From the NCBI GenBank assembly GCA_009103225.1, contig RHPI01001737.1, positions 864,091 to 928,090 on the forward strand: a DNA stretch of 64,000 nucleotides, read 5' to 3'. The DNA comes from Chlorokybus atmophyticus (lineage: Eukaryota > Plantae > Mesostigma and Chlorokybus algae). Below are positions 1 to 64,000 of the stretch, piece by piece. Below the pieces are notes generated by a model, which was not told where the DNA came from, searched no databases, and saw only the letters and a program-made list of their open reading frames with translations. Numbering within the stretch: the stretch's first letter is position 1; every line of letters starts with the position of its first letter. Position numbers and translations under genes: made by a program.

Positions 1-649
1 AGAGAAACCCGTCATTTACTCATGTGAGTAACTAAGGGTGTGCAGCAGGTGTCTCCAAAATGAACTGCGTGTGGTGTATACAAGTCAATGACCAGCTTGT
101 GTTGACAGATAGCGATCTGGAGTTTGCTGAACACTGAGCTAGCGCTGGTCAACTAAAACATACACATGCACCACAACATACACACAAGACGTGCATACAA
201 GGCTTGCAAAGGGGTTTCACCCGAACCAACAACTTGTTAAATCCGCTGGCCTCTATACCAGCCAGACTACACATGTCTACTTTAGCAAGCACCGTGTGAA
301 CTATACTCACCTGATTGCCAATATGTAAGCTTAGCTGTCTAGCTTACAGCCAAAGCTTTTTAACAAGCTAAGCCACGCCTCGTAAGGCTTGGTATACGCG
401 GAGTTCTCGCCGTTCTCCCAAGGCGTTGGCTGCGGCAGGCTGCGCCAGCCTCATGAGCAAGTCCAGAGTCTCCTGCTTGGTCATACTCGACGTAGTGGAC
501 TCAATATCTGCTACAAACTCATCAGACTAATCAATATCAGCTCATACTAGTAGCAGTATCTCTACGGCACATGCCTTTGTCAATTCACAAGCTGACTGGA
601 GTGAGCGATGTGAAAGACATGCTTATGCTCACAGACCCACGCAGGCAAC

Positions 650-2187
650 TTAGTAGACTCCAAGTCCTCCAGTGCAGTCATAAAACTTCTTCGTCACCAA
701 AGGCTTCGCCATATAATCAGCCAGCATCTCCTCGGTGTTGCAATACTTGAACACCACCTCCTTTCTTGCCACACGCTCGCGCACAAAGTGGTGAACCACG
801 TCAATGTGCTTTGACCGGAGACCGGTTAAAGCAATCAGATGCTTTATAAGGTTGATTGCGCCTTGGTTGTCGCAGTTGATGCTGATACAGCTTGCAGGGT
901 AGCCTAAGTCTACCATTAGCTTCTTCAACCACAATGCCTCCTTTACTGCCGATGAGGCAGCCATGTACTCTGCCTCTGCTGTCAAGGCAGCCACAGTAGG
1001 TTGCAGTTTACTGTTCCAATCAACAACGCCACCATTAATCCGGAACGCATAGCCAATAATTGACCTCCTCGTGTCGACGTCACCAGCGTAGTCAGCGTCA
1101 TAGTAGCCCTCAAACTCCTTGTCTCCAGCACAAGCTCCCTCGCCAAAGTGAATGCCCACGCTTGTGCTCCACATCACGTAACGCAGCAGCTCCTTTGCAG
1201 CTCTTCAATGCTTCATAGTGGGTGCTGACATGTAACATGCAAGCACTCCCACAGCATGTGCAGTGTCTGGCCTAGTGCTCACGGACATGTAAAGCATGCT
1301 CCCAACCAACTCACTGTCGAGGGAAGGGAACTTGCTCCTGTTGAGGTGCTCTGTCTCACTCACTTCCCGCTGCAGCTTGGCTCTCACGGACATGGGTATC
1401 ACCTTGCCTTTGACGTCTCCCGTTCCAAACTTCTCCACAATCCTTCGCGCCATCAATTCTTGGCTGATCTTGGCTGTCTTACTGTCCATGTCCCTCTCAA
1501 TCATCATGCTTGGAAAGCTTTGCCTCTCCCAAGTCCTCATATCAAAGGCAGACTTCAGGGATGTCTTCACCTCCTCAAAGTCCTTCAGCTTTTTCGCAGC
1601 AGCCATCCATGTCGTCGATGTAGACCAACATCCATATCTTCTTCTCCTTGTGCGTGAACACTTCAGGATCAGCTTCTGAAGGTGTGAAGCTAATCTTCTC
1701 CAACTCCTTGATGAGCCGGATGTGCCATACTCTTGGCGCTTGCTTGAGCCCGTATAATGCCTTTACAAGTTCACAAGCAGTGCGTGGTCCTCCCTCCTCA
1801 TAGCCCTTAAGTTGCTGCATGTAGATCTCCTCCTGCAACTCTCCGTAGAGGAATGTTGTCTTCACAACCAAGTGGTGTAGCTCCTAATCCTCGGCTGCCA
1901 CGAGTGCAAACATAGTGGAGAGGGCACAAGCTTACTGGCATGGCAAACACCTTATTGAAGTCGATGCCCTCTTGCTGCAAGAACCCCTTTACCATCAACC
2001 GTGCCTTGTATCTCTTGATGCGGCCTTGCCTATCGCGCTTAATCTTGTACACCCACTTCGCCGGTAAGTGCTTCACTTCAAATGGGACCTCTTCCAGCCT
2101 CCATGTGCCGTTGGCGTGCAACGATGATATCTCCTCGTCCATCACGTGCTGCCACAGCTCTGTACTCGGGGCTGTCATTGCCTCCAT
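650..2187 (-). mobile_element. Ty1/Copia LTR retrotransposon pol remnant (RT + RNase H), frameshifted; integrase/gag not seen
   Basis: Four overlapping minus-strand ORFs carry Copia RT motifs (PAKWVYKIK, RYKARLMVKGFLQQEGIDF, KALYGLKQAPRVW, LVYIDDM, LVGSMLYM..RPD) and RNase H motifs (YYDADYAGD, EAEY, CDNQGAI, KHID, LADYMAK). Confidence 0.95.
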
Positions 2188-2195
2188 CGCAAATA

Positions 2196-3470
2196 GTTAC
2201 CCCTAACGGCCGACTAAGCATATAGGACGGTCGTGGGTTTGAGGATACTCAGTTAGACTGTCGTTGTTTAATCTCCTGGCAATCCTGATACAGGGGCCTA
2301 AGCATAACGGTCGTCACCATTAGTCGGCGACTGTCTGCATTAAGGGACTGACCCTAACTGACAGGTACCTGTAAGGATACCCATTAATCGAGCGAAAGGG
2401 ACTTGATCTAATTGACAAGTGATTAATCGGTACCCAACAGGTAGGTACCGGCGACTGTACACTAACTGATTATGCCTGACAGGTACCTTATTGTACCTGC
2501 TATTATTGTTAAGTATCGTCAAAGGTAGTTGTTAAGAACCGTTCAGTCATGACTAAATACCTCACGTGAACATCGTCAACAATAATAAGAACAATCATGA
2601 ACAAATTACAATATATTGCAAGTTATACTGGTACTACTACTACCACCACCACCACCATCCCAATATATAAGGCCTTATACTATGCCGCCGCTCCCGGAGG
2701 GCCTGCGCTCCACCTCCGCCGCCGCTCCTTGTCAATCGCTAATCCTGCAAGCACAAGGCAATCAAACCAGCGCCATCAACAGCAGTTTACACATTAGTAC
2801 TCACAGTGTAACAACTTACAAACATGCTGCCGCCGCCGCATAGCCTGGCCGCTCTTTGATCAGAAGGGCGGTTAGCTTACATGCGCTGCTGCGCACAACA
2901 CAACACTACAGCACAGAGCATTACTTACTTACTGTTGTCCGTTGCCGTCGCCACCGCCACCGCACAACTCAACTGTTCAACTTGCTTGAAGCCGTTAAGC
3001 GTTTGGACCTTGGCAACCCAAGTGATTCAAACGCGTTGTTAAAATGGCACCATCGTACCATCGGTATGGTACGATAGTGCCATTGTGATAAAGTTTTCGT
3101 ACTTTTAAAATGGTTCATTGCGGCAATGTTACAGTATTGTACCATCGTTATACATTACTCGCCGGCAAAATATAAAAAAAGGGACGGGCGGTCACTTGCT
3201 GGTCATCTGGTAGGTCGCCGCCGCAACAACAGCCGGCGGTCAACCGTCACTTATCAAGATGCAGGCAGGTCACGTAATAGGGGATTAACGGTAACTAGCT
3301 TGCTATGTTAGGCAAGCCGCCGCGCATACGGTAGGACGATCATGCTACAATCGGCGGCCGGCCGTCACTGTAAAGGACCGAAAGGTAACTTTCTGCTATA
3401 TTAACTAAGTCACAATTGAGCAAAATAACCGACCGGCGATTGGCCGTCATCAAAAGATGTGGTAACGTCA
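2196..3470. other. TpA/CpG-rich non-coding block truncating the Copia element; possibly LTR or other TE debris
   Basis: Composition changes abruptly where Copia homology ends (~2195). There is no credible ORF, and GTAC, TTA and CTA words are frequent. Termini and TSD were not identified. Confidence 0.3.
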
Positions 3471-4055
3471 CGTGCTAGTCATCATATGTAGGCTTCCCAT
3501 GGAATTCATTGCAAGCACGTTGCGAGACAATAATGCGACATACATCTTCTCGACGCATGATTTACATAAACATACTCATGTGAGGCGCTTTTATCTTTCA
3601 ATGCCAAGTGTTGCAATGTAATGTAATATGCGCATATTGTGTATTCAAAAAACCTCAGCGCCGCTCATTATTGCTCGACACAATTGCGTGATAAGGCATT
3701 TGCAGCAATATTTATTACTTAAAGAATTGCAGCCTTTTCATCATATTTGCTCGTGTCAATGGTTATTTGTTACATCTTTTGTTGAAGTCATCAACAATGT
3801 GCATTTGCTGTATATATCATATATTGCGATTATGATAATCGCATGCCATTTACACATTTAATTATGACAATTATAGACTGACCATTGAATGTGCATTACG
3901 TACGTTTAGTCGCATTGTTTAAAATGACATTGATCATGTAAACACATCTAGTTTCCTTTATCTTAATGAAGTTTATGTAACATTGAGATAAGGGGTGTTG
4001 ATAACTTGCAAATCGTATTGTGCCCCCCGCAAAGGGCAGGGGACTCTAGCCGCCA

Positions 4056-4343
4056 ATAATTGCAAATGCGGCATTCTCCTGCAGACATGCCGATATGCGC
4101 CCCCCCCCCCCTGTGTGTGTGTGTGTGNNNNNNNNNNNNNNNNNNNNNNNNNNNNNNNNNNNNNNNNNNNNNNNNNNNNNNNNNNNNNNNNNNNNNNNNN
4201 NNNNNNNNNNNNNNNNNNNNNNNNNNNNNNNNNNNNNNNNNNNNNNNNNNNNNNNNNNNNNNNNNNNNNNNNNNNNNNNNNNNNNNNNNNNNGGGGGGGG
4301 CATTAATCGACTGCAGGAGATAGTGGCACATTCGCAGTCTATT
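4056..4343. repeat. Imperfect ~55-bp inverted repeat around poly-C/(TG)n/N-gap/poly-G (foldback or MITE-like)
   Basis: Left arm AATAATTGCAAATGCGGCATTCTCCTGCAG..GCCCCC versus the reverse complement of the right arm AATAGACTGCGAATGTGCCACTATCTCCTGCAG..GCCCCC. Confidence 0.45.
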
Positions 4344-6351
4344 AAGAATACATGAAACAATAAAGCAAGCATGTGTCACGTGTGCCCAACCACGTACATG
4401 CGTCGCAAGTATGCATGGTATGAATTAACAAACATTACGTTTGTTGATTTATATCACATAATGGTTTAATCACCGTCATACTTGCATCATCATTCATAAC
4501 AACCCAATTGTGTAGCAGTTATTGGATCCATTGCAATTATTAGTATTAATATGTATATGATATTTACAATTGACAGCGTCTTGTAGATCTGACGACAATA
4601 TTGTCGACATTGGTATTGTGAGTCACATTAATGACCAGCTGATGCTATATTGTACGCTCGCCCGAATCTCTTGAAACAAGCGATCAACGTATGCACATAT
4701 ATTGTTGTGCGCACAACTGAGCATTGCAGTAACACTTGCGTTGCCGTCACTTTTATGAGAAAGTTGTGGTTGAATTTAACATCGGTGATTCTTGAGAAGC
4801 TCGAGGCAAATGTGGTAAACATATTAACGGCGTACTTTATGGATTGACGCAAGTACACTCACAAATGTATTCAACAACAAAGCTGTAGTTATCGATGTAC
4901 TTATAAAGCTGTCAAGTTATCAGCTTACGCAAGTACACTCATTGGTGTATTTAACAACAATGTTGCGGTTATTCATCATAAATAGATGAGAACATAAAAT
5001 CTCTATTGCCATTCATGCGCTTTACAACAAGTAAATCATTATGTAACTTTTCGTACATGATATTATATTACGATAATAAACTACGATCATGCGTTTATTG
5101 GTCTTTCAGGAAAGGCTGCTTAATTGTGCACCATCACCTCCTCGTTAACTCCGCATGCCACATTTTCATGAAAAATGAACACCAACCAATAATGTCAGCA
5201 TGCATTGTAACATGGACAGCATTAAGATCAAATAAATATTGTTTTTATTTTATTTCTTACACGGCGGCTACAAGTTCGCTTCTTGCTGCAAACTTAATCA
5301 GTTATTGCATTCAGCTTTAACCATGATGCTTGTGTGACACTTTGGCTAGCTGTAGTGTGGAGTATATAACAATTGTACTTGGCAATAGTAAAACACGTGC
5401 TGTTGTTGAACTGAAAGCATAGTATGCATATGAGGTACCATGTGGGCACACGTGAAATGCCCACAGACATGCAAGATGTGCTCGGCATTCAGTGCATGCT
5501 GCATGCTCTTGACTCAATTTCTAACTGCGAGTGTACACCTCAATTGGGGGGGGTCGAGCAATTTCCATTACATCACCAAGACGTCGCTTTTGCCGTCATG
5601 TCATAGTTCGGCTGTTGACCATGTTTGATGACGCAGTAACTATAGCGTGTAATCAATTAGCATTACATGGTTTCGTGGATTAGTTAGAATGAGAGTGAGT
5701 AGTGGCGGCATGTCTTTGGGGTATGGGGCCTGGCCCGACCTCGTACCGCTAAAAACGCGGCCGTTTTAACCACTAACTGTGCCGCAATTGCACCAAATCC
5801 CTAGCGATTTTGGGTCGCCGTTGGTAAGCGGTTGCCGCTGAGATATTTTCTAGCATCTTTTACGCATCTTTGCAATGATTGGCCATTTCGCTGCCTTTTT
5901 CGGCAACGGCTGTTGTCACCGCTGCGATCCCATTTGATCAATCTCATACGTGACCAAATGGTGGCCTAACGATGCGATTTTTCGTTTACTTGAATCTTAA
6001 CGTTAAGGTAATTCAGGTTAGCATTATTTTTATGGTTGTAACCTCGGCATTACTTACTGAGTATCGCAGCACGTACCGTGGCGTGAACATTACGTTGTTT
6101 ATAAACTTTTAAAACACTTAACTGCAGGTTGCTAATCATATCGCACCATGTTGCACCATATCGCCGCATATGTAATCATATCGCAACATTTTGCTACATA
6201 TCAGAGATATTATGCATGTGGATTTGCATCTTTGCACGCCCTGATTGCTAGACTGTGCCGAGATGGTTCTTTTGGATGGCGACAAATGCCAGGGCGGTTG
6301 ATATGTTCCAATTGGTATTGTTTCGTCATCCGCTATGACTTATGAGCAACA

Positions 6352-9300
6352 TTGCGATTTGTCTCAGCATTGTGGGACGACTGCGATGATATGCTTTCCT
6401 GCTGGCAAGATGCACAACGTAAATTTGTCACGCGAATGCACTGTTGTTCTTTGTGCGGGCATGTACGGTTTTACTCTGCTGCTGCTACTTATCGTCCAAT
6501 GTATCGACAATCAGTATGCACTGTTGCACCATATGATTTAACTAATGTCTTTATGTCCGATTATACCAAGTGTGATAGTGATTACTACCAATGCCATCGA
6601 TGTAGTCACGGGTCGGAGCGTTCCAGTTACATTGTGTTACACAGCGCAGTGTACATTTGCAAGTTGTTGGAGACACATCCCATGGTAGTGCAGATGTTGT
6701 CCCTTGGTAACACGTCCAAGGTGCTTTGCGACTTATATAACTCATATAGTTTCACTTGTGGCCAAGTTCAGCAGTTGAATATGATTAACGGTCCATTTAT
6801 CACTTGGAATGAGTTAACACATCAGAACCAACATGCCATCTTGTTGCTGGAGTTGTTGAGCGAGCTATTATCGTCCAACACTCTGGTTCAGAAATCTCAA
6901 ACCTTGGCAGAACAACCATTTGGTTTTGACGGCATCCCCACTATCGGGTCATCTACTATTCATAGCATTGTGTCTCGTGCACAGGATTGTAATCCTTTTA
7001 ACATTGCTGGTGAATCAGCATACACATACATTTTAACCACTTTGTTGCCATTTCCTTCGCGCAGCACAGTTGAAGTCACAGTGGACACCATCTTGCGCGT
7101 TGGACATATGTCGCTGCGTGAGCCTTGTGTTCCTCTTTTTATACACATAGGTACAGGTGGTGCGTACAACATTCCTGGTTTAACTGTTGAGTCTGCTCTG
7201 TTTCCCATGTTGTTTTTGCACAATCGTGGGTTCCTTAATGGTAACATGTACAGCAGACTGTCAGACTATGTCGAGTTCCGTCTTACACAATCGGTCTCGG
7301 TTTTCACATTGTACAAGCCTTATTTGCTGTTGATGTACCAAATCCGTCAATCACTTCTCACCGTCAGAAAGTGCCGCGATGTTGCTGTGGACGCTGATAT
7401 TAAAAAGTTCCTCAAACAACGACCTATTGCCACAATCAACGATGCCATCAAAAACGCTGTCAAATTTCGTGTCCCTGGTGACATCATTGGATCTCCGAAT
7501 TGACATCGACAAAAGTTGAGTGAGCTGCTGTGTCTGGTTGAGCATTGGGGTATGCCTCATCTCTTTGTCACCATGACTGCAGATGAAGTGTCCAGTACCA
7601 AATTCCCTGAGATCATTAATTTGCAGAATGTTCTCCACAAGGGCTCCACGCAACTTGTTTGGCGCGATGCCCCTGTGGAGTGCGCACGTTTGTTTCATCA
7701 TCGGTTCAGCACCTTCTTTGAAGAATATATCATGCAAAAGGATATTCTTGAACGTGTGATGCACTATGTTGTCAGGTATGAAACACAACACCGTGGATCT
7801 TTGCATGCACATGTTATGTTGTGGTTACATCCCGACAATGTTAAACGAGTTTGCAGTGAAATCACTGCGTTTATCCCCGGAGATTTTGACCATGCAAATC
7901 AGCAAATAATTGTACCAACTGATTCTAAATTGCGAGTCCTTTATGAATATGTTGTACGCAAGCAGATGCACAAGTGTTCTGATGTTGGCAGTGGCTGCAG
8001 AGCATTTGACAACAAGTGTGACATGGGCTTTCCGTATCCCGTACAACCAGATCGTCGAGCTTAGTTCAACACAGAAACGCGCAGGTACGATTATTACAGA
8101 CCACGCACTTGTGACCGCAATGTTGTTCCCGCACATCCAGTGCTTGTATTGTTGTAGGGTGCTCATTGTAATGTGTTGCAAGTTACTGACAGTCATTGGA
8201 GCAAGTATTTAGTCAAGGACACAATCAAAATGGAACCTTGTGGCACTGTTGATGATGCATTAGACATCAATGCACTCGGTTTGCAAGGATTGACTGTTAA
8301 CGAATTGCGCATATTGAACACAATGTACTTGTCCAAACCCATTGCTCCAGTTGAAGCTGCTTTTATATGTTTGGATATTCCCATCATGCAAATGTCGTCC
8401 AATGTAACATATGTTGACACGCGTTTGCCCAACAATCATTCTCGCATAGTGAACAGTCGTGCACGGACAGTAATTGTGCATTTCATTTATCGTTATTGTG
8501 TCAGGCCCGACGAGGTAGAAAGAGTAACAATGTACAACTACTCTCAACAGTACATGCACCGAGATGGAGACACTGTGCCACATAACACTGTGCGTACTTT
8601 AAAAGACAGACTGAATGCATCTGGTTATGAGTTAGCTGTCCCGCGCATCATCAGATTCACGGATTACCATCATGTACACAGCATTGAAGGGTTTTGTTTT
8701 AATGTACTTCTTCAGCGGGTTACTTTTCGTTTTGAAGTTGATTTGATTTCTTTGAACAACCAATCACGCACTTACAATGAAGAATGTGTGTTGCGGGGTT
8801 TCATTAACAACACAAACCGCAGTTTGTTGACACATGTCACGCGCTATCGAACGTCATCTATACAATGATGTTAAGATTCACCATATGTTGAACGCCATGA
8901 TGCAGACCACTGATAATGCTATTAATGCCTTGTCTATGGCTGCAGCTGGTCCGACAGATAGCCAAACTGCACCAGAACCTACCACGCAGTATCCAACAGC
9001 AACATCATCCACTCCTGCATCTCCAGCTTCAACTGTGACAACGGACTCAGATGTATCAGCGCCGATGTTTCAAGGTACATTGAATGTTGAGGGGTTTGCG
9101 TTTGCGAACAATTTCTCCTTGACCGGCCAGCAAGAACGCACCGCAACTAGTATCATTGCAACACCGGTTGGTCTACATGTAACATCTGGTTGTCCAGGAG
9201 CAGGCAAAACATTTTCGACCAAATTCATCACTCACAAGTTGCGCGTTGCTGGGATACCTGTTTTACTCAGTGCTACAATTGGCGCTGCGGCTTTGCGGCT

Positions 9301-10381
9301 CAGCTCATCTGCTTCAACAGTACATTCCAACTTCGCAAAACCTGTCAACGGTCAGCAACTCCGGTTTGCAACTGCTATGGATGATGCTTACAAGCTGTTA
9401 CATCATTGTCGAGTATTTATTATTGACGAGTTTTCCATAATGACATCGCGGTTGTTTGACTTGGTGATGTTGCGCTTACAGCAAGTTCATGGACCAGAAT
9501 TTCTACAAACAATCGGCGTTGTATTGGTTGGTGACCACAAGCAACTGCCAGCAGTTTGTGGACACACAGTCCAGGACACATCGCAGGTTTGCCACAAATG
9601 TCATATTTCTGCATCATAGAGGTGGCCATTACGTAGGCAACACTTTCTTTCTATTTCAGTGCGTCATGCTTCAGACCCTCTGTTTGCTCAATTCTTGATT
9701 CAAACTCGTTCGGGCATACCCACTTCAACAGAGATAGCAGATGCGTTAGGTGGCTGTCTGGTCACTTCGGAGTACTTACAATAGTTACCAAGTGATGCAA
9801 CCATATTGTGTTCACATGTACAAGACACACTGGCTTTCAACAGCATGATTGTGAGACAACGTTTTGCAGCCATTACCATTGTGTCAATACAGATTACTTC
9901 TAATGCAGTGAACGTGCCCGAGCTGTACGACCGGATTCACAAGCCCAAGTTCAACTAATACCTTCAGTCGCAAGGGAGCAAAGGTGTTGGTTTTAAAAAC
10001 GTTTCACTGCAAAAGGGTGTAGATAATGGGTCTTTGGGAACAGTGACGCAGTTCAGATATTACAAAGGTAATGTGAGCAGTATACAAGTTACATTTGACC
10101 ACTTGGTAGAATCCATGTGGATGCGCCGAACAATACAGCAAACAACAACGTTTCAAGGCAAAATGTACTACAAAGCTGTGTTTCCTTTGCAGCTAGCGTA
10201 TGCAATGATAGTGCACAAGTGTCAAGGTGCAACGCTGCAATTAGCTACTGTTGTCCACATGCAGGAAGCTTTTGCTCCTGGATTGTGGTATGTGGCGTCG
10301 TCGCGTGTGACAAACATGGCCTATTTACGGTTGACGCGTTTGCCGCGCCCTGAAGAGTTGACGCCCGTTCCTGGGGATTGA
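6352..10381 (+). pseudogene. Helitron Rep/PIF1-helicase (RepHel), inactivated by in-frame stops and frameshifts
   Basis: HUH Rep motifs PHLFVTMT and ETQHRGSLHAHVMLW, with a degenerate motif 3 (SKYLVKDTIK). PIF1 motifs GCPGAGKT, FIIDEFS, LVGDHKQLPAV, GAKVLVLKN..NGSLG, FPLQLAYAMIVHKCQGATL and YVASSRV. ORFs 6352-7503, 7516-8064 and 8173-8868 share one frame; frameshifts lie near 8850 and ~9980. Confidence 0.93.
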
Positions 10382-10450
10382 CGTTGATAACCGGTAAGTC
10401 CGGTTAGTGTTGCGCAATGGTGTGACATATGTTGCATCATTTGGCAATAT

Positions 10451-10680
10451 GATACAATGTTGCGCAACGTTGTTTTATATCGACGCTTATCGCGAGTGTT
10501 TGAGCATGTGTGATCGATGTTGCACAACATTGCAGTACATGGTTCCAAGTTGGACGATATTGCTTTAGGCGACATGGTACGATGTTGCGCAACGTTGATT
10601 GATATCAACGTATATCGCATGATGTTTGAGCGTGTATGGTTCATTGCGTTATATGGTTCCATGTTTGACGATATTGAACC
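10451..10680. repeat. Degenerate ~125-bp direct repeat downstream of the helicase
   Basis: ATGTTGCGCAACGTTG..TATC.ACG..TATCGC...TGTTTGAGC occurs at ~10457 and ~10582; ATGGTTCCA.GTT.GACGATATTG occurs at ~10539 and ~10652. Confidence 0.7.
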
Positions 10681-11119
10681 ATGTCGCGTAACTTGAACTG
10701 CATCTCATGACCACACTGTACGCATTGTACGGTTTGATGACATGGCACATTCAGTCGATTGCCGTATCACTCGTTATCCAACCATGCTTTGTATGCAATC
10801 ATCTCCTCCATCCCATCAACTCTTCTCACCAATCTCATGGCGGCATGGCTTATCACGTGGTGTTCTGCCGATGCATACCCTTTTTCTTGCCACGCAGATA
10901 TACATTGGCAATAAATCCAACGCTGCTGTAAATGTACACCAGTTGAAATGTCAGGTCGCAGGGCACTGTGCATACATGCCTGTCGCATCACCTGCCTCAG
11001 ACACCTGCCCATCGTCGGAAACTGTCACCTCAGCCAGACACAAGTAACAACGTGGCTCAGTTTGCCTCTGTTTAATCTCGAACTCTGTGAGTCATTAACT
11101 GGCGAGCGTTACATTGCCA

Positions 11120-12700
11120 ATGCACCTGGTTGACAGCATGGACTTTAACGGAAAAGACTTGTTCGAGAGGCTCCACGCTCAAATCTTCAATGACGAACCT
11201 GGCTCTAAGCGTCCACGTACCAGTAGCTCTGGAGGTGATGCGCCTGGTCGTCCGCTGACAGCGAAACAACTGGTAGCATGTGACTCAGCAGGAATCACTC
11301 CCAACAAGCTTGAGGGGCTATTCACCAAGCCAGAGGCCGATAAGTTAATTCGCCCTGCCAAAGAGAGAGCTCAAGAGTTTCGCATAAACCACGGGGACTC
11401 CATTGCAACTGGTGAGAAGCGGAAAATGTACACTGACACACTGTAGTGCATGTGTTAAATGATGCAAGTATGTGCAGGAACATGCATCTACTACTGATGA
11501 CCTGAAGCGCCAAGTAGCTTACAAGCTGTGGAACACTCTGATGCGCAAGGACAACCCAGAGCTTCCTGATAATGCAGAGCCAATTTACGCTAATCAGGTA
11601 TGTATCAATGTGACACTGGGTCATTGGCCAAATACCTGTAGTTAACAGATGTTTCACAGGTGTTCGAGCTGGTTCACATTCGCAAAGTTTGCAGCTGGGA
11701 GACAGCGCGTTTCATGTCGCAAGGAAAGGCAGAAAAAATCATTGAGCAAATCCTGAGCAAATCATTGAGCAAATCAACAAAGCAGACCCAAGGGAAGCTC
11801 TAGTAGCAAATGTTGCTGCCAATGAGGTGTGTGGTTATCCAAGTTGATGATGGGATTGGTGTGCTTGCCAAGATTAGTTGCGATGACATGAGAATGCTGT
11901 GGTTGCGTAGCAAAGTTTCAACAACAATGGGCACATCAAGCCAGAATCCATGCAGTCACTCCATCTATTGCTACACTTCTGTTTTTGCATTGGCTCCCTT
12001 GCTTCTTATCCTGTACCCGGTATGTTTCCTTGCTTCTGCTTCGCTACGCATATATGTCACCATATTCAACATCAATCTCGGATGTGTACTGCAGCATTCA
12101 TAGTACCATTATTGTTTGCAGGTAAACGATGAGGTCCAGATGATCCTGCGATCCTTGGCGATCCTCGGAGAAACAGCATCAATGCTAACACCAACATCAG
12201 GGCCTCGGCACGTAACACAAAAAACGTGCGCAACCCATAAACACGAGTGTGAAGTTTATCTACAAGTCGACGCATGTGGCAACACAAAAAGTATATATCG
12301 GTCAAAGTAGCACCCAGGTCGACGTTATAAGGAACATCGTAGACACCCGCCTAAGAAAATGTTGCCTGACTTAGATAGCAGTAAACCTTTTAAAGAGCAA
12401 GTGCAGTTGGAAGTTTTTGATGAAGGACATTGCAAGGCGCGAATAGAATGGTTAGAAGCTATATTTATCGCCCAATACGACTCTCGAGGGTGCAAAGGTT
12501 ACAATATGGATGAAGGCAACCCAGCAAGGTCCAAAGCATTTTGGGCGCGCCGACGTAGTGGTAGCGGTTTTGGTAATAGAAAAAGAAAACAGAGTGAATC
12601 TGGCTATTGTTTGAGTAGGTCACCATGTGTGCTGAACAGTTTGTGCGACACCATGCTTTGGTGTCGATATGATACAGGTGGGTGCATATTGGTGGTGTAA
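11120..12700 (+). pseudogene. Spliced GIY-YIG endonuclease gene with an N-terminal DUF3072-like motif, frameshifted
   Basis: 12245-12600 reads FIYKSTHVATQKVYIGQSS/(fs)GRRYKEHRRH..IEWLEAIFIAQYDS..KGYN, i.e. the GIY/YIG, R, E and N motifs. The 5' ORF has PLTAKQL..AGIT..LFTKPEADKLI. GT-AG introns are present (e.g. 11599-11659), and a GAGCAAATC triplication shifts the frame near 11750. Confidence 0.8.
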
Positions 12701-12735
12701 CTTCATAAATGTACGCTGCTACGTATGCAAGAACT

Positions 12736-12893
12736 CACGACATGTCATGCGACATCGCACCATACCATTCCATATCATAGCATATGGTGTCACAGCGATT
12801 GATATGCCAACGTATGATGTCACACGGCATGATATGGCAGAATGTCGCGCGACGTTAATGGACATTGTGAGTTCCCTGTGCGTCATGTTAACA
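12736..12893 (+). repeat. Left arm of a ~150-bp inverted repeat pair
   Basis: Shares exact blocks CGACATCGCACCATACCATTCCATATCATA (30 nt), CATATGGTGTCACAG and TGGACATTGTGAGTTCCCTGTGC with the reverse complement of 15283-15420. Confidence 0.9.
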
Positions 12894-13073
12894 CAAGGGC
12901 AAAACGGGTTCCATGATACAGGTCTACTCAGGGGGGGGTGGCTGCGAAGGCCCAGCACCAGCAGCACCGGTATTGTGTGTATCAACATCCTCATCATCGT
13001 CACTGCTGCTCAGTTCATATACAGGGAAATTGGGGAGCTCTGCACCACGTGGTGGGCGCTGCATAAAATAAAG

Positions 13074-15078
13074 TTAAAAGCGGCGGCAGAAAGGACACTC
13101 AACTTGAGGGTGAGATCCCGTGCGCAGCTTCTTCAAGCACTGACGGCACCGTGTAGCTCCGCAACATGGCATTGGTAACAACACTTCCACTGGCTTCTGC
13201 TCGCAACAGATCCTGCATGTGTTGTCTTCACTGTCTACCACGCGCTCGCCCTTGTAGTCGTGGCGCACATGTTGCTGCATTTGTTCGGTTGTTGCTGCTT
13301 CACGCAGCAACGGGGCAACTGTGCAGAGGTAGGTACAAAGCTTCTCCCAGAGTGTTTGGTATAGTTGCAGTTGCAGCTGCCTTTCAACATCTTTGCGATT
13401 GAGGAGCGATACCTGGTACACCAACCAATGAACACCAAAGTGTTGCATTTGTTGATAATTGTCATAATTATAATTGTTCAGTACCTGTCCGTCAAGGTCG
13501 AGCTCTTTCAACATGTATTTTGCCAAGCTGTCCAACTCCTTTCTGGTGACTTCCAGTTCCTGCTGGAAGCTCTCGAACTGCACGCCATTGGGTTCAACGC
13601 GCTCACAAATCGCCACTTTGCCGTTTGAAGACGCAGGACGCTTGTCAACGCTAAGATCTACAACAGAAAGTCAGTTGCTGAGATATCCAACAAGCAGGAA
13701 CACACACCTTTTTTTATTGTGCAGCAATTGTCTGGTTGGCTTTTCCAATCTGGCATTGCAGATGCGCCAATTTTGCATCAATACGCTCATTGTGTTGCAA
13801 CTGTGTGGTCCTGCGCCAAACTTCTGTCAGCTGCTTGCGTAAACCCACGATGCTTGCTGCGTCTGCGTTTTTGACGCTTTCTGTCATTTGCACGTGCTCA
13901 GCACGCCCTTCGTGTAATGCACGCTCCAGGTCAGCAGAGCGTTCTTCTGCAACAGCATGGCCTGCACGCAGCCCATTGATTTCATTGATCATTTTCAACA
14001 GCTTTGCAGCGATCTGGGGATCAGGCTGTGTCTCATTTTTGCGTAGCTGCTCTGCTTGCTTCAGGTTACGCTCGCGAAGGACTGTGTTTTCGTCAACTAG
14101 TTTAAAATCTGCCAACAATGCCATCAGTGGTGTGTGTCAAAACAATGGCACAAGCTCCCTGACTTTCGTTTTGTAGACGAGCGTTGATTTGTACTTCACG
14201 AGACAGGTGTGGCCACTGAAGGTGTCGATAGCATCACGCATAAGCTCAGGTGTAAATTGGTGAGTTGGCAACCGCGGCATTGCTTCTGCATTCATATAGT
14301 TCACGGATCAGGTGGGAACCTCTGCGACGATGACATTGATCACCTGTTTCAGCGTCAGTGACATGAGACGTGGTGGGAGTATCAGGCGCCATACACAAGG
14401 TCCTACGGCGCTTAGACGGAGGCACACGAGAACATGTTGGGATACATGCACTGAATGAAACTGTTAATGTCACCACGAAGCAGTCACGTACCTGTTGGCA
14501 CCGTCAAGGCACTGGCATTGATGTCTTCGATACGGTTGGGATCGTATACAATTTCAACAGGGTGCAGAACATCATGCAGCGACGGTGGCAGAAGGGTTGT
14601 TTGCTGCAAAGGCCACGTGCCAGCAACAGGCATAAAGGCACCCACAGTAGGATTGAAGTTGTGTCGTGCCACTGCAGCCCGACCCTAAGTGGCAACAAGT
14701 ACATACATGATTACAATCCCACATAAGTCCGTCCAATGTGCCATCATACTGACAGCAACATGCACTCAAGGTAAATTGACAATGACATTGCGCATTGTTA
14801 AACTCTCAAGCTGTGGAACAGTTTGCTATTCAACACATGCACAATAAAGCATGCCACCATGCAGGACTCACAAGATCCAACCAGTACTTCAGGAAGTCGT
14901 CTTGCTGTTGGCGTGTTAATGCATTGAAGGCGTCCTTGTGGATACCGCTAGTAAGGTGAGACATGAAGTTTTGCACTCCCACTCTGGTGCAGCCTTTGTG
15001 TATGCCCGTGAGGTTGCAGCCGTAGATGCAACGGACGAAGTAATTTTCGAAGGTGGCAACACGCCGAGAACCCGCCAT
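13074..15078 (-). pseudogene. Multi-exon C2H2-like Zn finger / coiled-coil / C-terminal RING gene (one gene or two adjacent genes), decayed
   Basis: Exon 15078-14872 reads MAGSRR..RCIYGC..FMSHLTSGIH and ends at a GTGAGT donor. A heptad-rich exon spans 14110-13710. The last exon has CRICC..PCCGATRCRQC..ECPFCRRF*. Premature TGA at 14766 and TAA at 13714. Confidence 0.7.
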
Positions 15079-15282
15079 GGACCTGAGAAAGAAGACGACG
15101 CAATGCACAAACAAAACAACGCGGCCGCTAAGCTCGACAATATTGGCGTCGCTGCTGTCCAAGAGCTTGCATGCGACTTTAATTCCGGGCCGTGGTAGTC
15201 ATCGACCATATCGCCCGGGCGCGTATGATATCCCATCATACGCAGGACACATTACGCACGAACCATAGTTTGACTTGATCTC

Positions 15283-15420
15283 TGTTAACATGTTGCACAG
15301 GGAACTCACAATGTCCAGCGACGCCGCGCCATATGATATCATATGCCGGCATATTGATGACTGTGACACCATATGGTATGATATGGAATGGTATGGTGCG
15401 ATGTCGTATGGCATGTCGTA
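15283..15420 (-). repeat. Right arm of the ~150-bp inverted repeat pair
   Basis: Its reverse complement aligns to 12736-12893. Confidence 0.9.
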
Positions 15421-15542
15421 AGCTCCTTGTTGACAGAGTTCAGCTAAAATGTGACAAATAACCTCAGTTTATATAACGGAACCGAAAATCATTTTTGATT
15501 GACCTCAATTGAAGCGCATTCCACGCGGGATATTAAACATAC

Positions 15543-15906
15543 GCTGTTGAGCATATCGCGACATATGCTGTCGTATGCTAGCACATCATACGATATTTGA
15601 TCAAATGACGCCATATGCTGTGCTGCAATGTCGCGCTACGTCGCGTCCGTCGCTCCTGGTATGCCTGTTGTGGCGGTGAGATGGCGTGTGATCATTCAGT
15701 TCACTCAGTTAACGTTCAGGTCGCATTGCATGATACCATATATGTGATCCATCCATATGCTGTTGAGCATATGGCGCCATATAATCCGGTATACTAGCAC
15801 ATCCAACGATATTCTATCAAGTGACGCCATATGCTGAGCTGCAATGTCGCGCGACGTCCCATCCGTCGCTGCTTGGATGCCGGTTGTAGCGGTGACATGG
15901 CGTGTG
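15543..15906. repeat. Two-copy direct repeat, ~148-bp unit, period ~216 bp
   Basis: GCTGTTGAGCATAT..CTAGCACATC..GATATT..ATCAA.TGACGCCATATGCTG.GCTGCAATGTCGCGC..TCCGTCGCT..ATGGCGTGTG occurs at 15543 and 15759. Confidence 0.85.
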
Positions 15907-16248
15907 GCAGGCTTCAGCCGGCACTGACGGATTGTACTGACAATTCTTGAGTGGTGGCTCACTGGTGATGGCCGCCCGCCTCGCGCCCAATCAGCCGCAC
16001 CGCTAGCTTGTCGTCATCGTAGTACGTCGAATGTCGCCTTATGGCAACGTAGTCAAGCGTCGGCTGCCATTGCTCGTCGACGTAATATAGAGTAGATGGT
16101 CGATCTCCAGGCTAGCCTTGTCGGCGTCGCATGTCGTCGTCGACGAGAGTCGCTCGCCACACCGTTGGGTGGCCAGCTGTTGTGCTTTATCATTTGTAAC
16201 CCTATTCTCGACGGATTACCGGTACACATAGGTCTCAATAAGTACATA

Positions 16249-19200
16249 GGGTCAAGTCCCCTAATTTGGGAACGGCCCCTTATTTGGGGATTAGCCGTTT
16301 TTAGCTGATATCTACCGGCCTGTGGGGTATTTGCGGGCCATATTATAGGTTTAGGCAGGTATGATTGATACACGTCTAACGAGCCTTTAACATTGGCAAA
16401 CGGATCAGCGGGGCGGGAGTTTTGAATTTTCAAAGTTGGTAAATTTTGTGGTTCAAACGGTGTAGTAACACCATGAAGTTTGCAACTTAATAACTCTGGC
16501 ATGTGATATGTAAATTGGATGATTGTTTTTTTGTTGGGTTTGTGTAGTATATAGGACCTTATTTCTCAAGTTTCATGCTATTCCACGCGGAAATGCACTA
16601 GTTACAAAGTTCACACTTTTGGGGTGTAACGCAACGACACAACCCAAAAGTGAAGTTGGTGATTGTTGCCTTTGTGCGTGTTAGAACTGGTTGGGGCTCC
16701 GTGTTTGTGTTTGTATTGCAGTTTGCAATGCCTCAAGCACTCACTAGTTGAGTGTTGGTGGCATTTCCGTTGTTTGGTAGATGTAGGCTAAGGTGTGAGG
16801 GGGTGAGATAGTGTGAGTGAGGTGTGCTGGTGCAGAGGAGACAAGAGCAGTCAGAGAGTTGTACACGCGTTATAGCTGTGTTACAAAGAAGCTGTACACA
16901 CTGCTACAAGTCAGCTAGCCAGCTCAAGTCCTACCCTATGGTACAAAGCAGCACGCAAAGGGTGGGTGTGTTGCATTTGTCAGCAACTTTGTCATCACTG
17001 TGGCACAAGGCCACTCAGACCACCCTGTTGCATCATGTTGTTGATACTGCAACTCTCAGGGTAAACATGTCAAGGCCAAGTCACCTCTGGCCAAGAAGAG
17101 AAAGAGGAGCTACATCAACTACAGCGGCATGCTGGAGGACATCCAGCGTGCTTTAGCCTCCATCAACCAGGGCTGTATGCATGTTGCTGATGCTGTCAAG
17201 GACTTTGGCATCCCGGACACCACCATGCGTCGCTTCGTTGCACAACCACACACCATCCCCGAGTACAAGTGAGTTGAGGCTATAGGTGCTGCTGTGCTGG
17301 TTCAGCAAGTCAAGACAAGTTTGTTAGTGACATGTGTATATAGGTTTGCTGGCGCTCCCACTATCTTTAGTGATGTTGAGGAGACTGACCTAGCAGAGTT
17401 TGTCAAGGCTCGTAATGGGTGGGGTCGTGGCATGACGTGGACAGAGATTTGTATAGAAGCAGGCAAGAGGCTAGTAGGAAATAACAGAGCCAAACTGCTA
17501 AAGGGAGGGGTACCTGAGAAGAGGTGGTTCGCTGGCTTCAAGCGGAGGAAGCGTTTGGTCACCAGGAAGGCAGAGCCCCTCGACAAGTCTAGAAGAGTCT
17601 CCCTCAACAAACCTGTCGTGTGCCACTACTTCCAGCTGCTGGCTGAGACTGTGCAGCAGCTGGGGGTGGGTCCGGATAGGATCATCAGCGCTGATGAAGT
17701 TGGCATCGAACCAGATACGGCCATGCTGAACCAGCACATCATCTGCGAAAGGTAAACAAGTTAGTCATGCATTGGTTACACGCACACGCGCACACACACA
17801 TGCGTTCAAACACAACATTACCAACTTACATGTTTTGCACAGCGGGGCAAAGTGGGCACAAGCTGCAACTACAGGCAGCAGGGAGCACATCACCCTTATG
17901 TGTGCAGTCACCGGAGCTGGTCTCGCTGCCCCTCCCCTTGTCATTGTCAAGGGCCAACGCCTCACAGTGGATGCCAAGGACTTTGACGTAAATGGAGCAA
18001 GATTTGCAGCACAGGACAACGCATGAATGACAACGGAGATTTTCGAGTTGTGGATCAGGGAGTTGGTGAAGTAATATCCCGGAGGAGTTAGCCCTTCCAA
18101 CCCTGCACTGTTAGTGGTGGACGCACATGTGAGCAAATACAATTGCAGCATGATCCGCTATGCACAAGACAAGGGCCTCCACATCCTCGTGCTGCCACCC
18201 CACACAACACATCGTCTTCAAGTGCTTGATGTCAGCTGCTTCCACCCCTTTCAAGGAAGCCTATAGGAGGGAGTATCGCCTGCGCCAGGAGACAAGATAC
18301 AATTTTGACCTTAGTAGGAAGGAGTTCCTGAAGCTGCTGGTGAAGCCTTACTACGCTGGGTTGTCCCCTGCAAACATTATCACGGGCTTCCGGGCATGTG
18401 GACTCTGGCCCCTCAACACACATGCACTGAACAAGTACTTCACAGACAAGCAGCTGGCACCACCACCTCCTGGTCTGTCTGCTCTGTTGGAGAAGATCGA
18501 CAAGGGCGATGAGGAGGATGACAACAATAACAACACAGAGGATTGCAGCCCCAACACTGAAGCGCCAGCTAAACGAAAGCGTGGCATCAAAATTGCACAC
18601 CTGCTGACCAGCGACGAGATAGCAGCAGAGATTGAGAGACAGGACCAAGCCAAGGTTGACAAGGCAGCAGCAGCGCAAGCACGCAAGGGAGCTGCTAAGC
18701 AGAAAAAGGAAGAAGCTGTGCATGCAGCAGTAAAGGCAGAGAGGGTGCAAACAAAGAAGAAACAGGCTGCCTTAAAAAAGATGCTGGCTGAGAGAGAGAA
18801 AGCTGCCAAGACTCAAGCCAAGCAGGACGCAGAGAAGGAGAGACAGTAGGAGCAAGCACAGCAAAGGCAACAAGCACAGCAAGCAGAGCAAGCAGAACAA
18901 CAGCAGCGAGAGAGAACTGCGAAGGAGGCAACCGAGCTGTGGATGCGCTATGAGTGGGATCCCATGCAGTGCAAACAACCAATTGGGAGACCCCCTGTGG
19001 GACTACGCTGAGGGCTTCGCCGAGCGCCATCTCCGCCCAGACCCTGCCCCCCATGCACATGCCAAGGAGGCGGGCCTCCGCTGGAAACAGCGGCCAAGGG
19101 AGCGACACATACACAAGAGACCACCCCGCTAGAGTCCTAAACTTAGACAACTTTGTAGACCTAGTTTGCCTTGATTCACACACCATGTACATACACATGC

Positions 19201-19761
19201 ACGCATGCGAAACCTTTGTGCTCTGCTGTGCGCCTGATGCCACCCATACCCACACCGATGACGCCGCCGCCCGCTTGCTTGCAACCTTGCAACTGACACA
19301 AGGTTTCCCGCCAAGGCGGCGCAGCTTGGCGGGAACAAACCGCCTGCAAGCAATAGCCTGCACATCACACCCATCACAGCCTGCCCCCCAGCCTACTAGC
19401 TGGCTACCGCCACTTCACAATGGCTGCGGCCNTGCCCCCCAGCCTACTAGCTGGCTACCGCCACTTCACAATGGCTGCGGCTAGCAGGTTGATGGCACTC
19501 AGGAATGGCTGACAGCGCCCATCAGCCTTTCTCGAGTCACCAAATTAGGGCACGCGCACCCTTGGGGTCAAACCCTCTGCACCCCCTGCTTTGGCGCGGT
19601 GTATCTGACACGATACCGCGCGAAAAATGTGAAAAAAATATCACTGTGTAGCCTATAATTTCAGCTATCCAGCAACTATACACATGACCGCCATCAACCC
19701 TACCAGTCAAGCACAATATGCTTAACACCTCAAATTATCCCCAAAATAGGGGACTTGACCC
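16249..19761 (+). mobile_element. pogo/Fot1-like (Tc1/mariner superfamily) DNA transposon with TIRs and TA target-site duplication
   Basis: Left end TA|GGGTCAAGTCCCCTAATTTGGG; right end CCCAAAATAGGGGACTTGACCC|TA. A DDE_1 transposase lies inside. Confidence 0.93.
17060..19132 (+). pseudogene. Intron-containing pogo-type transposase with a long K/A/Q/E coiled-coil tail, inactivated
   Basis: HTH-psq (AVKDFGIPDTTMRR), CENP-B-like HTH (RWFAGFKRR) and catalytic ADEVG / LLVVDAH / PPHTTHRLQVLDV. Stops at ~18025, ~18071 and ~18847 and a 1-nt frameshift at ~18250. The start codon was not located. Confidence 0.88.
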
Positions 19762-21214
19762 TAACCCTTATCGCCCCAGAGCGCCGCGGACATTGTCGCT
19801 GGACGCGTGTCGGCATTGAGATTTGAGGTTACGCTCGTCGCCAGTTGACACGTCGTGGTCCGTCGTCGTCATCGACAAGCGCCGACGTCGTCGGCAACTA
19901 GCCTCTCAAATTGGCGACCTTAGTTATGAAATGCTTGCCCCACGATAGCTGCTTGGGCCCCCCGACTGACCTAGGTATTACTTAAAGTCTTACGACAGTG
20001 AGTCAGCGCGCGGTCGGATTGGCCTATGTAATAGTCTTGATCAATCTTAATGGTGGTTCTTCCGGGCCGTTGAAGGTGCATGCCCCTTGGTGCATCTGAC
20101 GAATGCTGGCGAAGCCTGCTGTGTATGTAACAGCGAAAGCATTTGCATTTGATTTGCTACGTTATTCATGCGTCCATGACTATACCGTAATATGAAACCT
20201 TACACACTTGCTGCCATACCGTTACCTTACACAAATTGAATTCTATTACACAAGTGTCATACAAATAAGCTGTCATGACATTTTATACATGTCGTCAAGT
20301 TATGACATTCTAATGCTTTACAAGTGAAAGTCATAACATTCATAATACGTGTATATATATCCGCTAGTATATACATCATACATGATGTGTTTTGAATGAT
20401 ATAATTTTATAACTTAAAGAGAGAGCCAGACATTGCTCACAAGTACAATAGAATATATCTCACATAACGCTTCAGGGCATAAAGGTACGTGTAGGCCGCG
20501 GCACAGCAAGCGGCGGCCTCAATGCAGTCTACTGCGAAGGACTACACTTAGTCTAATTTGGCGGGAACAGGGGGGGGAGAGTCGCCAATGGCGACGGACT
20601 GACCCCCTTGGTGCAACTTGGCGAAAGTGACGGCGAAACACGCATTCTTAATGGTGACGCCGGCGCGCAAAAAGGTGACGCAGCGCGCGCGCTCATTAGC
20701 CGTGGCAGCGCGCTCTCCTCGCTGACATGGCAGTGCCACCCTCCAATCCATATCCAGATCCTCCTTGACGATGACATGGCGCAGACGGTCTGGTTCTGCG
20801 GCAGACGTCAACACTTTCTCTCTTGCACCGGCAGCAACTTATCAGTGTAAGCAGTCTTGCAGCGCGGAGGCGAGAGACAGAGACAGTGTCTGTGAGAGCT
20901 GTTTGATTGCAGGCAGGTAAGCTTCCGCCGCAACTGCATGCTTGTGCGCAATAGAGTTATCCTGTGTCCATCCAACTGTCTGTTGGGCCCTATGGTTCGG
21001 GTGGCAGTGCACTTCTTGCTATCCAACAGCGCATGCCTGGTGTCACATGCTTGGTGAAAGTATCGGCCGTGTTACGCTTCCTTAGTTACAGTTGGTTGTG
21101 GGTTGGGCGGCACTTACTGAGTTTACACCATGGCATGTGTCGAGTCAGTCCCTGAAGGTGTTTTTTTCTCTGGTGACTGCAAGCAGGTGTTTGATTTGAG
21201 AGGAAGCAGGCAAC

Positions 21215-21637
21215 ATGGCGGACAACGAGCAGAAGTACAGCTACGACGAGCAGGGCAAGCCCAACGCCGAAGACCCGATGGAGCGCGTGCGTGCTGGCGG
21301 CCACAAGGGAGGTGTCAGGGGCGGCCAGGTCATTCACGAGATGGCTGCCGAGGTAGGTTCTCTGCATGTGCAGGCGTGAATGCTGACTCTGGCTGCCCCT
21401 GGTCATGCGTGAGTGTTCATGTTGTGAGAAGCCGTGTGCATGCATTTGTTATCCTGAGAGTGTGCTGCACATGTCGCGAGTCTACTTGTGCATAAAGTTG
21501 GCTAAATTTGCTTTCTTGCTGTGCAGCAACGTGGTCAGGACCCCGACTCTGTCGGCAAGTATACCTCACATGGCGAAGCAACAACGTACCAGAAGGAAGA
21601 GCAGGACATTGATCCAACGACGGACAAGTCTGAGTAA
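21215..21637 (+). CDS. Small hydrophilin, KGG/Con-10/LEA5-like (82 aa, 2 exons: 21215-21352, 21527-21637)
   Basis: The spliced ORF reads MADNEQKYSYDEQGKPNAEDPMERVRAGGHKGG..HEMAAE^QRGQDPD..DKSE*. It has an in-frame GT-AG intron, and its paralogue at 27545-27911 has the same intron position. Confidence 0.8.
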
Positions 21638-23069
21638 CTCACTTTGTACATACAGCAACCTTGCGCGTAGACATCACCAACTTCAGCGGCTAGTAGTGTG
21701 GCTTTCTCTTTGATGGAGGCTGTTGTAGAGAGGTGCAGCTTGTAGGAGAGTTCGACTTGTACAGCTCTGCGCTCGATATGTCTTGTAGCGCCAGTGAACA
21801 TGTTCCAGCTTGCAGCTTGACAGTGAGTGATGCATGTTGTATAAACTGTTGTCTGTATACATGCATGCAACATGTAGCAAGAAACATTTCTATGCCGAAT
21901 GTGTACACATGTACAGTCAATTTTGCGCCCAGGTCAAGTGACCTGTGCAATAAATGCATCCTCCTAGTTGGTATCCATCTTGATAACATGCATTTGGACA
22001 TGTAATGAAAGGGAAAAACATTTGCATCAATTAACACGTTAGTGTGATATTATGTATGTGAAAGTATGGTGGGTATAGTGGTGGTATTCGAACCTCAGAG
22101 CAAGCATGTGGCTTAATCTTATTTCACAACGCCCTCTTTCGCTCGTGCGCACATATGTGTGCAAAGATTGAAATGGCAATTCGAGTGTGAAGAAGAAGTT
22201 TGCTAACAGAGAGAGAGAGAAAGAGAGAGAGAGAAAGCTTGGCCAAAGTACCACCACTTCGGCAAGTATACATGTGATTGTAGACACACGAAAATGGTGA
22301 TGAAGTCTATAAACATTGCTGAAACGCTATTACCGCAATGCCAATCCATGCCAATTGGTACTATGGCATTCTGCATTGGCATACAACAATCTTCATGATG
22401 CTGACCACATGGTATGCTTGATTGTTGGATATGTAAAATCAGGTAGTTAATAGTGTGAACAAATTCATACCGTGTGTTGTTGGAGTGCATGGTGCGCGAA
22501 TACATGTAATTTGAAGTGCAAATTCATCAGGTGATGTTGCATGTGCATCTACAGATTTTAGTATCGAGCATCACATTGTAATAATCTCGATACTATGTTG
22601 ACTCATATGCACTGCTCGTAAATTTGCAACATCTAATTTTTAAAATTTGCATTATTCAACTTTACTTCATGTTAACAACAATCAGCACTTGAGCATCCAC
22701 ATCGTGATACAATGTATAACTTGTTAAACAATGCAATGTGTTTATAACATGACGATTGTTTTGTTACCGACTTCAAGGCGAGCTGCGCAAGCAAAGCGTA
22801 TATGTTGCAACAAACTCGTTATGTACCTTTTATAGTAAAACATAAACATATCATCAAATACAAGAGTACTCTTGTGTGTTGCACATCTTGAAGCGTTTGC
22901 CTATGTTGCAACGCAGACTCTTTCTGCATTCATTAACCTGCAAAATGGGCTTCCGGGAGCGGTTTACATGTACATGGCAAGGGGATACATGTGCGTTCTT
23001 CCGTGACGGCGTCATCGCGTCACGAGTGGTCAACACCGTGACCCACAATCCATAACGGGCGGCAGCACT

Positions 23070-23106
23070 CACGTGACACAAATCGCGCACGTGGCGGCAT
23101 GACGTC
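23070..23106. promoter_or_regulatory. G-box/ABRE-like cluster upstream of the PsaD-like gene
   Basis: CACGTG at 23070, CACGTGGC at 23088 and TGACGTC at 23100, about 250 bp before the ATG at 23349. Confidence 0.5.
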
Positions 23107-23348
23107 GCGTCCTATTTCGCAGGCGCGGCTAATTCAAGTCAAACCTCCCATTTTACTGGGGAATGACCACTTCTTCGGGAGTGTCTTGCACACTATATAT
23201 CCACATCGGTTGCCCCGCTTGTGTATATTGTGTTTTCTGCTGTGTGTTGTAGAGCAGACAAGAGCGGGGAGAGAGAAACTTGCTCTACACAGCACTCCGC
23301 TAACAGCAGCAGTAGCAGGAGCAAGCAGGCTTTCTGTTTCTAAGCAAC

Positions 23349-24245
23349 ATGGCTGGCACTGGTGCTTCCTCCTTCTGCGGCCAGGCTCTGGTGCTGCCAC
23401 GCGCTACCAGCACTCCCCGCTCAGTCCACGACCTCACGGTGAGTGATATTGATCGACTGCTCGACGTGTTCTGGTTCTGGATCTTGTGCTCTTGCTGTTG
23501 TTGTTGCGGTCAGAGCAGTAGGTCATAGCAGTGACTGGTGTCCTTCTGCAACCAACAAGCCAACTGTTGCAGGTTCGGGCAGCTGCCACGGCCCCCTCTT
23601 CATCCACTGGCCCTGTGGAGCACCTGGAACACCTGCCAAAGGTAGTTGTGTGTTCGTATGCGTGTGCGCGTGCGTATACATGTTGGGAAACAGATGCTCC
23701 CTTGGATCTGCTGTGCACTGACCTACCTTGCTTCTGTTTGATTCAGGCCACAAGACCAGGCGGCAAGGGGTTCATCGCACGGTCGCGCCTCAACAACAAG
23801 AACGCCAAGCGCAACGAGACTGCCACCCAGTACTTCTTCGCCTGGACCAGCCAGGAAGAGAAGGTGCATCACAGCCCTTATGTGTGCCTGCCTATACAGT
23901 TGTGTACTGGAGTGCGTATGTACACGCTGCACATGTGCGCACGCCTTTCAAGTATTAACTCCTCATTTGCACAGGTGTTCACGATGCCTTCGGGTCGGGC
24001 AGCGATGATGAGCCGCGGGATGAACATGCTGCGCGTGAGCGGGGGCCGCAGCGCCGCCTCTCTCGAGAAGAACCTGCGCGCAAAGGGCACCAGCGACATC
24101 GCACGCTACCACATCAACGACGAGTGAGTGTTCATTGACCCTATTGCTGAGCACTCATCACATGCCAACTGTGCACAGATTGATTGATGTCAATCCTGTG
24201 TTGCTGCTCAGGGGTGTTGCCAAGCTGGACCGCACCTCTCTTTGA
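23349..24245 (+). CDS. Divergent PsaD-like plastid-targeted protein (152 aa; exons 23349-23438, 23573-23641, 23747-23863, 23975-24123, 24212-24245)
   Basis: Four canonical introns join in frame. The N-terminus is Ser/Ala/Arg-rich with a VRA cleavage-like motif. The core YFFAWTSQEEKVFTMPSGRAAMMSRGMNMLR matches PsaD YVITWxxxKEQIFEMPTGGAAIMRxGxNLLK. Confidence 0.8.
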
Positions 24246-25410
24246 TGCTCGCAAAGCTGAAGACTACTACAGTACTTCATTACTATACGAGAAGTGTTGA
24301 TTCTTGCAAGCGGTTGCTTGCGTCATATGGTTGCTAGAGCTGTACTTGTAGGTTTATTCATTCATCAAAGTTGACAGTTGGCTTGAGTTAGACTCTGCTA
24401 GATGTGTGTACCATTGACGAGCTGTAGGTTCTAATAATAAGCAACAAGTTGCATACACGATTGATGATTTACGTGTCTTTGCCACTCTGCTCTGGCAAAT
24501 TCATGCTTCTCTAGTCGGTTCATGGATAATTGATTCTCTAACTGGGCGACCATGGTTTGCAAAACATTCAAGAAGAGCTAGTGTAGTTGAAAATATTGAA
24601 CGATATGCAATGGCATGCCACCACTGTACATCACATTGTGTTGGTTGAGCAGCAGCAAAGCAGCGTATATTTCTGAGTATATGACAATTTGTGACTTTTG
24701 ACGATGATGTGAGTGTCATCAATGTGACAGGGTATGGCAGCCACATGTTTGTACAACCAAAACGGCAGGTTGCTTTCTTTCTTTCTGAGTGGTATAAGCG
24801 AACCTGCAATGACGTGGTAACATTGATTGATTGATGACAAACGATACACTACTACTCTGTCTATTGAGTTGCACGACAGGCTTTGCAGGTGGAAGCTACA
24901 ACAGTGTTGAAACGCCACACACGTACGAAGGTATATCGTTCTGGGTGGCACTGGTGCATGTCCCCTGAAAGTGTTGTGTCGGACTGTTCTGACTCAGCTG
25001 TGCAGGAAGCCGACAAAGTAGTGAATGCGGTCAGTTTGGACAATGTGGACATGTTGTCGTAGGTGAAGTCGGTGTCGAGTGGTCGCACGCGCGTGTTGAG
25101 ACCCCGCTGTCATGGAGTCCACATCAGTGTCGGGGATGACGTGTGCATCGTCTCTGTGAGTAGATGTTGGGGTGGAGGCTTGATAGTGGTCGCTTGTTGT
25201 GTTGTCGTGTTGGTGTGGTCACACACGCTGGCCAAAGATGATGCTGGTCTGAGGACGCACCGGAGCAACAACTATCAAAGCCTCCTCCTTTTGCTGTTGA
25301 GATGTCTTTTGAGGTGGCCTTTGTGGTCCCAAGCACCTGGCAACGGCATGACCAAGCTGTGGTGTCAAGCAACATGCGCATCATACCACGCTAACAAGTG
25401 TTGACCATAA

Positions 25411-25411
<1 letters not shown>

Positions 25412-25443
<32 letters not shown>

Positions 25444-25444
25444 G
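25412..25444. repeat. (GTT)n microsatellite
   Basis: Uninterrupted TTG/GTT run. Confidence 0.9.
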
Positions 25445-27544
25445 CAGCTTAGTAGATGCGCACGGCTGCTTGGTGGCATCCCTTACCTGAGCGTACAGCA
25501 CCAGATCTTCAATTGCGCTGCTCTCAAGCTTCATCACGCTCCCTTCCACCACTTCTCCTCCTTCAACTCCCCCTCACCTCACCTTCTGCACACACCACGC
25601 TCCTCACACCCTCTCCACCCCCCCATATCCTCCATCACACAACAACCCAAACTCCTGTCTTGCGGCCGAGGGCGGATGCGGATGCGGCAGTGATAGCGTC
25701 ACCGGTCTAGCCGGAGAGGTAAGGCTAGGATGTGGCTGGAGAGGGTGTTAGCAGTGGTGCTGGCAGTGGTTGTGGTGGTGGCATCAGCAATGGTCATGGT
25801 GGCGATACTTGCACTGGTTCTGCATTGGTGTTAGTGCTGATGCTGGCACTGGTGCTGGTATAATATTAAGTCCCGGTATGAGAAGGAGCACAACTGGCAG
25901 TACTGGCACTGTGTAGCACCAGCACCAAGCAAGCACCACCAGAGTGCTGCTGCCACATTTGCTAATGCTGTTAGTGATTACTACTACCACAGGTAGCAGC
26001 TTCAGCACCAGCACTATCGGGCATGAAACACCGCTGCTACTGGTGCTGGCCGTGGTGGTGTTGATTATTACTACCAACCTGCAACTAGACCAATATGACC
26101 GCTGCTGCTGCCAGAGTAAGTACCACCATGACACTACCACCAGCAACAGTGGTTCCAGGATCAGTAGACACAGCAGATGTACACTGCCACCGTGTAAACA
26201 CAACAAGACCAACATCCCAGCGCAGCGATCACGGCGTCGAGCTCGGAACGGTAGGACTGCATCTGACGAGAGGAGGAGAGGTGGGATTGGTGGGTGGGTG
26301 TGGGGGGGGGGGGGNNNNNNNNNNNNNNNNNNNNNNNNNNNNNNNNNNNNNNNNNNNNNNNNNNNNNNNNGGGGGGGGGGGGGGGGGGGGGGGGGGGGTC
26401 TCCTGTTGGTGTGATGTGTTGGGGTGGATGTGTCTAGTACCTGATGTTTGAAGTGCTTGGCTGCGTGGACGAACTCGCGTGTGGATGGGAGCTTCTGACC
26501 CCCGCCTGCAGACGTGGCATAGGCTGAGTGTCACATGCCTGACATATTGGGCGGTAACATAGGGGTGAGCATGCACAAGCACATGCATGCTCGCGAGCAG
26601 ACAAGGCTGAGTATGCACGTAAGTCTCTTTTGAACTAGTACAGCAACATTCATCAGACATTGTAAGTGTGCATGTGACACACACGCACGCGCTCGCCAAC
26701 ATCCGTGTGCAAAATTGTGCACACACAACCAGACGCGCGCACACGCTCACGCTCGCATAGTGTCACATGTATACGCCCATCCAAACACATGCGCACGGCA
26801 TTTCCAGGCTCGACAACGGTACGGGTGGACTGGATAATGGCGTGCGCAAGCTGGAAATTAGCGGCGCAGGTTTGCCGGTAGTGTGGTACTGATGTTGCCA
26901 GTCAGTATGCTGGCTGATCGTTCAGTATTATATATCTGTGCAAATGCCCATGCCCGAGTTTACAAAATCTGATGACAATCTCGTGTATATGTACATTTGT
27001 GTACACATGCACACAAGCATACACATTTGTGCACACACATTCACATACAAACGCGAGCATATGCACGCGCATACTTCTTAAGATTCAGACATCAAACAAA
27101 ACATGCAGAAGGTTGGAGTCGCGTACAAAGGTTTGCGCAGGGTGTTAGCAGTATCATCCATCTTTAGAATTACTTTCTCCAACTGAGCAAGCTCGTTTGC
27201 AATGGGTACAGGCTTGTTTTGGATTCGCTGAACTTTGGTAGTCTGGTCAAGTACATGGAGTGCAGTGATTCATGAATGTTGCAATTGCCCACATGCCTGG
27301 CAGTTATTTGGCATTTAGCAACTTTCAAATGTAATATTCGCGGTTTTCCAGTACGAGTTGATTGGCATGCGACAGACAAGCGCAATGCAAGCAGGAAGCA
27401 GCCAACCATACCACACTCACACGCGAGTCATGCACTCAGATTTGCGATATTCTATTCCAACAGTTGCAATGTACAAGATTTACAGCGGGTGAGGCTACCG
27501 CACACCAAATCTACGCCTGCCAGCACAGTTTCAAGGGAGCTACT

Positions 27545-27911
27545 TCACTCCTCCTCCTCCTCCTCCTTGTCGTCCTCCTTGTCCTGCTTGCCCTCGTGCT
27601 TGCTGGGCTTCGTGTTCTCGTGAGACGCCTGGTAGGAGGTCGGCCTCCCACCCTGGGTGTACATGCCAGCCTTCTCAGGGTCCTCACCCCTCCTCTGTAC
27701 ACAGACAGGCAAGCAAGTGTGAGCTACAGTGTTGGTTTACGGTTGTCCAGAACACATATGGTGGTAAAGCTTGAACTTTGGTCACCTGTGCGGCCATCTC
27801 GTGGATGCGGTGGCCGCCCTTGGCGCCTCCGGCGCGGATGCGTTCCATGGGGTCGGCGGCGCTGGGCCTGTCGTTCTCGTCGTACTCGTGCTTCAGGTCA
27901 GACTCCGACAT
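27545..27911 (-). CDS. Small hydrophilin paralogue, KGG-like (91 aa; exons 27911-27786, 27694-27545)
   Basis: Reads MSESDLKHEYDENDRPSAADPMERIRAGGAKGGHRIHEMAAQ^RRGEDPE..DKEEEEE*. A likely 5'UTR intron has its GTAAGC donor at ~28167, and TATATAAA lies on the minus strand at ~28220. Confidence 0.8.
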
Positions 27912-28440
27912 GGTTGGTTGGCTTTATCGACTAGTCTTGGCGCTACAGAATCACTGCGAAGGCAAGGTAAACACAGGTGAAGTACTAGTAACTCGTGCCC
28001 GTGTCGAATGATAGCAAGCACGCTGGTACCATGCATTGGCCGCATGCTGTTGCACAACAGTGTAGAGAGCAATTGAAGAGGGAGGGGGCCCGTGCATGCG
28101 TATAAAACCGAATGCCTTTACCATGTGCCTCAACCAAACACCCACACATGCATAGCACTATGGCTTACCTTGCGGGGCGACGCTCAAACTTGCACTGGCA
28201 AGGGTGTGGGAGGCAGCTGTTTATATATCAGCTACCCGCTACCCTGCGTGGCTGCAAGCCATGGGTGAGCCCAACGTGTATGGGCACGGGGCCTAGGCAT
28301 GGGGCACGGCTCCCGGGTCCAACGGGCCTGCCATTGGGATCCGATCCATCCATGCCATGGTGGCCCAACCCATGGTGCGCGCCGCCTCGTCAACATCAGC
28401 ATTGTTCTTGGCGGTAACGGCCAAGACCCCTGAGCAGCGA

Positions 28441-28499
28441 GCCACGTGGTACGCATGCGCTTAAGGTCGTCCCGGCTGACGTCAGAGGGCAGACGTGGC
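28441..28499. promoter_or_regulatory. ACGT-element cluster (G-box, C-box, ABRE) upstream of the minus-strand hydrophilin
   Basis: GCCACGTG at 28441, TGACGTCA at 28477 and ACGTGGC at 28493, all within 60 bp. Confidence 0.5.
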
Positions 28500-30425
28500 G
28501 GCCTGCGTGCGCCATGCTATACTGTGTCCGACGGATAATGCACGACCGAACGGGCCTTCAATGAGGCCGAGGCTGCCGCCGCTGCCCGCGGCCTTGCCAC
28601 TGCTGCTAGCCCGATCCGATCTGGTCTCATGTGTTGACGAGACCCGCCCCGCGCGCCCTCTCTCTCTCTCTCTCTCTCTGCAATTGTGCATATGATATGG
28701 CCGACGTTTGAGGTGACATTGTGAAGCACTCAATACCAGCACATGGAAGATGCATGAGAAGTTGATCATCGATGCATAGTAAGCATCTGAATGATATTCA
28801 TACATAGCGTCACGAATGCTTAATACAGACACAATGGTGCAATAAAACAAATTTATTTTTACAATTATTTATCATTCATGTGCCGACTTAACACACCCAA
28901 TTAAGTGCAGATTAAAAAGTACATGTCAACAATCAAAATACCTTTATAATATCATGCATAAATACATCTTTATGAAAGCTAGCAGTAGACTAATCACGAA
29001 GTTATTACACTTACTGTGCTCGATGTTGCAATCAGCAATTCATTGCTCGATTGCTCGATTGCTCAATATCAAATAAGCTTGTCATTGATAATGTTATCAC
29101 TTTGCATCATGATACATTTGGGATCAATTGATTATATGTAGACTTGATCAATATTACGTGATAAACAGCGTGAACGGAATTAGCTCGTACAATATAAGAT
29201 GTTTTTAATATGATCACGATGCTATGTAAATCAAGGTTTTGATGCATTGGTATGCATTGTTAACATGATGACGCACTGCTTGCACACATTGCACAAACTA
29301 TGCTTGCAACTTGCAAGCATGCTTTGTGCGATGTCATGCATACGGTATGCATGACACCGTGCGCACTCAATTAATATCGATATTGGGCAGGATTGGGCCA
29401 ACCACACAGGGTTGGCTCAAACTATTCTTCCAACAACATACTGGCATGACTTATATAATGGTACCATAATATTGAGTAGCCTACACATGCACATGTGTGC
29501 TAAGTAGATTTATAAGTGCCATAAAAAAACATGCACTTTTCACTTGTTGAAGCAAATGCACTTTCATCTGCGGTATGTACGGATTCCACCGTCAATAGAG
29601 AGTGATCTTCAGAGCAGCAGCTTTTCGTAAGTTGCGTACTTACATATCAGAACACACGCTCTTTGAGGCTCAGACCCCGACGACGTGGCTATCTGATCTC
29701 TGGTGACTAAAAACCCGCGCCCCCTACACAGATCTCGGCGCCGGAATGAAGCTCGCGCGCGCCTTCCACAAGTTGTCATTCAACGCCTGCGATTGACCCG
29801 CGAATGCACTACCACGGCTCTGACGTCAACAATAGCTCACACCTCTTTCGTACTCGTCACCTCTGTCGTACTCGCGCGCGCTCTAAAGCTTGGGGGGCAG
29901 CGCTGACGCGGCGACTGCGCGTCGGATTGCCGCCCTGCGCGCCTACCAGTCACTCGACATGGTTGAGGCCTTGCTTGCGGCGGTGATGGCTGCTCTGGCT
30001 GGTACAGAGCCAGGCTCCATCAACGGCGTGGATGAAGCGCACTGGGAATAGTCATGTGCATTTGGGGTTAGAAGCTGCATGCCAATGCGTCCCCGTCCGT
30101 CACGCATGCACACGGCAAGGGTGACGGTCAATCTGCCTGCTATATCCATCGTCTTGCCAGCTGGCAGCAGGCGGATCCAGCCCCACCCGGATTTGCACAT
30201 CCTGCGCTCACGTCGCCACGCCTCTCCCCTCGAGGCCAGAGCTGTGGGCCACGACGGTTAGGAGGTTGCGAGTGCATGTGCTGCAACACAGGAGTCACAG
30301 CATTCCGTGGCGTAGTTGGTGGTGCAGTAAGCAGGCGCTTGTAAGCTGCTTTAGTTGATCGGTGAGTGTGCGTGCGTAGCGTGTGCCCCTTTCCCTTTGC
30401 TTGCTTGCTTGCTTGCCAGCTAGTC

Positions 30426-31225
30426 ATGGCGGACTACTCGGACGGACCGGCGGCCGCTGCCAAGGCGAGGCACGCCAACGAGCACAGAGAGGTGCCTATC
30501 GGCGACGTCCCCGCCATCAACCCCGGCGGCAAAGGACCCGAATTCGTCAACCCGGAGAAAATTAGTAAGTTTTGGTCGGTGTGCCGAGCCTCAAAATAGT
30601 CAGAGCAAAGCTGTTGAGTGGTTCGTGGATTTGTCGTCAAGCATGCACCACGTAATGCATGAAGGTTTCCCTGCAATTTGCATGTTGTTGGTTGCGCACT
30701 GCACGCACGCCTCCTGTGCAGTGCATGATAATCTCCTGCACATGCGAGCATGGTGCGTCACCAGTACACGACGTTTTCGCTGACTGAGCTTCAACTCACA
30801 TCGTGTCTTCTACAGCGTTTGCTGGCATTGGCGAGGAGCTGAAGCAGGAGTACGTTTCAGAGGAAGCGCCCGGCGACTCAGAGTACACTCCTGAGTCCGA
30901 CCCCACAGCCCGAGTCAGCAAGAAAGACATGGAGGTAACCGCAAGTCCGTTGACCAGACAATAACTGTGTGCCTTACTCGTCACCTGCATGACTAAACCC
31001 ACCACAACAAGTTACTTGTCGCAAACATATTGCATTAGTTACTGTGGATGTCCAGTCTGTTCTGCAGCTGATTTCGGTTGATGCTTGCAGCTGCCCGAGG
31101 ACAGGATGGATGCTTCCCTCCAGGAGGATAAGAAGGACTTGGAGAGCTCTGATCAGGTTGACCCTGATGCTGAGGCACGTGCACGCGCTGAGGATACAAC
31201 CTTCCCGCCGCCAGGCGAAGAGTAG
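30426..31225 (+). CDS. Acidic, probably disordered protein of unknown function (130 aa; exons 30426-30564, 30816-30934, 31091-31225)
   Basis: Two canonical introns (GTAAGT..TACAG, GTAACC..TGCAG) join in frame. The product is D/E/P/A-rich with no hydrophobic core. Confidence 0.75.
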
Positions 31226-32239
31226 GCAAAGGTAGCAGAGCGCTCAGCTTTGTAGGTGCTGTAGCATGCGCATGTCCATAACTTCCGTCCTTGTGTACAG
31301 ACGTTGTAGAACACTGCTAGTGTCAGTAGGTAGTGTAGGCTGTTAATGTGTAACAGCGTCAGTTGCTGTGCAGTCTGTTCGCTGAACATATCAACGTGCA
31401 TGGTGGGCAGGATAAACTCATGTGCAATTGCAGCATAAGGCAAAACCAATAATGCTGCTACTCTGGCAAACTGCGTTGGAATGCAATTTGCCAGTGTATG
31501 TAGTGTAGTGATGATGTTTGAGCGAAATAAACTAATCTAGGAGTCGGTACATGCATTGCACTGACACTTTGGTAACAACTGCTACCCGCTCCTGCGTTTG
31601 TTCCATGCCTTTCTGCACATGATGCAACTTCCCTTGTGACATGGAAAGAGCCTAAACCAGGTTTTTAATCTGAGGTAAAAGTACGCACAGAACCCTCTCC
31701 CCCTTCCCCGCGGGCTTTCTCTTGCCCCTGCAGCTGGGAAGTTATCCCCCAGCTTGATTCATATCTGTGGATAAAAATGAGTATATATGACCTTATTATC
31801 TGACTCGAAGCTTTCTATTACACGGGCTCAACCCCACACTCAACCACGTTGTCATATATACTGAGACAACTATACAGCAAAGCCATTTTAGATATGCTCT
31901 TCTCCCTACATACATGAAAACGAAGATTTGCATGCGAGTTCCGCCTCTTTGCACACGATATTTGCGTAATAGCTGCTTATCTTCTCAAGGTCATATTCGC
32001 GCAAATCTGCTGCACTCCCTGCATCCAGTGCAGCTTTGCGGTACCATTCAGACATACTGTATAGAGACATGCTGGTGTGACCCTGGCAACACCAGGGCCT
32101 CATGCTTGTGATGTCATATGCATGTGGGTCTGTTACACAAAACAGCACGCAACAAGCAGCGAAACAACCAAATGCACGCAACTCAGTGCAGTGTCACCAA
32201 GTGCAATGTATGGCCCGGGTATGTTACACAAAAATGGCT

Positions 32240-35200
32240 TCATGCAGTGATCTGAAAGCTAGCAAGCAGATCTGCAATTTGCACCTCATAAACCCCAGCA
32301 TCTACAGTCCACTGTCCGTCAGCGCTCCAGTAATGAAAGTCTCGAGTGCCCAAGGTGAAGTTAACGTCCCGGCTCTCGCCAACAGCGAACGAAAACTTGT
32401 CAAACCCGCGCAGGCGCTTCGTCTCCGGCGTTATGCGCCGATACTCCTGTCTCAAGAACAATAGGACAGCATGCTGCCCGACATACGGCCCTCTGTTTGT
32501 AACACTCACTGTGACAGTTAAGCTGCCACTGCGTGTTATGCTCTTTGTGGACAGCTTCAGGCTGCTGTAAGAGAAGGCGGAATAGCTGTAACCGGTACCA
32601 AAGGCGAACTCCGGTTGGCAGTCGATGTAAACAAAGGGCACGTCCGCGTCGATGCACTTCTGCGATGGCTTGTGGTAGTACGTCATCGGCATGTCTCCGG
32701 CGTTCTTTGGGTACGTGTAAGGCAGTCTCCCACTTGGGTTGGCCGTCCCGAACAAGACGTCCGCGACGGCTTGCCCGCCATCGGGCCCAGGCAGACCCGC
32801 AATGATGACCGCCTCGGCACTGTCTATGCTACCGTGCAGCAAGCGCGGCCGGCCTTGGATCAGTACCACAACCACGGGAGTGCCAGTGTCTCCCAGCCTC
32901 TTGGCCAATGCGCGCTGGCCTTCGGGCAAATCCAGTGTGGACGTGTCTCCAGGCTTCTCAGCATAGCTTTTCTCTCCCAGACACAGTATCACCACATCGG
33001 CATCAGCTGCGGCATTGACAGTGTCTTGCGTGTCCTCATCGCGTGCCACACCGTTCATGTCACACCCTGGCTTGTACTCAACCGCTATCGCCTCACCCGC
33101 CTGCTTGCGTATGCCTTTCAGAACTGTTGTACCATATCTGAACATCTGCTCACTCTTGGACCCTTGCCATGCGAAGGTCCAGCCACCAGTTTGGTTGGTG
33201 ATCGAATCTGCTGTCGGCCCTACAACTAGGATCCTGTCGATCCTGTCTTTGTGCAGCGGGAGGATGTTGTTGTTTCTGGCCAACACAATCGACTGCGTTG
33301 CAATGTCAAGAGCCGAAGCTCTATCGACAGCACTGCCGACGCTTAGCAACACCTCGTTTGATAGTTTCGGCACGGGGTTGTCAAAAAGTCCCAAAGTCTT
33401 CTTGAGCTGCAACACGCGCGCGACGGACGTGTCAAGCCGATCCAGACCGATTGTCTTGTTCTTGACCAGGTCCAACATGAACTTGCAAAATGTCACGTCA
33501 AGCGGAACCATAGACATGTCAATGGAAGTGTCCTCCATTGCGATGCGAACGGCTTCTTGCTGAGTTGCCGCCACTTTGTGCCACTGCAACCAATACAGGT
33601 GAAGATTGTCAGGCATGTTGGGACACATTCAAAGCATGTTCTATTTGAAATGTCAACCATATAATGTGCAGCTTGCAATGTGGTCTATGAATGTCCGACG
33701 CGCGAACATACTGGCATGCGCAAATACCTTATTAAGGTTCTCAATCTCCGCCCAGTCTGTTACCAGCATGCCCTGTCAAGTGCATTAGACATCAGCTGAA
33801 AAGTCTATAAAAACCATCGTCTGTACCATTGTGACAAACGCACCTTGAACCCGAGCGCGTCCCTGAGTAGTTCCTTTAAGTATTGCCTGGAGGAGCTGAC
33901 AGGCTCGCCGCCGATCTCGTTGTAGCTGCTCATGGCAGTTGCAACACCCGCATCAATAGCCTCCGCAAAGGGAGGTACGTAGTACTGCATCAGGTGCTGC
34001 TCTGGTATCCACGCAGGCCCACGATCGTGCCCAGCAAGCGAATTTGAGTAACCTATGCAGGAATGTGTCAAGCAGTGTTCCTTGCACATGCAACACGCAG
34101 TTAGCAATATGAGAGCTTATGTACATACCGACAAAGTGCTTTGCGCATGCGGCCACGGACGCACCATCCGCCATGGATTCACCCTGAAGAGAAGACAAGT
34201 TCATTCAAGACAACTTGGCAATACAGCTTGTATGCTTGACCAGACTGCATTGTATACGCACTGACAGCAAAGGTTGTTCCGGTGAATGCGTATAGCGCCA
34301 ATACCTGCATTCCAGTCACAATTGCGCGCCCCATCTGTGCTGCCACATACGGGTCTTCACCAAATGTCTCATAGAAGCGCGGCCACGTTGGCTGCGTCGC
34401 TATGTCCAAGATAGGGGCAAAGTTCCACTTGATGCCCGCAGCAGCGGTGTCTTTCGCAGTCACTTGCCCCTACCAAGCTGCAACTTAGAACAGTCACGTG
34501 CACGTGCAACATTGCCACCACACGCTTAAGAGGAATAGTATAGAGCACAACTGGTGGAAGCAACAACTGCCTCACCTGTAGCTGCACTGATGATCTGTTG
34601 AATGTCGCAGCGCAATTGATCTGCTGCGGAAACAATGTAGCATCCAGTATGTAGTTGGCTCCGTGCACAGAGTCAATGCCATACACGACAGGTATCTTTG
34701 CCCCGACGCCTAAGGCTACTGCTTGCAAGTCTGTAACCACTTTACGCCATTCGGATGCTGTCATTGGTAGGCGAGCTGCGAATGATTACTATGAGACCCG
34801 CGACTCACACATGAGTACACAATGTGAGACCTAATCTGTGTAACACATTACCTCCTCCAGCAGATGGCGAGTTCAGTATACTCCCAACAAAGTAGGGCGA
34901 GCCTATGAATTTGCGTGCTTTTTCTGTATCAAAGTGGCCGGCAATGTCGCTGTCATTGTCAGTGGACCACAGCATGCTGATGGCCAGCTGCGTCATCTGA
35001 CCAATCTTCTGCTCGAGAGTGAGCTGCTTCACCAAATCAGAGACGTCCTCATCAATGCCATCCGCCCTGTCCGCTGCGCCGACATCTCCCCCATAACGCG
35101 ATGTCAACCTGATCACCTTTGTCGCGTGAGGCTTTTCCACTGCAATACCCGCCCAGTAACCCAACGCAAAGGCCAGCACCAAACCCAACACCGCTGCGGT

Positions 35201-35383
35201 GATCAACGGCCATCCGAGCTCCTGCACGAAGGCATGCATCCGCTTGTTGTTGATATCAGAGCACGAACATGCAATACACCATTGAGAAGCAGTCACCCGT
35301 GTGCATGCCTGGATGGTGCTCAGCATGTTGTGGCGTCTCGTGTGGCGTCGTCTACTGCGTGTGGTGCCGCTTTCACCGGCCAT
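32240..35383 (-). CDS. Glycoside hydrolase family 3 beta-glucosidase with N-terminal membrane anchor and C-terminal Fn3-like domain
   Basis: Motifs LTLEQKIGQMTQL, YGIDSVHGANY, WNFAPILD..WPRFYETFGEDPY, ACAKHF, MSSYNE, the nucleophile VTDW (~33755) and NPSGRLPYTYP. Multi-exon; the start is tentative. Confidence 0.93.
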
Positions 35384-36083
35384 TAGCTGAGCATGGTCGT
35401 CATCTGAAGGTGAGCACAAATGTTCAGTGCTTGGAAGAAGAGAGAAGCTCTCACCATGACAATGAGCTTGCGATAGCACAGTACAATGCCAACTCTACTG
35501 CAACAATGCTAGTGCTCCTTCTTGCCTTGTAGACTGCTACTTAGTGCTCAAAATCATATACGCACGACAGCAGTACTGCCTTTGCCACGCAAAAGCTGCC
35601 TTCCACTGCATACCTCGTGCTTGCGGGCGGGCGGAGGTATGCAGTGAAAGAAAGCTGTGTCATGCAAGCAGGCACAACATTCTTGTGAGCAACAACTTGT
35701 TTACATAGCCATGGCGTTGACTGATCCTACGCAGGAAGCATAGTGCACATGTCAACTCACCTTCTTCAATGCCAAACGCTGGCGGCATCCGCTCTTAAAA
35801 CCGCAGCTAGCATGAGAGAAGAAGCAGCGGAAGCTCTAGTAGCCCTGCCTGGGGCTTCGCTTGCAGTCAAACCCAGAGGCGCTGAAGGCAGACCACCAAC
35901 TACAATGCTTGCTAGCGGTCAACACTTAGCAGGAAACAACAGCGATCCCACCGCCAGCACCGTCGTCGCCGTCGCCAGCACCCTCACCCATGCCACTGAC
36001 CAGGTCAGGATTGTACATGTTGTGCAAGCTTTGGTCGTTGTGAAACTCACACTTGTGACAAGAGTTCAAGCTGCCGTTGCCGT

Positions 36084-36620
36084 CCGATGGAGCATGTGCA
36101 AGTCGATGGATCCGGGCAGCAACGACAAACTAGAGCCTTGAGTTGTAATTGACATTTGTTTGCTTGAGATTGCTTAGAATTGCACGACACAAATTTTTTT
36201 CCTAATTTCACTTTTTAATATTGCCATTGGTGTTTATAACAAGACATGCTTGCACGCAATGCCATCCTACACATATATTGAATCATGATGATGGAGTATG
36301 GATTATGCGCACGTAATCAATCTCTTAAACCTTAATCACCACCTATGCCGATGGAGCATATGCACGTCGATGGATCCGGGCAGCAACAACATATGGGTAC
36401 AACTTAAAGCCTTGAGTTGTACTTGACACTTGTTTGCTTGAAATTGCTTAGCGTTTCTTACGACAAAAATTTTTGTTCCGAATTCTGTTTCGGTTTTTGA
36501 TATTGCAATTGGTGTTATAACGAGACATGCTTGCACGCAATGCCATCCCACACATATTGAATCGTGATGATGGAGTATAGATTGTGCGCACGTAATCTAT
36601 TTGTTAAAGCTTAATCGCCC
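36084..36620. repeat. Diverged tandem duplication, period 264 bp
   Basis: CCGATGGAGCAT..GTCGATGGATCCGGGCAGCAAC..GCCTTGAGTTGTA..GACATGCTTGCACGCAATGCCATCC..GCGCACGTAATC occurs at 36084 and 36348. Confidence 0.9.
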
Positions 36621-37327
36621 AAAAGGTTTATGAAGCGGACCATCATGCCTTTGGCCACTGCTGCTGAGTGCGTCTAATGCGTGAACCTAGTAGGTTGTAC
36701 TTTCTTGTTATAGTTTTGTAATCATCGAAGAGAGGGTGATGGGTCCTAGAATAAGCAAAGTTAGTTGCTAAAAATGTCAAGTAACTTTGCAGCTATTAGA
36801 GCATTGTATTTGGTGTTATTATTATTTAGGTTTGTGCAGCCCGTCCCAACATACGCATTAAATGAGGAAGCTTGCAAAACATGTGCAGCTTCGAAGACAA
36901 TGCAAGTAAGGCATGAAGTTGATGCAATGAGCGTGAGGACATTGGGCATTGTTTGCAGTTCAAGGGTTATGCATTGCAAACATTAACAACACGCGACGAC
37001 ACATAGTGAGCAGACTTGGTCAGTATGCCAAACGGTGATGGTGAATGACGAAACCATAATCTTCTTGCAGGTGTCGAATGCGTGTCAAGGGATTGAGAAC
37101 ACAGAAGGAGGACCATCAACTGTTGAATGTGCTCTGCTTGAGAGACACCTTGCGAAATTGTGCCCCCCCCCCTAAGGCAAAACCANNNNNNNNNNNNNNN
37201 NNNNNNNNNNNNNNNNNNNNNNNNNNNNNNNNNCACCACCACCACCGCCCCCCCCGGCGGGCGCGCGCGCGCGCGCACTGTACTTGTGTGGGCAATGCCA
37301 ATATACAGCGTGCGACCCTCTACACTG

Positions 37328-39277
37328 CTACATTTCATCTTCTGGATCGTACTGGTCTTCTTCAGGTAACACAAAGAACTCTACGTATGATATTCGTGAC
37401 GAGGCTTCATGCGCTGCCTGGTCTTCTTCTGTCACGTGTGCAGGTTTGCGTGCAGCAATCATATGCTGGACCTGCAGCAATTTTTTCGATTCAAGCAATT
37501 CCACACGCACACGTGCACACATCTATGCATGTATACACACAGCACCTTCAGCAGCCCATGGCAATCTATCGTGAGCTTGCTCCCGCGGTTCTCCTTGAGC
37601 GCAGCGCTTGGGATGCTCGCCACGGTTGCACGCAAGTGCTTGTACTTATACCTGTTGGCCAACAAAGGCACCTTATGCACAGTGCAAGCCATACGCATGG
37701 CAATGCAAGCCTGCACAGCCACTCACGTGTATGAAACCTCCCGGTTGCAGTTAAATGCAATGAAGAGGTCTGAGTCAGAAGTGTAGTTGAAGTCAATCTG
37801 CAGTTGGAAAGAGTACAAGACAACGCGTTCATCAATGCTTTGCATGATGAAGCACTTCCAAATCAACTTTTGCTAGGCCATGCCATCAACCGAGCCAACC
37901 GCAACATCATGGACAAAGTGTTGACATGTACCTGGAGCTCACCGTGGCCTTGTCCGCAAAAAGCAACGCTCGGAGGGTGCGGTCGAACAGTCATTGTTAT
38001 GCTGCTGCCCGGCCACTCGAGATCATCAATAGCATCCCGCAGCGCCGTGGACTGCCCAAGCATTCACATCAGGAGAATATAAGGCACAATGCTAAGAAAA
38101 GCAAGCGGGCATAACCACACATCAGTCACCTTCACTGCAAAGCTCACGGGAGGCGGATCATCGGGCCCGTCGGCAATAGCGTAGTCCATAATGGCATTTT
38201 CCAAGGTCAGCGTCTTGAGCTGCGCATCCGTCACAGTCAGATCTGCGTCCACATGCCTGTCCGTGACCCAACAAATGCTTTGGCAATGCTGCGTCGAGAA
38301 TTGAGACGAACCCACACATTGTTTCACTCACTCACTCACTTGATGACGAGTTCGGCGTCGGTGCCGGGGTATGATATTTCAACTGGGGTGGAAGCGGAGG
38401 ATGCGCGCGCAAAGGTGGAGAGGCAGTCCACAAGCGTAGCGAGACCTATTGCCACCTTTACGCGGCTCGTGCCCGTCCACACGTAGTCCCTGAAGATGTC
38501 TTTTCGGAAGTACGCCCTTGCCTAGACAATGGTTTGCGCATCATCGCCATGATGTGAAAACTCCAGTGCAAAACTTGTTTGCGTGCATGCATGAACATGC
38601 TGCAGCGTTGACCCCACTCCCACATGCATGGATGCACACGATTGGCGTGCGCAACTGTCCTCTGGGAGGTTGTTGGCTGCACTACATGGTGTACCGTGTG
38701 TGTGTTTGTTCGCAGCTCAAAACAAGCTTGCAGTTCAGAGCTTGCATGAGCAATCGCCAGCAGCAATAGTGCGATCCAACACTTGTGCTACCTTGCGTCG
38801 CATATCAGTGTAGTGTAGCATGGCTTCATTCGCACTCAAGACCAGCCTCTCAGCAACACAGCATGGTTTGTCGATTTCCATTCGACAACCTTGATCTTTC
38901 TCATGATAGGACGCAGACCACTAAATGCATGTGAGACTCACTGTGTTCTGGATCGCATAAAGGCCACGCATGGCGAACAAGGCTGACGCAATGCACACAA
39001 CATGCACGTGAGTTTTATTGGACGCACAGTTGGTCTATCTAACTGACACTTCATTCAAAGATAGTTGAGGCGGAGTCTCTGCTCCCCCTTCTCTGGGCCG
39101 AGTGCAGTAATAAACGCGGACCTTTACCTGGAGGGCGCGGGCGTCGTCGGTGGAGACCATGATGCCGTGCTCGGCGAGGTGCAGCGTGGCGTCCTGCAGC
39201 TTCTTCCACTTGATGGAGGCCAGGGCGTCCACCATGCCGCCCACGCCGTCCGTCCTGGCCACCATTACCAGCGGCAT
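37328..39277 (-). CDS. RAD1: RAD1 subunit of the 9-1-1 checkpoint clamp
   Basis: The exons give GMVDALASIKWKK..EHGI, GLATLVDCLSTF..ISYPG, ALRDAIDDLEWPGSS..PPSVAFCGQGHGELQ, YKYKHLRAT..KENRGSKLTI and SRISYVEFFVLPEED, matching plant RAD1 as remembered. Confidence 0.9.
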
Positions 39278-39453
39278 GCTCTCTCCCCTCTGTCACTGTT
39301 ACGCTTGCTTCTCCCTCTCTACTCGCCCCTAAAACCCTCAAGGGTCCAAGGTCAGGCTCCTGTGCTGAGGCGGTGGCCAACGACGAGGCTGTGCGGTGCA
39401 GCGATGCCGCCGCCGATGCTGCCAGCACACCGCTCAGACACTGTCTCTCTCTT

Positions 39454-39461
39454 TTTCCCGC
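39454..39461 (+). promoter_or_regulatory. E2F-consensus site in the RAD1/MCM10 divergent promoter
   Basis: TTTCCCGC; a second TTTSSCGS-type site, TTTGGCGG, lies at 39743-39750. Confidence 0.55.
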
Positions 39462-39870
39462 CAATATCGACGTAAGAATAGAAAAGTGCATCCGGCTACA
39501 AGAACGGTGAGTCATGCTGCCGTGTGGGATGCTTGTAGGCTACAAGTACAAGCACGAGCAGTCACACGCTGTCATTCAGCTTTGGACTCCGTTTGGGACT
39601 CACCTGACAACTCGCAACGCGCGACACGGAGGGTCCCGGGACTCCCCGGCTGATAACCTCTGAGCTTCCTTTTGGATCCTGATCCGGGGGTGACGGTAAC
39701 GAAGTTCAAGCGTTCAAAAGTTTGATTATGAGCAGAGGCGTTTTTGGCGGCAAGCAGGAGGCGGCGGAGTTGTTATTGTTGCTGTTGTTGTTGTTGTTGT
39801 TGGAGGAGGAGGAGGAGGAGGAAGGGCACAAGAGGGCTATGCCACTGGGTTGAGGCGGAGGAATAACGAT

Positions 39871-42800
39871 ATGAATTTCGACGCCACTGCTGAGCAGACA
39901 AACTGGGCCAGCAGAGGTGTGTGTGCGTGTGCTGTTGGGTGTCCATCTGTGAAGAAGAATCTGCTGGCTGCTTAGCATAAGCAAGCATGCTTTTCAACAA
40001 AACTTCTTATGCGGCATTCACATGGACACTGGTTGTGCATAGCATTGTATATCACAGGCTGTATGCAATGCTTGGCCCTAGTGCACTGACCCATGTTGCG
40101 ACGGGATATGGCCACAGCAAACCGTTTAAGTGTGGCCGCATAGCCGACTCCTGCATATCCCAACCGCGTTTAGTCTCACAAGTTACACACTGCTTGACCT
40201 CAGTCATCTTTATGCATTAATGTTGTGCGTCATGTTCTCTAGGTGCCGAGCACAATGCTGGTGCACCCATGCGCGTGGCACGCGACAGCATGCCAACTGT
40301 CTGCAAGTTCTCCGGGCTGCGGATCAAGTAAGGGGTTTTGCTCAATTACTCTGCTACTTAGCGTGCATGCTTTGAACTCAGTACAGGTATGGCGTGACTC
40401 AGTCATTCGTTACCAACGCCTTGCATTTTGGGCTCATAGGGACAGAATTCTCCCGCAAGCACAGGTGGAGGAAGACCTTTCGGACATGCGCTATGTCAAG
40501 CTCCAGGACGTCAAGTACGTGTGCGTTGCATGCAGACCGCTTTATTACTGTTCATTCTTACAAAGCACTGCACATCATGACACTGCAAATCATCTTACAT
40601 TCCAGGACCATGCCGGCGCCTGTTGCCGGACCGCGCAGCGAGTGGGCCACGATGGGAGTGATCGTGCACAAACTGCCACAGAAAGTCGCCAGAAACGGCA
40701 CAATGTAAGCTTGTGCTCACTGGATAACACCCAAATCTTGTTGATGCAAGTGTTCGCATCGGTGGTATTGCAGGTTTGGTGTTTGGAAGCTGAGCCTCTT
40801 GAACGAGGTGGAGGTAGCGCTGTTTCTGTTTGACGGTGCGTTCAAACAGCACTGGAAGGAGAGGGAGGGCAGCGTTGTCGTGGTGCTTGAGGGCGCTTTG
40901 AATAAGCAGGTAGGAAACTTGATTGCTTGACATTTCTTAACATGCATGCTTCCATTGCTGAGAAGCATAAAAGCTCTTTGCTTCATACTTCATAGACGCA
41001 CAGTCAGTCTGCCATGAATAGCACCGCATTGCAAAGACCGACATGGTGGCTTGCAGTGCACTGGTACCGTACCACTACTTTCTTTCGCTTATCACAATGC
41101 ACTTAACAGTGTTAGCATTAGCGTGCAGCCCACAAGAGAAACCGTCTGCCCGCAGGATGACGACGTAACGCTGCGCGTGGACAGGGCGGACCAGGTAGAG
41201 GTGATCGGGTTGAGTGCGGATTTCGGCCGCTGCAAGGGCGCCCGCAAGGATGGGGAACCTTGCCGCAACGTCATCAACAAGTAGGATACACTCCTAGTCA
41301 CAATTTCTTATGGACATGCTCTGCATACCACTTGCAAGCACGCACACGCACACCCACACGCGCAAGCACACATACACACATGCGCATGCAGGAGGAACGG
41401 AGACTACTGCAAGTTTCATGCGGGCAGCGTTCGCAAAGCGGTGCAGACGAGCCGCGCGGAGCTTCTTGGCGGCAACCTGGCCCGGTCGATCAAGCAATCA
41501 TCGATGAAGATGCACCGGGACATGGCATTGGACATGGAGAACTACACGATGCTGGCGCCACCCAAGAAGGCGAGGCTCTGCACTCCCGAGCAGCTGCGGG
41601 CGATGGCCACGTAAGCAAGCACACATGCTCACGCTGAGGAAGTTTGTGTGTATCACAGAGCGCACTTACTTGTTTTGGAACTATGCAGGGCGCAGACGAT
41701 GCTGAAGAACAATGCGAGGAGAAGCTCAGTTGGTGCTCAGTACTTGCTGGGCATGTGCAATCGGCAAGAGCAGACGGCTGCGGCGAGGCTGAAAGGTCCA
41801 CTTGCTTGAGTGTTGGAGTGTGCACAGCTGATTGCTTCAACATGGATGCTGGTTGTTGTGTCATGTACACTTGCGCGTGGATGTTCAACCAACACATGAC
41901 GTGCAGACTTGGGTGAACGCGGTGAAGGCCAGCCAAGCACTAGTGGTCGGCAAGCTTCCCAAATCTCAAAGCCACAGACACCGTCTCATACATTCTCACA
42001 CCTTCACCCGTAAGAATAAGCTTTCTGGCTTTTTTATGCTTGCTGCTTCAATCGCATTGCGCAAGCACCATCAGATTGCAGCTCTTGGTGAGACTTACCA
42101 GTGCGCGTGACAGACCCACACTTGCGTCGAGCGCCAGCAAGCCATTGAGCCAAGCAAACACCGTCACAGTGAGCAAACCATCAGTGCAACCGAAATCGGG
42201 AACGCCGGCCCCAGTCTCCACAACAACAGGCGGCCAGTGGCCTGCAGCTGCTGGACTACAGGACTATGTCAGGCTGCTTGGGCTGGCCGGCAGCGACAGC
42301 GACAGCGACAGCGATGGGAATGATGACGGTGATGAGAAAGATGAGGGAAAGGAGGAGGATGGCGATCCGGATGAGAGCTGCAGTGTTGACGATGATCATG
42401 TTGATACCAGCACCGAACTGGTCAGTGCCTCTGGGCATGCTTGCATTGTCAACGTGGGTAGCTGTGGGCCAAGCTGATCGGTTGTTGTTGTTGGTGGTGT
42501 TTCAGCCTGTGTCACAGGATGCATGCAAGCCAGCTGGACGGTGTGAAGCAGAAGCTCCAAAAAAGAATGTTAGTCAGGGAGAACACAAATTGCCACACTG
42601 TTCTCCTACCCGACGGGACACGAGCGTTCTGGCAGCCACACATGAACGGGGTGCATTGCCAAGCAGGCCGCCTTCTGCAAGCAAGCCGCTTACGGACATT
42701 ACAAATGGATTGAGATTTCGCTCTCCCAGACATACACGCCACCCTGCAGAACCAGCAGTGATGGAGATGGTTATCACAGCCTGGTTGTGCAAAGAGGTAC

Positions 42801-43680
42801 GTACTGAACATTGAATACTGCCCGTTGAATCTTGCATGTGCCAATCGTGAGCCATGCCAGCTATAGTGCACAAGGCTGACTTGGCATCTGTGTGTGGCGT
42901 AGTGCATGACCATCACAGAACAACAAGCCGACAGCTGTGCTGCCAATCAGCATTCAGGCCAGCAGGTGCGTATAATGGGTCAGGTCAGGGGTGCCTCTTG
43001 CACAGCTTGTGAAGGTGCTCGCAGTAGTTACTGCTTTGCTTTGCCAATCAATGCACTGACTGGTTGTGTGGTATGTCTAAAACAGATGCCGCATGTTGTC
43101 AAGCGATGGTTCAAGTGCCAGCAGTGTCTCAGCTGTACCGCAACGGTAGACAGCAGCTACCCGCACAAACCCTGTGATGCTTGCCAGTGTACTGGCTTCA
43201 TACGGACAGCTGCACCACAAAAGGGTGTTAAAGCGTAGTTGGGAGCGTGCTTTGCTGGGGGTAAATGTAACATGTGCATGTCAAGTGCAGATGGTAAGAG
43301 GGTCAGACTATTGGGTACCATGCAACACATGCGAGCAGCAGATTGTCCATGTTGAACATAATACATGCGCAGCAGTTGCACACGCCTTGCAGTGCTGACA
43401 GGCGCAAACATACCGAAAGCACACGACCAGAGGAGACACATAGCTGCATAGCCTGAGCGCATCAGGTCGATCGTCAAGCAGTGGGATGCTGTACCCAGAT
43501 ATTCGTTCCCAACGGTATTCGCCTACCCAAACAGATGTCAGTGACTTCCACCCGACATCACCTAATGAGCAACTGCGCACGAAGGCGCAGCAAGATGTAT
43601 TTAACAATGTGAAAGAAAGACATCCGCCTGCGACAGCATGGAGTGATGCTGCGCATGTGATTCTATCCCTGCGCATGTGA
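39871..43680 (+). CDS. MCM10: MCM10 replication factor (OB fold, zf-primase, C-terminal Zn domain)
   Basis: Motifs CKFSGLRIK, EWATMGVIV, GVWKLS..VALFLF, FGRCKGARKDGEPCRNVINK..YCKFH and the C-terminal KRWFKCQQC..PHKPCDAC. Many GT-AG introns; the start at 39871 is tentative. Confidence 0.9.
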
Positions 43681-44108
43681 TTCTATCCCTGCGCATTGGT
43701 TTCTACCCCTGTTCCCATTGTATCCTCTGCTCTCGCTCCTCTCCTAGCCACACTGAATTACTAACAGCCCTGTAGCAGTCCTGTCGCAGCTTTCCCCCAG
43801 GCTATGCCCCCTTGTGTTTGCAATGGCATCCGCTGCCTATGGCCTCCAGCATGTTGTGTCATCAGTACTGGTATCTATGCTACACAAGTGGCGGCAGGCA
43901 TGCGCAAACGGCTTTGTTGTCAGCAGCATGCGTCCCCCTTTGCAAAGTGCAACCTTTCCTGTCCTAGCCTTGCTCCAATTGCAGGCAAAAAGAATGTTTG
44001 GTAATCCTGACAGAACAACTGATCCATGCCGCTCTCCCAACAAATGACAATGCATCAATGCTATCCAAACACTAACCCTGAACTACGCAACTGACTGCTG
44101 CTTCAAGA

Positions 44109-46127
44109 TCAATCTCCTTTGGCGGCGATTCGCTCTGGCACATCAAAACGCCAGCATGAGCGTGCATACCGTAAGAAATGATGTTGGCAGCAATGCAAAG
44201 CAACGCAAACTACTACACTTACTCAGGAACTCGTAGGTGGTAATCATAGCTGTGCCCCTGCAACAACCAAACTGGTTCAAGCATCTGTGTTCCGCTTTAC
44301 CATTGGAATCTAGCCAAATGTAAGTCAACTTGCGACTGTCACAACAATGCATGGCCAATAACGAGTGGATTTGATTACCAGAGTGAGCTGGAAGCCCACC
44401 TCGGCCCTAACCCTCGTGTCAGGCCCTTAAGGCCCTCTTGCTTAATGAGGTCACGCCCTGTTTGGAAAAAGGTGGGCTTCTGGCCATGAGCCATCTCGAG
44501 AACCTGGGAAGGCAAAATTGGGCATAGCACGCTTTGTGTTTGCAGCAAATGGTACCGCACACTAACACTATCGTCCTTGCAGTATGTGCATCTTGCACCT
44601 TCCCCTTAATCAAGCGGTATGATATGTGTACATGACAACTGGTACATGACACCTAGCGACATTGCCTACCTGCAACCGCGTTTTGATCACATCCAGAGGG
44701 TTGGTCACAAACGCAGAGCATGCTCCAGCACAAAGACTTGCTGAAGTCTGCACAGCAACAACCGCTGATCTGCTCGGACTCTCTGTCTCAGACCAGCCTG
44801 CAGAGTACAGCAGCCTGCAACCCTCAGCGTCAGCAGCATGCACATATGCGTGCAAGCACAACACACGCATCCCACTGGCAAAACTTGCAGAACGCAGTTG
44901 ACAGCCTGTGCATCAGGAACAAAGGTACTGCACACGCATGCGCTTATACACACGTGAGCATGCACGCATGCAACATGCACGTGCAAGTTTGGGCAAGGCA
45001 CACGCGTACACTACGACATACCTCCATATGCCCCTCTGGCTAGCACCATACGCCCCCCACCACACTGAGCTTGATGGCGCATACGTGATCAGTGAGGCAC
45101 CGAACCCTCGGTACAGACCCGGAATTCCCTCATGCCTAAGGATGGTCCGAAATGCATGACTCCCACCCAGATACTTCGCCTGCGTTCCTCCCACCCCTCC
45201 TTGCACCATGAGCCGCTGAGACACAACATCAACAGGCACCACAACCAGCTGCGTGGCCATGCTCGATGTGAGACCAGCCACTGCGTTTGTGATGCCGGCG
45301 GAAGTCACTTCATTGATGCCAGGTGGCATGAGCTTCCCAACAACGTCTTTCATGACCTCCAATATTGACAGGTACACAACACGTGCGGGTATTGACCCCA
45401 TAATGACGGTCGTGAAACCCTTGTAAAACCCTGCTGCCCCCTCAATGCGCGCGATCTGTTGCACCGTTCTGAGCGTGCTCGTGCTTCTTGGCTGCAACCC
45501 ATCCCCGTTCAACACCTGCGGTAGCACGCTTCGTGTTGTGGACATGCTGTGGCCACATGACAGCAGTTGCAAACGCCATGATTGCTTGTTACCTGCATGC
45601 GCGTCTTCACAACAGTGATAGGGTATAGAACAGCTGACAAGCCTGTGAACAGAGCTGTGCCGACCACGAAAAACTTCTGCTTGTCCAACCTGCACTGATT
45701 GCTGTTAGCCAAGCCCGCTTGTCTGATTGTAGGCAAACCACAACCAACACAGACACATTGATTGCATGTAGAGGCTGCATGCTTTGAGCGTGCGCATCTA
45801 ACGAACAACCAATAAGAGCTGTATGCACGACTGCTTCATCACTGTTGTCAGCAACCTCTTCAGCGCATGAGCTGTTTGACGGTAACGGTAGACAGTGAGC
45901 AGAACTACAGCACAACCCGCTGATTCAAACATCCTAACTGCAGCCAACAATGCACGAATTTCCTGCAAGACGAGCAGTTCCAAGTTCAACTGCTACTAGT
46001 GAAGTAGTGAGCGTGCTTACTTGTCCCAGTTGACTTCAGTCTTGGCCGCGACAGACGACGCGGGGTTTGCGCGCTGCTGCGACTCATCAGCCGCAACGGC
46101 CGGCTCTGCAGCGCTCGTGACAGACAT
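44109..46127 (-). CDS. Mitochondrial carrier, SLC25A44-like
   Basis: EVNWDK/RLDKQKFF N-terminus, three carrier repeats (YPITVVKTRMQ, VPVDVVSQRLM, NPLDVIKTRLQ) and EGxxGxY[KR]G motifs. Confidence 0.92.
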
Positions 46128-47428
46128 AGCAGCCCAAGCTGCAGCTCTACTGTACACGCACCACAGCTGCTACATAAACACCGTTGACTCGTCTGCTCAA
46201 CCCTGCAGGCGGTTCCAACTTGCAACAAGCACTACACTGGCATGCAAGCGCCGACCTGCTTCAAGACTACGCCTATCGCTCTGAGTGACGACAGCAAGCA
46301 ATCTGTGCTTCAGCAGTGCGCTTGACGCAGCTGCCCTCGACTCAAACCCATCTCCACGTACGCCGACGCCGCCGTTGCAATGCACATGCAGCCAGTGAGA
46401 CAGCTACTACTGCCGCCAGACGCAACTGCTGCTGTTGTCAAGTCGGCAGCGTCAGCAGGTGCTTGTACACTCAACTGTCAAACACTGGTCGCTGGAAATA
46501 TCTACAACAACGACGACAGCAGCCGCACGGACGCCTCCACCGAGTCCGGCGCGGCCGCCGCCTCCACAGCAGTCCGCAAGGCCATGTGGCAAGCCTGCAG
46601 GATGCTCTTTGTTAGCTGTTCCAGTTCAACAGATCCAGTCGTAGCAACCCGGCTTCAGCGATCGGCTTCTAACACATCCGGTTCAAGTCAACCGGCTCTT
46701 GCCTGTCGCGACTGGCACTCGTCCTGCTGCCAACCGTACGCAGGCAGTTTGTGGCAGCCATAGCAGGCTACACTTTGCGGTGGGGATGCGTCGGTGTATA
46801 CGCCTTAGAGATGTATATCCAGGAGAAAGCGATTTCCGTGTTACAATACTCGCAGCACGTCAATGATTGGTCGGCGCTAAGCATCATTGCTACCGATATC
46901 GGAGTGCAATGCTTGCCCAGCAGCGTATCGCGATATCTCTGGTATCTCGGCGCTGGAGTTAGGGCTTCGAAACCAACCCAGAGTTGCTGGAGACATGCAC
47001 TTTGGCGGCGACGGTCGTGTTGGTGTCGTTTGTGACGGCGGTGAGGTGGACCAACAGCGAGTCCAACTGTGAGCTTGAGCGACAGTGCGCTTGCTCTCAG
47101 TCAATTTGCATTTTGGCGCAGTCGCTTGACCTACTAAGCGGCTCGCTTTGTGCCTGACACGCCAAAGGTGACAGTGCGGAGCAGGCTGTTGGCAGTTCTG
47201 GTCTGCGGCTTGGCGAGGATGTCCGGGCTGTAGGCTGGATGCGGGTGTATGCGCAGAGGACAGGAGCATTGTCGTGTGCGCGTGAAAGCTGCCGCGTTGC
47301 ATGCAGCGTGACCCGCTGTAGAGGACGTAAACACCACACAGCTGAAGCAACAGGCCGACTGTCAGAGTCAATAGCTTGATTGATAGGGTTTGGTGCCAGG
47401 CTCAGAGTGGTAGACCAGTGGTTTGTGC

Positions 47429-50000
47429 ATGGCCTACCCTCCAGCAGCTCGCGCTGTTAACGCTTTGCCCATTGGCACGATGAGGGTGCCCCAGCCGCAC
47501 ACCGCGCTGCGGAAGCCGGCTGACCCCTTGTCTGGGTCCATAGTGGAGAGCGACTACAAGGACCATCACTATCAACAGCAACAGACAAGTATGTTTTTGG
47601 TTTGCCTTCAATACAGGATTAGCTCGTATGGATCATTCTCACCAATTGACGGGTTCAATTACTTAAGGGTCGACTTGTTCATTTCTAGTGTAGTGCTTTA
47701 CGTGTGCTTTCAACAACAATCACAGTACTTGTTATTTGTGTTTGGCTGCCTGATGTGGTTTCCATTGGCTCGTAAACATGAGCACTTGTTGTTCATGCAT
47801 GTGTATTGCCGTGAGTGACAGCTGATCGCAGCCAAACAGTCATCCACTTACTTACAAGGATCCTTTGCACACAGCACGTTTCGCTGAAGTAAATATCCGT
47901 AGTGTCTGGTGCGTAGCAACAGTTATGTCTTCTGAAGTATAACACCGTGCTCTTCAGCCCATTGTCAAAACAGTTTTTACAGTAAGTTCGCAGGGGTTGG
48001 ACACGTTGAAGTGTTTAGCATGTTTTGAAATTGTGGCTTGCCAACCGCGGAGTAAGTTGTCAGAAGTCAGGTTTCGGCTAGTACAGTTTAACTCAATTAT
48101 AGCCGAGACAACGGTTCAGGTTGGCGGTTGTGCATGTGTTGATCGCTCCGGTTGCTGCCATACTTCTGATGACATCCTTATGCATGCCAGCAAGGTTGTA
48201 TTATTGCATTGGCAGCAGTGACGCTGTGTTAACAATGGTGAGATGGCTTGCAGGTAGCAGCTCTTCACAAGGACCACCACCCTTTCTTACCAAGACATAT
48301 GACATGGTGGATGATCCAGACACAGATTCGATCGTTAGCTGGGGTGCTGAAGACAACAGCTTCGTGGTTTGGAAACCTGCAGAGTTTGCGCGCGACCTGT
48401 TGCCTCTTCACTTCAAGCACAACAACTTCTCATCATTTGTTCGACAGCTCAATACTTATGTACGTGCTTGTTACTTTCAAGTGCACCAAACACGAATTGC
48501 AGTGTCAGGTTATTCCAACATTTTTACACGGCGTACTCGACCATCAACACATCATAATATTGGTGTTTGCATGCAGGGTTTTCGGAAGGTAGACCCTGAT
48601 CGTTGGGAATTTGCAAATGAAGGCTTTCTCAGAGGGCAGAAGCACCTGCTGAAAGACATTCACAGACGGAAACCTACCCAGCAGACTGCTGGGCAACAAC
48701 TTTCTGGGGCCATTGAGGTAAGTACAGTTGTTGAGCTTGTGCTTGTTATTACTGCGCAAGTGCAACAGCTTAGGTGAGCCGTCCGTCCCCGTTTGTTGCC
48801 CATCAGGTTGGGAAGTTTGGTGTTGAAGATGAAGTGGAGCAGCTGAAACGAGACAAGAACTTGTTGATGCTGGAGTTGGTTCGTTTGCGCCAAAAACAGC
48901 AGAACACCGAGCATGAAGTACAGGATGTTAAGAAGAGCATGGCAGCGCTGGAGCAGTCGCAGCGTCAGCTGATGCAGTTCGTAATGAAGGTTGCGCAAAA
49001 CCCTCAGTACCTGGAGCAGGTACGCAATGTGCAAGTAGCTCACAGCACAGTTCAATTGGCTTGCTGCTTTCGCGGCAAGCTTGGTGACGTATTGCTTGTT
49101 TGGTTGCATGCACATGCTGCACACAGTGCGCGACCAACCCCATAATGGCCTGATGTCATGCAGCTGATTTTTTGCCATTGTCAGGTCCTGATGCAGCAGA
49201 AACAGTTAAGCGAACAACAGCGTCTTGCTCGCCGGAAGCGGCAAAGGAGATTGCCCGGACACGACGACGTGTCCACGGCAGACAGCATTCCAGGGCAGCA
49301 GGCGCTTGTTCAGTACAACTCGAGCCAATCAATGTTTGACACTTCAGACATGCTCGCCGCGCTCATCGATAACGATCACTATCCAGCGCCACCGGCACCG
49401 GCACCGGCGACAGGCGGCGTGCTCTTGGATGAGCTTACCACTAGTTCTGGACAGAACCCAACATCATCTACCTCGAACAAGTCCCCAAGGACCAGCGGCC
49501 AAAGCCAGCCCAACGGCAGTACCTCAGAGTTCTCATCGCCCCTCAAACCGCAAGAGAATGGAGCTGGTACGCACACCCTTTCGTCACATGCGCTCGCTTG
49601 TATAGCACCAGCTGCTGCAACTGGCGCTTGACTGCATTAATTGTTATCCCTTGTTTGATTAACTCTTGTTTGATACTTCGTTCTTCTGAATGTTGCAGTG
49701 GTTAAGATGGAGGAAGAGGAGCAGACTCCAGACGATATCCAAGCGCTTCTGAGATTGAACTCCAGCCAACCGGGCAACGAAAACTTCTGGGATTCTTTGC
49801 TGGCTGGCGAAGGCACGCCCATGGGTGAAGCCACCAACATGGCAGGCATATCTGCAACGACTTCAGAAATTATCGATGCAGCCCTGGCAAACCAGCAACT
49901 GGATCAAACTCCAAGCTGGGCCACAGACAGCTTCACGGACCAGTTACGGGACATCATCCCACCATCATCTACAGCCGCCGGGCGTGGAAGCCTGGTTTAA
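47429..50000 (+). CDS. HSF1: Class A heat-shock transcription factor
   Basis: The [29 protein letters not shown]^GFRK has the conserved intron. [27 protein letters not shown] carries the class-A insert; NLS RRKRQRR and AHA-like NFWDSLL follow. A first exon at 47429-47588 splices in frame (tentative). Confidence 0.93.
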
Positions 50001-51382
50001 CTTTTGGTATCAGGCAGCCCAAGGCTGCGTCTTTCTAATCTAATCGGCTGCTTGCTTTATCACTGGCATGCGTAGGTAGCGTTGCGCCCACGAGCGCTGT
50101 TGGGTAGTAGTAGTCACTGTAATAGTACTTTAACATTGCCCTGTAAAGGATTTCTTTCGCCTCCAGTAATGTGGCGCTATGCGTATTTGTAGTGCTGAGT
50201 GCGACAGCAGCCCAACCTCAGTAAATACATGCAGACTGCTTGCTAGTTCGGCACTTGTTTGTCCACAAGCCCCTGTGCAGGGGCTTGTGGACAGTTTGTC
50301 GTGCTGATTGTCTGAACAGCAATGTGGCTAACTCAACCTGCTTATAAGCAACCGCACGGGAGCTGTTTGCTGGTGTCTATGCGTGATAGGTAAAATACAG
50401 GGACCGGATTACAAGCCTGCTCACGAGCAGAAGCATACTTGTTAACCGCTGTTTAAACAGTGATCGTGTGAGTATGGTGCCAACCAAAGGCAAGCAGTGC
50501 AGCAAATGTGTTGCTGCCTCCCCATTTCATGACTACTACGGTGTACTGGTGCTAACAACCCTTGAGCTGATTGCCTTTGTCTAACACAGAATGCACATGC
50601 TTGTTTGGTTACCAAGCATTGCGCACAAGCGTTAGCTATGCTAGGAGCGCAGTACACCAGCAGAAGTGCCCGCATCCTGCATGCATCGAGCTTAGTGACA
50701 CGCTTGCTTCTGTGCACAGGACGCCTTGTGTACAGGTAGTTACGCATGCATGTTGACTAAGGGGGTAAGGGCAATAGCAAAGGTAGCTACCTGGTTTGTG
50801 TGATAGCCCGGTGGTTAAACAAGTTGCTGGCATGTGGGACTGTGCTTGTGCGTGCGTATTTCATGTAGGCCGTGCAGTGGTAAGTCACATGCACAGCATT
50901 GCATATATAATCTACACTTGTCATCTTTTGCCATATTTGGCCTACTGCTAGCCACAGGTGTCGTTGTCTTCGTCCTCGTCGTCGGCGCCGGCGTCGTTGG
51001 CGTCGGCGGAGGCCGAGTTGTTAAAGGCGGAGGCGGAGGCGGAGGCGGACGCGAGCGTGTACCTTATGAACGGAAAAGCGGGCGCAAGGCTTCAAAAATC
51101 ACAGTGCCTTTAACAGGTGAGAGACACAGGCTGGGTGACTGACAGCTAGGTGACTGCTTTCGCTGTTGCGGTTTTTCTTGAACAGCAGCACACTTGTGCT
51201 GTGTACATGTTGCTTTACGGAGCACGTTTTAGCCAGCATGTTGCAGCAAGCATGCAGATGACACCGTTACTTTGCCGCCCCATTTTCTATTCCCTGCATT
51301 GTTCAAGCCTTGCAGTTACAACGACGATTGTTATGCTGTGCAGCATTTAGCTCAGGCAATCAGTCACAGAGACGAGCCAGGC

Positions 51383-54300
51383 ATGGCGACTGTCGGCGGT
51401 GTCATTCTGCGGCTGATCTGGGGTGTTGTCGGCGCTTATGCTTTCTTCTCCATACCAGAATGGTCCAACAACTTTCAGGTAACACTGCGATTCGCTGGCG
51501 TCTGAGAGAAAAGCTCCCTCATGCTCAGTGATCGCGATGCCTGCAATGCCCTCCCAGCCTTGCAGAGCATGTCCATACAATATTGAGCATCCCACAGTGC
51601 CTGCCACTGCGTTGCAAGTACCATCATTGAGTGGTTACTGTGCCCTGCACGAACCATGGCATGGCATTGGCCATATGGAAATGAGAGTCACTGACTGATC
51701 ATGCATACAGATGTGGTGGACTGCGGCGGTGACGTCTCCCGAGTCACTGCGGTTTCAGCGCGCGGTTGGTCAATTTACGGTTTCATGGGACGGGAGCGTG
51801 TTTGATGTGAGGCACAGTGATGAGCTGAGCCGCAGCCTGTGGTCGTCCATGGCCGGCAAGCCCTTCTTGATACCCGGCAGCGGTGAGCTGCATATCAGGT
51901 TTGAGGCATGCATGGTTGTTCATCCCAAACGGCACACAGATGCTTGTGCTTGCTTCTGTTCCTCTCTGTATACATGACAATGTAGGCTGACACACTGACT
52001 TCTCCATTCGTGTCATCAGTAACAATGTTGTCGCATCTTGTGAACGGAGCCATGCATGTCTTGCATGCTTGTGTGTATGCTTAGTGTCACAATAGTCATC
52101 ATGTGTAGTCATCATGTGTAGTCATCTCATTAATATCATTCTCCTTTGTTGCAGGGCTATTGATGCCAATTATGAAATTACCGACAAGTGGTCAGGGAAG
52201 CTGCTGCATCAATCCCTCGATAGCGTTGAGGACGTATCCGACAAGCAGCTCATTATTAGCGGCCGCTTCTGGGAGGACCGCGACGACAATGTCACCTACT
52301 CCTTGAGCATCCAAGCAATGACAGAGCACACTCTGGCCTTCAAGGCCACCTGGGAACGGTATGCGTGTGAGCGGGTGTACTTGTGTCTGTGTGCAAGTGT
52401 GTCCATTCGCCTAAGTGTGTGTGCGCGTCTGTGTGTGCGTGTTGAAGCAAATGACTATAGCATAGTATCCATGAACAACAAGCTTGTACATGTTGTTATC
52501 TATAGATTTCGCAATCCTTGGGATGATCCAGAGTACACGTACGCGCCGCTGCAGCGCATGGCGCTGCATTTCTCCTGCGAGAAGCAGGAGCAGTTCATGG
52601 GGCTTGGCTCGCAATTTTCATACTTCAACTTCAAGGGCAAGCGCGTGCCTGTCCTCACCTCTGAGCAAGGGGTATGCTGTCTCTGTTGCTATCACGAACA
52701 GCACAGCTGTAATCACTCAACCAGTCACCTTCGCGCAGGTTGGCAGAGGCTTATGGCCCCTTACCGACCTCCTCAACTGGTTTTACAGCGGAGCTGGCCG
52801 TGAATGGTCGGCAACATACTCTGCGGTCCCTTACTACATCTCGTCTTTGAGCCGGTCACTATTTCTTGAAGGTGAGTGTGCGCGCGCTTTCGCGTGTGTG
52901 TGTGCATGTGTGCGCGTACGTGCTCAATCCCTCAACTTTGCAAGTGTAAATGATGAAATGGAAGATGCAGGCTCAGATACAACGTTTCTCTTGCAGGCAA
53001 CGACTACTCCGTCTTTGACTTCCGCAAGCAGGACAGAGTGACTGTGGAGTCTCTTGCTGATAGGCAGGTGTTTCGCTGGCGCGTGATTGCGGGAGCTACG
53101 CCTGCTGCTGTCATCAAGGAGTACACATCGCATGTTGGGCGCATGAAGCCGCTGCCGGATTGGGCGCATCGTCGTGGGGCAATTGTTGGGTTGCAGGTAG
53201 TGTGTGCGCGCGTTTGAATGTGACATATTCACTCGCTCAGGCAGCTGTTGAAACTCCAACCTAACAGGGAGGCACGAGCACTGTCATGAGAAATTATGAA
53301 GCTCTCAAAGCAGCTGGGACTCCAATTGCCGCCCTTTGGCTGCAAGACTGGTCGGGGCAAAGAATCACCCCTTTCGGCAAGAGACTATGGTATGTCTTGT
53401 GGCTCGTGCAGTGCTCTTTCTTGCTCTCTCTCATGTCATAGTGCCATTGCATGTGCACATTGCACATGCACACCTGAGCCGAACGAGCATGTAGGTGGAA
53501 CTGGGAGCTGGATGACCAACGGTATCCCAACTGGGGTGAAATGCTTTGCCAGCTGGACAGCGAAGGCGTGCGTGTCATGACATACACCAACCCGCATCTG
53601 GTTGATGTCGAGGAGAAGGGGTATTTCAAACGCAATCTTTTCAGGTATGCTGAGACAGTCTGTTGCCCTCTTTGGAACGTGGTCATGGTTATGCTTTGCA
53701 CATAAAGAAACTGAGAATGTTTGGCTTGCAGGGAGGCTGCGGACCTCGGTTGCCTTGTGAAGAACAAGACAGGGCAGCCATTCCTGGTGCAAAGCGCAAC
53801 GCCAGACTTCCAGCTTGCTACCGTGGACTTCACCAGCGAGTTCTGCACAGACTGGTTAGTCAATGAGCCGCCATCAGTCTCATGCATCAGTGTGAGTGTG
53901 GCACGCACATTTATGCGCATGCGTGTGTTAACATGCGCGTGTGTGTATGCGTGTGCGTACATGTGTGCATTTGTGTTGTCATGCATGCGTCCTTACCCTT
54001 AGCCTTGCAGGTACGTCAACATCATCCGCAAGAATTTGCTGCAGAGGTTTTCTTGCCAAGGAGGTGACGGAAGCTCTCGCGAGGTGCATGTTGCTGGCTG
54101 GATGGCCGATTTTGGTGAGTTGGTCACCCAGTCACTATAAAGCTCACATCTGTAGCTGTAAGACAACTGATGCGGTGCATGTAAATGTGGTTACACACAT
54201 GGTCAGTTATCCCATGACAGGTGAACACTTGCCATGGGACGGTCAACTTCACTCCGGCGAACCTGCGCATCAAGTGCACAGCAGGTATGTGTCTCAGAGC

Positions 54301-55513
54301 ACCTTCCCGCCAGCCTTCGGTTGCCTCACAGCGTTACAGTTACAGTTAACTGCACTCAGGTATCCTCAAGATTGGGCTGCTGTGAATGCGCGAGCCATTG
54401 CTGAAGAGGGGCTTGAGGATGATATCGTGTTCTTTTCAAGATCCCGCTCCACCCTCAGGTGCATGCTGCTCTATATCGCAAGACTCCTTGATGCTGAAAC
54501 AGCTAAGGCCCAGTAGCAAGTCATATACTAGCCAGCTGGCTTGACAACATGCCTTACCACAACCAATCTATCTTGTACACAACCCTGTGCACACGGTCGC
54601 AGCTCGCAGTACTCCCGGCTTTTCTGGAACGGTGATCAGCTGGTGACTTGGGACGCACATGATGGCATAAAGACGGCGCTGATGGCCACGCTGACGGCGG
54701 GGCTGTCTGGTGTCACGCTAACGCACAGCGACATTGGCGGGTACACCATGCTCAACTCGTGGTACGGCATCTCGTATCTACGCAGCAAGCAGCTGCTCCT
54801 GCGCTGGATGGAGCTCTCAGCATTTGCAGACGCCGTCTTTCGTAGCCACGAGGGCAACCGCCCTGCAGACAGCGTTCAGGTACACAGTGCTGAGCAGAAA
54901 GCTGTCACGTATGCACTTCCAGACCCACGCACATTCGTTTCATCCCCTCACTCCGGCACTTGCTTCCACGTGTTGAATGAAGGCTTGCAGTGTGAACGCT
55001 GGTCAATGTCTAACTATCCGTTTGAACGTGCAGGTATACACCGATGAGGAGACCATGTCTAGCTTTGCCTTGTTTGCCCAAGTACACGCAGCCTTGGGAG
55101 ACTACCGGGCAACGCTGATGGAGGAAGCGTTCGAGACTGGTACGCCCATCACGCGGCACATGTGGCTTCACTACCCCGATGATGCCGACGTCCTCTCGCC
55201 CACCCAGCAGTTCCTTCTGGGCAGGGACCTGCTGGTGGCCCCCGTGATGGACGTCGACAAGACCACTGTAGCGGTCTATTTGCCCGCTGGAGAGGCGTGG
55301 AGCGATGTCATCACCGAGCACGTGTATGGGCCCCTTGACAAGGGCGCCACCTTCACTTTGGATGCTCCACTAGGCCAGCCAGGTCTCCTTATGCGGCGAG
55401 GCGCCTCCAAGCTCGCGCGTGAGGCGGCCTTGAGAGTGAAGAAATTGCTGTCGAGTGGGAAGGCTGCACTCGCACGGGAGGCGGCCTCATCTCGCAGTGC
55501 TGAAGAGCTGTGA
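51383..55513 (+). CDS. GH31 alpha-glucosidase of the YihQ/sulfoquinovosidase type with an N-terminal hydrophobic segment
   Basis: Motifs WLQDWSGQRITPFGKRLWWNW, the nucleophile GWMADFGE, the acid/base FWNGDQLVTW, HSDIGGYT and FRSHEGNRP. Multi-exon. Confidence 0.9.
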
Positions 55514-58209
55514 TCGCAGCAACGCCATGGTTATGTAGTCACCCCGTCGTGTTGGGAGGACCTTCAATGCCATGATGCGACGCGCCTGATGGGTGCAAAC
55601 AAATCGCACTGCCGTGAAATAAGAATTATGTCTACGCGCTTGCGAGGCTTCGGGAGTGGAGAGTTTGGGCATTGTGTGGTTGAATCCATACATTCCAATC
55701 ACACAGTTCAGATGCATGTTGCCACCTGCGCTCTGCAGATTGGCCTTTGCTGCTGCTGTTTCTACTGCCCTAGCATGCTACCTGACGGTCTCAGTCTCAG
55801 TGTAGAGCTGTCTTGGGGCAAGCCTTATTACATATTGTTGTAAGATACCTTGTCCCCCACGCTATTTGCATTGCTTGGCTTGCATTTTATGCGTGTGTGA
55901 GCTGCTGGCTTGTTTGCATGACTACCTTGAGCTTATCGTAGCTCTTATGTGAGGTATTTAAATGTGAACAAACCCGCTGTCTGCATACATCCCTCGGCTG
56001 CTGCAGGTTACCACCCTACCTTTCCCATCTCCCTGCTGGCACCCACTGCTATGGCACGCATGCACGCACACACAGGGTAGTGGTTACCTAGTTGGTTGGC
56101 TTATAAACTAACACCCCGGCCAAATTTGTAGTTGTCGCTGTGCTGTGTTATCTACTTGCCGTTGGCCTTGCATGATCTCTCATACCGTATACATGCCGCT
56201 GTACTCTGCAGGTACTGCTGCTGCTACTGCGCCTGTTGTCGGCATTGTGCTTGGTTGGTTGGTGTGCACTTAGCCAGCCAGCCCCTTAGCGCTAGGGTTT
56301 GTACTAGAACTGTGGGTTGTGCGTGATGTTGTTTACAAAAGATGCAAGAGGGAATGCATAACATGCAAACCTACGTGCACATGCAATTCAGCCAACACCG
56401 TGTGCTTGACTGTGCGCTTGCTTGTGTGCTACTACTGGGACCCTCTCTTTTACCTTATACATCACGATTACGGCCATACACGCTTCAGGTACCACACCTT
56501 GCATGCGGCTATACTAGCATACAATCTTTTATACACCCTCAAAAACAAGGTATAATACAATACAAGTCATCTCATCTTGAACTCAATTGTTGCACATGGT
56601 TTGTAGCATATCAACCATTAAGTGTGTCAGCGTTTCATACGCATTTTTGCGTCAGTATTGTCAATCGGGTAATGCGTATTCAAGTAAGATGCACTTACTT
56701 GCGTTAATCAATTTTTGAAGGATTGTGCATTACCGGCGCCTTGACCACTAGGCTATGGCAGCAAAAGTCGCTGCTATAGGAGGAGCCACATGTCTCATAT
56801 ATGCCCCATCCCATATATGTTACAAATTGTTTTTGACGCAGCCATTTTTATGTTTTTCTTTGAACCACAATGTAAATCTAATAAAAATGTATACATGATC
56901 CCTGCGTAGATCACGTGAAACATGCACATGCACAAGATATGACACTTGCAACTTGAACACATGATGTGCCACGAAACTTTCAAGTTCACCAATTGCCGAG
57001 TTTTCAAGTTTAAGCTTTTATTCCAAGTTGTACACCAGCATAAAATTTGCGTATGAATGTCGTATCGGTATATTAGTATGCCGCACACAGATGAGGCCAA
57101 TTGCGATAATTGTAATGATCGCATGATTTTGATATCTTGATCATAAACCGTTTTTAATATTTAATACATAGCTTGTCAAAGTATGACACATGTATGCTGT
57201 TTTAAGTACATATTAGCGACATATATAATTGTTACAAGGGTAAATAAAAATGCATGTCACATAGAGTGAAGAGAAGAATCCCATTTCCCCCATCAATACT
57301 CTGTATTGCTGCCCTGTATCTGCTGTGCTTGTAACTCACATGATGTGAATTGTATTGCAGCAATGCCATACCGGGGGGTAAAATGCAATGTGGGTACATT
57401 GGGGGTACATTGGCAAGGTGCAAATGGCAACCGCAACAGCACATGATGCTGCCCATCAATGCGAGTTGCACAGGTACCAGGTATGCGCGGTGCCGACATG
57501 TCGACGCCAGTCAGCGCAGGCACGTACGCATTAGGGTTTATTTGCAGCGTGGCCCGCGACGTTTTCCAGCGGCGTGGCAGCGGCGGCGGCGGCGGGCGGC
57601 GAGGAGGAGAACGAGGAGGAGCCGGAGGAGGAGGAGGGTGTGTTGTTGCAATACGACGGCTGAGCACAGAGGCGGCTGCTTGGCTGCGTGTCTGAGCTGG
57701 GTGGCATGGCGGCCCCGCATTTCTGATTGAGCACAACAGCAGCTGCACCAGCAGCAGCGCAGACGCTGAAGTGCTGAATCCTGTGGGTGAGTCGCATGCT
57801 GTACTGTCGGCAAATACGGTATTGTCGGCGGATCTAAGTGCATGCCAAGCAGATCTGTGTGCCATCAAGTGGCCATGCAGTGCAATGCCTCAGCCCATGC
57901 CGGTAACTCAAAGGCTCGTGATGTTTATTGAGCTCCGTCTCACGAACTGCCGTCACAATGGGGCTTTCTCCTGTCCACAGAGTTGTTGTTCTGACGGTTT
58001 GACAATGACACGATTGATTGTTCCAAGCAGGAAGTAGCAAGAAAGGTGGAGTTTGCAGCCATGCGTGCTGAGCCTGGACACAATCTTGTTGCAATGCAGG
58101 CATGAACGCCAGTAAGTACAACTGTCAAATGCCAGCTAGCACCAACAAGCTGTACAATTGATGCTAGATGCTCATGCATTGGTGTTCAGCCGCGTGACAA
58201 AGCCCACCC

Positions 58210-61200
58210 ATGTCACTGCTTGACGATGGGTACATGGACTCGGACTCCGACAATCAGCAGTATGATTACGGAGATGCGCACTATCTTGGCGAGGAGGAAG
58301 ATCCTCCCTTGAACGCGCGTGCGCCAGCCTGCGATCATGACTGGAAGGCATGCTGGCTGCTAATATCATGTTTTGCTCTTGATCACGTACTTGTCGGTAA
58401 CCAGTGCGTGCATGTTGCCATCGCCAATACTTGTCCATCTGTTCAGGTCATTGATGCAAAATGCGTGAAGGATGCACAGGTAAGGACTTGTTCCGAATAG
58501 TTCAGCTCCTTGAGATGCATTTGGCATGTTCTTGCATGGCAACGTGAACAAGGTGCCACTCCATCAATGACTTTCTGACAGGCTCGCGACCTGGCAACGA
58601 TCATGGAGCTGATGAGTTTGAACCCGTACCAAGCGCGTGCGTTGTTGATACATTTCCGATGGAATGTCGAGAGTTTGCTGGGTGCCATGGCTGAGAAGGG
58701 GCAAGAGCAGCTGTTTCGGGATGCTGGAGTGCCATCGCGTGTCCACGCTTTCGAACAGGGTTCCCACATGGAAGTTGTGGACTGCCCCGGCTGTTTGGAG
58801 TCGGTCCACAGGGAGCTAACCACCACAATGGACTGCGGCCACACGGCATGCAACCCTTGTGAGCCTTGGTTGATTGACGCTCACAAGTGCATGCTGTGCA
58901 CCCATCTCTGAAGCCAGTGGGGATGCCAGCTGAGTGCACTTTCATCCCCTAGATATGCTGACAGGCTATTACAGTTCTTCATCATAAACTGCATTCACGC
59001 TCATGTCACAAGGCAGTACCTTGCACAAAGCGGTTGTCTGCTTCTATCCTGGACATACTTGCTCTTACACATGCACTTACTGTGTCTCGCAACTCTGGAT
59101 GGCAGCACAGGTTCACACATCTGGCAATCTTGGCTTGTTCACTCGTAGCTTGAAGCAGTTTGGTTGCTTCTTGCACCGTGTTGCTTTACCCACTACGACA
59201 TACAGTTTATTGGCATCCATATCATGAACAGGCTGGACGCAGCACTTCTTAATCAAGATCAAAGATGGACAGAGCAAGCGCTGCCTGTGTATGGCGTTCA
59301 AGTGCGGTCTGGTGTGCAATGAAGAGAAAGTGCACGCTCTGGTCAGCGCTGTTGATGTGAAAGCTGCTGCTAAGTACAACAGAGCGTTGGTAGAATCCTA
59401 CATTGAAGATAATGCCCGCGTCAAATGGTGCCCCAGGTGATACTATGTAAATGTGTCGAACAGTAACTTTACAAACAGCAATGTGTGTTACTATTAGATT
59501 AAACATTATGACACGGAATGTTGTTATTTGTTCTTTTGTGTTTTGACTTGTGCTGTGTGGGAAGGGCAGGTATGCAAGCTGTAGTTGTAACCAAACTTAT
59601 GCGTTGCAGCACTCCTCATTGTGGCAATGCCATCCGCGTAGATGGCGAACCGTATCTGGAGCCGTTGTGTTCGTGCAGCCACCGGTTCTGCTTCAACTGC
59701 GGGAGCGTCCCCCATTCGCCTTGCTCTTGCGAGATGTGGAGATTGTGGGAGGTGAAGTGCAGGGACGAGTCGGAAACGTATCACTGGCTGACCGCCAACA
59801 CAAAGCCCTGCCCGAAATGCACAAAGCCGGTGCTTTTCAGAAGATGGAGTATTCGTTTGAAGTATTCTTTTGATCTGCCTGCCATGACCGTCTCATGATG
59901 TCACTTCTGCTCCTCGTAGGTGGAAAAGAGTGGTGGCTGCAACCTGGTAGCGTGCATGTGCGGGCAGGTAAGATACCAGCAAACATCGATTATGGCAGCA
60001 CCATTCAAGTGCTGAGTGATATCTGCTAGTCTCTGACAGACACGCTGTTTTGTTGCGCCATAGTTGTGTGTGCACATAGGTTTGGTGCACTTCAATTTGA
60101 TGCAAGACTTCAACATGCCCTAAGCGTTTTATACGCGCGTATCTGTGTGACAAGCAGTGCCATGTTGTTCAGGCGTTCTGCTGGCTTTGCGGCACTGCGA
60201 CAGGACGGGAGCACACGTGGACTTCCATTGCGGGGCACAGCTGCGGCCGATTCAAGGAGGAGAAAGAAAAGGCCGCAGCACAAGCATCGCGGGACCTGCA
60301 GCGCTATCTTCACTACCATAGCAGATGGAAGGTTTGAGCTTTCCACTGAATGTGGCATATGCCGCATTGTCAGATTTGTGTTGCAACCATAGCAAATTCG
60401 GTTGGTTTGCAGGCCCATATGGATTCTCAGAAGCTGGAACAGAAGCAGAAGGAAAACACAGAGGCCAAGATTGCCCGACTGGAAGAGTCCGACTCCACCG
60501 TGCGTGGCTACTCGTGGCTGACCAATGGGCTGCTGCAGTTGTTTCAATGTCGCCGAGTGCTGGCGTACTCCTACTGCTTCGCCTACTATATGTTTGGGAG
60601 CGAACTGTTTGCGGATGAGATTACCGAACAGCAGAATTCTATTAATCAGAACTTGTTTGAGGATCACCAAGAGCAGGTGTGATGGGTTTATGTGACAGTA
60701 GTATCTGTCTTCAAGCATTAGTTGTACCGGTGGTGGCTATTAACAGATGTTGTGCAGTTGGCAGAGACTGTTGAAAGACTAAGCAAAACTTTGGAGACAC
60801 CCATAGACTGCATAGATGAAGAGGTTCGCATGCAAGTGGTCAACCTAACTGGGCTCGCGGACACACGTTGCTGCAGAATGTAAGTGGCACATCCTGCGGC
60901 ACGCACAGATGGAATGCGTGCATGCGTGTGTGTTTGCGTGCTTGTGTCCATGTTTGTTAATACGCACATGCACGCGTGTGCGTGCATGCGTGCGTGCGTG
61001 GGCGTGCTGCACTGGGAAGCCATGCTGCGAGTAGCGGTTGTTGGCCGTGCACCTTTCCATGCTAAGTGTAGATGCTTTACAGGTATGATATAGTGGAGAA
61101 TGAGCTGTTGGGTGTCCTGCAGCTGCACACGCATCACATCGCTCCATACAGGAGTCAGAACATTGTCATCCGCACGGCGAGCACGCCATCCCCGTCACCC

Positions 61201-62212
61201 CGCACCGCCCAACCTACCCCTGTACAAGAAGCCTCTACATCATCGTTGCGAGCGGACTCCAGAGGTCCTTCCAGCCCTCAGCCATCTCTGCACAAACCGG
61301 GTACAGTATCGCGTTTCGAAGGGGTTGAGGTGGGGGCAGACTACTTGGGTGCCATTTTGCGTTTACATGTGCATTCATGTGGGCGTGCAAGTGTGCCTGT
61401 GAGACAAATTGCGAGCATATCTGGGGTGTTGCGGCTGCCAAGTGCATCAAGCATGTGACTGTTCGGAAGCATGAAAGAACGGGATCAAAGCAAAGCGTGT
61501 TTGTTAGTGTATTGTGATTTGCCTGAAAGACAGCAAGCATGTACGCATGCACAACAGGTGACCCAGATGTACGGTTGCTGCCGGATCGAAGCTCCAAGCG
61601 ACCCATGACTGATCCTGGTGATGATGAAGCATCATCTTCACAACAGGATCTGAAGCGGAGCCGATTGCAGTCACAGTCCACAGACCAGCCTGCGCCATTG
61701 CACATGAATGGTGAAGATTTTCAAACAACCTCATTGGCCGGACCCTACGCACAGCACGGACTGCCCGACAGTGATGCCAGGCAGCAGTCCACTTCGCCAT
61801 CACATGTCGCTGTGCAAACAGAGCGGCGAGCAGAGCGAGCTTACAGTCAGTGGCGCAGTCGGAGGCGAGACGAGGTTCGCCGTGACGATGCCCCAAGGCT
61901 GGAAGCTCTGGAGGATGGCAGCGGCGTGCAGCCGGCACCAGCGCCCAAAGTTGTTGGCGGTCTAGCACCCGTGTGCCCAGTTTGCGCTGTTGCTTTTGAG
62001 CATGGAGCGTCCAACGACGATATCAACGCACATGTTGATCAGGTACTTGCACACTTGTGGTGCCTGTGCATCATAGTGTATTCAGCACTTGTGGTAAGGG
62101 CTGCAGCACAAATCACTAACACAAGTAGTTGGAAAAACATGTTGCTGATTGACATGCTAATGACTGCTTCCTGCTTGTTGGACAGTGTTTGATGCAGGTG
62201 AACTGGGATTAA
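58210..62212 (+). CDS. ARI: Ariadne-family RBR E3 ubiquitin ligase (ARI1/2-like) with a C-terminal UBZ4-type finger
   Basis: Acidic N-terminus, UBA-like ARALLIHFRWNVESL, RING1 (CPGC..CGHTAC), IBR (WCP..CSCSHRFCFNC..PHSPCSC), RING2 (PCPKC..EKSGGCNLVACMCG), the Ariadne domain (RRVLAYSYCFAYY) and the tail CPVC..INAHVDQ^CL. Confidence 0.93.
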
Positions 62213-63868
62213 GAGTTGTAGCTTGCCATTGGGTCTGAAGGCATTTCCCCTCACAATGCACTTATTGCTTCACCACTAAGCTGGCGTGCTTAATGCCTGC
62301 TGTGATTAGTACAGTTAGCTTAGTACCTAGCCTGACTATACAGCTTCTGCTGGTGAGTGTACAAGAGATAGTATCCTAGATTAGTGTGTTGTCACTGCAA
62401 CAGTCACTGACGTAAGCCTCTAACAGTTTTGCTTCGCACAAAACTTTACATGGGACAGGCTTTGCTGCAGCATTTATTATGCACCCCACTGCATTAGCAT
62501 TGCTCTTGCCTCAAGCGCATGGTCTGCGTTACAGGGGCTCCTGTGCTGTTACTAACTCTGTCATGCGTGCGTGCTTGCGTGCGATGGCGCGTGCATGCCG
62601 CACAATGGAAACAATGTGAGGTTGTAAGTGTTACAACTTGCTGGCAGCTCCGTCAATGGCCGCCACACAAGCCATGTCTGAGGGGGACGCGAACTGGCGT
62701 CTCAGCTGTGATGCAGCCGCTGCCCAACCGCCAAACGCTGCTCCCGCGTGCACGGACGTCCTTCATAGCCCCACTTGCCACCACTGGTACGCTTACCTGC
62801 GACGTGGTTCTAGTGGTGCGCGTCTGTACCCGGCCACTGCCACGTGCAGCAGCTGCCTCAGCGCCCCTTGCATGCGGCCATCAAAGTCCATTAACATTGC
62901 CTAAATCGCCAGCAACGGTGCAACATTGATGCCGGCCGTACCGGCACGCATGATGAACGTCATTGCGTCAACAGCTGTGTGGCCACCCGCTTGTCCCCCA
63001 TTATTTGCAGCGTTGATTGCCTGTGTCATTATAAATTGAAGTGACGATAACTGAATAATGTGAGCGTAGCGCGAAACGCATAGCAGACTTCAAGTGCACG
63101 TCTTCATATGCATACAACTATGGCTGTGTTTTACGTATTTGCATGCCTGCCTTGCGTCCAACATACGTATTAGCCTATAGCTGTTCGAGACAGCATGGGC
63201 CAGTCAATAGCGTAAGGCAGCTTGCATCCATTTCAAAAACAAAACAATGGCACGTTTTAAGCTGCACATGCATCACTTTTAAGCTTAGGGAAGCTTGGCA
63301 ACAAGGTTGCCAAACACGGCATCCAGCTTGTATGGATATCAATCCATCCGGGTTTATATGATTGGGAACTGTATGAGCTGCGCTTGTTATCAAGTTTTCG
63401 TGCGCACGTGCATAGGCAGATGCGACAGCATTCCTGTGCATTGATTCCCTTCATGCATAGCTTATCACTGCCACAGGGTTTCTACCTTGCTGAACTCATA
63501 GCCATGGCTAGATTACAAAGAACATCAGACAGCTAGAGAAGGGGAGCGCTGTTTTGTGATCGCTGCCACAACCTCGTTTATGTGAGCTTGGAACACCTTT
63601 GCTGTCGTCAAGTCCAAGTCTCTGGGTATACATGTGCGGTCGCGCGTGTATGCAAGCAGACCTGCCGCAGCTCCAGCTGGTGTACCATCTGACATACACA
63701 CATGCGCAGTGTCAACATCGAAAAGCCGCTTGACAGCAATTTAACAGGCAAGCCCGCAACATTGCAGCCGCATACAGCGAGGCATTGGCACCAATACACT
63801 GTGAAGGTTGTGCACACGAGACATGCAATGGTCTGTTCACAATGCACAGACACTCCAGCAACACCCAC

Positions 63869-64000
63869 CTTTGTTCCAACTCCTTGCAAGGGCATCCTCA
63901 GCCTTCAGCGCGCTCTCCGGTGCAGACCCGAGGCCCTCAGCACCCGCTATCAACGCATGCGCGAGCAGCCGGTACCCCACATCAGCGACTTCCGCTACAC
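63869..64000 (-). CDS. Probable internal exon of an unidentified gene running off the window
   Basis: GC-rich open frame AEVADVGYRLLAHALIAGAEGLGSAPESALKAEDALARSWNK ending at an AG|GT donor; family not recognised. Confidence 0.3.

Follow-up and report, generated by a model that had tools for sequence, protein, structure and literature searches.

A five-exon PsaD-like gene and its transcript

The window, by which we mean the whole analyzed stretch of 64,000 nt, is about 50% GC and has short GT..AG introns. At 23349-24245 on the forward strand, which carries all the gene features given below, there is a PsaD-like gene with five exons that together comprise 459 nt, that is, 152 codons plus TGA. 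Exon 1 (23349-23438, 30 codons, MAGTGASSFCGQALVLPRATSTPRSVHDLT) encodes a putative chloroplast transit peptide and is followed by intron 1 (23439-23572, 134 nt, GTGAGT..TTGCAG, 50% GC). Exon 2 (23573-23641, 23 codons, VRAAATAPSSSTGPVEHLEHLPK) carries the likely stromal processing motif together with an N-terminal extension or linker. Exon 3 (23747-23863, 39 codons) encodes PGGKGFI, then a basic insertion of 10 residues, and finally YFFAWTSQEEK, which is the first strand of PsaD. Exon 4 (23975-24123, 49 codons plus 2 nt) encodes the PsaD hairpin VFTMPSGRAAMMSRGMNML, the equivalent of the PsaD helix, GRSAASLEKNLRAKG, and the strand ARYHIND. Intron 4 (24124-24211, 88 nt, GTGAGT..GCTCAG) would, if retained, bring in an immediate TGA at 24125-24127. 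Exon 5 (24212-24245) completes a GAG codon (E) and continues with GVAKLDRTSL to the TGA at 24243-24245. The exons have a GC content of 59 to 67% and a GC3 of 77%, versus 47 to 50% GC in the introns.

The two middle introns, intron 2 (23642-23746, 105 nt) and intron 3 (23864-23974, 111 nt), both GT..AG, have lengths that are multiples of three and are stop-free in the exon frame, for which the joint chance is about 0.009. As a consequence, 23522-24124 is a single open frame. The pattern may point to translatable isoforms that keep these introns, or to exon borders that move.

Transcript evidence came from three small public runs of one 2021 study, here X1, X2, and X3, which are the sole public runs containing the stretch; the runs are coded, and the assignment of X1 to X3 to particular isolates is our inference. 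Irisarri et al. (2021) distinguished five cryptic species of Chlorokybus, a streptophyte green alga, with transcriptome sequencing (RNA-seq) of new isolates, and the genome assembly has been assigned to C. melkonianii (PMC8611356). X1, from a sister Chlorokybus isolate, yielded one spliced RNA contig of 613 nt, 95 to 99% alike, which aligns in five pieces (23269-23437, 23572-23639, 23745-23861, 23973-24123, and 24212-24313). It skips all four introns at GT..AG borders and passes the stop codon into 68 nt of 3' untranslated region (UTR) collinear with the genome. Its ends give the minimum extents of the 5' UTR (23269-23348) and of the 3' UTR (24246-24313). No ATG is present from 23269 up to the start codon, which has the context caacaATGG. 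The contig therefore confirms the gene model, its expression, and the stop position in the sister isolate, and the exon 1/exon 2 junction (23438/23573) is present in both X1 and X2. A previous reading of the DNA, made from the letters alone (the sequence-only reading), had proposed an intact five-exon gene, and this is borne out by the open frame and by a single transcript that carries all four of the predicted junctions together with the stop. The locus is thus a real, spliced, and transcribed nuclear gene, and very probably a real protein-coding gene derived from psaD.

The X2 contig over the core is of a different kind. It is the sole X2 contig there (contig 3, 477 nt, 23565-24075), and its joints are noncanonical. 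The first, from 23634 to 23733 with 7 extra letters, adds 14 nt and breaks the frame relative to exons 1 and 2. The second (23842 to 23962, 2 extra letters) takes out 6 nt and leaves the frame intact; it would read ...FFA-NSFAQ-VFTMPSG, with WTSQEEK lost and the last ~15 nt of intron 3 appearing as exon (NSFAQ). Two of the joints share the microhomology ACCT. The contig opens with 127 nt that do not resemble exon 1, perhaps intron 1 retained in a diverged form; after 24075, the contig jumps to sequence matching the stop codon and 3' UTR, with about 161 nt missing at the 3' end. It may represent an aberrant or alternative transcript, a template-switch artifact, or a truly different gene structure. 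The frame break and the lost pieces suggest that the gene may be unstable or differently built in this more distant Chlorokybus species.

The N terminus of the product is rich in Ala, Ser, Thr, and Arg, has no acidic residue before position 28, and contains a VRAAA motif. The transit peptide is proposed from this composition and motif, and the product is probably a small, chloroplast-bound protein.

Relationship to PsaD

Searches were run exon by exon or with exons 3 and 4 read through intron 3 in frame (the read-through). Against the Pfam PsaD profile (PF02531; curated cutoff, 22.4 bits), exon 4 alone scored 25.3 bits and the read-through scored 35.0 bits, and PsaD was the sole family returned by the scan. 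When all PDB sequences were searched with phmmer, 69 of the 69 matches were PsaD chains, in which IFEMPTGGAAIM...FYRV aligned with VFTMPSG...ARYHI of the product; the identity to a green algal PsaD (6igz_D) was about 35%. Exon 3 alone gave no phmmer match among the PDB sequences, and its assignment to PsaD is made on the basis of the profile alignment described next and of its collinearity with exon 4.

For that alignment, cyanobacterial psaD loci were fetched with a degenerate FEMPTGGAAIM pattern, their open reading frames (ORFs) were extracted, and a profile of 142 positions was built from 110 cyanobacterial PsaD sequences and searched against the stop-free segments in all six frames of the window. 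The sole match was 23522-24124 (31.8 bits; E value, 1.5e-8), the next best segment having an E value of 2.2. The end of exon 3, NETATQYFFAWTSQEE, corresponds to profile positions 23 to 38, and exon 4 corresponds to positions 40 to 86, which places them side by side and collinearly in the profile, exactly as they are joined in the mRNA.

In a MAFFT alignment with 16 diverse cyanobacterial PsaD proteins, the product is 33 to 40% identical to them, whereas algal and cyanobacterial PsaD proteins share about 70% over the same stretch. The invariant PsaD residues P, GG, G, Y, W, F, MP, G, AA, M, G, N, and I are kept. The PsaD core motif that had been claimed for the locus is present: exon 3 ends with YFFAWTSQEEK and exon 4 begins with VFTMPSGRAAMMSRGMNMLRV, and of the conserved hairpin FEMPTGGAAIMxxGxNLL, the product retains F, MP, G, AA, M, G, N, and L. 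The claimed replacement of two other conserved segments was confirmed as well. In place of FGGSTGGLL, the product has PGGKGFI, in which only P, GG, and G are kept, followed by the basic insertion ARSRLNNKNA; in place of RKEQCLAL, it has GGRSAASL. Over the whole helix RKEQCLALGxQLRxKF, for which the product has GGRSAASLEKNLRAKG, only L..LR.K remains. The exons after exon 1 encode 20 Lys plus Arg versus 10 Asp plus Glu, the junction codon counted, an excess that makes the product basic like PsaD. Judged by these comparisons, the product is homologous to PsaD and far more diverged than any authentic PsaD.

Structure predictions had low confidence. AlphaFold2 with a PsaD alignment gave a pLDDT of 47 for the read-through, a model spoiled by its 37 intron-coded residues, and a pLDDT of 56 for exon 4 alone, which was predicted as strand-strand-helix-strand in the order found in PsaD, the helix having a pLDDT of about 60. 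A Foldseek search of the PDB with the exon 4 model found no match at an E value of ≤0.001, and a feature search of the ESM Atlas with exon 4 returned only unnamed bacterial clusters, with a best score of 0.84, and was uninformative. We give the models no weight in either direction. Low model confidence is unsurprising here, because free PsaD is largely disordered off photosystem I (PSI), as seen by nuclear magnetic resonance.

In gene architecture, the Chlorokybus gene differs from the psaD genes of Arabidopsis and Chlamydomonas, which are not known to contain introns, in having four introns. The PDB also holds a 698-residue PSI "subunit II" chain (9vfj_D) with three PsaD repeats, resembling a polyprotein, which indicates that the architecture of PsaD genes can vary in some lineages.

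Absence of the C-terminal clamp

In PSI structures, the C-terminal arm of PsaD wraps around PsaC and reaches PsaB and PsaL. The corresponding profile positions, 87 to 142 (from HPxDGVFPEKVN onward), had no match in any frame of the 64-kb window, and the clamp is absent from the X1 transcript, the ORF stopping at 24245. By eye, 11 residues encoded by exon 5 (E-GVAKLDRTSL) could match the PNGExxYL turn and the following strand of PsaD. The sequence-only reading had stated that the protein stops before HPxDGVYPEKVN and the C-terminal arm, and both the transcript and the profile search bear this out: no longer C-terminal exon was found in the window or in the X1 transcript. The truncation is genuine: the gene encodes the globular front portion of PsaD and lacks the clamp.

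The missing segment also bears on the explanation that this is an ordinary psaD gene, with its C-terminal exons located elsewhere and the truncation produced by gene modeling or assembly. Assembly gaps do occur in the window (4128-4292, 19432, 26315-26370, and 37186-37233) and could be taken to favor it. However, the X1 contig runs across the stop into its collinear 3' UTR, the clamp positions are unmatched in all frames of the 64 kb, and the identity of 33 to 40% is far below the roughly 70% typical of algal and cyanobacterial PsaD. We regard an artifact of this kind as very improbable.

The arm had been credited with clamping PsaC and with helping to dock ferredoxin, and its loss affects these two functions differently. 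The PsaC clamp is certainly lost. The ferredoxin part of the claim calls for a qualification, since a 1.97-Å structure of the tight PSI:ferredoxin complex shows no direct contact between PsaD and ferredoxin (PMC9467995); it does not follow that a direct site for ferredoxin has gone.

Relatives and restriction to Chlorokybus

A word-index protein search with the read-through gave 14 candidates, of which none was significant, and no orthologue turned up when 1.84 billion representative proteins were searched exhaustively with HMMER (phmmer). The only three matches with E values of ≤0.001 in the latter search were long repeat proteins that aligned to the intron-derived middle of the query, and they were rejected as spurious. 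In a database of this size, canonical PsaD, at about 20 to 25 bits, cannot reach significance, but an orthologue 40 to 50% identical over the 88 exon-coded residues should do so, and the family therefore appears to be restricted to Chlorokybus within this library. The library lacks the Chlorokybus product itself, which indicates that it covers streptophyte algae poorly and makes the absence of an orthologue soft evidence; this absence also fits a young or decaying duplicate. Literature searches returned no description of a PsaD-like or truncated paralogue and no relevant work on Chlorokybus PSI subunits.

PsaD is required for stable PSI, so we infer that a canonical psaD gene lies elsewhere in the Chlorokybus genome. 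The best reading of the locus is a lineage-restricted, expressed, core-only PsaD paralogue that is not the structural PsaD subunit. Few photosynthetic proteins are as conserved as PsaD, and where it has paralogues, these are as a rule nearly identical and complete. Land plants offer the closest parallel in that their nuclear psaD is duplicated as well, but PsaD1 and PsaD2 are near-identical, full-length, and interchangeable structural subunits, whereas the Chlorokybus copy is truncated and highly diverged. The literature that we could search yielded no report of a natural PsaD copy that is truncated and has evolved fast but still seems to be constrained.

Substitution pattern

Compared with the window, the X1 contig has 5 mismatches and one indel in 169 nt of 5' UTR and exon 1, 2 mismatches in 68 nt of exon 2, 1 in 117 nt of exon 3, 0 in 151 nt of exon 4, and 0 in 102 nt of exon 5 and 3' UTR. 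Changes are thus concentrated in the 5' UTR, presequence, and linker (7 in 237 nt) relative to the PsaD-like exons and 3' UTR (1 in 370 nt; Fisher P = 0.007). In X2, which is more distant (90 to 95% alike), 5 changes were itemized in exons 3 and 4; 4 of them are synonymous (23776, 23995, 24016, and one further) and 1 replaces Leu with Val (24029), a pattern with a binomial P of about 0.02 under neutrality, where 72% nonsynonymous changes are expected. The X2 presequence has one Gln-to-His change and an in-frame 3-nt deletion. All these counts are small, and differences near the ends of contig pieces are not itemized. The gene has no disabling stop or frameshift in the genomic sequence or in X1, and the X2 contig is inconsistent in frame. 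The Chlorokybus species involved diverged 24 to 76 million years ago (PMC8611356). With these small counts, the substitutions lean toward purifying selection on the PsaD-like core, and we consider it likely that the gene is under functional constraint.

Constraint has to be weighed against the explanation that the gene is a transcribed relic, a partial psaD duplicate that lost its 3' part, gained a short new end, and is drifting with a functionless product. Such a history would account for the extreme divergence of a normally very conserved protein, the truncation exactly at a domain boundary, the lack of an orthologue outside Chlorokybus among the 1.84 billion representatives, the aberrant, frame-breaking X2 contig, and the low-confidence structure models. 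It is harder to reconcile with an ORF that is intact over five exons and four canonical introns at a GC3 of 77%, with PsaD-like exons that have changed less than the 5' part in species whose split dates back about 24 million years or more, and with core substitutions biased toward synonymous ones. Deep divergence combined with an open ORF implies long survival, which would be unlikely without selection. We think a relic unlikely. The earlier proposal of a neofunctionalized paralogue holds up in part: the alignments and the X1 and X2 comparisons support a diverged, truncated PsaD homologue whose core leans toward constraint, while overall the proposal is only partly supported.

Upstream sequence and neighboring exons

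Upstream of the gene, ACGT-core elements are clustered at 22995-23110: TGACG repeats, two CACGTG sites (23070 and 23088), ACGTGGC, and TGACGTC, all of them candidate bZIP sites. A spliced X2 contig covers 23068-23161, including the G-box/ACGT cluster, and reaches at least 280 nt upstream of the start codon; in it, 23162-23304 is replaced by 128 unlike letters. Because it lies inside a spliced contig, the ACGT cluster may be 5' UTR in the X2 species, and the leader may be both long and variable around an ACGT-rich island that is conserved. From an upstream ATG at 23099, an overlapping ORF of 115 codons runs in a different frame.

The gene is flanked by a convergent pair of paralogous exons, 21200-21376 on the forward strand and 27687-27923 on the reverse strand, which share DPMERxRAGGxKGG...IHEMAA. 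They had been described as stress hydrophilins. The pair of RAGGxKGG paralogues is indeed there, but these KGG-motif exons matched no Pfam family at an E value of ≤1. As for the idea that G-boxes and neighbors fit a stress role, CACGTG occurs in the window at the chance level (29 found versus 29.8 expected) without enrichment, and a gene neighborhood tells little in a eukaryote. ACGT-core elements and G-boxes serve light-regulated as well as stress-regulated promoters. A link to stress is unsupported, although these observations speak neither for nor against such a role.

Two further observations concern the region downstream. A short X2 contig of greater depth (44) touches 24636-24671 on the reverse strand and probably stems from a neighboring convergent transcript, and the assembly gap at 26315-26370 sits in a Gly/Pro-rich low-complexity stretch.

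Possible role of a core-only PsaD

Compared with PsaD of the PF02531 family, the product shares, in collinear order, a degenerate GG motif, the W-T-S strand, the MPxGxAAxM hairpin, an equivalent of the helix, and the strand after it, as well as the basic charge and a putative eukaryote-type presequence and extension. It differs in covering only about positions 10 to 86 of 142, without the C terminus that contacts PsaC, PsaB, and PsaL, and in its low identity, replaced motifs, and 10-residue insertion. The predicted precursor of 152 residues would begin with a presequence of the chloroplast type, joined by a short linker to a diverged and strongly basic PsaD front part with a degenerate GG motif, a β-sheet carrying the MPxGxAAxM hairpin, a single helix, and one further strand.

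What is kept of the hairpin and the helix suggests that the product is still able to occupy the position of the PsaD core. After import, it could sit on the surface normally bound by that core, namely, PsaC and the stromal face of PsaA/PsaB. With the clamp missing, PsaC would not be locked in place, and only transient binding would be possible. In such a transient role, the product might serve as a placeholder or chaperone while the stromal ridge is assembled or PsaD is exchanged; alternatively, it might modulate PSI by competition. PsaC, PsaD, and PsaE are added after PsaA/PsaB during PSI assembly (PMC11449006). Low identity and the replacement of FGGSTGGLL and RKEQCLAL mean that interfaces may be lost, and it is only tentatively that we place the action of the product at the PsaD site of PSI, a placement made from sequence features. 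The more specific picture, in which a dedicated core-only PsaD reversibly fills the PsaC/PsaA-PsaB docking site, either as a chaperone of assembly or repair or as a decoy that adjusts the amount of PSI with a complete stromal ridge, is speculative, and we would not bet on it. A role at the stromal ridge would possibly be shared with the PSI assembly factors Ycf3, Ycf4, Y3IP1, PYG7/Ycf37, PSA2, PSA3, PPD1, and CEPA1; the product differs from them in having no sequence relationship to any, and the Pfam scan found no homology to these families.

The same signs of constraint (GC3, synonymous bias, and a more slowly evolving core) would also be expected of a protein that functions off PSI, with the small basic PsaD-core fold reused to bind a new partner, such as an acidic protein of the Fe-S or ferredoxin type or a different stromal complex. 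The strong net positive charge would suit such a role, and since the most-changed segments are ones conserved in authentic PsaD, the binding surface may have changed. A precedent for reuse of a PSI stromal-ridge fold is NdhS/CRR31, a subunit of the chloroplast NDH complex with a PsaE-like fold, although the product has no homology to NdhS. None of our results indicates an alternative partner, however; the best-kept residues are those of the PsaD hairpin, whose known context is PSI, and no related family pointing to another complex was found with Pfam, HMMER, or the ESM Atlas. A function away from PSI thus seems rather doubtful to us.

Overall, the best explanation is a constrained core-only PsaD paralogue, for which transient or competitive binding at the PsaD site is our suggestion; we give this reading a probability of about 0.5. 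The gene is known so far from one small, little-studied algal genus, and its present value is that of a well-founded lead with a proposed function. Binding to PSI or PsaC would allow what the PsaD core does to be told apart from what the clamp does, and it might bring to light a step in the assembly of the stromal ridge, in subunit exchange, or in regulation. Binding to another partner would make the product a case of PSI fold reuse. Should the dedicated core-only role at the docking site prove true, a naturally truncated mimic of a PSI stromal subunit would have been found for the first time, and it could be used to study the PsaD core without its clamp.
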